From: an uncultured Actinomycetes bacterium
GTDB taxonomy: Bacteria; Actinomycetota; UBA4738; JBBDTT01
Length of the DNA stretch: 64,000 nt
Direction of reading: 5' to 3'
NCBI GenBank assembly: GCA_963742735.1
Contig: CAVUMN010000003.1
Coordinates: 384,001-448,000 of the forward strand
Positions within the stretch are counted from its first letter, which is position 1; each line of letters opens with the position of its first letter. Shown one piece after another: positions 1-64,000 of the stretch. A model generated the notes under the pieces. The model did not search any database and had not been told where the DNA came from. It saw nothing but the letters and a program-made list of their open reading frames with translations. Position numbers and translations under genes: made by a program.

Positions 1-583
1 GGAGGGCCGGGCCATCGACACCATCGGCTACCGGGGCATGCATTCCTACGAGGTGGCGTTCGACGACTGGTTCGTGCCGGCCGAGAACCTGGTTGGGGGC
101 GAGGACGGGCTGGGCAAGGGGTTCTACCTGACGATGGAGGGGTTCGAGAACGGCCGGCTCCAGACGGCCGCCCGGGCCGTGGGCGTCATGCAGGCCGCCT
201 TCGAAGCCGCCCGCGACTACGCCCGGGAGCGGGTCGTGTTCGGCCGTCCCATCGCCGAGTACCAGCTCACGAAGTTCAAGCTCGCTCGTATGGCGGCCCT
301 CATCCAGGCGGGGCGGCAGGGCGCCCTCGATGTGGCCCGGCGGATGGCGACGGGCACGGGCACGCTGCAGGCGGCCATGGTCAAGGCCTACGTCTGCCGG
401 GCGGCCGAGTGGGTCACCCGCGAGGCCCAGCAGATCCACGGCGGGATGGGCTACGCCGAGGAGTACGCGGTCAGCCGCTACTTCGTGGACGCCCGGGTCC
501 TGTCGATCTTCGAGGGCGCCGACGAGACCCTCTGCCTTCGCCTGATCGCCCGCCGACTGGCGGAAGACGGCCAGGCGACCTGA
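1..583 (+). CDS. Acyl-CoA dehydrogenase, C-terminal part (5' end outside window)
   Basis: ACAD C-terminal motifs RLQTAARAVG, FGRPIAEYQ, QIHGGMGYAEEY, IFEGADE; frame is open to the window edge. Confidence 0.9.
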   Translation, partial: EGRAIDTIGYRGMHSYEVAFDDWFVPAENLVGGEDGLGKGFYLTMEGFENGRLQTAARAVGVMQAAFEAARDYARERVVFGRPIAEYQLTKFKLARMAALIQAGRQGALDVARRMATGTGTLQAAMVKAYVCRAAEWVTREAQQIHGGMGYAEEYAVSRYFVDARVLSIFEGADETLCLRLIARRLAEDGQAT

Positions 584-602
584 CGACGAACCGGGAGGGA
601 CG

Positions 603-1109
603 ATGGGAGAGGCGAGGCCGTTCGGGCGGTACCTGGAGGACTTCGAGGTCGGCGACGTCTACAAGCACTGGCCGGGCAAGACGATCACCGAGTACGACGA
701 CCACCTCTTCTGCATGATCACGATGAACCACCATCCCCTGCACACCAACGCCCACTTCGCGGAGACCTCGACCCAGTTCAAGCGCAACGTGGTCGTCGGG
801 AACCTCGTCTACTCGCTGGCGCTGGGGATGAGCGTCCCCGACGTATCCGGCAAGGCCATCGCGAACCTGGAGGTCGAGTCGCTCCAGCATCGAGCGCCCT
901 TCTTCCACGGCGACACGCTCTACGCGCAGACGAAGGTCCTGGAGGTGAAGGCGTCCTCGTCGAAGCCCGACCGGGGGATCGTCACCGTCGAGACGCGCGG
1001 GTACAACCAAGACGGGACCGAGGTCCTGTACTTCCGGCGCAAGGTGATGGTGCCCAAGCGCGGGACCGTCGACGAGCAGCCCGGCAGGCCGGAACCGAAG
1101 CCCGAGTAG
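603..1109 (+). CDS. MaoC-family (hotdog fold) dehydratase
   Basis: GRYLEDFEVG, ITMNHHPLH, HGDTLYA motifs; GGGAGG SD upstream; follows acyl-CoA dehydrogenase. Confidence 0.9.
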   Translation: MGEARPFGRYLEDFEVGDVYKHWPGKTITEYDDHLFCMITMNHHPLHTNAHFAETSTQFKRNVVVGNLVYSLALGMSVPDVSGKAIANLEVESLQHRAPFFHGDTLYAQTKVLEVKASSSKPDRGIVTVETRGYNQDGTEVLYFRRKVMVPKRGTVDEQPGRPEPKPE

Positions 1110-1129
1110 CTCCCGTTCGACGGGGGTTT
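1110..1129 (+). terminator. Possible intrinsic terminator after MaoC gene
   Basis: CTCCCGT-TCG-ACGGGGG stem followed by TTT directly after the stop codon; short U tract. Confidence 0.4.
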
Positions 1130-1206
1130 CACGGAGGTCGCCTACGTAGGTCTGCGTATCCGGAAGGGCGAGATGTCTCAAGCCGTCCTCCCCGGGTCAT
1201 ACCTGG

Positions 1207-1398
1207 GTGGTGAGACGCGAAACCCTGTCCGACACGCCCGTGCCCCGGAACGACTGGTCCGGGCCGGCCAACGGCTCCCGGCGACAGTTCCCGGCGCAGC
1301 TCGCCACCCTTCTCCTGGTCGATCCGTTCCCGCTGGCGCGGGCGGGGCTGGCCGGGATCATCCGGCAGGATCCCGAGCTCGGCGTGCCGGGAGAGCTC
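1207..1398 (+). pseudogene. Truncated NarL/LuxR-type receiver-like N-terminus (plus strand)
   Basis: TLLLVDPFPLARAGLAGIIRQDPELGVPGE resembles the beta1-alpha1-beta2 start of NarL receivers; similarity stops at about 1398; start position uncertain. Confidence 0.55.
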
Positions 1399-1510
1399 CA
1401 ACCCGGGGTCGTCCTGGCAGGCCATGCGGATCAGCCCCCGGATGACCTCGTGGTCGTCGACGACCATCACGCGGGTGCGCGGTTCGCTCTCGATGCCGGC
1501 CGTCGGCCAT
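1393..1510 (-). pseudogene. Truncated NarL/LuxR-type response regulator N-terminus (minus strand)
   Basis: RTRVMVVDDHEVIRGLIRMACQDDPGLEL is a canonical receiver start; GGGAGGGG-ATG at 1510 is out of frame with it; similarity stops at about 1393. Confidence 0.7.
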
Positions 1511-1548
1511 CCCCTCCCGTCCTCGGTTCGCCGATTATCCTCGCGCGC

Positions 1549-2232
1549 ATGCCCACCGAGGAAGTGGCGGCGATCGAGGCCGAGGTCGTGGCGTGTGTGC
1601 GCTGCCCCCGGCTGGTGGCCTGGCGCGAGCAGGCGGCCCGGGATCGCCCCCGTCGCTTCGCCGGCGAGACGTACTGGGGGCGGCCCGTCCCGGGGTTCGG
1701 CGACCCACGGGCCCGCGTGTTCGTGGTCGGGCTTGCCCCGGCGGCCCACGGGGGAAACCGCACGGGGCGGGTGTTCACCGGCGACCGATCGGGGGACTGG
1801 CTGTTCGCCTCACTGCACCGGACCGGGTTCGCCAACCAGCCCCGCTCCGAGGGCTCCGGAGACGGGCTGCGCCTGAGCGACCTGTTCGTCGCGGCGGTCG
1901 TGCGCTGCGCGCCGCCCGCCAACAAGCCCCTGCCCGAGGAGCGCGACAACTGTCTGCCCTACCTGGTCCGGGAGCTCGCGGCGCTCGGCGGGGTGCGGGT
2001 GCTGGTCGCCCTCGGTTCCTTCGCGTGGGACGGCGCGCTCCGGGCGCTGGGCGCCCTCGGCCACGCCGCCCGTCCGAAGCCGCGGTTCGGCCACGGGGCC
2101 GAGGCGGACGTCGGCCCGTACACCGTGCTGGGCTCCTATCACCCCAGCCAGCAGAACACCTTCACCGGTGTCCTCACCGAACCGATGACCGACGCGGTCT
2201 TCACCCGAGCCCGCGAGCTCGCCGAGGGGTGA
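1549..2232 (+). CDS. udgB: Uracil-DNA glycosylase family 5 (UdgB, Fe-S)
   Basis: CxxCPRL, YWGRPVPGFGD, GLAPAAHGGNRTGRVFTGD, RCAPPANKP, YHPSQQNT; ATG at 1549 lies 7 nt after TATCCT. Confidence 0.9.
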   Translation: MPTEEVAAIEAEVVACVRCPRLVAWREQAARDRPRRFAGETYWGRPVPGFGDPRARVFVVGLAPAAHGGNRTGRVFTGDRSGDWLFASLHRTGFANQPRSEGSGDGLRLSDLFVAAVVRCAPPANKPLPEERDNCLPYLVRELAALGGVRVLVALGSFAWDGALRALGALGHAARPKPRFGHGAEADVGPYTVLGSYHPSQQNTFTGVLTEPMTDAVFTRARELAEG

Positions 2233-2260
2233 TTCCGCAGGGCGGGCGTATCCTCGCGAC

Positions 2261-4156
2261 ATGCGGGGTGCGCACGGATTTGGGCTGATCCTCGAGGAGA
2301 CCAAGCCGGTCGATCGCAAGACCCTTCGGCGCGTCATCTCGGCGTTCAAGCCGTACAAGGGCAAGGTCGGCATGGTCGCCGCGCTGATCTTCGTGACGGC
2401 GACCATCGGCGTCGTGAACCCGATCCTGATCAAGGTCATCTTCGACACGGCCCTGTTCCCGCCGGGCGGAGAGGTGAACCTGCCGCGGCTGTACTTCCTG
2501 GTCGGGCTGATGGTCGGGATCCCCATCGTGAGCGGCGCCATCGGGGTGTGGCAGACCTACCTGGCGAACATCGTCGGCCAGCGCGTGATGCAGGACTTCC
2601 GCAATGCGCTCTACCGCCACCTGCAGCACATGCCCTTGCGGTTCTTCACCACCGCACGCACCGGGGAGATCCAGTCGCGCATCTCGAACGACGTCGGCGG
2701 CGTGCAGTCGGTCATCACCGACACCGCGTCGAGCATCCTGTCGAACGTCGTCATCCTGATCTCGACGCTCGTGGCGATGGTGATCCTGTCGTGGCAGCTC
2801 ACCGTGCTGTCGCTGTTCATGATGCCGTTCTTCATCTGGTTGACCACGAAGGTCGGCAAGGCCCGCAAGGAGGTCGCCCGCAACACGCAGAAGTCGATGG
2901 CCGAGCTGACGTCGATCACCGAGGAGACGCTCTCGGTGAGCGGCATCCTGCTGTCCAAGGCGTTCGGGCGGCAGCGCTACGAGATCCGCCGGTTCCGGGA
3001 GGAGAACGCGAAGCTCTCGGGCCTTCAGCTGAGGCAGCAGATGATCGGGCGATCGTTCTTCGCCACGATCCAGATCTTCTTCTCGATCACCCCCGCCCTG
3101 GTGTACCTCGTGGCCGGCTGGGTGATCGCCGACCGCGGCCTGGCGGCGTCCGGCATCACCGCCGGGACCATCGTCGCGTTCACCACCCTGCAGAGCCGGC
3201 TGTTCTTCCCGGTGGGGCAGATGCTCCAGGTGACCGTGGAGGTTCAGTCGGCGAGCGCGCTGTTCGAGCGGATCTACGAGTACCTGGACATGCCCCGGGA
3301 GATCGAGGACTCCCCCGACGCACTCGCCCTCGAGCCCGAGCAGGTGGAGGGACGGGTTCGCTTCCGGGGAGTCTCCTTCCGCTACGACACGCCCCCGGAC
3401 GAGGACGTTCCGACCTCACCGGTCCCCCCGAGCGCTCCGGAGGACCGAGGCCGGGAGTGGGCGATCCGCGGCGTGGACCTCGAGATCGAGCCGGGCCAGC
3501 TCGCGGCGCTCGTCGGCGCCAGCGGCGCGGGCAAGACGACCATGACGTACCTCACCCCACGCTTCTACGACGTGCAGGAGGGCTCGGTGGAGATCGACGG
3601 CCACGACGTGCGCGGGCTGAAGCTCGCCTCCATCGGCGAGATCATCGGGATGGTCACCCAGGAGACCTACCTGTTCAACATGACCATCAAGCAGAACCTC
3701 CTGTACGGGAACCCCGACGCCTCTCAGGAGCAGATCGAGGCCGCCGCGAGGGCCGCGTTCATCCACGACCGGATCATGGAGATGCCCGAGGGCTACGAGA
3801 CGGTGGTCGGGGAGCGCGGCTACCGGATGTCCGGCGGCGAGAAGCAGCGCCTGGCCATCGCCCGGGTGATCCTGAAGGACCCGCGCATCCTCATCCTGGA
3901 CGAGGCCACCAGCGCCCTCGACTCGTACTCGGAACGTCTGGTGCAGGAGGCCCTGCAGCCCCTCATGGAGGGTCGCACGACGATCGCGATCGCCCACCGT
4001 CTCTCGACGATCCTGGCCGCCGACGTGATCTTCGTCCTCGACCGGGGGAAGATCGCCGAGCGAGGAACCCACGAGGATCTCCTCGCCCAGGGCGGCGCGT
4101 ACTCGAAGCTCTACCGCGAGCAGTTCAAGTCCGGCGCGCTGCAGACCTCCGGCTAG
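2261..4156 (+). CDS. ABC exporter, fused permease/ATPase (MsbA/MdlB-like)
   Basis: N-terminal TM domain; Walker A GASGAGKT, signature MSGGEKQR, Walker B ILILDEATS. Confidence 0.93.
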   Translation: MRGAHGFGLILEETKPVDRKTLRRVISAFKPYKGKVGMVAALIFVTATIGVVNPILIKVIFDTALFPPGGEVNLPRLYFLVGLMVGIPIVSGAIGVWQTYLANIVGQRVMQDFRNALYRHLQHMPLRFFTTARTGEIQSRISNDVGGVQSVITDTASSILSNVVILISTLVAMVILSWQLTVLSLFMMPFFIWLTTKVGKARKEVARNTQKSMAELTSITEETLSVSGILLSKAFGRQRYEIRRFREENAKLSGLQLRQQMIGRSFFATIQIFFSITPALVYLVAGWVIADRGLAASGITAGTIVAFTTLQSRLFFPVGQMLQVTVEVQSASALFERIYEYLDMPREIEDSPDALALEPEQVEGRVRFRGVSFRYDTPPDEDVPTSPVPPSAPEDRGREWAIRGVDLEIEPGQLAALVGASGAGKTTMTYLTPRFYDVQEGSVEIDGHDVRGLKLASIGEIIGMVTQETYLFNMTIKQNLLYGNPDASQEQIEAAARAAFIHDRIMEMPEGYETVVGERGYRMSGGEKQRLAIARVILKDPRILILDEATSALDSYSERLVQEALQPLMEGRTTIAIAHRLSTILAADVIFVLDRGKIAERGTHEDLLAQGGAYSKLYREQFKSGALQTSG

Positions 4157-5523
4157 GAGATCCGCACCTCGACCCGCCGGTAGTACCCGGGCAGTCCCCC
4201 GAGCGCGTCGTGATGGTCGACGGGCGGGGAGCCACCCAGGTCCACCCTGAACCGAAGGGTTCCGTCCCGGGAGGCGCGGTAGGCCACGATGGCATCGGAG
4301 CTGCTGAGCCGGACGTCGTACCAGCGCCCGGGCCGGTAGGCGGGCGGGGTGCGCACCTCGACGACACCGCCGCCGATCAGGGTCAGTCCCTCCGCGTTCT
4401 CGGCCACCTCCACGAAGTCGTGGACGTCCCGGTCGACCCGGAACCGCCACCCGTAGGCGGCGAACGCCGACTCGGCGCTCCGGTACGTAAAGGTCGCCGG
4501 TGCCCGAGCCCGGCCGGTGAGATGGCTCGCGTGGAACTCCAGCTGCTGTCGGATGAACGGGTAGCGTGAGGCCCAGGAATGGTTCCCCCGCTCCATCTGG
4601 AACTCGTGCTCGTAGCCGAGGGCGTCCAGGCGTGCGTCCATCTCCAGGTTCATCGCCAGGACGGCGGCCTCCAGCCCGAGATCGCTGAACGTCCCCGACG
4701 TCGGCGGCTCGGCGGCCGGCTCGGCGTCGAACACCAGGTGCCGCATCGCCAGCCCGTTTCCGTTCGACGCGAGGTCCAGCGGGTTGTTCGTGCGGTAGTA
4801 CCACTCGTTGGTCACGGGGTCGCCGAAGACGCGGAACGGGTTGCCGAACGGGAAGCCGGGGATGTCCGGGGCCGGCGGGGCCGGCGGCCGCGGAAGCGTC
4901 TCGCCCGTCCAGGGCACGGGCAGGGTCGAGGCGAGGCTGGCCGGAGAGGGGGGCGCGACGAGCACGTTGAGCGCACCGCTGATCGAGCCGACGCTCGCGA
5001 ACCGATCGGGATGCTTCAGGGCGAGCTTCCACGAGCCGAACCCGCCCAGGGACGCGCCGTCGATCCCCGTCCACGCCCGGCCGCGCCGGACCGGGAACCG
5101 TGCCTCCACGAAGGGCATGAGCTCGTCCAGGAACATCGTCTCGTACCGCGGAGGCCCGAAGGCCCCCTCGTTGAACCAGTCCGTCCAGAACCCCGCCGCC
5201 GCCCCGTCGGGCATGACCAGCACGAGCGGAAGCGGCGTCGGCCGGGCCATGAACTCGGCGACGTGGCCGCCGTCGGTCCAGTACGTCCAGTCGCCGCCGA
5301 AGCCGTGCAGTAGGTACAGCACCGCGCACCGGTTCCGCGTCGTGCACTGGGCGGGCACGTAGACGCGGAGACGCTCCCGCTCGCCGCCCAGCGCCGGGCT
5401 GACGAACGAGGTCTCGAACACGCGCCCGGCCGCCAGGGACCGGGCGCCTGCGGGGGGAGCCGGGGCGCTCAGCGCGCCCGCGACCAGGACGAGCGCCATC
5501 AACGACCGAACCGATCGACGCAT
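4153..5523 (-). CDS. Secreted alpha/beta-hydrolase (esterase, antigen-85/FrmB-like) with C-terminal extension
   Basis: Signal peptide, VLYLLHGFGG, LVMPDG, nucleophile elbow GASLGG, GNHSW. Confidence 0.8.
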   Translation of the reverse strand: MRRSVRSLMALVLVAGALSAPAPPAGARSLAAGRVFETSFVSPALGGERERLRVYVPAQCTTRNRCAVLYLLHGFGGDWTYWTDGGHVAEFMARPTPLPLVLVMPDGAAAGFWTDWFNEGAFGPPRYETMFLDELMPFVEARFPVRRGRAWTGIDGASLGGFGSWKLALKHPDRFASVGSISGALNVLVAPPSPASLASTLPVPWTGETLPRPPAPPAPDIPGFPFGNPFRVFGDPVTNEWYYRTNNPLDLASNGNGLAMRHLVFDAEPAAEPPTSGTFSDLGLEAAVLAMNLEMDARLDALGYEHEFQMERGNHSWASRYPFIRQQLEFHASHLTGRARAPATFTYRSAESAFAAYGWRFRVDRDVHDFVEVAENAEGLTLIGGGVVEVRTPPAYRPGRWYDVRLSSSDAIVAYRASRDGTLRFRVDLGGSPPVDHHDALGGLPGYYRRVEVRIS

Positions 5524-5546
5524 GCTCACCAGGTTCGACGGCCGGG

Positions 5547-6038
5547 CTACAGGTCCCTGGCGTAGCTCCGCATACAGAATCCGCTGGGGAAGCTGAAGTC
5601 CTCGCCCCGCACGAACCCGTTGCGCTCATACAGACGTTGCGCCGCGACCATTCGGTCCGTCGTGTTGAGGATCATCCGGACCCGGCCGTTCCGCCGCGCG
5701 TCCTCCATGGCCGCGTCCAGCAGCGCCTGCCCGGCCCCCTTCGTCCGGGCGCCGGGGTCGACCCCCAGCATGCGAAGCCGGGCTTCGTCCGGACGCATCG
5801 GCGGCTCCCCCTTGGAGATCTCGTGGTCGTACTCGACCGTGGCGGTCCCGATGATGCGGTCGTCGACCACGGCGACGAACACGGAGGAGATCGAGTCGCG
5901 TCCGGCGACGTCGGCGATCTCGCCGAGGTAGTCCTCCCAGTCACCGTCGTCGTCGGGAGGGACGTACTCGCGGTAGGCCCCGGACGTGATTCGTCCGGCC
6001 TCCTCGTGCTCCTCGGGACGGACCCGGCGGACCTCCAT
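5547..6038 (-). CDS. GNAT acetyltransferase
   Basis: LRMLGVDPGARTKGAGQALL (motif A), AQRLYERNGF (motif B). Confidence 0.88.
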   Translation of the reverse strand: MEVRRVRPEEHEEAGRITSGAYREYVPPDDDGDWEDYLGEIADVAGRDSISSVFVAVVDDRIIGTATVEYDHEISKGEPPMRPDEARLRMLGVDPGARTKGAGQALLDAAMEDARRNGRVRMILNTTDRMVAAQRLYERNGFVRGEDFSFPSGFCMRSYARDL

Positions 6039-6044
6039 TCGCCG

Positions 6045-6054
6045 AGCATAAGAT
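6045..6054. promoter_or_regulatory. Overlapping divergent -10 elements (leaderless-type) between GNAT and MarR
   Basis: AGCATAAGAT: minus-strand TATGCT 6 nt before ATG 6038 and plus-strand TAAGAT 7 nt before ATG 6062. Confidence 0.6.
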
Positions 6055-6061
6055 GCGACGG

Positions 6062-6481
6062 ATGGCCCATGACGACCTCGGTCGGTTGCTCCTCGGCGCC
6101 TTCCGCGCGTTCGAGGTCGAGGTCGTCGACGCGCTCGCGGAGCGCGAGCTCGACGACCTCCGGCCGTCGTACGCCTCCGTCTACGCGCACATCGCCCCCG
6201 ACGGCACGCGGCTCTCGGACCTGGCCCGCGCCGCGTCGATGACGAAGCAGGGGATGGCCGACATCGTCCGCGAGATGCAGGACGCCGGGCTCGTGCGCCG
6301 GGCGGACGACCCCGAGGACGGACGGGCGGTGCTGGTGGTGCTCACCGCGAAGGGTCGCCGCCGGCTGTCGCAGGCCGCCCGCGCGATCGAGCGCGTGGAG
6401 GGCCGCGTCCGCCGCCGGCTCGGCGAGCGGCGATACGAGGCGCTTCGGACGGCGCTCGACGACCTGGCCTCCCCGGCATGA
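6062..6481 (+). CDS. MarR-family transcriptional regulator
   Basis: wHTH LSDLARAASMTKQGM, DPEDGRAVLVVLTAKG; ATGA overlap with the next gene. Confidence 0.88.
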   Translation: MAHDDLGRLLLGAFRAFEVEVVDALAERELDDLRPSYASVYAHIAPDGTRLSDLARAASMTKQGMADIVREMQDAGLVRRADDPEDGRAVLVVLTAKGRRRLSQAARAIERVEGRVRRRLGERRYEALRTALDDLASPA

Positions 6482-8007
6482 GCCTCGGCCAGCCCCTGGC
6501 CGCCCGGGTCCAGGAGGCGCTCGACCGCGCGGGCCAGGATGCGGTGGTTCGGCGCATCTGGGACCGCGACCACACGGCGTGGTCCCCCGATCCCACGGAG
6601 ATCTCCGACCGGCTCGGTTGGCTCGCTCTGCACGAGACGATGCGGCCCAGACTCGAGGGCATGCGGGCGTTCGCCGCCCGGGCTGTGGGCGACGGTTTCA
6701 ACCACGCCGTGCTGTGCGGGATGGGCGGCTCGAGCCTGGCCCCGGAGGTCCTGGCGCGGATCCTCGGGCCCGCGGACGGCGCCCTGAGTCTGTCGGTCCT
6801 CGACACCACGCACCCCGACGACGTCCTGGCCCTGGAGCGGTCGCTGGACCTGGAGCGGACCCTGTTCCTCCTCTCCAGCAAGTCGGGGACGACGATCGAG
6901 ACCCTCTGTCACCTCGACTACTTCTGGGACCGGGTCCCGCACGGACGCCAGTTCGTGGCGATCACGGATCCGGGCTCGGCGCTGGAGGCCGCGGCCGCGG
7001 ACCGCGAGTTCCGCGAGGTCTTCGCGGGCGACCCGGAGGTCGGGGGGCGGTACTCGGCGCTGTCGCCGTTCGGGCTCGTGCCGGGCGCACTCCTGGGCGC
7101 GGACCTGGACGGGCTGCTGGACGGCGCCGCGGAGATGGCCGCCGCCTGCGGTCCGGGGGTCGCCCCCGCCGACAACCCCGCCGCCCGCCTCGGCGTGGCC
7201 CTCGGGGTCGCGGCCACCATGGGCCGGGACAAGAGCACCCTGGTCGCCGACGACGCCCTGCGGCCGTTCGGCCCGTGGGTCGAGCAGCTCGTGGCCGAGT
7301 CCACCGGCAAGCGCGAGCGGGGGGTCCTGCCGGTCGAGGGCGAGGACCTCGGCCCCCCGGAGATCTACGGGCCCGACCGGCTGTTCGTCGCCTACGCGCA
7401 GGACCCCGGACTCGATCCGCTGGCGACCGCCGGGCATCCGATCGTCTCCATCGAGGGCGGGGCGGCCGACGCACGCAGCCTGGGCGCCGAGTTCTTCCGC
7501 TGGGAGCTGGCGGTGGCGATCGCCGGCTGGGTCCTGGACATCAATCCCTTCGACCAGCCGAACGTCCAGGAGGCGAAGGACGCCACGCGGGCCATCCTCG
7601 ATGCCGGGGACGTGGAGGATCCGGGGTTCGACCGCCTGGAGCCGCTCCTGGACCACATGGCTCCCGGGGACTACCTGGCGATCCACGCGTACCTGCCGCG
7701 CAAGGACGATCTGGAACACCGGCTCCAGGCCGCGCGGATGCGCCTGCGCGACCGGCTCCACTCGGCCACGACGGTCGGGTTCGGACCGCGGTTCCTGCAC
7801 TCCACCGGCCAGTTCCACAAGGGCGGCCCCCCCACCGGGGTGTTCGTGCAGGTCGACGACGAGCCCGTGGAGGACGCCGAGGTCCCCGGCCGGCCGTTCA
7901 CGTTCGGGCGGCTGTTCAGGGCGCAGGCCCTCGGGGATCTGCGGGCGCTCCGCTCGCGTGGCCGGCGGGTGGCCCGGGTCCGTCTGTCCGACCTCGAGTC
8001 GGCGTGA
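6478..8007 (+). CDS. pgi: Glucose-6-phosphate isomerase (type seen in Tal/Pgi fusions, stand-alone here)
   Basis: GMGGSSLAPE, SSKSGTTIET, ITDPGS, VGGRYSALS, EQLVAESTGK, NPFDQPNVQEAK. Confidence 0.88.
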   Translation: MSLGQPLAARVQEALDRAGQDAVVRRIWDRDHTAWSPDPTEISDRLGWLALHETMRPRLEGMRAFAARAVGDGFNHAVLCGMGGSSLAPEVLARILGPADGALSLSVLDTTHPDDVLALERSLDLERTLFLLSSKSGTTIETLCHLDYFWDRVPHGRQFVAITDPGSALEAAAADREFREVFAGDPEVGGRYSALSPFGLVPGALLGADLDGLLDGAAEMAAACGPGVAPADNPAARLGVALGVAATMGRDKSTLVADDALRPFGPWVEQLVAESTGKRERGVLPVEGEDLGPPEIYGPDRLFVAYAQDPGLDPLATAGHPIVSIEGGAADARSLGAEFFRWELAVAIAGWVLDINPFDQPNVQEAKDATRAILDAGDVEDPGFDRLEPLLDHMAPGDYLAIHAYLPRKDDLEHRLQAARMRLRDRLHSATTVGFGPRFLHSTGQFHKGGPPTGVFVQVDDEPVEDAEVPGRPFTFGRLFRAQALGDLRALRSRGRRVARVRLSDLESA

Positions 8008-8684
8008 CGGGCCGGCTGGTCGTCACCGAGGACCTGGCGGGAGAGGCCGTTCGCCGCTTCCTCGAGGCCGCTCCGCGTACGTTCGCGCTGTCGGGCGGCT
8101 CGACTCCGCGTTCCACGTACGAAGCCCTGTCTCGCGCGGACTACGAGTGGGCCGGCGTCCACGCGTTCATGGTCGACGAGCGGTGCGTGCCGCACGGCCA
8201 TCCAGACTCGAACTTCCGGATGGCGTCCGAGGCCCTCCTGGCCCGGGTGCCGGTGGTGGTCCACCCGATGCGCGGAGAGACGTGTGACCCCGCCGCGTAC
8301 GAGGCCGACCTCCGCGCCCATTTCGGCGGCGTCGTCGCGCCGTCCATGGACCTGGTCTTCCTGGGGATCGGCGACGACGGCCACACCGCCTCCCTGTTTC
8401 CGGGAGACCCCGCGCTGGACGAGACCGAGCCGTGGGTGGTTCGGGTGGACCGGCCGGGCATGCCGCCAACGCATCCGCGGCTCACGCTGACGCTCCCGGT
8501 GCTGAACGCGGCGCGGCTGGCGATCTTCCTGGTCTCGGGAGAGTCGAAACGCCGGGCCATGGGCCGGATGATCGGCGGCGACATGAATCTCCCCGCCTCG
8601 CGCGTCTGGCCGGGGGAGGTCGTGGTGCTGGCGACGCCCGACGCGGTGCCGGGCTCGCTAGCCGGTGACACCGCCGACGTGTAG
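8004..8684 (+). CDS. pgl: 6-phosphogluconolactonase
   Basis: ALSGGSTP, DERCVP, SNFRMA, LGIGDDGHTASLFPG, RLTLT; GTGA overlap with pgi. Confidence 0.9.
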   Translation: MTGRLVVTEDLAGEAVRRFLEAAPRTFALSGGSTPRSTYEALSRADYEWAGVHAFMVDERCVPHGHPDSNFRMASEALLARVPVVVHPMRGETCDPAAYEADLRAHFGGVVAPSMDLVFLGIGDDGHTASLFPGDPALDETEPWVVRVDRPGMPPTHPRLTLTLPVLNAARLAIFLVSGESKRRAMGRMIGGDMNLPASRVWPGEVVVLATPDAVPGSLAGDTADV

Positions 8685-9434
8685 GAGCGAGCCGACGCCG
8701 TAGGTCACCCCGGCCGCGGCCCCGCCGATCAGCAGCATCCGCAGCCCGGACCGCACCGCCCCGCGCCCCGTCAGCCTCGACAGCGCGGCGCCCACCCCGA
8801 ACAGCGCGACCGCGCCGACGGCGATTGCGATCTGGATGGCCGGGGCTCCGGAGCTGAACAGGAACGGCAGCAGCGGCGCGGTGGCTCCCAGGGCGAACAT
8901 GACGAACGAGCTGATGGCCGCGCCCCACGGCGAGCCGAGCGACGCCGGGTCCAGCCCGAGCTCCTCTCGGGCGTGGGTCTCCAGGGCGACCTCGGGGTCG
9001 CGCATGACCGCCTCGGTCACCGCCTCGGCGATCTCCTTCGGCATGCCCCGGTCGCGATAGAGGTTGATCAGCTCGCGGCGCTCCTGCTCGGGCATGGTGG
9101 CGATCTCGTGCGCCTCCTGATGGATCAGCCGCTCGAAGAGCTCGCGCTGGACGCGCATGGACAGGTACTCGCCCGCGCCCATCGAGAAGGCTCCCGCGAC
9201 GAGCCCGGCGACGCCCGCCACCAGGATCGCGGTCCGGCCGACGTTCGCGCCGGCCACGCCCATGATCAGCGAGAGGTTCGAGACGAGGCCGTCGTTCACG
9301 CCGAAGATCGCCGCTCGCAGCGCGCCGCTTCGAGACCCGGGCGCGATGCTTGCCTCGTCGACCGGTCCGCGATGGGGAACGATCCGCGGTGGCCGTCGCG
9401 CGTCGAGCAGCCGCGCCATGAGCGAACGGCTCAT
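8658..9434 (-). CDS. VIT1/CCC1-family Fe/Mn transporter
   Basis: LRAAIFGVNDGLVS, AGAFSMGAGEYLS, HAREELG. Confidence 0.92.
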   Translation of the reverse strand: MSRSLMARLLDARRPPRIVPHRGPVDEASIAPGSRSGALRAAIFGVNDGLVSNLSLIMGVAGANVGRTAILVAGVAGLVAGAFSMGAGEYLSMRVQRELFERLIHQEAHEIATMPEQERRELINLYRDRGMPKEIAEAVTEAVMRDPEVALETHAREELGLDPASLGSPWGAAISSFVMFALGATAPLLPFLFSSGAPAIQIAIAVGAVALFGVGAALSRLTGRGAVRSGLRMLLIGGAAAGVTYGVGSLLHVGGVTG

Positions 9435-10297
9435 TCGTTGGGCTCGGGGCCTCGCTGGTTCCGCAGGAACCGTTCGAGCTCGCGGGCGAGCTCGTCACCG
9501 CTGGGGATGTCCGTGATGCCCTCGCCCACCTCGTCGGATGCGGACTCGAGCCGCTGCACGTACTCGGTCAGCTCGCCGTTCTCCGCGACGATGCCGTCGA
9601 TCCGCTCGGTCCATTCGTCGACCGCCTGGGTCAGCTCCTCGGTGGGCACGACGACGTCGACCAGCATCGACAGGCGTTCCACCAGCGCGAGCGCGGCCTT
9701 CGGGTTCGGTCCGCTCGGCAGGTAGTGCGGGACCGCGGCCCACAGGCTGATCGAGGGGAGTCCGGCGCGGTTCGACGCGTCGTGCAGGACTCCGACGACG
9801 CCGGTGGGGCCCTCGTAGCGCGACGCCGACATCCCCAGGTCCTCCGCCTCGGCGGCGGTCGGCGCCGAGCCGGTGACCCGGATCGGACGAGAGTGGGGGA
9901 GGTCCGCGAGGAACCCACCAAGCGTCACGAGCCGGTGGACGCCGAGGTCCTGACCGAGGCCGACGATCGCCTCGGTGAACGTCCGCCACCGCACGCTCGG
10001 CTCCAGGCCGAGGAACAGGACGACGTCGCGCTCGGGAAGCGACGCGTGGAAGAACTCGGCGCCCGGCCAGTCGATGCGCCGCGTGATCCCGTCCACCAGG
10101 CGCACCGTCGGGCGGTTGACCTGGAAGTCGTAAAACTCCTCGGGGTCGATCCACGCGAACCGCTTCGCGCCCCATCGTTCCCGGAGGAACGAGACGGCCC
10201 CGCTGGCCGATTCGCCCGCGTCGTTCCAGCCGCTGAAGGCGACCACCAGCACCGGCCGGCGCAGCTGGGGACGGTCCTCGAAGACGATGGGGTCCAT
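9431..10297 (-). CDS. PAC2-family (proteasome assembly chaperone-like) protein
   Basis: AFSGWNDAGESA, DPEEFYDFQVNRP, YEGPTGVVG, WAAVPHY, PNPKA. Confidence 0.9.
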   Translation of the reverse strand: MDPIVFEDRPQLRRPVLVVAFSGWNDAGESASGAVSFLRERWGAKRFAWIDPEEFYDFQVNRPTVRLVDGITRRIDWPGAEFFHASLPERDVVLFLGLEPSVRWRTFTEAIVGLGQDLGVHRLVTLGGFLADLPHSRPIRVTGSAPTAAEAEDLGMSASRYEGPTGVVGVLHDASNRAGLPSISLWAAVPHYLPSGPNPKAALALVERLSMLVDVVVPTEELTQAVDEWTERIDGIVAENGELTEYVQRLESASDEVGEGITDIPSGDELARELERFLRNQRGPEPNE

Positions 10298-10361
10298 CGA
10301 CCAAGCTTCCCACCTCCTCCCCGTGTCGCCAATAGAGGGCGGGCGGGCGAGAATCGCGGCG

Positions 10362-10793
10362 ATGCGAACCCGGGACGCACGCCTGCGCGCGCTGGTCTAC
10401 GGCCTGGTCGTCGCCGGGCTTGCCGCCGTCGGCGTCCTCGCGTGGGACCGCTACGGCCAGATCGTCGTGGTCCTCGCGGTGCTGCTGGCGTTGCTCTGGC
10501 CACTGCGACGGGAGCCGGGGTCGTTCTGGCCGCTGGCCGCCGGCGCCGTCGTGCTCACCGTCGCCTACCTGCTCCTCGCCCCCGCGAACTGCACGACCGG
10601 CGCGATCAAGCCCGTCGGCGGGGACCAGGTGCCGGGACGGTTCTGCGAGAGCCTGGCCGGCGTGGACTACGAACGCGAGGGAACCGAGGACCCCAGCCCG
10701 CTGCCGGCGTTCGGGGCCTCGCTCGCGGCCGGACTGATCGTCGCGGCGGGCGCCCGCGCCGCGTTCCGGCGTTGGGGAGATGCGGCCGAATGA
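10362..10793 (+). CDS. Hypothetical membrane protein
   Basis: About four hydrophobic segments with a two-Cys loop; ATGA overlap with the next gene. Confidence 0.6.
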   Translation: MRTRDARLRALVYGLVVAGLAAVGVLAWDRYGQIVVVLAVLLALLWPLRREPGSFWPLAAGAVVLTVAYLLLAPANCTTGAIKPVGGDQVPGRFCESLAGVDYEREGTEDPSPLPAFGASLAAGLIVAAGARAAFRRWGDAAE

Positions 10794-11929
10794 AGATCAC
10801 CGGCATCCGAGTCCAGCTGTGCCACTTCCCGCTCGAGGCGCCCTTCACCCCGTCGTGGATCCCCGGGTTTCCGATGTCGATGAACTCCTGTGCGCTCTAC
10901 CGGCTGCAGACCGACGAGGGCCACGAGGGCATCGCCGCCGGCGTCGCGTTCGCCGACGAGGCCCGCGGGCCTGTGAACCTGCTCCGCGCGTTCCTGATCG
11001 GCAAGGACCCCGACACGGAGTTCGACGACGTCTTCAAGATCCTGCGTTCCTCCACTCGGGTGCTCGGCATCCGGTCGTGGCACGTGGAGCTCGCGCTGTG
11101 GGACCTGATCGGCAAGGCCCGCGGCGAGCCGGTCTATCGGGTGCTGGGCGGCGACCGCGACCGCGTCCGCGCCTACTGCTCGACCGGCGAGCTCCGCTCG
11201 CCCGAGGAGAACGCCGAGCGGGCCGTGGCGCGCCGGGACGAGGGCTTCGCCGGGATCAAGCTACGCGTGCGGTTCCCCACGATCGAGGAGGACGTCGCGG
11301 TGGTGCGCGCCGTCCGCGAGGCCGTCGGGCCCGAGATGGCCCTGATGGTCGACGCGAACCAGGGGTGGCGCGTCCACGGCTTCGGGCCGTATCCCGAATG
11401 GGACCTCGAGCGGGCGACCGCCTTCGCCGCGGCCGTCGAGCCCTTCGGCCTGACCTGGCTGGAGGAGCCGCTGGACCAGCACGCGTACACCGAGTACGCG
11501 GAGCTCCGATCACGGACGAGCGTTCCGCTCGCCGCGGGGGAGATGCTCTCCGATTACACCGGATTCGAGGAGCTGATCCGCCACGGCAGCGTGGACATCC
11601 TTCAGCCCGACGCGGTCCTGTCGGGCGGAATCCGGCTGGGGCGCGACGTCGCGCGCATGGCCGAGGAGGCCGGGCTCGGGTTCGCGCCGCACACGTGGAC
11701 CAACGGCGTCGGCCTGGCCGCAAACCTGCACGTCATGGCGGCGAGCCCGAACTGCGAGTGGGCCGAGTTCCCGTTCGATCCCCCGGGCTGGGTGCCGGAG
11801 GGCCGTGACGCGATGCTTGCCGAGCCGTACCGGCTCGACCCGGAGGGCTTCGTCCGGATCCCCGACCGGCCGGGCCTGGGGATCGAGCTCGACGAGGACC
11901 GCATCGCCGCCCACTCCGAGGAGCTGTAG
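10790..11929 (+). CDS. Mandelate racemase/muconate lactonizing enzyme (enolase superfamily)
   Basis: LWDLIGKARGEPVY, LMVDANQ, WLEEP, AAGE, ILQPD, APHTW, PGLGIELD. Confidence 0.9.
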   Translation: MKITGIRVQLCHFPLEAPFTPSWIPGFPMSMNSCALYRLQTDEGHEGIAAGVAFADEARGPVNLLRAFLIGKDPDTEFDDVFKILRSSTRVLGIRSWHVELALWDLIGKARGEPVYRVLGGDRDRVRAYCSTGELRSPEENAERAVARRDEGFAGIKLRVRFPTIEEDVAVVRAVREAVGPEMALMVDANQGWRVHGFGPYPEWDLERATAFAAAVEPFGLTWLEEPLDQHAYTEYAELRSRTSVPLAAGEMLSDYTGFEELIRHGSVDILQPDAVLSGGIRLGRDVARMAEEAGLGFAPHTWTNGVGLAANLHVMAASPNCEWAEFPFDPPGWVPEGRDAMLAEPYRLDPEGFVRIPDRPGLGIELDEDRIAAHSEEL

Positions 11930-12409
11930 ATGGCGCAGACCCCGAAGAAGCCGCGGCGGCCGCGCGACGAGCTCGGCCGCCCCAAGCCGTGGGACGCCGA
12001 GAACGAGCTCGACCTCGAGGACTTCGACTCCCTGACGCCGAAGGAGAACCACCGGCTGGGGCGGGAGCACTTCAATGCCGGCAGGTTCTTCCCCGCCCAC
12101 GAGGCATGGGAGACCGTGTGGAAGCAGCGAAAGGGCGAACCCGACGAGGAGCTGTTCAAGGGTCTCTCGCAGCTCGGCGCGGGCTACGTCCATCTGCACC
12201 GCGGCAACGCCCACGGCGCGAAGACGCTCCTGCGCCGAGGCGCCCGCCGGATCGCCCGCTATCCGAAGGGGACCGAGGGCGTCGACACGGAGACGGTCGC
12301 GCGGATAGCCCTCGAGCACGCCGAGGAGATCGAGGGGGAGGCCGCCGGTCAAGGCACGGACGCCCGGGGGATCGTCGATCCTTCCCGGATCACCCCGCCG
12401 AAGATCTGA
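11930..12409 (+). CDS. DUF309-family protein
   Basis: RPRDELGRP, FNAGRFFPAHEAWE, KGLSQL, RGNAHGA. Confidence 0.85.
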   Translation: MAQTPKKPRRPRDELGRPKPWDAENELDLEDFDSLTPKENHRLGREHFNAGRFFPAHEAWETVWKQRKGEPDEELFKGLSQLGAGYVHLHRGNAHGAKTLLRRGARRIARYPKGTEGVDTETVARIALEHAEEIEGEAAGQGTDARGIVDPSRITPPKI

Positions 12410-12861
12410 TGGCCCTCGAGTGGCGCCGCGGCGACTACGTCATCTCGACCGACCCCGGCAGGCTGGACCTGAGGGTGATCCATCGCTTCCTCACCGAGGA
12501 CTCCTACTGGGCCGCCGGCGTGACCCTGGATCGCGTCCGCCTCTCCATCGAGCATTCCCTGCCCTTCGGGCTCTACCTGGGCGGGGAACAGGCCGGCTTC
12601 GCCCGGGTGGTAACGGACTACACGGTCTTCGGCTGGCTGTGCGACGTGTTCGTGCTGGAGGCCCATCGCGGCCGGGGTCTCGGCGTGTGGCTGGTCGAGA
12701 CGGCGCTGACGCACCCGGAGCTCCAGGACCTCCGTCAGTGGCTCCTGGGCACGGCCGACGCGCACGGGCTGTACGCGCGGTTCGGCTTCGAGCCGCCCGA
12801 CTTCCCTCAGCGATACATGCGCCGCCGGAGGTCCGAGGACGAGATCAACGCCCCGCGTTGA
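12409..12861 (+). CDS. GNAT acetyltransferase
   Basis: SYWA, GFARVVTD, DVFVLEAHRGRGLG, DAHGLYARFGF. Confidence 0.9.
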   Translation: MALEWRRGDYVISTDPGRLDLRVIHRFLTEDSYWAAGVTLDRVRLSIEHSLPFGLYLGGEQAGFARVVTDYTVFGWLCDVFVLEAHRGRGLGVWLVETALTHPELQDLRQWLLGTADAHGLYARFGFEPPDFPQRYMRRRRSEDEINAPR

Positions 12862-12923
12862 AGCCGGGTGATTCGGGTATCCTCCGCGGGCACTCTGGTT
12901 ACCGAAAGGTAGGTTAGACGCGA

Positions 12924-13694
12924 ATGAACGTAGTGGTCCTGTCCAAGTTCGTGCCGAACCCGGAGGGTGTGCCGGAGCTCGGCGACGACTTTCTGATCAA
13001 GCGCGAAGGGGTGGAGGGCGCGCTCGACCCGGGCGACGAGTTCGGCGTCGAGGCCGGCCTGCAGCTCGCCGACGCCTCTGGCGGCGAGGTCACCGTCATC
13101 TCCATGGGGCCCGAGGCCGGCGCGACGCAGGCCATCCGCAAGGCCCTGTCGATGGGCGCCGCGAAGGGCGTGCTGATCGTCGATCCACAGCTGAAGGGCT
13201 CCGACGCGCTCGTCACCGCCAGGGTACTGGCCGCCGCGATCAAGAAGCAGGAGTTCGACGTGGTGATCGCCGGCGTCGAGTCGACCGACGGATACACGGG
13301 AACGCTGCCGATGACGATCGCCGAGCTCCTCGGACTCCCGGCGCTCTCGTTCGCGAAGCACATCGAGCAGGCCGACGGGAAGCTGACCATCCAGCGCCAG
13401 ACCGAGACCGGCTACGACGTCGTCGAGTGCCCGACCCCCGCCGTGATCACGGTCACCGCCGGGGCCAACTCGCCGCGGTACCCGACCCTCAAGGGGATCA
13501 TGCAGGCGAAGTCCAAGCCGGTCGACCAGCTCGACGTGGGGGGCCTGGGACTCTCGGGGGACGACATCGCGCCGACCCAGACCGTCGAGGCGGTGAACCC
13601 CGCGCCCGAGAAGGCCGCGGGTGAGGTCATCGAGGACGACGGCACCGCCGCGAAGCGGATCGCCGACCTCCTCTCGGAAGCGAAGGTGATCTGA
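12924..13694 (+). CDS. etfB: Electron transfer flavoprotein beta subunit
   Basis: KFVP, ISMGP, KALSMGA, GSDALVTA, STDG, PRYPTLKGIMQAKSKP. Confidence 0.95.
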   Translation: MNVVVLSKFVPNPEGVPELGDDFLIKREGVEGALDPGDEFGVEAGLQLADASGGEVTVISMGPEAGATQAIRKALSMGAAKGVLIVDPQLKGSDALVTARVLAAAIKKQEFDVVIAGVESTDGYTGTLPMTIAELLGLPALSFAKHIEQADGKLTIQRQTETGYDVVECPTPAVITVTAGANSPRYPTLKGIMQAKSKPVDQLDVGGLGLSGDDIAPTQTVEAVNPAPEKAAGEVIEDDGTAAKRIADLLSEAKVI

Positions 13695-14660
13695 GTGGCC
13701 AAGGTGTGGGTGTACGCCGACGTGGGCGAGGGCGGCACCGTGAACTCCGGCGCGCTCGAGCTCCTCACCAAGGCGCGGTCGATGGACGGCGCCGAGGTCT
13801 CGGCCGTGGCCCTGGGCCCCGGCGCCACCGAGGCCGCAGCCAAGCTCGGCGAGCACGGGGCGACCGCCGTCTACGCGAGCGACGACGCGGTCTACGCGGA
13901 CCACCTGGCGCAGCCGGCGGCGCACGCGCTGCACGGCCTGATCCAGGAGCATCAGCCGAACCTGATCCTGTTCGGGCTGACGTACCCCTCACGCGACGTG
14001 GCCGGACGCCTCCAGGCGATGACCGGATCCACGCTGATGAGCAACGCCACGGACCTGGTGGACGCCGCCAAGGCCCAGACCCAGATCTTCGGCGGCACCA
14101 GGATCGTCGACGTCGCCCTGGGCGGTCCCGACCCCAAGCTGGTGCTCTTCCGGCCGAAGTCGTTCGCGGCCGAGCCGAGCGGGGGGACGGCCGAGGTGGT
14201 GCCCGTGAACGCCGAGATCGGCGACGACCTCAAGAAAGCGACGCGCACCGAACGGCACGAGGAGGCGGCGACGGGGCCGAAGCTCGAGGACGCCGTGGTC
14301 GTCATCTCCGGGGGCCGGGGGCTCCAGGAGGCCGGCAACTTCAAGCTCCTGGACGACCTGGCCGCGCTGATCGCCAAGTCCGCCGTGGGGGCGACGCGCG
14401 CGGTGGTGGACTCCGGGTGGGTGCCGTACTCCTACCAGGTGGGCCAGACCGGCAAGACCGTGAAGCCCGGCGTCTACATCGCGGTGGGCATCTCCGGCGC
14501 GACCCAGCACCTGGTCGGGATGAAGGAGTCCAAGCGGATCATCGCGATCAACAAGGACCCCGAGGCCCCGATCTTCAAGCTGGCCGACCTCGGCGTGGTC
14601 GGCGACGCGCTGAAAGTGATCCCCGCGCTGACCGAGGAGATCAAGTCCCGGAAGGGATGA
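13695..14660 (+). CDS. etfA: Electron transfer flavoprotein alpha subunit
   Basis: [45 protein letters not shown]. Confidence 0.95.
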
Positions 14661-14663
14661 CGC

Positions 14664-15266
14664 TCAGGGAAGCTTCGGCTCGTGGCCGGGGCAGACCAGC
14701 TCGACGGCCAGCCGGATCGCCAGGTCGGCGTCCGACGCGCTGACGCTGGTGAACGGGAGCCGCGAGACCTTCTCCATCACCGACGAGCGGATCGCGGAGT
14801 AGCTCGTCCCGTCGTCGAAGGCGTCGCAGATGTCGCCGGCGAAGTCGCGGGCCTGCGCCTCGGTGGGCCGGTAGAGGGGGATCCGCGCCTGGATCTGCCG
14901 GATCGCGCCCGCGACCTCGGCGCTGGAGGGGTTTCTCCGCGGGACGGTCTTCGAGACCGCCTGCGGTGAGGGAGAAGCCTTCGGCTTCGTCGGGCTGGTC
15001 GTGGGGCCGGTCGAACCGCCGCCGTCGCCGTCGTCGCCGTCGTGGGCGTCCTCGGTGGCCTCGGGAGCGGTCGTCTTCGTGCCGGCGCGCGGCGAGGCCG
15101 TCTTGACGCGGGACGTCGGCGAGGCCGCGGGGGACGTCGCGGTGTCCTGCGGGGCCTCGTACACGGGAGGGGCGCTCCCCGGGTCTGCGGCAGGGGCGCC
15201 GCCGCAGGCCGCGAGGAGCAGGGACGAGAGGGCGAGAGCCGTCGCGGCGATCCGGCGGGTACGCAT
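14664..15266 (-). CDS. Putative lipoprotein with Pro/Thr linker and DUF732-like two-Cys C-terminal domain
   Basis: Lipobox LLLAAC, low-complexity linker, ICDAF...LVCP. Confidence 0.6.
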
Positions 15267-15390
15267 ACGCCTCTATCGACCGGGTCCGGGGGGGTCTGAA
15301 GCGGAATCGCGCCAATTCGTCCCCGCCCCACCTTTTCACGCCGCCGCGACGGCGGGCGTTTTCCGCCACGTGCAGCAGAATGGATCTCGG

Positions 15391-16362
15391 ATGACGAACT
15401 CGGCGAGCGGGCGGAAGCTGTGGCTCGCCCTCGGGACCGTCTACGTCATCTGGGGCTCCACGTACCTCGCGATCCGCGTCGCGGTTCGCACCCTCCCGCC
15501 GTTCCTCATGGCGGGGGTCCGGTTCCTGGTGGCCGGCGGCGTGCTCTACCTCTTCGCGTTCCGCCGCGGGGACGCCGGGAACGACCGGATCGGATGGCCC
15601 CAGTGGCGCGCGGCGGCCGTCGTGGGCGGCCTGTTGCTGCTGGGCGGCAACGGCGGCGTCGTGTGGGCCGAGCAGCGGGTGGACTCTGGCGTGGCGGCCC
15701 TGATCGTTGCCACGGTCCCCATCTGGATGGCGCTGTTCGCCGCCCGCCGCGCGGACGAGCGGGTGCGCCTGAAGGCCGCCGCCGGGCTGATCCTGGGGTT
15801 CGCGGGCACCATCCTGCTGGTCCGGCCCTGGGGCGCGGGCGGAGAGTCCGTCGACCTCGCGAGCGCCGGCGTGCTGGTGCTGGCCTCGATCTCCTGGGCC
15901 TTCGGGTCGGTGGCCGCGCCGTCGCTCAGGCTGCCGAAACGCCCGCTGGTGGCCACCGCGCTGGAGATGATCGCCGGCGGGGCGCTGCTCACGCTCGCCG
16001 GGATCGCCCGGGGCGAGGTCGCGCAGGTCCGATTCGAGGCCTTTTCGGCCGAATCGCTCCTGGCGCTCGCCTACCTGATCGTGGCGGGCTCCCTGGCGGG
16101 GTTCACGGCCTACTCCTGGCTGCTGCACAACACAACCGCGCAGATCGCCTCGACGTATGCCTACGTGAACCCGATGATCGCGGTCGTGCTCGGCTGGGCC
16201 ATCCTGGACGAGCGCCTCACGGGAACAACGATCCTGGCGGCCGCGTTGATCATTGGGGCGGTGGCGCTTATCGTGCGTACGTCGGATCGGCGGCGCGGCG
16301 AGACCGTGCTGCCCGCCCCAGTGGAGGCGCCGGCGGTCGCGGAGGATCGCGGGGGCGGTTAG
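15391..16362 (+). CDS. EamA/DMT-family transporter (YedA-like)
   Basis: [36 protein letters not shown]; about 10 TM segments. Confidence 0.92.
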
Positions 16363-16468
16363 GCCCGCGAGGCCCTGGGAAAGTCCCACGAAGAGCCCCC
16401 TTCGGGGTTGCTCGACGGCCGCGCCATCCCGTAGCACCATTGCAAGCGACGCGGAGACAGGGAGACGT

Positions 16469-17377
16469 GTGACCGAGACCACCGACGATTTCGGGCTGTA
16501 CCTCGAGACGGCCGTGAAGGAGCCCCTCCTCACCAAGGAGGAGGAGGTCGAGCTCGCCATGCTCATCGAGCACGGCGAGGAGGCCAAGGCCAAGCTCACC
16601 GGCGGCCGCCTGCGCTCCAAGGACAGCATCCGCAAGGCGAAGGACGCCGTCCGCAAGGGCGAGGCCGCCCGCCAGCGGTTCATCAAGGCCAACCTCCGGC
16701 TGGTCGTGTCCGTGGCCCGCAAGTACCAGGGCCAGGGCCTGCCGCTGCTGGACCTCGTCCAGGAGGGCAACGTCGGCCTCATGCGTGCGGTCGAGCTGTT
16801 CGACTGGCGCCGGGGCTTCAAGTTCTCGACGTACGCCACCTGGTGGATCCGCCAGGCCATCACCCGCGCGATCGCGGACCAGGGCCGCCAGATCCGCCTG
16901 CCCGTGCACGTCCACGACCAGGTCCGGCGCCTTCGCCGCACCTTCATCCAGCTGTCGCAGTCGCTCGGGCGCGACCCCAAGCCCGACGAGCTCGCCAAGG
17001 CCCTGGAGATCCCGGAGGAGGAGGTCGTCCGCCTGCTCGAGGCCGAGGGCCGCGAGCCGGTGTCCCTGCAGACGCCGGTGGGCGAGGAGACCGAGCTCGG
17101 CGAGCTGATCATCCAGGCCGACGAGCAGAGCCCCCTCGACCAGGTCGAGGACGCCATGCTCCGCGACGAGATGGCCGGTGCCGTCATGAGCACGCTCGAC
17201 CCGCGGGAGCGGCAGGTCATCGCGCTGCGCTACGGGCTGGGCGACGGCCATCCCATGAGCCTGCGCGAGGTGGGCCGCCGCCTGGGCATCTCCGGGGAGC
17301 GGGTTCGCCTGATCGAGCGCGAGGCGCTGCAGAAGCTCCGGAACTCCGAGGTCATCGCGGCGGCCGGCTGGGCCTAG
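16469..17377 (+). CDS. Sigma-70 family RpoD-like factor lacking region 1.1 (group 2-like)
   Basis: Region 1.2 [14 protein letters not shown]; region 2 [36 protein letters not shown]; region 4 [14 protein letters not shown]. Confidence 0.92.
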
Positions 17378-18148
17378 ATGCTCGTCGTCCTCACGGGCGC
17401 CGACGGCACCATCGGCTCCGGGTTCCGTGAGGAATACCTGGCCAACTACGGCGACACGTACGACCTGCGCCTGGCCGTCCACGACGAAGTCTTCCGCGAC
17501 GAGCGTTTCGGCGACGTCGTTCCGTTCGATCTCGCCTCGATCGAGTCGGTCCGGGCCGCCTTCCGCGGCGCCGAGTGCGTGATCTCCCTCGCCGCGAACG
17601 CCGACTGGCAGGCCCCGTGGGAGGACCTCGTCGAGCCGAACCTCCTCGGGCAGATCAACGTGTTCGAGGCGGCCCGCCTGGAGGGAGTGCGCCGCGTCGT
17701 CTGGGCGAGCAGCGTCCACGCGATCATGGGGTACCCCGTGGACCGGCAGGTGCACGAGCACGACGCGCCCTGGGCCGACACGCCCTACGGCGCCACGAAG
17801 GCGTTCGGCGAGGCGCTGTGCGGTGCGTACGCGGCCGGCCGCGCGCTCTCGTGCATCGCCGTGCGGATCGGCGGCTACGTGCCGCCGTCGCGGTTGCACG
17901 AGCTCCATCACTCGAGGAACCCGCAGCTGCTCGACATCGCCATCACCCAGCGCGATATGGCCCAGCTGCTGCATCGCTGCGTGACGGCGCCGGAGTCCGT
18001 CCGGTTCGAGGTCCTGCACGCGCTCAGCGACAACCGGTACAAGCGGATGGACATCGCCCGCGCCCGTGAGGTCGTCGGTTACGCCCCCGAGGACGACGCC
18101 TTCCGGATCAGCGCCGAGATCGAGCTCGGGCCGGAGGAGAGGGTCTAG
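17378..18148 (+). CDS. NAD(P)-dependent epimerase/dehydrogenase (uronate dehydrogenase-like SDR)
   Basis: TGADGTIG, VVWASSVHA, YGATK, VRIG. Confidence 0.85.
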   Translation: MLVVLTGADGTIGSGFREEYLANYGDTYDLRLAVHDEVFRDERFGDVVPFDLASIESVRAAFRGAECVISLAANADWQAPWEDLVEPNLLGQINVFEAARLEGVRRVVWASSVHAIMGYPVDRQVHEHDAPWADTPYGATKAFGEALCGAYAAGRALSCIAVRIGGYVPPSRLHELHHSRNPQLLDIAITQRDMAQLLHRCVTAPESVRFEVLHALSDNRYKRMDIARAREVVGYAPEDDAFRISAEIELGPEERV

Positions 18149-18900
18149 AGCGCGGGGTCGCCCGTCACGTGCTCGACGAGCTCCTCCCTGCCCTCCTCGG
18201 GAGCCAGCTGGACCGCAAGGACGGGGCCTACGCCTTCGCAGTAGTACTTGTTCTCGATCACGTCCGGCTCGAGCGCGGTGGTGTCCTCGGTCTGCAGGCA
18301 CCCTTCGTACGAGCCGAACGGGACCTCCACGTGCTCGTCGAGGCTCAGGATCTTGCCGTTGTCCTCCGCCTCGCCCTCGTAGTACTCCTGCCGGTACTCG
18401 AGGCCGACCTGCGGATCTCCGGGGAGCAGCACGCCGGCCAGCGCGCCGTCCAGGCCGTGCTCCCAGGAGCCCTCGGTGCCGACCACCTCGCCGCCCTGGT
18501 ACTCCTTGGTGTCCTCGCCCAGGTACCAGAGGTTGCCGCTCACGTCCTGGGCGTACCAGTCGAAGGTGTCCTCGATCAGCTCGCCGCCCTGGGTGACCAC
18601 GTCGTGGACCACGGTCGCCGTGATCCCCTCGATCTCGCGGGTGTCCTGCGTGACCGTGACCACGATCCGCTGCCCGCCCTCCTCGTACACCCAGTTGTTG
18701 CCGGGAGTCATCGGCCAGAAGGGGTGGTCGATCCTGTCGACGAAATCGGCCGGGTCGAGCTCCACGGGATCGTCGCCCTGGGGGAGGGGGGACGCGGGGG
18801 ATGCGCGAGGGCTTTCGGAGTTCGGCGTTGGTTCGTCGCCGGAGCACGCCGTCGCCGCCAGCAGGACGACCAGGAGCGCGATGACGGACGGTCTGCGCAC
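18145..18900 (-). CDS. Hypothetical lipoprotein (acidic, beta-rich)
   Basis: Lipobox LAATAC; DWYAQD..GNLWYLGE, YRQEYY, KYYCEGVG. Confidence 0.7.
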   Translation of the reverse strand: MRRPSVIALLVVLLAATACSGDEPTPNSESPRASPASPLPQGDDPVELDPADFVDRIDHPFWPMTPGNNWVYEEGGQRIVVTVTQDTREIEGITATVVHDVVTQGGELIEDTFDWYAQDVSGNLWYLGEDTKEYQGGEVVGTEGSWEHGLDGALAGVLLPGDPQVGLEYRQEYYEGEAEDNGKILSLDEHVEVPFGSYEGCLQTEDTTALEPDVIENKYYCEGVGPVLAVQLAPEEGREELVEHVTGDPAL

Positions 18901-18945
18901 GGCTCGCCCAGCTTAGGTCGTCGGAACTCGGTACGCTGCGCGTCG

Positions 18946-19383
18946 ATGGCCGGGGACTCCGCCGTCGCCACGATCCGCGCCGCCGCCGAGGCGATCATTC
19001 CGACGACTGCGGATGGGCCCGGGGCGGCGGAGCTCGGCGTCGAGCGTCACGTCGTCGAACAGATTGAGGCGACGTTCCCGGGGATGGTGGACCTCCTCGA
19101 GGTGCTGTTGAACGCGTTCGCCGCCGACGTCGTCCCCGGCGCGGGGTTCGGCGACCTCTCGATCGAGGACCGCCAGCAGGTGCTGCGGATCATGTCCTCG
19201 GACGAGAGCCAGGACGTCGTGGAGTGCGTGGACGCGCTGCTGGTCTTCACCTACGGCGGCGTGTACTCGGAGTGGACCGGATACGACCGGGCCACCGGAC
19301 GGCTGGACCCCCCGGCGGCGTGGGCCGAGGTCGGGTACCCGGGCCCGTCGCGGGGTCATCCGGAGTACCGGAGGGACGCGTGA
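18946..19383 (+). CDS. Gluconate 2-dehydrogenase subunit 3-like small subunit
   Basis: EAIIP..GPGAAELGV, FGDLS..RQQVL, W..VGYPGP; GTGA overlap with GMC gene. Confidence 0.7.
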   Translation: MAGDSAVATIRAAAEAIIPTTADGPGAAELGVERHVVEQIEATFPGMVDLLEVLLNAFAADVVPGAGFGDLSIEDRQQVLRIMSSDESQDVVECVDALLVFTYGGVYSEWTGYDRATGRLDPPAAWAEVGYPGPSRGHPEYRRDA

Positions 19384-20990
19384 GCTCCGACGTGATCGTG
19401 GTCGGTGCCGGCGGGGGCGGGCCGGTGGTGGCCAGGGAGCTCGCGGAGCGCGGGATCAAGGTGCTGATGCTCGAGGCCGGGCCGTGGCTCGACCCCGAGC
19501 GCGACTACACCCTGCTCGAGGACGACATGAGTGCGCTCGGCGACGGACGCCTGCGGTGGGGGCCCGGGGACCGGTCGAAGCCCCCGTGGGTCCGCCGCCG
19601 CGACGGCGTCGGGCTGATCCGCCAGCTCGCCGGAGTGGGCGGCACCACGCAGCACTACAACGGGATCTCCGCCCGCCCGTACCCGTCGGCGATCGACGGC
19701 CGGTGGCCCGTCTCCTACGCCGACCTGGTCCCGTGGTTCGAGCGGGTCGAGGAGTTCCTGCCGGTCTCGATGGTGGCCGACCTGGCCACCAAGGACGCGC
19801 TGTTCGCGGCGGGCTGCGAGGCGATCGGCCTGCCGAAGAGCGAGTCGAGGGACGTCGACGGCGCCGCGGTGTGGCGGCCGACGTACAACGCCATCCTCCC
19901 CATCGCGAAGATGACCCCGGACGGACCGCTCACCTACCCCGAGGTCGACGGCTGCACCATGTGTGGCCGGTGCATCGAGGGGTGCCCGAACCCGGTCGGC
20001 GCGCCCCTCGAGCGCAAGGCCAAGCGTTCGACGAACGTCAGCTACGTCCCCGCGGCCGTCTCCACCGGGAACTGCGAGGTCGTCCCCGACGCGTTCGCCA
20101 CCGCCGTCCTGTTCGAGTCCGGCGGCGATCGCGGCGCACGGGTCCGCGGCATCCGGTGGCGATCCACGGAGACCGGCGAGGACGGCGAGGCCGAGGCCCC
20201 GGTCGTCGTCCTGGCGGGCGGAGCCATCGAGTCACCGCGCCTGTACCTGAACTCGGGCCTGCCGAACGCGAACGACGTCGTCGGCCGGTACCTGACCATG
20301 CACCTGCAGGACTTCGTCACGGGCATCTTCGAGCGGGAGGTCCGGCCGGACGTGGGTCAGGTCACCATGGCGCGAGCGGACTTCCCCGGCGAGGCAGGCA
20401 CGCTGTTCACCCAGGGGGTCGGGCCCCAGTCGTTCGCGCTGATCATGAACGCCGGGAAGGGCTTCTGGGACGAGCCGGTGACCGGCGAGCCGTGGGAGAC
20501 GGTCGGGCGGGGATGGGGCGCCGACGCGGCCCGGCGGGTCGCGGACTACCCCCGGTCGCTCACGCTGGTGGTGTGCACCGACGACGAGGAGGCCCCGGAG
20601 AACCGCGTGACGATCGCCGACGACTGGGGCGCCGACGAGAACGGGCCGGTGCCCAAGGTGACCTACCATCCGACGCCGACGTCGGTGCAGCGCCAGGACT
20701 GGCTGGCGCGCAAGGGCGCCGAGATCCTCCGCGCGGCCGGTGCCCGAACCGTGCACCGCACGAACGTCCAGCCCGCGTACCTCACCCACATCATGGGGAC
20801 GCTGCGGATGGGCGCGGACCCGGCGACCAGCGTGGTGGACACGGGCTGCGAGGCCCACGAGGTGGGGGGCCTGTTCGTCGGCGACAGCGCGGCCCTGGTG
20901 AACGGGCTCGGCGGGCCGAACCCCACGCTCACCCTCCAGGCCCTCGCCGCGCGGACCGCGGACCAGATCGCGACGCGGTACTTCGGCTAG
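19380..20990 (+). CDS. GMC-family flavoprotein oxidoreductase with Cys cluster
   Basis: DVIVVGAGGGG, LEAG, GVGGTT, CTMCGRCIEGCP, HIMGTLRMG, NPTLT. Confidence 0.9.
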   Translation: MSSDVIVVGAGGGGPVVARELAERGIKVLMLEAGPWLDPERDYTLLEDDMSALGDGRLRWGPGDRSKPPWVRRRDGVGLIRQLAGVGGTTQHYNGISARPYPSAIDGRWPVSYADLVPWFERVEEFLPVSMVADLATKDALFAAGCEAIGLPKSESRDVDGAAVWRPTYNAILPIAKMTPDGPLTYPEVDGCTMCGRCIEGCPNPVGAPLERKAKRSTNVSYVPAAVSTGNCEVVPDAFATAVLFESGGDRGARVRGIRWRSTETGEDGEAEAPVVVLAGGAIESPRLYLNSGLPNANDVVGRYLTMHLQDFVTGIFEREVRPDVGQVTMARADFPGEAGTLFTQGVGPQSFALIMNAGKGFWDEPVTGEPWETVGRGWGADAARRVADYPRSLTLVVCTDDEEAPENRVTIADDWGADENGPVPKVTYHPTPTSVQRQDWLARKGAEILRAAGARTVHRTNVQPAYLTHIMGTLRMGADPATSVVDTGCEAHEVGGLFVGDSAALVNGLGGPNPTLTLQALAARTADQIATRYFG

Positions 20991-21334
20991 GCGCTCTTGC
21001 GCCCCGCCCGGCGGTTGATCGCGGCGAGCAGCTGGGCCTTGTTCATCCGGCCGCGTCCCCGGATTCCCATGTCCTTGGCTTCCTCATAGAGCTGGTCCCG
21101 GGTTCGCCCGCCCGGACCACGGTGCGATCGGAGACCGCCCCGTCGGCCCGAGGAGATGTCCTCCAGGGACGCCCTCGATGGCCGGCGGGCTTCCCCGGCC
21201 CGAGCTCGTTCCTTGTTGACCGTCCGAGCGGCGATCTCCTCGGCGACCTCGGCGGGCCGGCCCTGTTGCTTCAGACCCTTCTTGATGTGCTCGTACTGGC
21301 GTTCCCGCTTCGCGCTCCACGCTCGCACCGGCAT
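20987..21334 (-). CDS. Small basic protein (family often annotated 'plasmid stabilization protein'; Rho-N-like C-terminus)
   Basis: KRERQYEHIK, EIAARTVNKERAR, TRDQLYEEAK..GR.RMNKAQL; GGAGG SD. Confidence 0.75.
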   Translation of the reverse strand: MPVRAWSAKRERQYEHIKKGLKQQGRPAEVAEEIAARTVNKERARAGEARRPSRASLEDISSGRRGGLRSHRGPGGRTRDQLYEEAKDMGIRGRGRMNKAQLLAAINRRAGRKSA

Positions 21335-21414
21335 CCTGGCCTCCTTCCGGCGTCTCCCGTCGGGACGATTCCCCCGGAGGGAGGGGTTGACACCGCCGGC
21401 CGACTATGGTCTGC

Positions 21415-21445
21415 TTCGGACTAGTCCTAAGCAAACTAGTCCGAA
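21415..21445. promoter_or_regulatory. Perfect 11-bp inverted repeat, putative PadR operator
   Basis: TTCGGACTAGT-N9-ACTAGTCCGAA, ending 10 nt before the PadR ATG; TTGACA at 21387-21392. Confidence 0.65.
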
Positions 21446-21455
21446 AGGAACCAGG

Positions 21456-22022
21456 ATGGCGGAGCGGGCCGGCAACCGGGCGAACCTCCCCGAGGTTCCG
21501 ACCACCGCCTACGCGATCCTCGGCCTGCTCACCTTCGGGGAACAGTCGGGCTACGACCTCCAGAAGCTCGTGGAGCGCTCCGTCGGCCACTTCTTCGACC
21601 CGGCCAAGAGCCAGATCTATGCGGAGCTCAAGCGACTCGTCGCGGTCGGGTTCGCCAAGGAGCGCCACGTGCGGCAGGACGACCGTCCGGACAAGCGGAT
21701 GTACTCGGTGACGCCGGACGGGGAGCGAGCGCTCCGGGCGTGGCTGGCCGAGCCGCCCGGCGAGGAGTCCTTCCGGAGCCCGTTCCTCATCCACGTGTTC
21801 TTCGGACACCTGATGGACCGCGAGACCCTGGTGGCCCAGATCCGGGAGCACCGCGACCAGGCCGTCCAGACGCTGGCCGAGCTCCAGGTGACCGAGGCCG
21901 AGATCAAGGACGCCCCGGTCGCCCGCTTCCCGTACATCACGCTCCGTGCCGGGCTGAGCGAATGCCGCCACACCATCGAGTGGGCCGACGAAGTGCTGAA
22001 GGAGCTGGAGGTGGAGCCATGA
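21456..22022 (+). CDS. PadR-family regulator (AphA/Vir-activator C-terminal type)
   Basis: YAILGLL, SGYDL, SQIYAELKRL, RPDKRMYSVT. Confidence 0.9.
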   Translation: MAERAGNRANLPEVPTTAYAILGLLTFGEQSGYDLQKLVERSVGHFFDPAKSQIYAELKRLVAVGFAKERHVRQDDRPDKRMYSVTPDGERALRAWLAEPPGEESFRSPFLIHVFFGHLMDRETLVAQIREHRDQAVQTLAELQVTEAEIKDAPVARFPYITLRAGLSECRHTIEWADEVLKELEVEP

Positions 22023-22969
22023 GCGAGGACGTCGCGGTTGAGGTTCGGGACCTGGTGAAGATCTTCAAGGCGCCGGACGGGGGGACCCTGACCGCCGTCG
22101 ACGGCGTGTCGTTCGAGGTCCGGCGGGGCGAGGTGTTCGGCTTCCTGGGACCCAACGGCGCCGGCAAGACCACCACCCTGGAGATCATCGAGGGCCTGCA
22201 GTCGCCGACGTCGGGATCCACCCACGTCCTGGGGCTCGACTCGCAGCGCGACCGCGGCCGGATGAAGGAGCGCATCGGGGTCCAGCTCCAGGCCGGTGCG
22301 TACTTCGACTTCCTGACCCTGCAGGAGATCCTGGAGCTGTTCGGCTCGTTCTACCGAACCCAGCTTCCCGCCGAGAAGCTCCTCGAGAAGGTCGGGCTCG
22401 TGGAGAAGCGCAAGGCGCTGGTGAACGAGCTCTCCGGGGGCCAGGCCCAGCGGTTCTCGATCGTCGCCTCGATGGTCAACGACCCCGACGTGGTGTTCCT
22501 GGACGAGCCGACCACCGGCCTGGATCCGCAGGCCCGCCGCAACCTGTGGGACTTCATCTCCTGGATCCGCGAGGAGGAGGGCAAGACGGTCGTGATGACC
22601 ACCCACTACATGGAGGAGGCCGAGGTCCTCTGCGACCGGGTGGCGATCATCGACCAGGGGAAGATCCAGGCCCTCGATACTCCGACGGGGCTGGTTCAGG
22701 ACCTTCCGAGCGCGTACCGGATCCGGATCGAGTCGGCGGCGAAGGTCGACGCTCGGCTGCTGAAGCGCCTTCCCACGGTCGCGGAGGTCATCGAGAGCCA
22801 GAACGGGGTCCACCGCTACGAGCTGCACGTGGCCAGGGCGCAGGAGGCCCTGTCTCCGCTCATGGACCTGGTGAACGAGAAGGGCATCGAGCTGGACGAC
22901 CTGCGGGTCATCCCGGCGACGCTGGAGGACGTGTTCCTCTCGCTGACCGGCCGCAGCCTGAGGGAGTGA
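22019..22969 (+). CDS. ABC-2 exporter ATP-binding subunit
   Basis: GPNGAGKTT, LSGGQ, FLDEPTTGLD, TTHYMEEA. Confidence 0.93.
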   Translation: MSEDVAVEVRDLVKIFKAPDGGTLTAVDGVSFEVRRGEVFGFLGPNGAGKTTTLEIIEGLQSPTSGSTHVLGLDSQRDRGRMKERIGVQLQAGAYFDFLTLQEILELFGSFYRTQLPAEKLLEKVGLVEKRKALVNELSGGQAQRFSIVASMVNDPDVVFLDEPTTGLDPQARRNLWDFISWIREEEGKTVVMTTHYMEEAEVLCDRVAIIDQGKIQALDTPTGLVQDLPSAYRIRIESAAKVDARLLKRLPTVAEVIESQNGVHRYELHVARAQEALSPLMDLVNEKGIELDDLRVIPATLEDVFLSLTGRSLRE

Positions 22970-22974
22970 GGTCG

Positions 22975-24063
22975 ATGGGCAAGCTGTTCGTCTCGAGCGT
23001 GAAGATGCTCTACCGCGACAAGCAGGCCCTGTTCTGGGCGATGGCGTTCCCGGTGATCTTCGCCGTGGTGTTCGGCCTGTTCGACTTCTCCCAGGCGCCG
23101 GAGGTCACGATCGGCGTGGTCGCGGAGCCGAGGTCCGAGGCCTCCGTCGCGCTGACCAAGGGCCTCGAAGAGATCGACTCGTTCACCGTGGAGTCCCGCG
23201 ACGATCTCGAGGCCGCGCGGCGCGAGGTCGTCGACGGCGACCTGGGGATGGTGCTCGTGGTCCCCGGCGAGAACCCGAGCCTGCGAGGCCGGGTGGGCCG
23301 GGGCGGGGAGATCCAGGTCGTCTACAACGAGTCGAATTTCGAATCGAACCAGTTCGCCCTGTCCGCGATCGAGCGGATCGTGGACGGGCTGAATCTCCAG
23401 TTGGCCGGCGTGGACCGGCCGGCGTTCGCCGTCGAGGCGGAAGCGGTCAAGGGACGCTCGCTCGAGTACTACGACTTCCTGCTGCCGGGGCTGGTGGCCA
23501 TGGGGGTCATGAACTTCGCGATCACCGGCATGGCCATCTCGATCTCGCGGTACCGGGAGCAGCGGATCCTCAAGCGGATCCTGGCCACGCCGCTGCGGCC
23601 GGGGAAGTTCCTGGTCGCCCAGGTCCTGGCCCGGCTCGTGCTCTCGGTGTTCCAGGCCGGCCTGATCCTGGCGGTCGGTGTCTTCGCGTTCGGGGCGAAC
23701 GTGTACGGCAACATCCTGTGGATCTTCGTGCTCGCGACCCTGGCGAACCTGGTGTTCCTCAACATCGGCTTCGCCGTGGCCGGCCGAGCCGCGAATCCGG
23801 ACGCCGCGCAGGGCATCGCCCAGGCCGTGGCGCTGCCGATGATGTTCCTGTCCGGCGTGTTCTTCCCGACGGACACCCTGCCCAACGTCGTCCAGGCGGT
23901 CGTGAAGTGGCTGCCGCTCACGCCGCTGCTCGAGGCGCTGCGCAAGGTCTCGGTGGACGGCCTCTCGATCACCGACACCGGACCCCAGATGCTGATGCTC
24001 GGTGGCTGGGTGATCGTGTCGTTCTTCCTGGCGACGCGGTTCTTCCGGTTCGCCCGGGCGTGA
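22975..24063 (+). CDS. ABC-2 exporter permease with extracytoplasmic loop
   Basis: FW..FP, YYDFLLPG, ILKRILATP, MFLSGVFFP. Confidence 0.9.
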   Translation: MGKLFVSSVKMLYRDKQALFWAMAFPVIFAVVFGLFDFSQAPEVTIGVVAEPRSEASVALTKGLEEIDSFTVESRDDLEAARREVVDGDLGMVLVVPGENPSLRGRVGRGGEIQVVYNESNFESNQFALSAIERIVDGLNLQLAGVDRPAFAVEAEAVKGRSLEYYDFLLPGLVAMGVMNFAITGMAISISRYREQRILKRILATPLRPGKFLVAQVLARLVLSVFQAGLILAVGVFAFGANVYGNILWIFVLATLANLVFLNIGFAVAGRAANPDAAQGIAQAVALPMMFLSGVFFPTDTLPNVVQAVVKWLPLTPLLEALRKVSVDGLSITDTGPQMLMLGGWVIVSFFLATRFFRFARA

Positions 24064-24181
24064 GGATCGAGTAGCGTAACGGGCTTCCGAGGGAGCGCCT
24101 GCGGCCTCTTCGCCCGCGTCCGGAGAGGGAATCGAGCCGCCGGTTCCACGGTTGTGACCGGCGAGGGAGGGAGGTCCCCAA

Positions 24182-25174
24182 GTGGCGAAACCTGCCATCA
24201 AGGCCGAGGGCCTGGTGAAGGTGTTCGGCGACGTGCGGGCGGTCGACGGGGTGGACCTCGTCGTCGAGGAGGGCACGATCCTGGGCCTGCTCGGGCCCAA
24301 CGGTGCGGGCAAGACCACCACGATCCGGATGCTGGCGACCCTGATCCCGCCGGACGGCGGCACGGCCACCGTGGGCGGGTTCGACATCGTCCGCGACGCT
24401 CACGCGGTGCGCAGCGTGATCGGCCTCGCCGGGCAGTACGCGGCGGTGGACGAGCTCCTGTCCGGCCGCGAGAACCTGTACATGATCGGGCGTCTCCTGG
24501 GGCTGTCGAAGCGTGCGGCCCGCGAACGGGCGGACGAGCTGCTCGAGCAGTTCGACCTCTCCGACGCCGCGGCGAAGATCGCCAAGCAGTACTCGGGCGG
24601 CATGCGCCGGCGCCTGGACCTGGCCGCGAGCCTGGTGGGCCGGCCGGCGTTCCTGTACCTGGACGAGCCCACCAGCGGGCTGGACCCCCGGAGCCGCCTG
24701 CAGCTGTGGGAGCTCATCAAGGGGCTCGTCTCGCAGGGGACCACCGTCCTGCTGACCACCCAGTACCTGGACGAGGCCGACCGCCTGAGCGACCGAATCG
24801 TGGTCATCGATCACGGCCACGTGATCGCGGAGGGAACCTCGGCCGAGCTCAAGGCACAGGTCGGAGGACAGGTCGTCGAGGTCCAGCCGTCCAACGTCCT
24901 CCACCTCACGAAGGTCGAGAAGGTGCTGGCGCAATTCGCCGAGCCGCCCGGCTCGCTGCGCGTGGAGGACGACCGGGTGAGCGCGGCCGTGACCCATCCG
25001 TCGGTGCTGGCCCAGATCGTCCTGGAGCTGGAGAAGGCGAACGTCTCGGTCGAGGACCTCGCGCTTCGGCGGGCCAGCCTGGACGAGGTGTTCCTGAAGC
25101 TGACCGGGCGGCCGGCCGAGTCCGGGGAGGACCAATCCGACGCGCAGCCCGACCGCGAGAGGAGCCTGGCATGA
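24182..25174 (+). CDS. DrrA-like ABC exporter ATP-binding subunit
   Basis: GPNGAGKTT, GQYAAVDE, YSGGMRRRLDLA, TTQYLDEA. Confidence 0.92.
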   Translation: MAKPAIKAEGLVKVFGDVRAVDGVDLVVEEGTILGLLGPNGAGKTTTIRMLATLIPPDGGTATVGGFDIVRDAHAVRSVIGLAGQYAAVDELLSGRENLYMIGRLLGLSKRAARERADELLEQFDLSDAAAKIAKQYSGGMRRRLDLAASLVGRPAFLYLDEPTSGLDPRSRLQLWELIKGLVSQGTTVLLTTQYLDEADRLSDRIVVIDHGHVIAEGTSAELKAQVGGQVVEVQPSNVLHLTKVEKVLAQFAEPPGSLRVEDDRVSAAVTHPSVLAQIVLELEKANVSVEDLALRRASLDEVFLKLTGRPAESGEDQSDAQPDRERSLA

Positions 25175-25974
25175 GCGCGACGACGGTGCAGCCGACGCGA
25201 CGGCTGGGGATCGGGGCGGCCGTTCGCCACACCCTGACGATCATGCGCCGCAACCTGATCCGGATTAAGTCGGACCCCGAGCAGTGGACGGGGGCGACGA
25301 TCCAGCCGCTGATGTTCCTGACCCTGTTCGTCTACGTCTTCGGCGGGGCGATCGCCGACTCGAGCAAGCAGTACCTGCAGTTCGCCCTGCCGGGCATCCT
25401 GATCCAGGGGATCTCGTTCTCGGGGTGGAACGCGGCGCTCGGGCTGAACAACGACTTCGAGCACGGCCTCATCGACCGGTTCCGCTCGCTGCCGATCGCC
25501 CGCTCGAGCGTCGTCGCCGGCCGGATCGCGGCCGACGCCGTGCTGATCATCTGGGGCGTCGCGGTGATCGTCGGCTTCGGGACGCTGCTCGGGTTCCGGT
25601 TCGGCGGATCGATCGCGGGGAACCTGGGCTCGATCCTGCTGGTGTGGGCGTGGGGCATCACCGTGTGCTGGCCGCTGGCGTTCATCGGGGTCAGCGCGAA
25701 GAGCCCCCAGGCCGTCAACACGGGCGCGTTCATGCTGGTCCTGCCGCTCACGTTCGCGTCCTCGGTGTTCGTGCCGACCGAGACGATGCCCGGATGGCTG
25801 GCGTCCTTCGCCAACGTGAACCCGATCACCAAGGTCACGGACGCGGCGCGCGCGCTGATGCTCGGCGATGGGCCGGTCGGGGAGCCGCTCTTCCACTCGG
25901 TGCTGTGGATGATCGGGATCATCGCCGTGTTCGCGCCGCTCGCGGTGTGGCGCTACCGGAAGCGCGCGATCTAG
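25171..25974 (+). CDS. DrrB-like ABC-2 permease
   Basis: QPLMF..LFVYVFGG, IDRFRSLPI, FASSVFVP..MPGWL. Confidence 0.9.
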   Translation: MSATTVQPTRRLGIGAAVRHTLTIMRRNLIRIKSDPEQWTGATIQPLMFLTLFVYVFGGAIADSSKQYLQFALPGILIQGISFSGWNAALGLNNDFEHGLIDRFRSLPIARSSVVAGRIAADAVLIIWGVAVIVGFGTLLGFRFGGSIAGNLGSILLVWAWGITVCWPLAFIGVSAKSPQAVNTGAFMLVLPLTFASSVFVPTETMPGWLASFANVNPITKVTDAARALMLGDGPVGEPLFHSVLWMIGIIAVFAPLAVWRYRKRAI

Positions 25975-27068
25975 CCGAGCAGCGCGCGCAGGAGGGCGTC
26001 CAGCCCGTCGGGTGAGCCCGCGATGCTGTGCCCCATGTCGGGGACGCGCTCGTAGGTGACGTCGGGCGAGCCGCCGGCGCGGAGCCGGGCGACGTAGTCC
26101 TCGGCGTGCGGCGCGATCCGGTCGCGTTCGCCGACGATCACGTGGATGCGGGTGGCCGGGTGGGTGTAGTCGCGCCCGCCCAGGTCGACGCTCGCCGCGT
26201 CCCACTCCTCCGTGAACGAGGGGTCGTGGGTGACGCACGGCCCGCCGCCGCCGCGGAACCCCCACGACGTGTCGATGGTCTGGACGCTCGCGCCCTCGTA
26301 CCAGTACGCGCGGAACGCCGGATCGCGCAGGCATCCCTTCGCCAGCGCGGCGTGGGGCGGTCCACCGGTGGGGATGAGGACGTCGACCAGGTCGTCCAGG
26401 CCGTAGACGTCCATCGCGTACGTGATCTGCGACGCCCCGCCGCTGTTGCCCGTCAGGCAGAACCCGCACCGCCCGGGCCCGGGCTCGGGCGCCCCGAGCG
26501 GCGCGTAGACGTCCCCGTGGATCGTCCGGATGAGCGTGGCGGACCGGCACGCCAGGAGGTGGGGGCCGGCCCGCTCGCCGCGGGCCGCGCCCAGCCACTC
26601 GTCCTTCCACCGGACCTGGACGGCCACCATGCCGGCCTCCCGGATGTCCTCGAGGAAGGCGCCCGTGGAGCCCTCGTCGGCCCACCAGCCACGCCCGCCC
26701 CCGCCGCTGAAGAAGACGACCAGCCCGCGTGCGACGCCCTCGGGGGCCGCGATCGCCAGCGTCACCCGGGCCTCCTCGTGGACGCCCGGGCACGCGATCG
26801 CCAGCTGGCGGCAGTCGAACCCGGCGGGACACCCCGGGAAGTCGAACCGGTCGGGCCGGGCCGTGCCGAGCGGGAGCGGCTCGCGCTCCTCGAGATCGGT
26901 GGGGATCGGGCCGGGCGACGTGGTTCCGCGGAGCGGCGGCTGCGGCTGAGGGCCCGGTCCCGAGCCCGGTCGAACGGCCACGTAGGTGATGAGACCGGAC
27001 AGAAGCACTCCGGTCAGTCCCGCCAGCGCGAGCTGCATCGGGGTGAGGGCTCGGCGCTCGGCGGTCAT
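25971..27068 (-). CDS. Membrane-anchored Cys-rich alpha/beta-hydrolase-like protein
   Basis: N-terminal TM helix and Pro linker; FFSGGGG, GNSGG elbow, VGERD, C-terminal MGH. Confidence 0.6.
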   Translation of the reverse strand: MTAERRALTPMQLALAGLTGVLLSGLITYVAVRPGSGPGPQPQPPLRGTTSPGPIPTDLEEREPLPLGTARPDRFDFPGCPAGFDCRQLAIACPGVHEEARVTLAIAAPEGVARGLVVFFSGGGGRGWWADEGSTGAFLEDIREAGMVAVQVRWKDEWLGAARGERAGPHLLACRSATLIRTIHGDVYAPLGAPEPGPGRCGFCLTGNSGGASQITYAMDVYGLDDLVDVLIPTGGPPHAALAKGCLRDPAFRAYWYEGASVQTIDTSWGFRGGGGPCVTHDPSFTEEWDAASVDLGGRDYTHPATRIHVIVGERDRIAPHAEDYVARLRAGGSPDVTYERVPDMGHSIAGSPDGLDALLRALLG

Positions 27069-27105
27069 GGCGTCCCATCTTCCCAAAGGCTGGGAAGCTG
27101 ACTCC

Positions 27106-28701
27106 ATGCTGGAGACGGCCGACCTGCACATCGAGATCGGACGGAGGGTCCTGCTCTCGCGCGCCTCGTTCCTGGTGGGCCCGACCGACAAGGTCGGGCT
27201 CGTCGGGGTGAACGGGGCCGGGAAGACCACGCTGATGCGGGTGCTCGGCGACGCGGCTCCCGCCAGCGTGACGACCTCCGGCGAGGTCCGCGTCCGCGGG
27301 TCCATCTCCTACCTGCCGCAGATCCGTTTCCTGGCCGAGGACGAGCGCGACCTCAACGCGCTCGAGTACGTGTCGAGCGCCCGCCGGCTGGACGAGGCGT
27401 CCCGGGTGATGTCCGAGACGCTCGCCCGCGTCGAGGCGAACCCCTCGCTCGGGAACGTCCAGCGGTTCAGCGACGCCGAGGAGGCGTTCCGGAACGCGGG
27501 CGGCTACGCGGCCGAGGCCGAGATCCGCCGGCTCCTGGCGGGGGTCGGGCTTCCCGCCGATCGGCTCGAGCGGCCCCTGGCGACGCTCTCGGGAGGGGAG
27601 CGCCGCCGGGTCGAGCTCGCCCGGACGCTCTTCGCGGGCGCCGACACCTTGCTCCTGGACGAGCCGAGCAACCACCTGGACGCGGACGCGAAGGCCTGGC
27701 TCATGGCGTTCCTGCGCGGCTACCGCGGGGCGGTGGTCGTGGTCAGCCACGACCTGCACCTGCTGGACACCGCGATCACCCGCGTCCTGCACCTGGAGGG
27801 GGGCGAGCTCGACAGCTACAAGGGGACGTACTCGGAGTACCTCTCCGCGCGAGAGGCGGACGCGATCCGTCTCGGCCGCGTGGCTCGAGGGCAGGCCGCC
27901 GAGATCGACCGCCTGAAGCGCCTGGCGGACAGCATGCGCCACAGCACCCAGACCCGAGCCCGCAAGGCCAAGACGCTCGACTCGCGCGTCGAGCGGTTGG
28001 AGCGCGACCAGATCCAGGTCGCGGCCGCCCCGCGCCGCGTTCGGTTCCGGCTCCCGGAGCCGCCCCACGCGGGGAACCGCATCCTCCGGGCCACGGACCT
28101 GCGCAAGGCCTTCGACCGGGAGCTCTTCGAGGACGTCTCGCTCGACGTTCGCAACGGAGAGCGCCTCCTCGTTATCGGGCTGAACGGGGCGGGCAAGACG
28201 ACGCTGCTGAGGATCCTCGCGGGACGACTGGCCCCCGACGCGGGCGGCTTCGAGCTCGGGACCGGCGTTCGCCTCGGCTACTACGCCCAGGAGCACGAGG
28301 ACCTCACCCCGGGGAAGACCGCCCTCGAGCACCTTCGGGGCGGGGCGCTCACGAGCGAACAGGAGATGCGCTCGCACCTCGGCATGTTCACGCTGCGTGG
28401 CGACGCCGCCTTCCAGGACGCCGACACCCTCTCGGGCGGGGAGAAGACCAAGCTGTCGCTGGCCCAGCTCATGACCGGCGCCTACAACCTGCTGCTGCTC
28501 GACGAGCCGACCAACAACCTCGACCCCGCCTCGCGGGACGCGATCACCGCCGCGCTGTCGTCCTGGGCGGGGACCATGATCCTGGTGAGCCACGACGAGG
28601 AGTTCGTCGCCCGGCTCGAGCCGACGCACGCGCTGATCATGCCGGAGGGCGACAACCAGCCGTGGTCGGCGGAACTGCTCGACATCGTGGGCTTGGCCTG
28701 A
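27106..28701 (+). CDS. ABC-F family ribosome-associated ATPase
   Basis: Two NBDs (GVNGAGKT/LSGGE/LLDEPSNHLD and GLNGAGKT/LSGGE/LLDEPTNNLD), no TM segments. Confidence 0.93.
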   Translation: MLETADLHIEIGRRVLLSRASFLVGPTDKVGLVGVNGAGKTTLMRVLGDAAPASVTTSGEVRVRGSISYLPQIRFLAEDERDLNALEYVSSARRLDEASRVMSETLARVEANPSLGNVQRFSDAEEAFRNAGGYAAEAEIRRLLAGVGLPADRLERPLATLSGGERRRVELARTLFAGADTLLLDEPSNHLDADAKAWLMAFLRGYRGAVVVVSHDLHLLDTAITRVLHLEGGELDSYKGTYSEYLSAREADAIRLGRVARGQAAEIDRLKRLADSMRHSTQTRARKAKTLDSRVERLERDQIQVAAAPRRVRFRLPEPPHAGNRILRATDLRKAFDRELFEDVSLDVRNGERLLVIGLNGAGKTTLLRILAGRLAPDAGGFELGTGVRLGYYAQEHEDLTPGKTALEHLRGGALTSEQEMRSHLGMFTLRGDAAFQDADTLSGGEKTKLSLAQLMTGAYNLLLLDEPTNNLDPASRDAITAALSSWAGTMILVSHDEEFVARLEPTHALIMPEGDNQPWSAELLDIVGLA

Positions 28702-28748
28702 GCCGGCTGGGGTAGGGTTTCCGGAGACCGACCGAGAGGGGATTGCCC

Positions 28749-29336
28749 ATGCGCACGTTCTCGTTCCGTCCCTCCCTCAGCTTCAAGGGCCGCAAGTTCC
28801 ACGGGCTCCGTGGCTGGGCCGGCAAGCCCCTGCACCCCCCGCTCACGGACGTGCCCGTCGGCGCCTACATGGTCGCCGCGGTCCTCGACCTGATCTCGTT
28901 CATCGGCGGCGACGGAAAGCCCTGGGCCCAGGACCTCTACCGGGCCGCCGGGTACACGTTCATCGGCGGCGCCGTCGTCTCGGTGTTCGCGGCGCTGACC
29001 GGCTTCTTCGACTGGTGGAAGTCGACCGAGAAGGGCAACCAGGCCCGGCGCACGGTCAACGCCCACGCGTGGACCATGATCCTGGTGACCGTGCTGGTCC
29101 TGACCAACATCTGGACGCGCATCGGCGTGGCCTGGGACGAGCCGGCCACGCCCGTTGGCACGCTGGCGTTCTCGCTGCTGGCCGCGCTGTTCACGATCAT
29201 CGGCGGGACGATCGGCGGCACGCTGATCTTCGACTACGGCTTCAACGTCGAGACCGCGGGCGACAGCCCGGTGTGGCACACGTCGGAGACCGACGTTCTG
29301 CCGAAGGACAAGGCGAAGGCTCCGCCCGCGACCTAG
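28749..29336 (+). CDS. DUF2231-family membrane protein
   Basis: PLHPPLTDVPVG, LTGFFDW, NAHA, GGTIGG.L.FDYG. Confidence 0.8.
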   Translation: MRTFSFRPSLSFKGRKFHGLRGWAGKPLHPPLTDVPVGAYMVAAVLDLISFIGGDGKPWAQDLYRAAGYTFIGGAVVSVFAALTGFFDWWKSTEKGNQARRTVNAHAWTMILVTVLVLTNIWTRIGVAWDEPATPVGTLAFSLLAALFTIIGGTIGGTLIFDYGFNVETAGDSPVWHTSETDVLPKDKAKAPPAT

Positions 29337-29352
29337 GCGCCCCGGCGTTTCG

Positions 29353-29424
29353 TGCCCCCGGCAGGATTCGAACCTGCGCCCCCCGCTCCGGAGGCGGGTG
29401 CTCTATCCCCTGAGCTACGGGGGC
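29353..29424 (-). tRNA. tRNA-Arg (anticodon CCG), CCA not encoded
   Basis: GCCCCCGTAGCTCAGGGGATAGAGCACCCGCCTCCGGAGCGGGGGGCGCAGGTTCGAATCCTGCCGGGGGCA folds as a cloverleaf; anticodon loop CT-CCG-GA; T loop GTTCGAATC. Confidence 0.95.
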
Positions 29425-29465
29425 CGAGGGGCCATGATACGGGGTACCATCTTCGGGCTTCGGGC

Positions 29466-29852
29466 ATGAACAAGCCGACCAGGATCCTCGTCGCAGACGA
29501 CGACCCGTCGATCCTCCGATTGCTCCAGCTGAACTTCGAGCTCGAGGGATACGAGGTATCCACGGCGTCGGACGGAGAGGAAGCGCTGGCGAAGGCGCGC
29601 GCATCCTCCCCGGACGTCGTCGTGCTCGATGTGATGATGCCCGGTATGGACGGGTGGGAGGTGTGTCGCCGGTTGAAGGAGGACGAGACGATGCGTGACG
29701 TACCCGTCATCCTCCTGACCGCGCTCGGACAGGAACAGGAGCGCCGCCACGGCATGTCCGTCGGCGCCTCGGAGTACGTGATGAAGCCCTTCGACCCCGA
29801 CCAACTGGTCCAGATGGTGAAGGGCACGCTCTCCGGCGCCGGCCGGGACTGA
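29466..29852 (+). CDS. Single-domain response regulator (receiver only)
   Basis: ILVADDD, LDVMMP (phospho-Asp), LTA, KPF; no output domain. Confidence 0.9.
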   Translation: MNKPTRILVADDDPSILRLLQLNFELEGYEVSTASDGEEALAKARASSPDVVVLDVMMPGMDGWEVCRRLKEDETMRDVPVILLTALGQEQERRHGMSVGASEYVMKPFDPDQLVQMVKGTLSGAGRD

Positions 29853-29867
29853 CGGAACCCGACGCCG

Positions 29868-31550
29868 GTGAACGAACAGGACCTCTCCTCGCTCATCCGT
29901 GAAGCCGTGACGGCTTCCGGGTTCGAGCTGCCCGCCGGCCTCGAGATCGAGCTCCAGCGGCCGCGCCAGAAGGAGCACGGGGACTGGTCGACGAACGTCG
30001 CGCTCGCGCTCGCGCCGCGGGTGGGCCGCCCCGCCCGGGAGGTCGCCGAGGCGATCGTGGCCGGGCTGCCCGCCGACGAACGGATCGCCTCGGTCGAGGT
30101 GGCCGGCCCGGGGTTCATCAACGTGAAGCTCTCGGACGACTCGCTCTACCAGGTGCTCCGCGACGTGATCGCCGCCGGCCCGGGGTACGGACACGTGCCC
30201 GAGGGTTCGGGCGAGCGGATCCAGGTCGAGTTCGTCTCCGCGAACCCGACCGGGCCGCTGCACGTCGGCCACGGCCGGTGGGCGGCGGTGGGGGACGCGC
30301 TGGCCTCGGTCCTGCACACGGCGGGCAACGCGGTGGAGCGCGAGTTCTACATCAACGACCACGGGAACCAGATGGAGCTTTTCGGCCGGTCCATCGCCGC
30401 GCGGTACCTCGTCCGGTTCGGCCGCGAGACCGAGATCCCCGAGGGCGGGTATCAGGGCGCCTACGTGGACGAGCTGGCCGGGGAGATCGCCGAGGAACAC
30501 GGCGATCGGTGGGTCGATTCGCCCGAGGAGGAGCGCGTTGCGTTCTTCCGCGCGGAGGGGGAGCGGCGGATGCTCGCCCAGCAGCGCGAGGTGCTCTCCC
30601 GGTTCGGCGTGGAGTTCGACGTGTGGTTCAGCGAGCGGACCCTCCACGAGTCGGGCGCAGTGGACGAGGCCATCGCCGCGATCCGGGAGGCCGGCTACGT
30701 ATACGAGAAGGACGGCGCCCTCTGGCTGCGGACGACGGCGCTCGGCGACGACAAGGACCGCGTGGTGATCCGGGCGACGGGCGAGCCGACGTACCTGGCG
30801 CCCGACGCGGCCTACGTCCGCGACAAGTTCGGCCGCGGGTTCGACCGGCTGATCTACCTGTGGGGTGCCGACCACCACGGCTACATCGGACGACTGCGCG
30901 CCGTCGTGCGGGCCCTCGGGTACGACCCCGCCCGGGTCGAGTTCGAGATCGGCCAGTTCGTCAACCTGTTCCGCGGAGACGAGCCCGTGCGCATGTCGAA
31001 GCGCACGGGCGACATCGTCACGTTCGAGGAGCTCCTGGACGAGGTCGGGCCCGACGCCGCGCGCTACCTGTTCCTCCGCCAGCCGGTGGACACGCCGATC
31101 GACTTCGACATCGAGGTGGCCACCCGCCAGTCGATGGACAACCCCGTCTACTACGTCCAGTACGCGCACGCCCGGATCGCCAGCCTGCTTCGGGTGGCCC
31201 AGGAGCGCGGCGTGGATCGAGGCTCGTTCGACGACGCGGATCTGGCCGGGCTTGAGCATCCGTCCGAGCTGGACCTGCTGCGCACGCTCTCGGAGTATCC
31301 GGAGGTGCTTCGCCTCGCCGCGCACCACCGAGCGCCCCACCGGGTGGCGCGCTACGCGGAGGAGAAGCTCGCCGTCGCCTTCCATCGGTTCTACACCGAC
31401 TGTCCCGTCCTGACCGCGGAGCCGCCGCTGGCCCGGGCGCGCCTGTGGCTGGCGGAGGGGACACGGTCGGTCGTGGCGAACGCGCTCGGGCTGCTCGGCG
31501 TGAGCGCGCCGGAGGCCATGGCCCGTCTGGGAGAGGAGGAGGCGTCGTGA
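29868..31550 (+). CDS. argS: Arginine--tRNA ligase
   Basis: VEFVSANPTGPLHVGH, GADHHGY, MSKRTG, YYVQYAHARI. Confidence 0.97.
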   Translation: MNEQDLSSLIREAVTASGFELPAGLEIELQRPRQKEHGDWSTNVALALAPRVGRPAREVAEAIVAGLPADERIASVEVAGPGFINVKLSDDSLYQVLRDVIAAGPGYGHVPEGSGERIQVEFVSANPTGPLHVGHGRWAAVGDALASVLHTAGNAVEREFYINDHGNQMELFGRSIAARYLVRFGRETEIPEGGYQGAYVDELAGEIAEEHGDRWVDSPEEERVAFFRAEGERRMLAQQREVLSRFGVEFDVWFSERTLHESGAVDEAIAAIREAGYVYEKDGALWLRTTALGDDKDRVVIRATGEPTYLAPDAAYVRDKFGRGFDRLIYLWGADHHGYIGRLRAVVRALGYDPARVEFEIGQFVNLFRGDEPVRMSKRTGDIVTFEELLDEVGPDAARYLFLRQPVDTPIDFDIEVATRQSMDNPVYYVQYAHARIASLLRVAQERGVDRGSFDDADLAGLEHPSELDLLRTLSEYPEVLRLAAHHRAPHRVARYAEEKLAVAFHRFYTDCPVLTAEPPLARARLWLAEGTRSVVANALGLLGVSAPEAMARLGEEEAS

Positions 31551-33366
31551 ACCGGGAGCCCTGGCCTGCGACGTCGGCGTTCGATGACGGCCTGACGGTG
31601 GCCGGCGTGCGGGCGACCGAGCTGGCCGAGGCCTACGGCACGCCGCTGCTGGTGGTCGACGAGGAGGACGTGCGCGCGCGATGCCGGGCGTTCGTGGCGG
31701 CGTTCGGCGATCCCGTCTTCGCGATCAAGTCGTTCCCGGCCCGCGCGCTCATCCGGATCGCCCTCGAGGAGGGTCTCGGCCTGCTGGCCGCGACCGGGGG
31801 AGAGCTCGAGGCCTGCCTGCGGGCGGGCGCCGATCCGGGACGGATCGTGATGCACGGGAACAACAAGTCCGACGAGGAGATCCGCGCCGCGGTCGACGCC
31901 GGGGTGCGGCTGCTGATCGCGGACAACCCCGAGGAGCTCGAGCGGGCCGACGAGATCGCCCGCGCGGCCGGCCGGGTGCTGCCGGTGTTGCTCCGCGCGA
32001 TCCCGGCAGTCGACGCCGATACCCACGCGTACATCGACACCGGGGGCCGCGACACGAAGTTCGGCACCCCGATCGAGGGGGGCGTCGCGCTGCAGGCGCT
32101 GAAGCTCGCCGAGTCGCTGCCCGGTCTGGACCTCCGGGGCATCCACGTCCACGTGGGCTCGCAGCTGGTGGGTCCCGAGGCGCACCTGGGCGGGGTGGAC
32201 GCCGCGCTCGACCTGCTCGCCGAGGCCCGGGACGCGCTCGGTCGCGAGCTGCCGGTACTGGACGCGGGGGGCGGGTTCGGCGTCCGCTACACCGACGAGA
32301 CGCCCCCGGCGGCGGCCGAGTTCGCCGCGGCCATCCACGCCCGTGTGATCGGAGGCGCCGCGGCGCGGAGCCTCGCCGAACCCGCGCTGATCGTCGAGCC
32401 CGGCCGGGCGATCGTCGCCAACCCGGTCCTGACGCTGTACCGGGTGGGTGTGATCAAGGACCTGCCCGGCGTGCGAACGTACCTCTCGGTGGACGGCGGC
32501 ATGAGCGACAACATCCGGCCGGTGCTGTACGGCTCGCGGTACACGTTCGCCCTGGCCAACCGCCGGGGCGATCAGGCGACGCGCGAGTTCGCGGTCGCCG
32601 GGAAGCACTGCGAGAGCGGCGACGTGCTCGCCTACGACGTCCCGCTGCCGGCCGACGCCGCGCGCGGCGACCTGCTCGCCGTCGCGGCCACCGGAGGCTA
32701 CGCCTACGCGATGTCGAGCAACTACAACCGGCTCGGCCGGCCGGCGGTGGTGGGGGTCCGCGACGGGCGGGTTCGCCTGCTGCTCCGCCGCGAGGACCTG
32801 TCCGACCTGGACCGCCTGGAGGTGGACGAGTCACCGTTGCCCGAGGCGGCCGTGCCCCCGGGCGTGGAGGTCCGTCCGGCGAAGCCCGGCGACGCCAAAG
32901 GGTTCCTCGAGTTCTGGAAGGAGATCGTGGCCGAGGGCGAGCTGGTCCGGTCCGAGACCGTCACCCTGGACGTCCGGGAGCAGCGCCGCCGCTACGCGGC
33001 GGGATGGGGCCCCGCCGGGGCGTCGGTCCTCGCCCTGGACGGGGACCGCGTGATCGGGTGTCTGACGCTAGACCGCGAGGTCCACCCGGTCCTTCGCCAC
33101 GTGGCCGAGCTCGGGATGTCCGTCGCGGTCGAGTGGCGGCGCAAGGGCGTGGGCGCGGCCCTGATGTCCGAGGCCTTCCGCTGGGCCCGCGAGTTCGGCG
33201 TGGAGAAGCTGACGCTCGGCGGTCTACACCGACAATCGCCCGGCGATCGGCGCTCTACGCCCGGTTCGGGTTCGTGGTGGAGGGCCGGCTGGCGGGGCAG
33301 TCGAAGAAGACGAGTGGCTACAGCGACGAGATCCTGATGGCCCGGTGGGTGGGGGAGCGGCCGTGA
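31547..33366 (+). CDS. lysA: Diaminopimelate decarboxylase fused to a C-terminal GNAT domain (frameshifts near 33220-33250)
   Basis: HGNNKS, KFG, HVHVGSQ, GGGFG, EPGRAIV, VDGGM, GKHCESGD, SNYN; then in frame ELGMSV..WRRKGVG and, after a shift, LYARFGFVVEG. Confidence 0.88.
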
Positions 33367-34656
33367 ACGAAGGCGTCGTTCGTGTCGGGCTGCTGGGGTG
33401 CGGCCACGTGGGGTCGGCGGCGGCCCGGATCCTGCACGACCACGCCGGCGACATCGAGCGCCGCGTCGGCGCCAGGATCGAGGTGACTCGCGTGGCGGTG
33501 CGCAACCTGGCCCGCGAACGGGACGTCCCCGTGCCGCACGACCGCTTCACCAACGACCCGCACTCGATCGTGCGCGGACCCCGACGTCGACCTGGTGGTG
33601 CGAGGTCATCGGCGGCATCGAGCCGGCCCGCACGCTCATCCTTGAGGCGTTCGCCGCGGGCAAGCACGTCGTCACCGCCAACAAGGAGCTGCTGTCCACG
33701 CTCGGCCGCGAGCTCTTCGACGCCGCCGAGGCCGCCAAGGTCGACCTGTACTTCGAGGCCGCCGTCGGCGGCGGAATCCCCCTGATCCACCCGCTGAAGG
33801 AGTCGCTCGCCGGCGAGCGGATCCGCAAGGTCATCGGCATCGTCAACGGGACGACGAACTACATCCTCACGCGGATGACCGAGGAGGGCGTGTCCTTCTC
33901 CGAGGCCGTCGCCCAGGCCCAGGGCCTGGGGTACGCCGAGCGCGATCCCTCCGCCGACGTCGAGGGCTACGACGCCGCGGCCAAGCTGCGCGATCCTCGC
34001 CTCGATCGCGTTCAACGCCCGCGTCGTCGCCGGCGACGTCTACCGCGAGGGGATCGCCGACGTCGGGGCGCAGGACATCGAGTTCGCCGACCGGCTCGGC
34101 TACGTCGTGAAGCTGCTGGCGATCGCGGAGCTCGAGGACGGAGAGATCGCCGCGCGCGTCCACCCGGCGATGATCCCCAAGGAGCACCCGCTGGCCGCCG
34201 TGCGCGACTCGTTCAACGCCGTGTTCGTGGAGGGCGAGAACGTCGGCGAGCTGATGTTCTACGGGCGGGGGGCCGGCGGCGCGCCGACGGGGACCGCCGT
34301 GGCCGGCGACGTGGTCGACGTCGCCCGCAACCTGGTCAACGGCGGGCGGGGCGTGGGGTGCACCTGCTACGACGAGCGACGCGTCCGGCCGATGGACGAG
34401 ATGCACAGCCAGTACTACCTGCTGCTCGAGGTGGCGGACCGGCCCGGCGTGCTGGCCTCGGTGGCGAGCGCGTTCGCGAACAACCTGCGTCTCGATCAAG
34501 AGCGTGTGGCAGGAGGGGACCGGCGAGGAGGCCCTGCTCGTGATCATCACCCACCGGGGCAACGAGGCGGCCTTCCAGCAGACCGTCCACGACCTCCGCG
34601 AGCTCGACGCGGTGAGCGCGGTACGCAGCCTGATGCGCGTGGAGGGCGTGGAGTGA
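33363..34656 (+). CDS. hom: Homoserine dehydrogenase with ACT domain (several frameshifts, likely errors)
   Basis: GLLGCGHVG, VVTANK, FEAAVGGGIP, NGTTNYIL, GYAE.DP..DVEG, YGRGAG, DRPGVLA spread over three frames. Confidence 0.92.
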
Positions 34657-35721
34657 GCGCCAGCGCACCGTGGCGGGGGATCATCGCGGAGTACCGGGAG
34701 CGCCTGCCCGTCACCGACGCGACCCCGGTGGTGACCATGCAGGAGGGAGGCACGCCGCTCATCCGCTCGCGCGGCGCTGTCCGAGGAGACCGGGCGGGAG
34801 GTCTACCTGAAGTTCGAGGGCGCCAACCCGACGGGCTCGTTCAAGGACCGGGGGATGACCCTGGCGATCTCCAAGGCCCTCGAGGAGGGCTCGCGGGCGG
34901 TGGTGTGCGCGTCCACCGGCAACACGAGCGCGTCCGCCGCGGCGTACGCGGGACTGGCCGGCGCTGACCTGCGCGGTCCTGGTCCCCAAGGGCCGGATCG
35001 CCCTGGGGAAGATGGCCCAGACCCTGGTCCACGGCGCCCGCGTCCTGGAGGTGGACGGGAACTTCGACGCGTGCCTCGAGGTGCGCGCGGGTCCTGGCCG
35101 ACCGCTACCCGGTCACCCTGGTGAACTCCGTGAACCCGTACCGGCTCGAGGGCCAGAAGACCGCGGCGTTCGAGATCTGCGACGCGCTCGGCCGAGCGCC
35201 CGACCTGCACTTCATCCCGGTCGGCAACGCCGGCAACATCTCGAGCCACTGGATCGGGTACTCCGAGTACGCGAAGGACGGCGACGATCGACGGTCCGCC
35301 CGCGCTGTTCGGGTTCCAGGCCAGCCGGCGCGGCGCCGATCGTCCGGGGAGAGCCGATCGCCAGACCCCTCCGACGATCGCCACCGCGATCCGCATCGGC
35401 AACCCCGCGTCCTGGGACCTGGCGGTCGACGGCCGCCAAGGACTCCGGCGGGGAGATCTCGGCGGTGACCGACCGGGAGATCCTGTCCGCGTACCGGCAG
35501 GTGGCGCGCGAGGGCGTGTTCTGCGAGATGGCGTCCGCGGCGTCCGTGGCCGGGCTGCTGCAGCTCCACGCGCGACGGGAGGCTCCCTCCCGGCGAGGAC
35601 CGTCGTCTGCGTCCTCACGGGCCACGGCCTGAAGGACCCGGACTGGGCGATCGCCGGCGCCGGCAAGCCGCCGGTGCTGCCGCCCGACGCGGACGCCATC
35701 GCCGCCGACCTCGGGCTGTAG
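34653..35721 (+). CDS. thrC: Threonine synthase (several frameshifts)
   Basis: [59 protein letters not shown]. Confidence 0.92.
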
Positions 35722-35725
35722 ACCG

Positions 35726-36605
35726 ATGGGCGACTACCGGGTCAGCGTCCCGGCCACCGTCGCGAACCTCGGGCCGGGGTTCGACTGCTTCGGCATGGCG
35801 GTCGACCTGGCAACGAGGTCCTCGTCGAGGCTGGACGGACCGCCGGGGATCGAGGTCGCGGGGCGAGGGCGCGGGCGAGCTCGCCGACCGACGGCTCCGG
35901 GAACCTGATCTGCCGGACGATGACGTTCCTGGCGCGCGGAGCTGGGGGGCACGTGCCCCGACGCTCCGGCTGGTCTGCGAGAACCGGATCCCCCTCCAGC
36001 GAGGCCTCGGCTCGTCGTCCGCCGCGATCGTCGCCGGGCTGCTCATCGCCGACCGGCTCCTGGACGCGAACCTCGGGACCGGCCGCCTGCTGGAGCTCGC
36101 CGCGGACCTGGAGGGCCACGCCGACAACGTCGCCCCGGCGCTCCTGGGCGGCGTTCGCATCGCGTATCTGCTCCAAGGACGGGCTGGCGGACCGAGGCGC
36201 TCGCACCCGCACGCCGCCCTCCGGCCGGTCCTGCTGATCCCGCTCGAGGAACGGCTTCCGACCGACGACGCCCGCCGGGTCCTTGCCACCCACGTCCCCC
36301 GCGGGGACGCGACCTTCAACTTGTCCCGAGTGGCCCTGCTGGTGGTGGCCCTCACCGAGCGTCCGGAGCTGCTCGTCGATGCCCTCGAGGACCGCCTGCA
36401 CCAACAGGCGCGGCTGCCGCTCGTCCCCGCCTCCCGGGCGGTGTTCGAAGACCTCCGCGAAGCCCGCGTTCCGGTGTGCGTCGCCGGCGCCGGCCCGGCC
36501 CTGCTCGCGTTCGAGTCGGACGACCGGCCGGTGAAGGACATGGGTGCGTCGTGGCGGACGCACCGCGCCACGATCGCCGGCGGGGCGTCGATCCGGGAGG
36601 CGTAA
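35726..36605 (+). CDS. thrB: Homoserine kinase (several frameshifts)
   Basis: VPATVANLGPGFD, RGLGSSSAA, EGHADNVA, DRLHQ, AGAGP. Confidence 0.9.
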
Positions 36606-36623
36606 CTCCCTACACTGGCCGCG

Positions 36624-38818
36624 ATGGACGATCCCGTCGCCGATCGCCCTCAGATCCAGGCCTCGCAGGTCGTCGTCGCCGACGTCACCAGCAAGGTCCT
36701 CGCCACCAAGGAGGGCGAGACCTTCCTGTACTGCGACACCGAGGGCAATCTGGACGACCGCAAGGAGCTCGGGCTCGGCCTGTACTACAAGGACACGCGC
36801 TTCCTGTCCCACTTCCGGATGCTGCTCTCGGGGCGGGAGCCCGTCCTGCTCTCCTCGTCGTCCGAGCGCGCCTACATGTCGTACGTGGACCTCACCAACC
36901 CGGACCTGTACGAGGGCGAGGAGGTCGCGGTGCCCCAGCAGACCCTCAACGTCCGCCGGATCCGGACGATCAATGGGCGGCTGTTCGAGCGGATCCGGAT
37001 GAAGAACTACAACCCCTTCCCCGTGCGGGTCACGGTGGAGCTGTCCCTGGGGGCGCGACTTCGCCGACATCTTCGAGGTCCGCGGGCTCAGCCGGCACCG
37101 GCACGGTCGCCACGAGCCGCCGGTGGCCGAGCGGCCGGACCGCGGAGTTCGCATACACGGGGATCGACGGCGTTCGGCTTCGCACGCTGGTCGAGTTCGG
37201 GAGCGAGCCGGAGCACGTCGAGGTTCGCGGCGACGTCGTGCACGCCCGCTTCGTCGTGCATCTGTCCGGCCACCAGACGAAGCTCGTGTCGATGACGGTC
37301 GCGCCGATCGGTGGGCGAGGTCGCCCCGCCGACCATGGACTTCGACGTCGCCGTCCACGACCTCCGCCGGTCCTACGAGGACTGGGAGCGCGAATCCACC
37401 CAGATCACCACCGACAACGAGCTGTTCGACCAGCTCCTCACCCGTGGGCATCCGCGACCTTCGCGCGCTCTACACGGCGATGGACGGCGGCCACATCATC
37501 GCGGCCGGCATCCCCTGGTACGTCACGGTGTTCGGCCGCGACGCCCTGATCGACCGCGCACCAGCTCCTGATGGTGAACCCGCAGCACGCGCGCGAGACC
37601 CTCCGAGATCCTGGCCGACCTGCAGGGAACGAAGGAGGACCCGTGGCGCGACGAGGAGCCCGGGAAGATCCTCCACGAGATCCGCCGGGGCGAGCTGGCC
37701 CGGGCGGGCGCGATCCCGCACACGCCGTACTACGGCGCGGTCGACTCGACGCCCGTGGTTCCTGATCCTGCTGCGCGATGTACTTCCGCTGGACGGGCGA
37801 CCGGGAGTTCGCGAAGGCAATGCTGCCCGGCGGCCGAGGCGGCGCTGCGCTGGATCGACGAGTACGGCGACCGCGACGGCGACGGATTCGTCGAGTACCA
37901 GACGCGCTCGCCGCTGGGGCTGCGCAACCAGGGATGGAAGGACTCGTGCGACTCGGTCGTCCACGCCGACGGGCGGCTGGCGGAGCCCCCGATCGCGCTG
38001 GCCGAGGTGCAGGCCTACGTCTACCTGGCCAAGGCGCGGATGGCCGACGTGTACGAGGCGCTCGGGCGAGCGAGTCCCGCGCGGACCAGCTCCGTGGGGA
38101 GGCCGATGATGCTCCGCGCCCGGTTCAACGAGGCGTTCTGGATGGAGGACGAGCAGTACTTCGCCGAGGCCCTCGACGCCGACAAGCGGCCCGGTCCGCA
38201 CCGTCACCTCGAACCCCGGGCACGCGCCTGTACTGCGACATCATCGACCAGGACAAGGCCGAGCACGTCGCCCGTCGGCTGCTCGCAGCCCGACATGTTC
38301 TCGGGCTGGGGGATCCGGACCATGAGCAAGTCGGCCGCCGCGTACAACCCGATGAGCTATCACAACGGCTCGGTGTGGCCGCACGACAACGCGTTGATCG
38401 CGGCGGGGCTGAAGCGGTACGGGTTCCACGAAAGCCACGACCGCGGCTGGCCACGGCCATCTTCGACGCCGCCATCCACACCGACTACATGCGGCTGCCC
38501 GAGCTGTTCTGCGGGTTCACCCGGCGAACGCCGAACCGGCCGGTCGGCTACCCGGTCGCCTGTTCACCCGCAGGCCTGGGCCGCGGGATCGCCGTTCCTG
38601 CTCCTGCAGGCGATGCTCGGCGTCTCGGCCCGCGCCGCACGAGAACCTGCTCACGGTGAACAAGCCCGCACCTGCCCCCGTGGCTGAACCACGTCGAGCT
38701 GCGCAACCTGCGGGTGGGCGACAGCCGCATCTCGATCGTGTTCCGCCGCGAGGGCGAGGTCACCGGCTTCTCCCTCATCCAGAAGGAGGGCGACGTCCGC
38801 GTGGTGATGGAGGAATAA
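36624..38818 (+). CDS. Amylo-alpha-1,6-glucosidase / glycogen debranching-like glycoside hydrolase (several frameshifts)
   Basis: GLYYKDTRFLS, AAGIPWY.TVFGRD, EEPGKILHE, NQGWKDS, ALAEVQAY, SYHNGSVWPHDN, LPELFCG, PQAWAA. Confidence 0.88.
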
Positions 38819-40379
38819 CCTCCTCCGGGCCGGCCAGGATGACCTCCCGGCCGGCCGCGAGCAGCACGTGCACCCCCCGGCCGCGAAGGTCCTCGATCGC
38901 GGAGGCGTCGAGCTCCTGAGGCGCCGTCCACCGCATGGCCGCCCAGTCCCGGCCGCCGAGGTCGAACGTCCTGCGAACCAGCTCGTCGGTGGCGGCCGCG
39001 GCGAAGGCGGCGGCGGCAACCTGGGTCGCGCTGAGCGCCGCGTCCACCCCGAACGTCGTGCGCACGCGGTCGGCCAGGACGTCGTCGAACACCCGGGCCA
39101 CGGTCCGGATCGACGGGTTCAGTCGCCGGGCCTGCACGCAGGCGCCCAGGTTCGCCAGGTCGTCGTCGGTGCAGGCGAACAGCAGCGAGGCTCGTGCGAT
39201 GCCCGCCCGCTCCAGGTTCTCCAGCAGCCGGACGTCGCCGATCAGGACCGGCGCGCGCTCCGCCACGGGGCCGGCGAAGCGGGCGTGCGGGTCGCGCTCC
39301 AGAACCACGGTGGCCACGCCCATGTCCCTGAGCAGCCGCTCGATCCGATAGCCGACCGTTCCGAGCCCGAGGATGATCGCGTGGCCCCGCATCCGGCGCG
39401 CCCGGCGCCCCATCCGGACGTCGAGCCGATTGGCGGTGGCGATCGACGCCAGCTGCGAGAACACCACGCCGACCAGCGCGGCGCTGATCAGCATCGAGCC
39501 GACCCCGAACACCTTCAGCCAGGCATCCGACTCCTCGAGGCCGGGATCGCCGAACGCCGTCCGCACGGCGGCGTAGAGCGCGTCGATCGGTCCGAGGTCG
39601 AGCGCCGCCGCGAAGACGATGACGTTGGTCAGCAGGATCAGACCGAGTCCGGCGGCGGCGTACGGCAGCAGCGTCCTCGGGCGCGGTCCGCCCCGCTCGC
39701 GTTCGGCCTTCGGTCGGGCGCGAGGCGCCGCCGGCAGGTCGGCGTCGGCGAAGGCCAGGGCCAGGACGTCGCGCAGCGGTCCCCCCACCACAGTCTCCTC
39801 GCCGGCGGGGATCTGCCCCGCGACCTCGGTGACCGGTTCCCACACGCCCGTCCCCAAGTCGCGGGCGACCAGCGCGAGACCCGCGGGGAGGGCCCGGACC
39901 CCCGACGCGCGCAGCCGGACGAGCGAGACGTCCTCGTCGCCGAGGCGCAGCGTGTGGAGGACCTCGTCGGCGAGCGCCGCGGCGACGAACGCCGGCGCGG
40001 CGAGCCGCGACATCGAGTATGCCCGGCGAAGGTTCGCCGCCTGGCCCAGCTGGGTCGTCAGGACGGGGTCGAACGATCGAACCACGAGCGGGACGCCGGG
40101 GGCGAGCGCGGTGGCGGCGAGCGACGCCTCGAGGTTCACCCGGTCGTCCTCGGACAGCGCCAGGATGCAGTCCGCGCTCTCGGCGCCCGCGGCGCGGAGG
40201 GACTCCTCCGGGTCCACCGCCGCGACCGCCACCCGAACGCGCGGGGGCAGCAGCCGCGCGAGGGACTCCGTGCCCTCCTCGGCCACGACGATGACCTCGG
40301 GGTCGCCCTGCTCCATGAGGTTGCGGGCCACCCGCACGGAGAGCCGGCTGAGGCCGAACAGCACGAAGCGGCGGTCCAT
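38775..40379 (-). CDS. RCK/TrkA-N domain protein with central 2-TM channel-like segment
   Basis: Two Rossmann-like RCK domains (VLFGLSRL..DDRVNLE; IILGLGTVG..DDDLANL) flanking TM-DALY..AFGD-TM; pore motif non-canonical. Confidence 0.78.
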   Translation of the reverse strand: MDRRFVLFGLSRLSVRVARNLMEQGDPEVIVVAEEGTESLARLLPPRVRVAVAAVDPEESLRAAGAESADCILALSEDDRVNLEASLAATALAPGVPLVVRSFDPVLTTQLGQAANLRRAYSMSRLAAPAFVAAALADEVLHTLRLGDEDVSLVRLRASGVRALPAGLALVARDLGTGVWEPVTEVAGQIPAGEETVVGGPLRDVLALAFADADLPAAPRARPKAERERGGPRPRTLLPYAAAGLGLILLTNVIVFAAALDLGPIDALYAAVRTAFGDPGLEESDAWLKVFGVGSMLISAALVGVVFSQLASIATANRLDVRMGRRARRMRGHAIILGLGTVGYRIERLLRDMGVATVVLERDPHARFAGPVAERAPVLIGDVRLLENLERAGIARASLLFACTDDDLANLGACVQARRLNPSIRTVARVFDDVLADRVRTTFGVDAALSATQVAAAAFAAAATDELVRRTFDLGGRDWAAMRWTAPQELDASAIEDLRGRGVHVLLAAGREVILAGPEEVIPPSPRGRRPPSG

Positions 40380-41566
40380 CAGAGGCAGGGGCCGGTGTCG
40401 ACCTCGTTGACGTTGCCGCTGGCCTCGTTCACGCGTTCGAGGATGTCGATGGACAGCAGTGCGTAGCCGATGTTGTCGTCGGTTGTGGACGCCGCGAACA
40501 CCACCCCGGCCACCTCGCCGCTCACCAGGACGAACGGGCCTCCCGAGTTCCCGGGGCGGATCCGGGCCTGGAGCTCGTACACCCGCCGGTCGACCTTGCC
40601 CTTCCCGTAGATGTTGCGCGTCTCGGTGTTCCGTACGAGTCGCACCGCCGCGGCGCCCCTGGTCAGCGGCCCGTTCTCCGGGTAGCCGAGGACGGCGCCC
40701 TTGTCGCCACGGTCGACCTCGCGATCCAGCAGCTCCAGGACCGGCCCCGGGTTTTCCTGGACACGGAGGATCGCCACGTCCAGCCCGGCGTCGAACAACA
40801 CCGTGGTCGCCGTGACCTGGCCCTCGACGCCCTGCTCCTGGATGTACGGGTCGTCCACGCCCGCGACCACGTGGGCGTTGGTCACGATCAGCCCGTCGCC
40901 CGCGACGAACCCCGAGCCTTCCTGGATCGCGCCGCAGGCCTCGCCCAGGACCTTGACGGTGCTCCTCTCGGCGCCCTCGGCCGCGCGGGCCACCTCGCCC
41001 TGGGTCGGCCCCTTGACGGGGCCGGCCGGCGCCGGGGGGAGGCCGCTGAACACCTGCGGGAACCCGAACGTGTTCAGGAAGCTCCGGATCTGGGTGAGCA
41101 ACGAGGGCGGCGGCGGCATCAACCGGTCGAGACCTCGGACGACGACCGAGCCCTGGATCTCTCGAGAGACCGCCGGGATGGGGCCGCTGGCGAGGTTCAG
41201 CGCGATCAGCCAGGTCGCCAGGAGCACCGCGACCACCGCAACGAACGACCCGGCGGCCGAGTCGACCTTCGACAGCCGGCTGGCGCGCGCCGCGGCCCAC
41301 ACCTTCCGGCCCACGACGAAGCCGGCCGCGTCGCCGATCCCCGCGATGGCCAGGAACGTCCCGAGGGCCAGGGCCGCCTGCATCGTCTGGCTCTCCGCCA
41401 GGCCCGCGACCTTCGGCGCCAGGAGGGCGCCGAGCAGCAGGCCGGCGATGAGGCCGGTGTACGTGACCAGCTGCAGGGCCGCCCCGCGGCGGAAGCCCCC
41501 GAGGACCGCGAGCACCACGAGGCCGACGATCAGGAGGTCGACGAGGTTGAGCCCCAGGAAGGCCAT
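40379..41566 (-). CDS. MarP-family membrane serine protease (CvpA TM domain + trypsin-like domain)
   Basis: GFRRG N-terminal TM region; GSGFV, TNAHVV, DVAIL, GNSGGP. Confidence 0.9.
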   Translation of the reverse strand: MAFLGLNLVDLLIVGLVVLAVLGGFRRGAALQLVTYTGLIAGLLLGALLAPKVAGLAESQTMQAALALGTFLAIAGIGDAAGFVVGRKVWAAARASRLSKVDSAAGSFVAVVAVLLATWLIALNLASGPIPAVSREIQGSVVVRGLDRLMPPPPSLLTQIRSFLNTFGFPQVFSGLPPAPAGPVKGPTQGEVARAAEGAERSTVKVLGEACGAIQEGSGFVAGDGLIVTNAHVVAGVDDPYIQEQGVEGQVTATTVLFDAGLDVAILRVQENPGPVLELLDREVDRGDKGAVLGYPENGPLTRGAAAVRLVRNTETRNIYGKGKVDRRVYELQARIRPGNSGGPFVLVSGEVAGVVFAASTTDDNIGYALLSIDILERVNEASGNVNEVDTGPCL

Positions 41567-41607
41567 GAGCGGGTATCGTGCCACGCCCCGCGGGTACACT
41601 GGAGTGC

Positions 41608-42407
41608 GTGACGACGATCGCGCACATCTCGGACCCCCACGTCGGATCCCCGTACTTCGTGCCCAACCTGATGAACCGGGTGATCGTCGAGATCAACGAG
41701 CTCGAGCCCGACGCCGTCATCTGCACCGGCGACTTCACGACGTTCGGCTATCGCCAGGAGTTCAAGAACTGCGGCGGCGTACGTCGAGCGGATCAAGGCG
41801 CCGGTGTGGTCGGTCCCGGGCAACCACGACGCCCGCAACGTGGGCTACGTGCACTTCGAGGAGCTGATCGGTCCCCGCCACTGGGCCCAGGACGTGGGGA
41901 ACGTGCGGATCGTCGGCGCCGACACCAGCGAGCCGGACCTCGACGAGGGCCAGATCGGGCGCGAGCGGTACCCCTGGCTCGAGGAGCAGTTCGCGGTCCC
42001 CGCCGAGCTCAAGATGCTCGTGATCCATCACCACCTGATCTCGCTCCCCGGCACCGGACGCGAGCGCAACATCGTCGATGACGCCGGCGACCTGCTGGAG
42101 CTGCTCATCACGAACGGCGTGCAGCTCGTCCTGACCGGGCACAAGCACGTCCCGTACGTGTGGCGGCTCGAGGACATGTACATCGCGAACGCCGGGACCT
42201 GTTCCTCGCTGCGGCTGCGCGGACATACCCGGCCCTGCTACAACGTGATGGAGTTCGACGGCGACGAGGTGAAGATCTTGCGGCGGTACCCGTTCGGCGC
42301 GCAGACCCTCGTCGCGCACTGGTCGCTCTCGACCGGCCGAGCAGCACTACCGCGAGCTCGACACGCTGATGCGTCGAGGCACGGAGGCTCCGATCCGCGC
42401 GGACTGA
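41608..42407 (+). CDS. Calcineurin-like metallophosphoesterase (CpdA/Icc-type), frameshifts near 41770 and 42340
   Basis: All five motifs: HISDPH, TGD, PGNHD, HHH, GHKH; TACACT 7 nt before GTG. Confidence 0.88.
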
Positions 42408-42440
42408 GCCTCACCGGAACGACAGGAAGGGCCCATCTCC

Positions 42441-43786
42441 GTGACCAAGCGTCATCGTGCTCGTCGACGGTGAGCACTACCCACCCGTGACCCGCTGGGG
42501 GATCGAGACGGCCCGTGACCGCGGGCTCGAGCCCGTCGCGGTCCTGCTCGTCGGCGGCCGGGAGAAGCTGCCCGCCGACGGCTCGCTCGACCTGGGGGAC
42601 GTCGCGGTCGAGTCGACGGAGGCGCCGCTGACCGCCCTGCCCGAGGCGATCGACCGGCTGCGCCCCGACGCGGTGCTCGACCTCTCGGACGAGCCGGTGC
42701 TCGGGTACCGCGAGCGGATGGAGCTCGCGTCGATCGCCCTCGCCCGGGGATGTCCCTACCTCGGGGCGGACTTCCGGCTGGACCCGCCCCCGCTCGATCC
42801 GCCCCCGCCGATGCCCACGCTCGCGGTGATCGGGACCGGCAAGCGCACCGGCAAGACCGCGATCGGCGGACACCTGGCGCGACTCGCGAAGGCGGCGGGA
42901 CGTCGTCCCGTGGTGGTGGCCATGGGCCGCGGCGGCCCGCCCGAGCCCGAGGTCGCCGAGGGCTCGCTCGACCTGGAGCGGCTCCGCGAGCTGTCGCGCG
43001 AGGGGCGGCACGCGTCGAGCGACTACCTGGAGGACGCCCTCACGGCCGGGGTGACCACGGTCGGGGCCCGCCGGTGCGCGGGCGGGCTGGCCGGGGCTCC
43101 CTTCGCCTCGAACGTTCCCGAGGCCGTCCGCGAGGCCGAGCGGCTGGGCGCCGGACCCGCTGGTGCTCGAGGGCAGCGGCGCCGCCATCCCGCCGGTGGC
43201 GTGGGACGCCGGGGTTCTGGTCGCCCCCGCGTCGCTGGACCCCGAGTATCTGGGGGATACCTGGGCCCGTACCGACTGTTGCGATCGGACCTGTTGGTCA
43301 TTACAATGGTGTCCGGCCCGGGTTCCGGGCCGGCAAGCCTTTCCGCCCTCGTATCCCACGTCCACCGGGTCCGTTCGGATGCCCGGATCGCCATCAGCGA
43401 CTTCGTACCGACGCCGCTCGGCGACGTGGAGGGAAGTCGAGTGTTCTTCTCAACCACCGCATCCCAGCACGGCGCCGATGCGCAGATCCGTTCCCTGGTG
43501 TCGCGCCACGGCGTGACCGTGGTCGGGTGCAGCCGGACGACTCGCCGATCGGGCGGGACTGGCCGAGGACATCCGCAGCGCGCCGGAGTACGACGTCCTG
43601 CTCACCGAGCTGAAGGCCGCCTCCGTCGACGTGGCCGCGGAACTCGCGGCGGAGCGGGGCGCGGAGGTGGTGTTCGTGGACAACCGGCCCGTGACGGTGC
43701 CGGGGCCCGGCGACGGCGAGGTCGACGATCTGCTGATGCGAGACGCGTTCGCCTGGCGGACGAGCGGGCGAAGGAGCGCAGCGTGA
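42441..43786 (+). CDS. cpgS: Cyclic 2,3-diphosphoglycerate synthetase (several frameshifts)
   Basis: LVDGEHYPPV, DLSDEPV, GTGKRTGKT, AMGRGGP, HASSDYLEDA, RRCAGGLAG, LEGSGAAIPP, LLTELKAASVDV, FVDNRP match my recall of cDPGS signatures. Confidence 0.87.
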
Positions 43787-44772
43787 CGGTCAAGACGAAG
43801 AAGCGCCCCACGCACATCGTGATCGCCGATCGCGAGCACGGGCTGCCGTACTCGAAGGGGCTGATGGCCTCGCAGCTCATGGTGACCGGGCTGTCGCCGT
43901 ACCGCTCCTACCAGGTGGCGGAGCGCGTGGAGGAGCGCCTGCTCGAGCGCGGCAAGGCGCGCGGTCACCAGCGCCGAGCTCCAGGCCCTCACCGTCCGGG
44001 TCCTCGAGGAGGTGGCGGGGGACCGCTACGCCAAGAACTTCGTGCGCTGGCAGGAGGTCGCCGCGCTCGACGTGCCGCTCGTGATCCTGATCGGCGGCGC
44101 GACCGGGGTCGGGAAGTCGACCATCGCCACCCAGCTCGCCGCCCGGCTCGGCATCGTCCGCGTCGTGGCCACCGATGCGATCCGCGAGGTGATGCGCTCG
44201 ATGTTCAGCTCGGAGCTGATGCCCACGCTGTACACGTCGTCGTTCGACGCCGGACTCGGCGCTGCGGGAGCCGCCGCCGAAGCCCGCCGACCCCGTCATC
44301 GTCGGGTTCCGCGAGCAGACCACGGCGGTCGCCGTCGGCATCCACGCGCTGATCGAGCGGGCCGCTACCGAGGGCACCAGCCTCATCGTGGAGGGCGCCC
44401 ATCTGGTTCCCGGCTTCGTGGACGTCGCGCCGTGGCAGGAGCGGGTGCTCGCCGTCGAGCTCGTGGTTACCGTCGAGGACGAGGACGTGCACCGCGGCCA
44501 CTTCGCGGCGCGGGCCGCGGACGCGGCCTCGCGCCCGTTCGACCGCTACATGAAGGGCTTCCGCAACATCCGCAGGGTGCAGAAGTACATCAAGAGCCAG
44601 GCGCTCTCCCACGGCGTGCCGGTCGTCCCCAACTACAACTTGGACCAGGCGATCGCCGCGGTCGTCGACCTGGTCATGGAACGCGCCACCGAGCGGGTCG
44701 GCCGAGCGAAAGGCACGGACGACTCGCCGACGGCCGACGAGCCGGAGCGCGATAGGGGGAGGGACCCGATGA
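43783..44772 (+). CDS. pgk2: 2-phosphoglycerate kinase (ATP-cone + P-loop; frameshifts; 3' end uncertain)
   Basis: ATP-cone-like PYSKGLMA; LIGGATGVGKST, TDAIREVMR, PTLYTSSF, IVEGAHLVPG, RY..F.NIR.VQ.YI. Confidence 0.85.
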
Positions 44773-45438
44773 GGCTGTTCCTGGACACCGCCAACATCGA
44801 CGAGATCCGCGAGATCAACCGATGGGGCGTCCTGCCGGGCGTGACCACGAACCCGTCGCTCCTGGCACGGGAGATGGGCGACGTCGAGAAAGCGTGGCGT
44901 CTGATCCTCGAGGAGGTCTGCCAGGGCGACGTCTCCCTCGAGACGACCGAGCCCGAGGCCGAGGCGATGTACGAGCAGGGCAAGCACCTGGCCTCGCTGG
45001 GCGCCGAACGCCGTCGTGAAGGTCCCGATGACCCCCGACGGCCTCACGGCCGGCAAGCGGCTCACCGAGCGACGGGCATCCGGATCAACGTGACCCTGGT
45101 GTTCTCCCCGGCGCAGGCGATCCTGGCCGCCGAGATCGGCGCCTACATCGTCTCGCCGTTCCTCGGGCGGCATCGACGACGGCGCCGCGGACGGGATGCA
45201 CGCGCTCAGGCAGATCTGCGACATCTATGATGTGCAGGGCTACGAGACCAACGTCCTGGCCGCCTCCCTGCGCCACCCCATGCACGTCGTGGAGTCCGCG
45301 CTGGCGGGCGCCGACATCGCGACGATGCCGTACGACGTCTTCACCAAGCTGGTGAAGCATCCACTCACCGACAAGGGACTCGCGCAGTTCGAGGCGGACT
45401 GGGAGAAGCTCCAGAAAGACCTGAAGGAAGGAGCCTAG
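44769..45438 (+). CDS. tal: Transaldolase / fructose-6-phosphate aldolase family (TalC type; frameshifts)
   Basis: [54 protein letters not shown]. Confidence 0.9.
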
Positions 45439-45439
45439 T

Positions 45440-47095
<1,656 letters not shown>

Positions 47096-47106
<11 letters not shown>

Positions 47107-47587
47107 GCTCGTCCAGCCAGCCGCGCACCTGCCCGTGGTGCCGGCTCCAGGCTCGCCACACGCCCTCGGCCCATCGCTCGACCAGCTCGACGTGTCGCTC
47201 GGCCGTCCGGGCCGCCCGCACGTCGAGGACGGTCAGGTCGCCGTTCGGCTCCGGGATCTCGAACCGCGGGTACTCGCGGTGCGCGAAGCGGCCGATCGTC
47301 CGGGTGGCCACGTGCGGGGGCACGCCGCCCTCGAGTTGGAGGCACAGGCTCATCAGGTGCACCGCGACCGACTGATTCTCACGGCGACCGGGCTCGCCGG
47401 GGTGCTGCACCGCGTAGGTGTCGACGCTGCGCTGGGCCAGCACGCCGTAGCCCGGCTCCTGCATCTCGCGGCCGCGGATCTCGCCGAACGCCTCCCAGCA
47501 CCCCCAGTTCGCCGTCATGTAGTCATGGGGGACGGCCGGGCCCGGGTCGGTGATCGCGCCGCATCCTGGGCACGGGCTAGGCTTCAT
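47096..47587 (-). CDS. DUF5946-like protein
   Basis: CPGCG, VDTYAVQHP, SVAVHL..L, VERWA..VW.AW..H. Confidence 0.7.
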
Positions 47588-47615
47588 GGCTCCAAGTCTG
47601 ACCGAGGAGGCGCGC

Positions 47616-47840
47616 GTGGCGGGGTGGGGTGACGACACGGTCTCGGCCGAGGTCCGTGAGCTGCTGTCCGAGGGCTGGGTGCCGGTCAAGGTCCACGAGG
47701 ATCGGGAGACCGCCGGCGGCCCGTACGACGTCGTGACCCTCGAGAAGGACGGCGAGTCCCGAGACTTCACCAGCGATCATCTGCACTTCCACCGCTTCGT
47801 CGAAGGCCTCATGGAGGACTTCGGCCTCTCGTACTCCTAG
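47616..47840 (+). CDS. Small acidic hypothetical protein
   Basis: GAGGAGG SD before GTG; high-GC3 codon pattern; 74 aa. Confidence 0.6.
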   Translation: MAGWGDDTVSAEVRELLSEGWVPVKVHEDRETAGGPYDVVTLEKDGESRDFTSDHLHFHRFVEGLMEDFGLSYS

Positions 47841-47843
47841 GCG

Positions 47844-48056
47844 ATGGGGGTCGCGATCTGGGCGGTGCTGTTCGCCCTGCTGCTGGGGTACCAGGGGTTC
47901 GCGCTGGTCCGCGACGACGACGACTGGCCGGCGTTCAGCGACGTGATGCGGACGGTGATGTCGAACCCGCTGGGCCGCTGGGTCCTGTTCGCGCTGTGGC
48001 TGTGGTTCGGCTGGCATCTGTTCGTGCGGGGTTGGAAGTTCTTCCTCCGGGGCTGA
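47844..48056 (+). CDS. Small membrane protein (DUF6186-like)
   Basis: Two TM helices; GR..LF..WLW.GWH.FVR motif. Confidence 0.65.
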   Translation: MGVAIWAVLFALLLGYQGFALVRDDDDWPAFSDVMRTVMSNPLGRWVLFALWLWFGWHLFVRGWKFFLRG

Positions 48057-48058
48057 GC

Positions 48059-48430
48059 GTGCTCGCCGAGGCCGATCCGCTCGACTGGGGCCGGGTCGTT
48101 CGCCAGGCCATCATCCCGGTGGCAAGCGCCTATGGGGTGTTCCTGGCGATCCTCCTGTCGTATCGGCGCGGAGGCGGGCGGGTGGTGGTGGCCGATCGGC
48201 CCGGGCCCGAGCCGACCCACCGAGACCTGCTCCGGTACTTGCTGCGAACCGCGGGAGGAGGGTTCGCCGTCTTCCTGGTCACCGTTGCGGTGTTCTACCT
48301 GCTGCTCGGCGGCCAGGAGCCGGACCTGCTTCGTGAGGCGCTGCTCGAGGGATCGCTGCTCGCGTTCGGGATCGTCATCCCCGGGTTCCTGCTGATCTCC
48401 TGGCTCCACGACCGTCGGAGCTCGAGGTGA
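48059..48430 (+). CDS. Membrane protein (DUF6256-like)
   Basis: Three hydrophobic segments, T.GGGF.VFL motif; tightly packed between neighbours. Confidence 0.55.
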   Translation: MLAEADPLDWGRVVRQAIIPVASAYGVFLAILLSYRRGGGRVVVADRPGPEPTHRDLLRYLLRTAGGGFAVFLVTVAVFYLLLGGQEPDLLREALLEGSLLAFGIVIPGFLLISWLHDRRSSR

Positions 48431-49269
48431 CCCACGGCTCGCGCCGCGTGGGCGAGATCGAGATCGTCGCCCTGTGCGACGGCGTCACGCAGTCCAGCAA
48501 CCTCATCGACGAGAGCTTCCCCGGGGTGGGGGACTGGGACCTCTATCGACGTTCGTTCCCCGGCTCGTTCACCGAGGACGGCACGCGATGGCGGTTCCAC
48601 GTCCACGCCTTCCTGGTCCGAACGCCCGCCTCGCTGATCCTGGTCGACACGGGGGTTGGGCCGCCCGGAACGCCCTGGCCCAAATGGGCCGGCGACGCAT
48701 GCGGCCGGCTGCCGGCCGAGCTGGCCGAGGCGGGCGTCGCGGCGGACGAGGTGGACACGGTCGTCCTCACGCACGTCCACGACGACCACCTCGGCGGGTT
48801 CATCCGCGCGGACGGGGCGATCGCCTTCGCGAAGGCCCGCCACCTGATGCGGCGCGCCGACTTCGACGTCCTGCACGAGGACCGCGAGGACGAGGTGTAC
48901 CTCGAGGCGGTCGTCCGTCCGCTGCAGGCGTCGGGGCAGCTCGAGTTCGTCGACGACGGGCACACGGTCGTGGACGGAGTGACGCTGCTGGCGACGCCCG
49001 GACATACCCCCGGTCACCAGAGCGTGTTGATCGCCTCGGGCGGCGAGACCGCCCTCGTCGCCGGTGACGTCCTGAACCATCCCGGCCAGGTGGCCGATCG
49101 GTTCCCGAGCGGGAGCGATCACGATCCGGACCGCGCGGCCGAGACCCGGGAACGGATCCTCTCGCGCGTCGAGCGGGAGGGGATCGTCCTCTCGACCGCG
49201 CATCTGACCGAGCCGTTCGGCCGCGTCGAGCTCGACGACCTCCGGCGGGTGTGGCGCCCGGTGGGCTAG
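48427..49269 (+). CDS. Metallo-beta-lactamase-fold hydrolase
   Basis: LVDTG, THVHDDHLGG, TPGHTPGH, AGD, terminal H. Confidence 0.9.
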   Translation: MTHGSRRVGEIEIVALCDGVTQSSNLIDESFPGVGDWDLYRRSFPGSFTEDGTRWRFHVHAFLVRTPASLILVDTGVGPPGTPWPKWAGDACGRLPAELAEAGVAADEVDTVVLTHVHDDHLGGFIRADGAIAFAKARHLMRRADFDVLHEDREDEVYLEAVVRPLQASGQLEFVDDGHTVVDGVTLLATPGHTPGHQSVLIASGGETALVAGDVLNHPGQVADRFPSGSDHDPDRAAETRERILSRVEREGIVLSTAHLTEPFGRVELDDLRRVWRPVG

Positions 49270-50051
49270 GCGGCCTCGACGGGGGAGACGCGGCGGGCGA
49301 CCAGGCCGTCGCGGATGACCAGGAAGTCGCCGGCGTCGAGCTTGGTCCAGGGTTCGTCGGTGAGCGGCACGCTCGCCACGATCACCGCGCGCTCGTCCGG
49401 CGCGTCCCCGAGCCGGAGCGACAGCCGATAGTCCTGGTCGGCCATCCCGATCTCGCCGAGCGTCTCCGCGCGGTGCTCGACGAAGTGCAGCGTCTTGTGG
49501 CCGTCGTGGTACGCGTAGAGCGTCCGCCCGTCGGAGAGCAGGAAGTTCACCTTGCTCTCGCGCTCGGAGAGCTCCCGGCCGGCGGCCAGAACCTCCTCGG
49601 CGATCGCGTCGTCCTCCGCCCCGGCGCCCAACCTGCCGAGCCGGGTCAGCAGGTGATGGAACGCCCGCTCGGAGTCCGTCTCGCCCTGGGGCCTGAACGA
49701 ACCCACGTCCAGCCGCTCGAGCTCCCGCACCGTTCCGTTGTGGGCGAACACCCACCGCCGCCCGAGAGCATCCCCGGTGAACGGGTGCGTGTTCTGCAAC
49801 GACAGCCGCCCGACCGTCGCCGCCCGGACGTGAACGATGAACAAGTCGGAGGAGGGGGGGTCGTTCTCGAGCCGTGCCGCAAGCTCGCTCTCGTCGGCTC
49901 GGTTCGGCTCCTTCAGCAGGTGGGGGACGCCGTCCTCCCACCACGCGAAGCCCCATCCCTCCCGGTTGCCCACCGCCCGGGGGCGGAACTCGTTGAAGTA
50001 CACACCGAGGCGCGCCGCGGGCGAGACCGAGACCCCGAGGAGCTCACACAT
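49266..50051 (-). CDS. Class II glutamine amidotransferase / Ntn hydrolase (YafJ/EgtC/Dug3-like)
   Basis: N-terminal MCELLG (Cys2), GWG, HVRAAT, NTHPF, FAHNG, GETDSE. Confidence 0.9.
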   Translation of the reverse strand: MCELLGVSVSPAARLGVYFNEFRPRAVGNREGWGFAWWEDGVPHLLKEPNRADESELAARLENDPPSSDLFIVHVRAATVGRLSLQNTHPFTGDALGRRWVFAHNGTVRELERLDVGSFRPQGETDSERAFHHLLTRLGRLGAGAEDDAIAEEVLAAGRELSERESKVNFLLSDGRTLYAYHDGHKTLHFVEHRAETLGEIGMADQDYRLSLRLGDAPDERAVIVASVPLTDEPWTKLDAGDFLVIRDGLVARRVSPVEAA

Positions 50052-51577
50052 CCGGCAGCGGGCGCTCGGCCACCGACTCGGCAGCCTCCTGGTCCAGGAT
50101 CGACACGGCGCGCTCGTAGATCTCCCGGGCGTCCTCGGGCGAGTCCCCGACTGCCGTGATGCCGACCGACCCGAGCTCGGACAGGGCGCTCATCATGTGG
50201 AACACCACGCCCGTCTGGCGCGACTGGTCGAAGTGCAGCCCGTGACGCACGACGATGTCGAACAGGTCGTCGGGGGTGAGCCCCCGGTACGCCGGGTTCT
50301 CCACGTGGTCGCTGGCGATGAAGAACTTGCGCTTGCCCGAGGGGGCGGTGAACGTCGCGGTCTCCGCGTCGTACGTGCCGTCGGTGAGGAACTGCAGCGT
50401 CAGGAACGGGTGCGTCGTCCCGCCCTTTCGCAGGTTGATCTCGATCGCGTAGGCCTCCCACTCGCCGGCGTCGTTGCGCACCGTGACGAAGTCCAGGGCG
50501 AACCGGCCGATCACGCCCTCCTTCGCCAGGCGCTTCCCGACCTTCGCCGCCTCCCGCGTGATCGCCGGTGCGTACTCCGTGTTCGCCGGGAAGATGCAGC
50601 CGAGATACGACTGACCGCTCGGCCCGCCCAGCATCTGGTCGTGCGTGGACAGCAGCTCGACGTCGCCGAGCGGGGTGGCCCGCAGCTGGACGCTCGGGCT
50701 CATGAAGTCCCGGCCCTGGATCCGCTCCTCGACCACGCCGCCTCGCTCGGCGAACTTGGCGACGTACGCGTCGTACGACGCGTCCTCGAGCTCGAAGGAC
50801 ATGGCCTCGACGGCCTTGAGGATCGCGTCGCGCTCGCCGTCGCCGCCCGGCTCGGGGACGCTCGAGAGGTCCACCAGGGCGTTGCCCTCGCCGGAGACCC
50901 CCTCGTTCAGCTTCACCATCACCTGGGCGAGGGTGGGCTTCCTCGCGCGCAGCGAGGCGATCGCATCCACGACGTCGTCGATGCTCGCGAGGTTCTCCAC
51001 GCCCACGGGGTGGGAGACGCCCTCCTCCTCGAACACCCGGCGGCAGCCGCTCTTGGTTCCCAGCGGGAAGTGGCGAGGGTCGGCCCCGTACATGGGGATG
51101 CCGAGACGCACGGCGACGTCGCGCTCGAGCTCGGTGGTGTTGTACGGGACCATGTGCGCGCGGGTCGGATCCGGGATCAGCGCGCGGATCTGCTCGAGCA
51201 GCGCCGGGCGCTCCAGGAGCTTGACCGACAACGGCTTGCTCGCGCTGTCCAACGCCGGCGACCGGGAACAGCCGCTGCCGCGCGTGGCTGGGGATGACCC
51301 CCGGGAGGAGGTCCAGGTAGTAGTCGATGACGCTCGGCAGGATCGGCTGCGAGGTCACGTAGATCAGCCGTGCCTTGGGCTGGCGGAGCAGCAGGAGCAG
51401 GAACAGGTAGCGCTCCTCGTAGGGCTGCATGACCAGGTTCGATCCCTCGACGACGTCGAGCGTGATGGAGGGGATCACCACGATCGTCTGGGGGTCCTGG
51501 TTCATCGACTGGATCGAGCGCCAGAGGGGAACCAGCCGCTCCTGAAGCTCTTCGAAGCGGGCCTGGACCGTCGACAT
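50044..51577 (-). CDS. PGM1-related ATP-grasp peptide ligase (frameshift near 51255-51270)
   Basis: [58 protein letters not shown]. Confidence 0.8.
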
Positions 51578-51667
51578 GGCGTCTCCTCGCATCGGGGGAG
51601 GGCCGATTGTAGCGAAGGGGCCGTCTGGTACCCTTCCCGGGAATACGCCGGCGTTGAAACGAGTGCC

Positions 51668-51871
51668 ATGAAAGACGGAATCCACCCCGAGTACGTGACC
51701 GCCACCGTGCATTGCTCGTGTGGCAACACGTTCATCACGCGCTCCACCAAACCGGAGCTGCGCGTCGAGATCTGCTCGAACTGTCACCCGTTCTACACGG
51801 GCAAGCAGAAGCTGGTCGACACGGGCGGCCGGGTCGAGCGCTTCCAGCGCCGCTACGCGAAGCGGGGCTAG
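51668..51871 (+). CDS. rpmE: 50S ribosomal protein L31 (Zn-binding C+ type)
   Basis: [33 protein letters not shown]. Confidence 0.97.
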
Positions 51872-51880
51872 TCCCCGCCG

Positions 51881-52855
51881 ATGGCGACCCGCAAGCGCGA
51901 GCACGCGCCCGATCCCGAGCCCGTCTCGTCCGAGGAGCTCGCCCCGACCGCGGCCGAGGCCGCGGCGCATCCTCCGCAGCACTTCTACGGGGGCCAGGCG
52001 GTCCTCGAGGGCGTGATGATGCGCGGCAGGGACCACTGGGCGATCGCCGTGCGCCGCCCCGACAAGTCGATCTTCCTCGACCACTTCACGATCGACTCGA
52101 TCGCCAAGCGCAAGCCGATCTTCGCGAAGTTCGGCCTGCGGGGGATCATCGCTCTCGGGCAGGCCCTGTCGATCGGGGTGAAGGCCCTGACCATCTCCGC
52201 GAACCAGGCCGTCGAGGACGACGAGAAGCTCTCCACCGGCCAGATGGCCCTGTCGATGACGGTGGCCATGTTGATCTTCGTCGGGGTGTTCATCGTCGGC
52301 CCCGCGCTGGCGTTCGGGTTCCTGAAGGGCGCGGTGGGCGCCGGGGTCCTCTCGAACATCCTCGAGGGCGTGCTGCGCGTGCTGCTCTTCCTCGGCTACC
52401 TCGGGCTGATCGGGCGCATGAAGGACATCCGCCGGGTGTTCCAGTACCACGGGGCCGAGCACAAGACGATCGCCGCGTTCGAGCACGACGACCCCCTCGA
52501 GCCGAAGGCCGTCGACACGTACTCCACGTTGCACATCCGCTGCGGCACGAACTTCCTGTTGATCGTGATGGTCCTGACGATCTTCGTGTACTCGCTGATC
52601 CCCACACCCTCGATCTGGTGGCGGGTCGGCTCGCGGATCGTCGGCATCCCGGTCATCGCCGGGCTGGCCTACGAGCTCCTGCGCCTGGGCGCCAAGTACG
52701 AGCACTCGAAGTTCATGCACGCCCTGATGACGCCGGGCCTGTGGCTCCAGAAGATCACCACGAAGCCGCCGAGCGAGGACCAGATCGAGGTCGCCATCGC
52801 CAGCTTCAACGAGGTTCTCAAGGCCGAAGCGGAATCCGAGCAGCCCGCCGCCTGA
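51881..52855 (+). CDS. DUF1385-family membrane protein
   Basis: GGQAVLEGVMMR, RVFQYHGAEHK, H.RCGTNFL, PGLWLQKITT. Confidence 0.92.
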   Translation: MATRKREHAPDPEPVSSEELAPTAAEAAAHPPQHFYGGQAVLEGVMMRGRDHWAIAVRRPDKSIFLDHFTIDSIAKRKPIFAKFGLRGIIALGQALSIGVKALTISANQAVEDDEKLSTGQMALSMTVAMLIFVGVFIVGPALAFGFLKGAVGAGVLSNILEGVLRVLLFLGYLGLIGRMKDIRRVFQYHGAEHKTIAAFEHDDPLEPKAVDTYSTLHIRCGTNFLLIVMVLTIFVYSLIPTPSIWWRVGSRIVGIPVIAGLAYELLRLGAKYEHSKFMHALMTPGLWLQKITTKPPSEDQIEVAIASFNEVLKAEAESEQPAA

Positions 52856-52862
52856 GGGGCGC

Positions 52863-53177
52863 TCAGCCGAACCGGACGTAGAAGCTGCCGCCGCTGGCGA
52901 GCAGGACCACGAAGACCACGATCTCGATCGCGCCGAGGATGATGCCGGCCGTCGCCATCCCCTGCCCGGTTTCGCGGCCACCCGACTTCCGGATCTGATC
53001 CCGGCCGACGAGCCCGAAGATCACGGCGAGGATGGGCGGGATGGCGAACAGCGCGAACAGGAAGACGCCGACCAGACCGAGGACGAGCGACGCGACGGCC
53101 AGGCCGTTGTTCTTGACGTGTTGGTGGTACTGAGCCGGAGGGGTTCCGTCCGGCGGCGGCGGCGGCGTCATCGACAT
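52863..53177 (-). CDS. DUF4190-family small membrane protein
   Basis: NGLAVASLVLG, AVIFG, G.GMATAGIILG. Confidence 0.85.
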   Translation of the reverse strand: MSMTPPPPPDGTPPAQYHQHVKNNGLAVASLVLGLVGVFLFALFAIPPILAVIFGLVGRDQIRKSGGRETGQGMATAGIILGAIEIVVFVVLLASGGSFYVRFG

Positions 53178-53220
53178 CGTCCACGGATGCTAGCGCCGTC
53201 GCTCGCATAATGGAGACGAC

Positions 53221-54318
53221 ATGGACGATGCGATGCGCGCGCGACTGGAGGAGGTCGAGCGCCGCGCGGACGAGCTCTCGGCGAAGCTGTCGGAGCCCGG
53301 CGTGGCGGCGGACACCAACCGCCTCCGCGAGCTCGGCAAGCAGCACGCCGAGCTCGACGCCGTCGTGCGCGCGTTCCGCCAGCACCGGTCGGCCGAGCAG
53401 CAGGCCCAGGAGGGTCTCACCCTGGCGAAGGAGGCCACCGACCCCGAGGAGGCTGCGTTCTACCGCTCCGAGGCCGATCAGGCCCGGGATCGCGCGGCCG
53501 AGCTGGAGTCCGAGCTCGAGGTGCTGCTCCTTCCGAAGGACCCCAACGACGAGCGCAACGTCATCGTCGAGGTCCGGGCCGGCACCGGCGGCGACGAGGC
53601 CGCGTTGTTCGCCGGCGAGCTCCTGGAGATGTACCGGCGCTACGCGGAGCGCAACCGGTGGAAGTCCGAGGTCCTGGCGATGAGCCCCTCGGACATCGGG
53701 GGCATCAAGGAGGCCGTGCTGGCCCTCCGCGGCGAGCGCGCCTTCAGCCGCATGAAGCACGAGGCCGGCGTCCATCGCGTCCAGAGGGTTCCGGTCACGG
53801 AGTCCGGCGGGCGCACGCACACCTCGACCGCGACGGTCGCCGTCCTCCCCGAGGCCGAGGAGACCGATGTCGACATCAAGCGCGAGGACATCGAGATCGA
53901 CGTCTTCCGCTCGAGCGGTCCCGGGGGCCAGTCCGTGAACACCACCGACTCCGCCGTTCGCATCACGCACAAGCCGACCGGCATCGTGGTCAGCGTCCAG
54001 GAGGAGCGCTCCCAGCTGCAGAACAAGGAGAAGGCGATGCGCTACCTGCGCTCGCAGCTCCTCAAGCGCGCGCAGGACGAGGCCCAGCAGAAGGAGGCGG
54101 CGGCGCGCAGCGCTCAGGTCGGCTCCGGGGAGCGCTCGGAGAAGATCCGCACGTACAACTTCCCGCAGAACCGGGTGACCGACCACCGGATCGGCCTGTC
54201 GGTGCACAACATCCCGGAGATCATGGCCGGCGGCATCGACACGTTCATCGAGGCGCTTTCCGCCAAGGAACGCGCCGACCAGCTCGGACGCCGGCCCGAC
54301 GACGACCCGCGGACGTGA
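53221..54318 (+). CDS. prfA: Peptide chain release factor 1
   Basis: [16 protein letters not shown] (PxT motif), [22 protein letters not shown]. Confidence 0.97.
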
Positions 54319-55154
54319 GGCCCTCCGACGTCGTCACCCGCGCCACGCGCTACCTCGAGGCGCACGGGGTGGAGGGCGCCCGCGAGACGGCCGAGGCGCT
54401 CCTGATGCACCTGCTCGCGGTGGACCGGGTCGAGCTGTACACGCGCGCCGAGGGTCTGGACTCCGCGACCGCGCGGTCGTACGGCCGGGCCCTGTGCCAG
54501 CGGTGCGCCGGGACGCCGCTGCAGCACCTCACCGGGCGCCAGCCCTTTCGCGGGCTCAACCTCGAGGTCCGCCCGGGCGTGTTCGTTCCCCGCCCGGAGA
54601 CCGAGGTCCTGGTCGAGGCGGCGGTCCAGGTCACCACCAACGTGGCCCGCCCGCTGGTGCTCGACGTGGGGACCGGGACCGGCGCCGTCGGACTCGCGAT
54701 CAAGCGGGTCCTGCGCGACGCCCGCCTCCACGCCGTGGACGTCAACCCCGAGGCCGTGGAGCTGGCTCAGCGCAACGCCGACCGTCACCGGATGGTCATC
54801 GACCTCTACGTCGGCGACCTGTTCGGGCCGGTCCCTCCGGGTCTGCGCCGGCAGTTCGACCTGATCGTCAGCAACCCGCCGTACGTGACGGAGGCGGAGT
54901 ACGCCGAGCTGCCCGAGGAGGTCCGTGCCGACCCGTACGAGGCGCTGGTCGGCGGGACCGACGTCCACGCCCGGCTGGCCGACGAGGCCCCCACGTGGCT
55001 GCGGCCGGGGGGATGGCTCGTCGTCGAGATCGGTGCCTCCCAGGCCGAGGACGTGTCCCGGCTGTTCCGGCGAACCCTCGAGGAGGTCCACGCGCTGGAG
55101 GACCTGGCCGGCCGTCCGCGGGTGGTGCTGGGACGGGCCCCGGGGGACGGGTGA
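54315..55154 (+). CDS. prmC: Release factor glutamine methyltransferase
   Basis: [28 protein letters not shown]; GTGA overlap with prfA. Confidence 0.95.
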
Positions 55155-55774
55155 CCCTGCTCACGGTCGACCCGCGCGAGGTGGATCCGGACGCGATCGC
55201 GCTGGCCGCCGCGGCCCTGAGCGCCGGGCAGCTCGTCGTGCTCCCGACCGACTCGGTCTATGGGGTGGCCGCGGACCCGTCCCTTCGGGCCGCGGTTGCC
55301 CGGCTGTTCGAGGCCAAGGGCCGGCCTCGTTCGCTCGCGATCCCCGTGCTCGTCTCGAGCCTGACCCACGTGAAGCGGCTGGTCGAGGTCGACGCGCGAG
55401 CCGAACGGGCCATGGGCGCCTTCTGGCCGGGCGCCCTGACCATCGTCCTGCCTCGCAGGCCGGGCGTCGAGTGGGACCTCGGGGAGGCGGAGCGGACCCT
55501 CGCCCTGCGCATGCCCGCCCACCCCGTCGCCCTGGAGCTCCTCACCCAGGCCGGGCCGCTGGCGGTCACCTCGGCGAACCGCTCGGGCGAGCCGACCCCT
55601 CGCACGTGCGAGGAGGTGCGGGCCGTTCTCGGCGACGCGGTGAGCGTCTACCTGGACGCGGGGCCGAGCCCGGGCGATGTCGCCTCGACGGTTCTGGACC
55701 TTTCGGAGGAGGCGGCCCGCGTGCTCCGCGAGGGGTCGATCCCGGCTGCCGAGGTGCTGGACACCCTCGGCTAG
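55151..55774 (+). CDS. tsaC: L-threonylcarbamoyladenylate synthase (Sua5/YrdC)
   Basis: PTDSVYG, AKGRP, FWPGALT, TSANRSG, ASTVLD. Confidence 0.93.
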   Translation: MTLLTVDPREVDPDAIALAAAALSAGQLVVLPTDSVYGVAADPSLRAAVARLFEAKGRPRSLAIPVLVSSLTHVKRLVEVDARAERAMGAFWPGALTIVLPRRPGVEWDLGEAERTLALRMPAHPVALELLTQAGPLAVTSANRSGEPTPRTCEEVRAVLGDAVSVYLDAGPSPGDVASTVLDLSEEAARVLREGSIPAAEVLDTLG

Positions 55775-55783
55775 ACTCGGCCC

Positions 55784-56386
55784 GTGGCCTCGGTCCTGGT
55801 CGTCTGCACCGGAAACATCTGCCGCTCTCCCATCGGGGAGGGCTTCCTGAAGCTGCACCTGAGCCAGCGATTCCCCGGCCAGCACATCGACGTCTCGGGC
55901 GCGGGTGTGATCGCTCGCGACGGCCATCCGGCGACCGAGGAGGCCGTCCAGGCCGCCTGGGAGCGCGAGGTGGACATCTCCAGCCACCGGGCCCGGCGGC
56001 TGCACGCCAACCTCATCGAGCGGGCCGACCTGGTCATCGCCATGGCCGAGGAGCACGCGGAGGAGATCCGCCGGCAGGTGCCCTCGGCGCATCCGAAGAC
56101 GTTCATGCTCAAGGAGCTGGTCCATCTGCTCAGCGACCTCCCGCCCGTCGATGAGCGGGACACGCTCGACGACGAGGCCCTCCGGGCGCGGATCGCCGAG
56201 GCGCACTCCCTGCGCAACCGCAACGCCATCGCCACTGTGGACCTGGACATCTCCGACCCGCTCGGGATGTCGCTCGAGACCTACCGGGCCACCGCGTGGG
56301 AGCTGGACACGCTCATCGCCCAGCTCGTCGAGGGCCTCGCCGGCCGCATGCCGGCTCGCACCTCCTTCTGGGAGGCCGACGAGTGA
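55784..56386 (+). CDS. Low-molecular-weight protein phosphatase
   Basis: P-loop CTGNICRS, ADLVIAM, DISDP; TAGACT 6 nt before GTG. Confidence 0.9.
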   Translation: MASVLVVCTGNICRSPIGEGFLKLHLSQRFPGQHIDVSGAGVIARDGHPATEEAVQAAWEREVDISSHRARRLHANLIERADLVIAMAEEHAEEIRRQVPSAHPKTFMLKELVHLLSDLPPVDERDTLDDEALRARIAEAHSLRNRNAIATVDLDISDPLGMSLETYRATAWELDTLIAQLVEGLAGRMPARTSFWEADE

Positions 56387-56832
56387 ACGTCGCCATCGGA
56401 TCCGACCACGCCGGCTACCGGCTGAAGGAGGACCTCGCCCGGTTCCTGAAGGAGGAGGGCCACCAGGTGACCGACCACGGGACCGACTCGGAGGAGTCGG
56501 TGGACTACCCACCGATCTGCGCCGCGGTCGCCCGCGCCGTCGCCTCGGGCGAGGGTGACCGAGGCGTCGTCCTCGGGGGCTCGGGCCAGGGCGAGCAGAT
56601 CGCGGCGAACAAGGTGCACGGGATCCGGGCCGCCCTGTGCAACGACCTGTATACGGCGCGGATGGCCCGGCAGCACAACGACGCGAACGTGCTGGCCCTC
56701 GGCGCGCGTATCGTGGCGCCGGAGCTTGCGCGCGAGATCGTTCGGGTGTGGCTGGAGACGGAGTTCGAGGGGGGCCGGCACGAGCGGCGGATCGCTCAGA
56801 TCGGCGAGATCGAGGGGGAGGAGTGCCGGTGA
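56383..56832 (+). CDS. rpiB: Ribose-5-phosphate isomerase B
   Basis: GSDHAG, DYP, GGSGQGE, ANKV.GIRA, HNDAN, FEGGRH. Confidence 0.95.
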   Translation: MNVAIGSDHAGYRLKEDLARFLKEEGHQVTDHGTDSEESVDYPPICAAVARAVASGEGDRGVVLGGSGQGEQIAANKVHGIRAALCNDLYTARMARQHNDANVLALGARIVAPELAREIVRVWLETEFEGGRHERRIAQIGEIEGEECR

Positions 56833-58097
56833 GGGAGTGGGCGGCCGACTACGAGCAGCTTCGGGAGACCGATCCGGAGATCTTCGAGGCGATCCAGAAC
56901 GAGCTGAACCGTGAGCGGAGCACGCTCCGGCTGATCGCCTCCGAGAACTACGCCAGCCCCGCGGTGCTCGCGGCGCTGTCCTCGAGCATGAACAACAAGT
57001 ACGCCGAGGGCTATCCCGGCCGCCGCTACTACGGCGGCTGCGAGTTCGTAGACGTCTCCGAGACCCTGGCCATCGAGCGGGCCAAGGAGCTGTTCGGGGC
57101 CGAGCACGTGAACGTCCAGGCCCACGCCGGGGCCCAGGCCAACCTGGCGGTGTACGGCGCGTTCATCGAGCCCCACTCCGAGGACAAGGTGCTCGGCCTG
57201 GTGCTCGCCCACGGCGGGCACCTCACCCACGGCTCGCCGGTCAACGTCTCCGGCAAGTGGTTCGAGTTCATCGGCTACGAGGTCGACCCCGAGACCGAGC
57301 TGATCGACATGGACGAGGTGCGCGCCCTCGCGCAGGAGCATCGCCCGAAGATCATCCTGGCCGGGTTCACCGCGTACCCGCGATCGATCGACTTCGCGGC
57401 GTTCCGGGAGATCTGCGACGAGGTCGGCGCGATCTTCATGGTCGACGCCTCGCATTTCATCGGCCTCGTGGCCGGCGGGGCCTACCCCAGCCCGGTCCCC
57501 CACGCCGACGTGGTGACCTTCACCACCCACAAGACCCTGCGCGGGCCGAGGGGGGCGGTCATCGTGTGCCGCGAGGAGCACGCGAAGGCCATCGACAAGG
57601 CCGTCTTCCCCATGATGCAGGGTGGCCCGATGGAGCACGTCATCGCCGCGAAGGCGGTGTGCTTCAGGGAGGCCATGACCCAGGACTTCCGCGACTACGC
57701 CGAGCGGACCGTTCGCACGGCCCGCGCCCTGGCCCAGGGTCTCCAGGAGGAGGGGATCCGTCCGGTGGCCGGCGGGACCGATTCCCACCTGGTGCTAGCG
57801 GACCTGCGGACCCTGTCGGCAGAGCTCACCGGGGCCCGCGCCGAGGAGGTCTGCGACGAGATCGGGATCGCGATCAACAAGAACGCGATCCCGTTCGACC
57901 CGCTGCCGCCCCTCAAGGCCTCGGGGATCCGCGTGGGCACGCCCGGCCCGGCCACGCTGGGCATGGACGAGCCCGAGATGAAGGAGGTGGCGAGCGTCCT
58001 CGGTGCGGTCCTCCGGGCCCCCGACGACGACGCCGTGAAGGACCGCGCCCGAGGCCGCGTCGCCGAGCTGGTCAAGCGCTTCCCCCTGTACGCGTAG
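56829..58097 (+). CDS. glyA: Serine hydroxymethyltransferase
   Basis: LIASENY, YAEGYPG.RYYGG, GGHLTHG, TTHKTLRGPRG, SGIRVGT. Confidence 0.97.
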   Translation: MREWAADYEQLRETDPEIFEAIQNELNRERSTLRLIASENYASPAVLAALSSSMNNKYAEGYPGRRYYGGCEFVDVSETLAIERAKELFGAEHVNVQAHAGAQANLAVYGAFIEPHSEDKVLGLVLAHGGHLTHGSPVNVSGKWFEFIGYEVDPETELIDMDEVRALAQEHRPKIILAGFTAYPRSIDFAAFREICDEVGAIFMVDASHFIGLVAGGAYPSPVPHADVVTFTTHKTLRGPRGAVIVCREEHAKAIDKAVFPMMQGGPMEHVIAAKAVCFREAMTQDFRDYAERTVRTARALAQGLQEEGIRPVAGGTDSHLVLADLRTLSAELTGARAEEVCDEIGIAINKNAIPFDPLPPLKASGIRVGTPGPATLGMDEPEMKEVASVLGAVLRAPDDDAVKDRARGRVAELVKRFPLYA

Positions 58098-58107
58098 ACG
58101 GAGGCTG

Positions 58108-59280
58108 ATGCTCCCGTACCTCATGGTGTTCGGGGTTGCCGCTGCGATCGCCGCCGCGACCACCCCGCTGGTTCGCCGCTTCTCCGTCCGGGTGGGAGCG
58201 ATCGACCGGCCGTCGGACCGCAAGGTCCACCCGAAGCCGACCCCGACCCTCGGCGGGATCGCGATCTTCCTCGCGTTCGTCGGCGCGCTTGGCGTCGCCT
58301 ACCTGATCCCGACGTTCCGGGACCACGTCTTCCGCACGACCCTCGAGCCGATCGGCGTGCTCCTGGCCGGCCTGGTGATCCTGGCCGTGGGGGCCTACGA
58401 CGACCTCCGGCCCGCCTCGGTCGCCGCGAAGGTGGCCGGCCAGGTCCTGGCGGCGGGCGTGATGATCCTGGCCGGCATCCAGCTGCTCTTCTTCTACTTC
58501 CCGACGCAGGGCGTGATCGTGCTCGGCCCGGACCTCGGCGTTCCGCTCACGGTGCTGTGGATCCTGGCGATGATCAACGCGGTGAACCTCGTGGACGGGC
58601 TGGACGGGCTCGCCGCCGGCGTCGTGGTCATCGCCAGCGCGGCGTTCTTCGCCTTCACGTTCGCCTCGGAGCAGGCGATCGGGGCCCCACCGTCCGCCGC
58701 GTCGTTGCTCTCGGCCATCGCCGCCGGTGCCGCGCTGGGCTTCCTGCCCCACAACTTCCACCCGGCGAAGATCTTCATGGGCGACTCCGGCAGCATGCTG
58801 CTGGGGGTCATCCTGGCCGGGGCGACCATCTCCGGGGTCGGGAAGAGCGCCGTCGCCCCTGGGGAGACGGAGCTGGCGGCCCTGTCGATCCCCGTGATCG
58901 TGCCCCTGCTCGTCCTGGCGATCCCGTTCCTGGACGTCGTGTTCGCCATCGGACGCCGGGTGCGCCGCGGCCGGCCGGTGACCCACGCGGACAAGGAGCA
59001 CATCCACCACCGGCTGCTCGAGATCGGCCACAGTCATCGCGAGGCCGTGCTCCTCATCTACTTCTGGTCGGCGATCCTGGCGGGAGCCGCCCTGGCGATC
59101 TCGTTCGTGAACAGCCCCGCGGCGGCGATCGCGCTCGTGCTGCTCGCCCTGGTGTTGGTGGCCATCACGCTGGTCCCGCGGATGCGCCGGCCGAACGGCC
59201 GCTCGGTCGGGCTGGGCGGTCCGGGTGGGGAGTCGAAGGGTTCCCGCGGGGCCGCGGCGGTGCACCCTCCGAACTTGTGA
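58108..59280 (+). CDS. WecA/TagO-type polyprenyl-phosphate GlcNAc-1-P transferase (MraY family)
   Basis: RKVH..P.P.LGG, YDD, NAVNLVDGLDGLA, IFMGDSG, HIHHRL. Confidence 0.92.
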   Translation: MLPYLMVFGVAAAIAAATTPLVRRFSVRVGAIDRPSDRKVHPKPTPTLGGIAIFLAFVGALGVAYLIPTFRDHVFRTTLEPIGVLLAGLVILAVGAYDDLRPASVAAKVAGQVLAAGVMILAGIQLLFFYFPTQGVIVLGPDLGVPLTVLWILAMINAVNLVDGLDGLAAGVVVIASAAFFAFTFASEQAIGAPPSAASLLSAIAAGAALGFLPHNFHPAKIFMGDSGSMLLGVILAGATISGVGKSAVAPGETELAALSIPVIVPLLVLAIPFLDVVFAIGRRVRRGRPVTHADKEHIHHRLLEIGHSHREAVLLIYFWSAILAGAALAISFVNSPAAAIALVLLALVLVAITLVPRMRRPNGRSVGLGGPGGESKGSRGAAAVHPPNL

Positions 59281-59292
59281 AAGTTTTCACAA
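59275..59292. promoter_or_regulatory. Rex operator upstream of atp operon
   Basis: TTGTGAA-AGTT-TTCACAA is an exact match to the Rex consensus TTGTGAA-N4-TTCACAA. Confidence 0.85.
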
Positions 59293-59351
59293 GCTGGTAG
59301 GGTCCGGCCCGGAAATGGCCGCTGACCTGCGAAAACGCGACCCGTCGGGCT

Positions 59352-59381
59352 TTGACACCCCTTCCGAGCGGCGGCTATACT
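59352..59381 (+). promoter_or_regulatory. Sigma-70/SigA promoter of atp operon
   Basis: TTGACA (59352-59357), 18-nt spacer, TATACT (59376-59381). Confidence 0.8.
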
Positions 59382-59392
59382 CCGCGGGCTCT

Positions 59393-59623
59393 ATGGCGGG
59401 GGACTCGGGCCCGGGCAACTCGATGGGTGGGATGTCCACGGGGCTCACCATCAGCGTGACGCTGCTCTCCGCCGTGCTCGTCTGGGGAGGAGTCGGCTAC
59501 CTGATCGACCGGCTGGTGGGGACACCCAAGATCTTCACGGCCGTCGGCATGCTCGTCGGAGCCGCGAGCGGCATCTATCTCATCTATCTGAAGCATGGAA
59601 AACCACATGACCCGCCAGCCTGA
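59393..59623 (+). CDS. AtpZ/AtpI-family (ATPase gene 1) protein
   Basis: WGGVGYLIDRLVGT..F..VG.LVG two-TM motif; first gene after the promoter. Confidence 0.8.
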   Translation: MAGDSGPGNSMGGMSTGLTISVTLLSAVLVWGGVGYLIDRLVGTPKIFTAVGMLVGAASGIYLIYLKHGKPHDPPA

Positions 59624-60029
59624 ACCGGAGCTGCAGCTCGTCCGAACCATCGCGCCCTGGGGCGCCCCGGCCACGGCGGTCGCGTTCGGGCTCGGGTACG
59701 TCCTCGGAGGGGCCGGCGCCGCCTGGTCGGCGGCCATCGGGACCGCGGTCGTGACGCTGAACCTGGTGGCCCACGGGCTGTCCATGGCCCGGGCGGCGCG
59801 GATCTCGCTCGTGGCGGTCTACGCCGCCGGGCTCGGGGGGTTCGTGGTGCGGATGGCGGTCATCGTGGGGCTGATGTTCGCCCTGAACCAGCTCGCGTGG
59901 TTCTCGCCCCTGGCCTTCGGGCTGGCCGTGGTCCCCGCGACGATGACGCTCCTCGTCTTCGAGATGAAGCTCATGGCCTCCGGCGTGGGACGTGAGCTGT
60001 GGCTGCCGCCGGAGTCCGCCACCCGATGA
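59607..60029 (+). CDS. ATP synthase protein I-like membrane protein
   Basis: Four TM segments with conserved Arg (FVVRM); position immediately before atpB. Confidence 0.75.
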   Translation: MTRQPEPELQLVRTIAPWGAPATAVAFGLGYVLGGAGAAWSAAIGTAVVTLNLVAHGLSMARAARISLVAVYAAGLGGFVVRMAVIVGLMFALNQLAWFSPLAFGLAVVPATMTLLVFEMKLMASGVGRELWLPPESATR

Positions 60030-60823
60030 CGGTCCCGGCGATGCTCGCGCAGTTCCATCCCCCCACCACCAAGGACTTCCTGTTCGACCCGTGGTTCGGG
60101 CCCTGGGAGGTCTTCGGCATCGAGTTCTCGGTCAACTTCATCACGTTCCTGGCGTGCCTTTCGATCCTGATGACCTTGTCGTTCTTCTACTTCGGCCTTC
60201 GCAACGCCAAGGTCGTGCCCGGCAAGTTCCAGACCGTCGTGGAGAGCGGCGTCGAGTTCGTCCGCGAGCAGATCCTGATGTCGATGATCGGGCCCGACGG
60301 CATGCGGTACCTGCCGCTGCTGTGCACGCTGTTCTTCATGATCTTCTTCGGCAACATCCTCTCGGTGATCCCCGCCATCGGGTTTCCGCTGAACAGCCGG
60401 CTGGCGTTCCCGCTGGTTCCGGCGGTCGTCGTGTGGATCCTCTACAACGGCATCGGGATCAAGAAGCACGGCTTCTTCGGCTACTTCAAGATGGTCATGT
60501 TCCCGCCGGGCGCGCCGAAGGTCATGTACGTGCTGCTCGCGCCCATCGAGTTCGTGACCGGCATCGTCATGCGGCCGATCACGCTGACCGTCCGACTCTT
60601 CGCCAACATGGTGGCCGGTCACTTCCTTCTGGCGGTGTTCTTCCTGGGAACCATCGCGCTGTTCCAGGCCGACACGGTGTTCCTGAAGCCGATCGGCGCC
60701 ATCTCGTTCGCGTTCGGGACCCTTCTGCTCGGCTTCGAGATCTTCGTGGCCGGGCTGCAGGCGTTCATCTTCACCATCCTGACCGCCTCCTACATCGGGG
60801 GCGCACTGGCCGAGGAGCACTAA
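60026..60823 (+). CDS. atpB: F0F1 ATP synthase subunit a
   Basis: VPGKFQ, PIE, RPITLTVRLFANM.AGH, LQAFIFTIL. Confidence 0.96.
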   Translation: MTVPAMLAQFHPPTTKDFLFDPWFGPWEVFGIEFSVNFITFLACLSILMTLSFFYFGLRNAKVVPGKFQTVVESGVEFVREQILMSMIGPDGMRYLPLLCTLFFMIFFGNILSVIPAIGFPLNSRLAFPLVPAVVVWILYNGIGIKKHGFFGYFKMVMFPPGAPKVMYVLLAPIEFVTGIVMRPITLTVRLFANMVAGHFLLAVFFLGTIALFQADTVFLKPIGAISFAFGTLLLGFEIFVAGLQAFIFTILTASYIGGALAEEH

Positions 60824-61105
<282 letters not shown>

Positions 61106-61109
61106 AGGG

Positions 61110-61694
61110 GTGACCTCGATGATCGGATCGATCACGAGGGCCCTCGTCCTCGCCCAGGAGCACGGCGAGGAGGTCAGCGAGCCCAAGGACCTGTACCCGC
61201 ACGCCGACGAGCTCATCGTCGCGGCGATCGGGTTCACGCTGCTGTTCATCTTCATGTCGAAGTTCGCGATCCCCCGGATCAACACGGTCCTGGAGGAGCG
61301 TCGCAAGCGCATCCAGGGCGAGATGGAGAAGGCGGAGAAGACCCGGACCGAGGCCGACTCGATCCTCGAGCAGTATCGAGAGCAGCTGGCGAACGCCCGG
61401 GAGGAGGCCAACCGCATCATCGAGGAGGCCCGCCAGACCGCCGAGGGCGTCCGAACGGAGCTCACCGAGAAGGCCGAGCGCGACGCGCAGGCCATCGTGG
61501 CACGGGCCCAGGAGGAGATCCGGGCCGAACGGGACCGCGCGTTCCAGGACCTCAAGGCGCAGGTCGGCGAGCTGTCCGTCGAGCTGGCCACGCGCGTGGT
61601 GGGCGAGTCCCTCGACCGCGAACGCCAGCTCCGGCTGGTGGAGCGCTACATCGACGAGCTCGCCGGCCAGGAGGAGCCGGGTGCCGGGTCCTGA
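61110..61694 (+). CDS. atpF: F0F1 ATP synthase subunit b
   Basis: Single TM, then P.I..LEERR..I coiled coil. Confidence 0.93.
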   Translation: MTSMIGSITRALVLAQEHGEEVSEPKDLYPHADELIVAAIGFTLLFIFMSKFAIPRINTVLEERRKRIQGEMEKAEKTRTEADSILEQYREQLANAREEANRIIEEARQTAEGVRTELTEKAERDAQAIVARAQEEIRAERDRAFQDLKAQVGELSVELATRVVGESLDRERQLRLVERYIDELAGQEEPGAGS

Positions 61695-62223
61695 GGAGCG
61701 CGTTCACGGCTACGCCCAGGCGATCTTTCAGATCGCCGAGGCCGAGGGCGCCCTGGAGACGGTCGAGGACGAGCTGTACACGTTCGGCAAGGCCGTGGAG
61801 CAACAGAACCAGCTCCGCGACGCCCTGACCGACCCGGCCCTGCCGGCCGAGCGGAAGAAGGCCGTGATCCGGGACATCCTCGGCGACCGCGCCAGCAAGC
61901 ACACGGCGTCGATCCTCGGGTTCCTGATCGACCAGGGGCGCACCCGCGAGCTCGCCGGGATCATCGACGAGCTGGCCAGGGTCGCGGCGGAGCGCCGCTC
62001 CCGGGCGGTGGCCGAGGTCCGCAGCGCGATCCCGCTGGACGAGGAGCATCGCCGCAAGCTCACCGAGGCCCTCGAGCGGGCCACGGGCAAGAAGATCGAG
62101 CTGAAGGTGTTGGTGGATCCGTCCGTCGTGGGCGGCCTGGTCGCTCGCGTGGGTGACCAGGTCATCGACGGGACGATCAGGCGCCGGCTGGAGCTGGCGC
62201 GCGACCGATTGAGAAAGGTCTGA
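61681..62223 (+). CDS. atpH: F0F1 ATP synthase subunit delta
   Basis: [19 protein letters not shown]...VGD.VIDGT. Confidence 0.94.
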
Positions 62224-62228
62224 GCGCG

Positions 62229-63953
<1,725 letters not shown>

Positions 63954-63956
63954 CGC

Positions 63957-64000
63957 ATGGGCGCCAAGCTTCGGGTCATCCGGCGGCGGATCAAGACCGT
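63957..64000 (+). CDS. atpG: F0F1 ATP synthase subunit gamma, 5' fragment
   Basis: MGAKLRVIRRRIKT directly after atpA; truncated by the window edge. Confidence 0.85.
   Translation, partial: MGAKLRVIRRRIKT

What the first reader, a model, noticed from the sequence alone, without database searches (positions are those of the whole stretch)
42441..44772. Archaeal-type cyclic 2,3-diphosphoglycerate (cDPG) synthesis pathway in an actinobacterial chromosome
Seen: two coupled genes with, across frames, the signatures of cDPG synthetase (LVDGEHYPPV, GTGKRTGKT, MGRGGP, HASSDYLEDA, LEGSGAAIPP, LTELKAA) and 2-phosphoglycerate kinase (ATP-cone, GGATGVGKST, TDAIREVMR, EGAHLVPG). Established: 2-PG to 2,3-DPG to cDPG is the route to the K+-balanced thermoprotectant and phosphate/energy store of Methanothermus, Methanopyrus and Methanothermobacter. 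I recall homologues being annotated in a few bacteria (e.g. Rubrobacter), but I know of no demonstration of native cDPG accumulation in bacteria. Inference: this organism makes cDPG as a compatible solute or store, from genes placed just upstream of tal-rho in the core backbone rather than on a mobile island.
Basis: partly seen in the sequence, partly recalled or inferred. Interest (0 to 1): 0.85.

Follow-up and report, generated by a model that had tools for sequence, protein, structure and literature searches.

The report
Bacterial cDPG synthesis gene cluster
A soil actinobacterium carries counterparts of the two archaeal enzymes that make the solute cyclic 2,3-diphosphoglycerate, next to a conserved phosphoesterase; the genes look broken only because of sequencing errors, and the set is common in this phylum but untested in any bacterium.

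Summary
Window 42441-43786 encodes a cDPG synthetase (CpgS) homologue. Window 43783-44772 encodes a 2-phosphoglycerate kinase (2PGK) homologue.

Both genes are spread over several reading frames, but so are all six neighbouring genes I compared with relatives, including essential rho. At two sites, contigs from a public soil run lack one base of the window, and each change restores the ortholog-like frame. I therefore read the breaks as assembly indels, not gene decay.

An intact ortholog aligns end to end with the solved Methanothermus fervidus enzyme (E 1e-92). Ten of the 11 ligand residues I mapped are kept in the window.

The pair is not an oddity. CpgS homologues occur in 38 of 41 genomes of the same order and in 230 of 401 sampled genomes of the phylum. 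They usually sit in a cluster of metallophosphoesterase, cpgS, 2pgk and tal. Public databases already name these proteins cDPG synthetase, and this scan has noted the cluster before in at least 12 other genomes.

I found no paper linking cDPG to Actinobacteria or to the related taxa I searched, and none of the papers I opened reports cDPG in a bacterium. cDPG synthesis is therefore likely but inferred. The partner phosphoesterase is a candidate cDPG hydrolase.

The parts
41608..42440 (+). Metallophosphoesterase (MPE, calcineurin-like, class III phosphodiesterase-like). Candidate cDPG hydrolase. Frame change near 41772; the 3' end is uncertain.
   Evidence: Matches the L010 MPE at 81% (41608-41769, frame 1) and 68% (41777-42331, frame 2). 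The ortholog hits Pfam Metallophos at 69.4 bits. Nearest solved proteins are Rv0805 and GpdQ. Adjacent to cpgS in 16 of 20 diverse loci of the phylum and in 31 of 80 loci from the pattern scan.
42441..43786 (+). cpgS, cyclic 2,3-diphosphoglycerate synthetase homologue. Read in frames 0, 1, 2, 1, 2 (and possibly 1 again), with indels at 42450, ~43150, ~43260, ~43541 and probably ~43755. The stop is uncertain; TGA 43784-43786 is the stop in frame 2.
   Evidence: The ortholog L010 matches 8oru at E 1e-92 over its whole length. Ten of 11 mapped ligand residues are kept. The 43260 shift lies in a run of five G. The soil run's contigs lack the base at 42450.
43783..44772 (+). 2-phosphoglycerate kinase homologue (P-loop GGATGVGKST, with a weak ATP-cone-like N-terminus). 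Frame changes near 43950, 44252 and 44699. GTG 43783 overlaps the frame-2 stop of cpgS (GTGA). TGA 44770-44772 overlaps the tal ATG (ATGA).
   Evidence: The intact ortholog L014 scores 291.7 bits on NF003259 over profile positions 5-298 of 306. The soil run's contigs lack a base at 44699.
44769..45438 (+). tal (fructose-6-phosphate aldolase / transaldolase family). Conserved downstream neighbour, with three frame changes (~45005, ~45070, ~45165).
   Evidence: The L014 ortholog scores 250.6 bits on TIGR00875 (cut-off 245.95). Adjacent in 15 of 20 loci of the phylum.
Context gene, split over at least three frames.
   Evidence: Matches to the corresponding L014, L015 and L011 reading frames fall in frames 3, 2, 3 and 1. 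Used as evidence that the frameshifts are assembly-wide.

Best explanation
The window holds a functional three-gene module, MPE-cpgS-2pgk, followed by tal and rho. It belongs to an uncultured, high-GC soil member of the Actinomycetota. The apparent frameshifts are single-base assembly errors.

Proposed mechanism:
1. 2PGK phosphorylates 2-phosphoglycerate with ATP to give 2,3-diphosphoglycerate.
2. CpgS uses a second ATP to close the two phosphates into the cyclic pyrophosphate cDPG, as shown for the M. fervidus enzyme.
3. The co-inherited metallophosphoesterase most likely re-opens cDPG, or dephosphorylates 2,3-DPG.

Together the three genes would form a synthesis and turnover cycle. In a soil mesophile the solute would more plausibly act as a phosphate, energy or carbon store, or as an anionic osmolyte, than as a heat protectant.

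Shown here: homology, residue conservation, gene order, co-occurrence, and the error nature of two indels.
Inferred: the error nature of the remaining indels, enzyme activities, cDPG accumulation, the MPE's substrate, and the physiological role.
For: Homology. Window piece A matches solved cDPG synthetases at E 3e-49 to 5e-48. The intact ortholog L010 (57% identical to the window) matches 8oru and 8ork at E 1e-92 over residues 2-438 of 444.

Active site. The ligand residues named in PMC10690619 (section 8 read) map onto the window as follows. Kept: E45, K46, K145, R146, K149, T150, D208, T353, E404, K406. Not kept: E305, which is S in the window. Nine of the kept ten are invariant in all 79 bacterial and archaeal rows; T353 is T in 73 of 79.

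Pathway logic. The gene for the enzyme that makes CpgS's substrate lies directly downstream, with overlapping stop and start codons. It is adjacent in 29 of 30 close loci; the 30th ends at its contig end. It is adjacent in 17 of 20 diverse loci of the phylum.

Conservation. CpgS homologues are in 38 of 41 genomes of the same order and in 230 of 401 genomes of the phylum, 150 of 249 genera.

Co-occurrence. In 10 near-complete genomes of 10 families that lack CpgS, the MPE ortholog is missing in all 10 (one weak hit, 1e-11). 2PGK is missing in 5 of 5 searched. MPE orthologs of 40-45% identity are present in 3 of 3 Methanobacteriaceae genomes searched.

Assembly errors. All six compared genes, including rho, are split across frames. 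One shift lies in a G5 run. The genome is 88.9% 'complete' in only 5 contigs. Near-identical soil-run contigs lack the bases at 42450 and 44699, and both changes restore the ortholog-like frame.
Against: No enzyme or metabolite data exist for any bacterial member in the literature searched. The abstract of PMC10690619 states that cDPG is found exclusively in hyperthermophilic methanogens.

The 2PGK ortholog is below NCBI's equivalog cut-off (291.7 against 343 bits), and the window pieces sum to about 280 bits.

E305, an adenosine contact, is replaced by S in the window (T in ortholog L010).

The CpgS superfamily includes ArcE, an arginine synthetase, so family membership alone does not fix the chemistry (PMC11032458, discussion passages read).

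Only two of roughly nine indels in the two genes are directly contradicted by read-derived contigs. The positions of three further gaps in 43539-43801 were not listed. The run may be the window's own source sample.

The MPE's substrate is pure inference from linkage and from fold family (Rv0805-like).
Confidence: 0.62

Rival explanations
1. The genes belong to the CpgS and 2PGK families but the module makes or handles something else. Three versions: (a) 2,3-DPG itself is the end product, for instance as cofactor for a phosphoglycerate mutase. (b) A different cyclic or linear pyrophosphate is made. (c) CpgS runs in reverse to make ATP, as its distant relative ArcE does with arginine.
For: The 2PGK ortholog is below the equivalog cut-off. 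In the control genomes the 2PGK family matches 5 of 14, only 1 above the cut-off, so many '2PGK-like' proteins are of unproven function. ArcE shows that this superfamily can have unrelated substrates (PMC11032458). E305 is not kept. Carriers include mesophiles, where a heat protectant is not expected (a soil run; Methanobrevibacter and Methanosphaera).
Against: All residues that bind 2,3-DPG in 8oru (E45, K46, K145, R146) and the Mg ligands (T150, D208) are kept in the window. Five of the six are invariant in all 79 rows; D208 is D in 78 of 79. Identity to the characterised enzyme is about 40% over the full length, whereas the paper describes ArcE's similarity as low. The tight coupling of the two consecutive pathway steps is what cDPG synthesis predicts.
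Confidence: 0.25
2. The frameshifts are real, and the cluster is a decaying remnant in this organism.
For: The sequence as given has at least four frame changes in cpgS and three in 2pgk. The same-genus genome G001 shows no cpgS match, but it is only 61% complete.
Against: Essential rho, tal, the MPE and a glycogen-debranching-like gene are equally split. Amino-acid identity to orthologs stays at 57-85% on both sides of every break, with no stop codons inside the matched segments. Two indels are absent from near-identical read-derived contigs. One lies in a homopolymer.
Confidence: 0.05
3. The pair is a recent horizontal import from archaea into this bacterium, as the reader's 'archaeal-type' framing suggests.
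For: The only characterised members are archaeal (PMC10690619).
Against: GC content at the locus (0.72) equals that of the window. Synteny with MPE, tal and rho is kept across families with GC from 0.38 to 0.73. The window's protein sits in a fully supported clade with genomes of its own order. Presence is all-or-none by family across the phylum. The direction of any ancient transfer cannot be told without a root.
Confidence: 0.03

Closest known systems
Cyclic 2,3-diphosphoglycerate synthetase of Methanothermus fervidus (PDB 8ORK apo, 8ORU with ADP/Mg/2,3-DPG; PMC10690619), and a second solved cDPGS, 9SXB
   Same: Collinear over the full length, about 40% identity (E 1e-92 for ortholog L010). 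Same P-loop (GTGKRxGKT). The N-terminal domain's E-K pair, which binds 2,3-DPG across the dimer, is kept, as are the Mg ligands and the TELK motif.
   Different: The host is a high-GC soil bacterium rather than a hyperthermophilic methanogen. E305 is replaced by S. The gene sits in an operon with 2pgk and an MPE, whereas 40 Methanobacteriota (non-haloarchaeal) loci show cpgS alone within about 5 kb (some of those loci are short). No activity data exist.
Archaeal 2-phosphoglycerate kinase (NCBIfam NF003259 / PRK04220; COG2074)
   Same: End-to-end match for ortholog L014 (profile positions 5-298 of 306, E 7e-87). P-loop kinase core. A weak ATP-cone-like N-terminus.
   Different: Scores below the curated equivalog cut-off (291.7 against 343 bits). 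No solved structure to compare with. COG2074 members were noted long ago in Thermus and Deinococcus without cDPG (PMC1274311, one passage read).
ArcE arginine synthetase (TK2200, Thermococcus kodakarensis; PMC11032458)
   Same: According to that paper it is a distant relative of cDPG synthetases. It is ATP/ADP-dependent and widespread in bacteria.
   Different: The paper calls the similarity low, whereas the window's protein is a close, collinear relative of true cDPGS with the 2,3-DPG ligands kept. No arcB or arcC neighbours were found among the genes I identified; the neighbours are 2pgk and an MPE. I had no ArcE sequence, so no direct comparison was run.
Class III cyclic-nucleotide phosphodiesterases and glycerophosphodiesterase (Rv0805, Icc/CpdA, GpdQ): nearest solved relatives of the partner MPE
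   Same: Calcineurin-like dimetal phosphoesterase fold family (Pfam Metallophos 69.4 bits; Rv0805 E 6e-12).
   Different: Only 37-49 bits to these proteins and far below every NCBIfam equivalog cut-off. Its phyletic pattern follows cpgS, not cyclic-nucleotide signalling.

Membership tests
cDPG synthetase (CpgS) | Full-length collinear homology to a biochemically characterised cDPGS | tested here: met
   Window residues 1-234 match 9sxb, 8oru and 8ork at E 3e-49 to 5e-48. All four window pieces align in order to orthologs. Ortholog L010 matches 8oru at E 1e-92 over residues 2-438.
cDPG synthetase (CpgS) | Walker A P-loop with K145, R146, K149, T150 | tested here: met
   GTGKRTGKT in the window. 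All four residues are invariant in 79 of 79 rows.
cDPG synthetase (CpgS) | [quoted passage not shown] | tested here: met
   GGREKL and HASSDYLEDA in the window. E45 and K46 are kept in 79 of 79 rows and D208 in 78 of 79. The residue list comes from PMC10690619, section 8.
cDPG synthetase (CpgS) | Nucleotide contacts E305, T353, E404, K406 | tested here: inconclusive
   T353, E404 and K406 are kept. E305 is S in the window and T in L010, against E in 64 and D in 9 of 79 rows. The paper's P335 could not be mapped: by my count position 335 of 8ork is F.
cDPG synthetase (CpgS) | Uninterrupted reading frame | tested here: not met
   At least four frame changes in the sequence as given. I judge them assembly errors, but only the one at 42450 is directly contradicted by other data.
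cDPG synthetase (CpgS) | Curated family model (Pfam PF27272 CpgS_N) | tested here: inconclusive
   The local Pfam and NCBIfam copies return no family for the window pieces or for L010 CpgS. All 120 listed homologues carry a precomputed PF27272, and the Atlas clusters are labelled CpgS_N.
cDPG synthetase (CpgS) | Converts 2,3-DPG plus ATP to cDPG | not testable with these tools
   Needs an enzyme assay.
2-phosphoglycerate kinase (NF003259 equivalog) | Score above the curated cut-off of 343 bits | tested here: not met
   Intact ortholog L014 scores 291.7 bits. Window pieces score 29.8, 117.5 and 133 bits, or 26, 116 and 131.7 bits in the genome search.
2-phosphoglycerate kinase (NF003259 equivalog) | End-to-end alignment with a P-loop kinase core | tested here: met
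   Profile positions 5-298 of 306. GGATGVGKST in the window.
2-phosphoglycerate kinase (NF003259 equivalog) | N-terminal ATP-cone domain | tested here: inconclusive
   Orthologs score 20.5 and 25.4 bits against the Pfam cut-off of 25.8. The window piece gives no hit.
ArcE arginine synthetase | Closer to ArcE than to cDPGS; neighbourhood with arcB/arcC | tested here: inconclusive
   I held no ArcE sequence, so no direct comparison was made. Indirect evidence points to cDPGS: close full-length similarity, kept 2,3-DPG ligands, and 2pgk and MPE as neighbours.
Class III phosphodiesterase (CpdA / Rv0805) for the MPE | Score above an equivalog cut-off | tested here: not met
   PRK11148 CpdA 38.6 bits against 225; SpdA 37.9 bits against 400. 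Only superfamily membership is supported (Pfam Metallophos).

The most novel reading that the evidence does not exclude
cDPG is not an archaeal heat-protection speciality. It is a common metabolite of Actinomycetota, with the module in about half of the sampled genomes, including soil mesophiles. It is made and turned over by a three-gene module, and the conserved metallophosphoesterase is the cDPG hydrolase whose gene has, to my knowledge, never been identified (this last point is recalled, not checked). Orthologs of that phosphoesterase in Methanobacteriaceae would then be the archaeal hydrolase as well.
Probability: 0.3. Interest if true: 0.8.

Novelty: new member of a known kind. Interest (0 to 1): 0.55.

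Why it matters
The primary literature I read still describes cDPG as confined to hyperthermophilic methanogens (abstract of PMC10690619). It treats cDPG synthetase as a marker of thermophily (PMC7554672, passages read).

The gene set for making cDPG is conserved in more than half of the sampled Actinomycetota genomes, including soil lineages. If it is active, the solute's distribution and its presumed role both need revising, towards phosphate or energy storage or osmoadaptation. Mesophilic, bacterial versions of enzymes now being developed for extremolyte production (PMC12136491) would also become available.

The co-inherited phosphoesterase gives a concrete candidate for the breakdown step. 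For this particular window the added value is modest. It is one more, error-ridden, instance of a cluster that databases already label and that this scan has met in at least 12 other genomes.

Tried and rejected
- RNA evidence: no RNA holder was listed for the stretch, so expression could not be examined.
- Reads: the only holder was one soil run, kept as short contigs and sharing 12% of the sampled words. It covers only parts of the locus, no piece spans it, and the places of three gaps in 43539-43801 were not shown. The other two runs mostly hold relatives.
- Family libraries: the local Pfam and NCBIfam copies have no CpgS model.
- 2PGK structure: the PDB holds no relative; the only hit was a spurious P-loop match.
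- Control genomes of the family search give names but no handles, so they could not supply archaeal sequences. I obtained archaeal loci through a degenerate P-loop pattern instead. That biases the archaeal sample towards Methanobacteriaceae and haloarchaea and leaves out Methanothermus, Methanopyrus and Nitrososphaerota.
- The tree used the quick method, is unrooted, and many rows have skewed composition. I draw no donor or direction from it.
- I dropped 6 of 115 loci before the tree (under 400 residues matched, or a stop codon inside). I then thinned near-duplicate Methanobacteriota and low-GC actinobacterial rows down to 79.
- Literature search was useless because 'cpgS' matched 'CpG'.
- CpgS-2PGK fusion: the long open frames suggested one, but the two genes lie in different frames or are separated by a stop in the loci I checked.
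- Recent island: rejected on composition and synteny.
- I did not run structure prediction or complex prediction. Sequence identity to the solved enzyme already settles the fold, and I make no binding claim.
Full report
WHAT IS IN THE SEQUENCE

The motifs are spread over alternating frames.

For cpgS:
- Residues up to '...AERLGA' are in frame 1 (42451-43149).
- 'DPLVLEGSGAAIPP...PEYLG' is in frame 2.
- 'YLGPYRLL...VVGCS' is in frame 1.
- 'RLADRAGL...LLTELKAA...VFVDNRP' is in frame 2.

For 2PGK:
- 'VTVKTKKRPTHIV...' is in frame 1.
- '...GGATGVGKST...TDAIREVMR...' is in frame 2.
- '...EGAHLVPG...' is in frame 0.
- The last ~24 codons are in frame 1 and end at TGA 44770-44772, which overlaps the ATG of tal (ATGA).

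The likely cpgS start is GTG 42441, preceded by AGGAAGGG. It joins 'VIVLVDGEH' once the base at 42450 is dropped. GTG 43783 of 2pgk overlaps the frame-2 stop of cpgS (GTGA). However, the last ~10 codons of cpgS resemble the ortholog better in frame 1 ('LADERAKERS' against 'LAVERGRERG' in L010), so one or two more indels probably sit near 43755-43785 and the exact junction cannot be read from this assembly.

ARE THE FRAMESHIFTS REAL?

I compared the reading frames of three related loci (L011, L014, L015) with the window. Every gene examined is split across frames:
- the upstream metallophosphoesterase: 1 shift
- cpgS: at least 4
- 2pgk: 3
- tal: 3
- rho: at least 3
- a glycogen-debranching-like gene at 36669-38815: 1

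That is roughly one indel per 450 bases across 5.5 kb, and it includes an essential gene. Identity to orthologs stays high on both sides of each break. The 43260 shift lies in a G5 run that orthologs read as two glycine codons. The genome is 3.08 Mb in 5 contigs yet only 88.9% complete by marker genes, which fits a long-read assembly with indel errors.

One public soil run holds near-identical short contigs. Laid on the locus:
- They lack one base at 42450 and one at 44699, exactly the two changes that restore the ortholog-like start and C-terminus.
- They show no gaps across 42868-43107 and 44792-44942, where I expect none.
- They show three gaps within 43539-43801, where I expect them, although the places were not printed.

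The run may be the window's own source sample, and depth is low (3-4). This is support, not proof. I put real pseudogenisation at about 5%.

WHAT THE PROTEINS ARE

CpgS. The first 234 residues match the three solved cDPG synthetases at E 3e-49 to 5e-48. The intact ortholog L010 (444 aa, 57% identical to the window) aligns with 8oru and 8ork over residues 2-438 at E 1e-92.

The 8ork numbering equals the numbering in De Rose et al. 2023 (PMC10690619; I read section 8 and searched passages). I mapped the residues that paper names:
- E45 and K46: contacts to 2,3-DPG from the other subunit
- K145, R146, K149 and T150: P-loop, substrate and Mg
- D208: Mg
- T353, E404 and K406: nucleotide and charge shielding
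- E305: adenosine contact

Ten of these 11 are kept in the window. Nine of the kept ten are invariant in all 79 aligned bacterial and archaeal homologues; T353 is T in 73 of 79. E305 is S in the window and T in L010.

The local Pfam and NCBIfam copies have no CpgS model. The 120 listed homologues all carry a precomputed PF27272, and JGI and NCBI name many of them 'cyclic 2,3-diphosphoglycerate synthetase'. The ESM Atlas clusters are labelled CpgS_N and are mostly Actinomycetota. Across 1.84 billion cluster representatives the family has 242 members at E 1e-30 or better and 661 at 1e-10 or better.

2PGK. The three window pieces match NF003259 at 29.8, 117.5 and 133 bits. The intact ortholog from L014 scores 291.7 bits over profile positions 5-298 of 306, below the curated cut-off of 343. 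The cut-off is strict: of five control genomes that match the family, only one passes it. No relative has a solved structure. The N-terminal 100 residues of two orthologs hit Pfam ATP-cone just under threshold (25.4 and 20.5 bits against 25.8).

MPE. The upstream gene is a calcineurin-like phosphoesterase (Pfam Metallophos 69.4 bits). Its nearest solved relatives are Rv0805 / Icc and GpdQ (E 6e-12 to 3e-8), and it lies far below every NCBIfam equivalog cut-off.

HOW WIDESPREAD, AND IN WHAT CONTEXT

Same order. 38 of 41 genomes, the window's own included, have a cpgS match. The three without are 61%, 81% and 94% complete.

Close loci. In 30 loci from relatives, the cpgS pieces lie in one frame in 29; L027 has one shift. 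2pgk follows directly in 29, and the remaining locus ends at its contig end. Record titles name Gaiellaceae and unclassified Actinomycetota or 'Actinomycetes' MAGs.

Phylum. 230 of 401 sampled genomes match (150 of 249 genera), mostly at E 1e-80 to 1e-120 with about 45% identity over the full length. Presence is close to all-or-none by family: for example 26/26, 31/31 and 28/28 against 0/21, 0/19 and 0/13.

Gene order in 20 loci from diverse families (GC 0.38 to 0.73):

| Gene | Loci |
|---|---|
| cpgS present | 20 of 20 |
| 2pgk adjacent | 17 of 20 |
| MPE adjacent | 16 of 20 |
| tal adjacent | 15 of 20 |

The three loci without an adjacent 2pgk all come from one family (f19). Its genomes hold a more distant 2PGK-like gene elsewhere, at 32-34% identity.

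A profile scan found at least 564 encoding stretches. Record titles include Euzebyaceae, Acidimicrobiia, Geothermincola, Coriobacteriia and Thermoleophilia.

Pattern scan for the GKRIGKT variant of the P-loop: 80 loci.

| Arrangement | Loci | Source |
|---|---|---|
| MPE-cpgS-2pgk | 31 | all Actinomycetota |
| cpgS-2pgk only | 4 | closely related haloarchaea |
| cpgS alone within the locus | 45 | 40 Methanobacteriota, 2 Kitasatospora, 3 other bacterial MAGs |

Some of these loci are short.

Claims that include genomes flagged unpublished: the tallies, one of the 30 loci (L005), and one of the 20 loci and one tree row (L032).

THE PHOSPHOESTERASE TRAVELS WITH THE PAIR

- In 10 near-complete genomes from 10 families of the phylum that lack cpgS, no MPE ortholog was found. 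There was one weak partial hit (1e-11, 29% identity).
- 2PGK was absent in the 5 of these that I searched.
- MPE orthologs at 40-45% identity over nearly the full length are present in 3 of 3 Methanobacteriaceae genomes searched (E 2e-56 to 5e-61). In Methanosphaera the ortholog is about 9 kb from cpgS on the same contig. I found none in a Natronorubrum genome and only a weak match in Kitasatospora.
- In the haloarchaeal loci a different phosphoesterase, a PHP-domain protein, follows cpgS-2pgk in 4 of 4 loci. These loci are close kin, so they count as one lineage.

Ten genomes is a small, hand-picked control, and kin are not independent. The pattern is suggestive, not a statistic.

PHYLOGENY

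The tree has 79 rows and 443 columns, was built with the IQ-TREE quick search, and has SH-aLRT support only.
- The window groups with three sequences from its own order (support 100).
- Methanobacteria form one clade (100).
- Haloarchaea form one clade (100) and join two bacterial MAG sequences (99).
- Both archaeal clades sit inside a set of 36 rows (95) that also holds low-GC Actinomycetota lineages.
- The Gaiellales, Kitasatospora and f19 sequences lie across the midpoint.

There is no clean split between bacteria and archaea. The tree is unrooted, many rows have skewed composition, and my archaeal sample is biased by the pattern used. The only conclusion I draw is that 'archaeal-type' is a historical label, not a demonstrated origin.

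MECHANISM PROPOSED

Established for the archaeal enzymes (PMC10690619, PMC12136491): 2PGK makes 2,3-DPG from 2-PG and ATP, and cDPGS forms the intramolecular phosphoanhydride with a second ATP.

Inference for this locus: the same two reactions occur. The grounds are the kept substrate and metal ligands, the coupling of the two consecutive steps in one operon, and the strong purifying conservation across the phylum.

Further inference: the MPE hydrolyses cDPG or 2,3-DPG, which would give a store that can be filled and drained. This rests on linkage, on co-occurrence, and on the fact that this fold family includes enzymes that cleave cyclic phosphodiesters. That other members of the family cleave pyrophosphate bonds (LpxH/LpxG-type) is recalled knowledge. 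An enzymatic cDPG-to-2,3-DPG activity in Methanobacterium thermoautotrophicum, with no gene assigned, is also something I recall from the older literature and did not check.

RIVALS

- Same families, other chemistry (about 25%). ArcE, an arginine synthetase, is a distant relative of cDPGS (PMC11032458, abstract and discussion passages). The 2PGK score is sub-threshold. Carriers are mesophiles.
- Real decay (about 5%).
- Recent archaeal import (about 3%).

LITERATURE

- Full-text searches for 'diphosphoglycerate synthetase' (15 papers) and 'diphosphoglycerate synthase' (2 papers) returned nothing on bacterial carriers, judged from the listed titles and abstract openings and from the four of these papers that I opened.
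- The '2-phosphoglycerate kinase' search held 43 papers, of which 30 were listed. I opened three. The one that mentions bacteria only lists COG2074 in Thermus and Deinococcus.
- No paper holds both 'cyclic 2,3-diphosphoglycerate' and 'Actinobacteria'.
- None of the 20 listed papers that combine cDPG with Rubrobacter, Gaiella, Thermoleophilia, Solirubrobacter or Actinomycetota actually mentions cDPG.
- The Gaiella occulta genome paper discusses compatible solutes without mentioning cDPG.
- Subscription journals and supplements were not searched.

EARLIER FINDINGS OF THIS SCAN

After forming my reading I looked up earlier notes. At least 12 findings in at least 12 other genomes describe the same bacterial cDPG cluster. 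Several include the partner phosphoesterase, and several propose it as the missing hydrolase. My results agree with them and were obtained independently on this window. They are AI notes, not evidence.

VERDICT

This is a real, ordinary-for-its-phylum cpgS-2pgk pair in a conserved MPE-cpgS-2pgk-tal-rho cluster, damaged only by assembly errors. It is a new member of a known, database-annotated kind. The wider hypothesis that it exemplifies, bacterial cDPG metabolism with a candidate hydrolase, remains untested and is moderately interesting.

Noticed in passing
window 35000-47100 (examples: 41772, 45005, 45070, 45165, 46945, 47049): The whole stretch is riddled with single-base indels, roughly one per 450 bases in the genes compared. 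Any ORF-based finding in this window, or in this 5-contig genome, should be read with frameshift-tolerant methods.
   Followed up: partly
L202 7034-7828; also L137 5023-5799, L207 7015-7803, L187 6840-7613: In four closely related haloarchaeal loci, cpgS-2pgk is followed by a PHP-domain phosphoesterase instead of the calcineurin-like MPE seen in Actinomycetota. This may be a non-orthologous replacement of the partner phosphoesterase.
   Followed up: partly
L162 2575-3822 and L167 4130-5377 (Kitasatospora records): Two Kitasatospora genomes carry a CpgS homologue (45-46% identical to L010) with no adjacent MPE or 2PGK. No 2PGK match was found anywhere in the one genome searched, and only a weak MPE match. 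In the tree these sequences sit among Gaiellales sequences. This CpgS may have a different role or may have been transferred.
   Followed up: partly
L037-L039 (family f19; complete genomes of 3.0-3.3 Mb): This family keeps MPE-cpgS adjacent but has its 2PGK-like gene elsewhere, at only 32-34% identity to the query. The MPE-CpgS link therefore looks tighter than the CpgS-2PGK link in this family.
   Followed up: partly
L171 contig (Methanosphaera): MPE ortholog at contig 9799-10479, cpgS about 9 kb away: Mesophilic gut and rumen methanogens (Methanosphaera, Methanobrevibacter) carry both cpgS and an ortholog of the actinobacterial partner MPE. This also argues against a purely heat-protective role.
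   Followed up: no
window 36669-38815: A large glycogen-debranching-like (amylo-alpha-1,6-glucosidase-type) gene and a CvpA/serine-protease-like gene (40379-41599, minus strand) lie upstream. Both are syntenic with relatives L011, L014 and L015. The names are my reading of the translations; no family scan was run.
   Followed up: no
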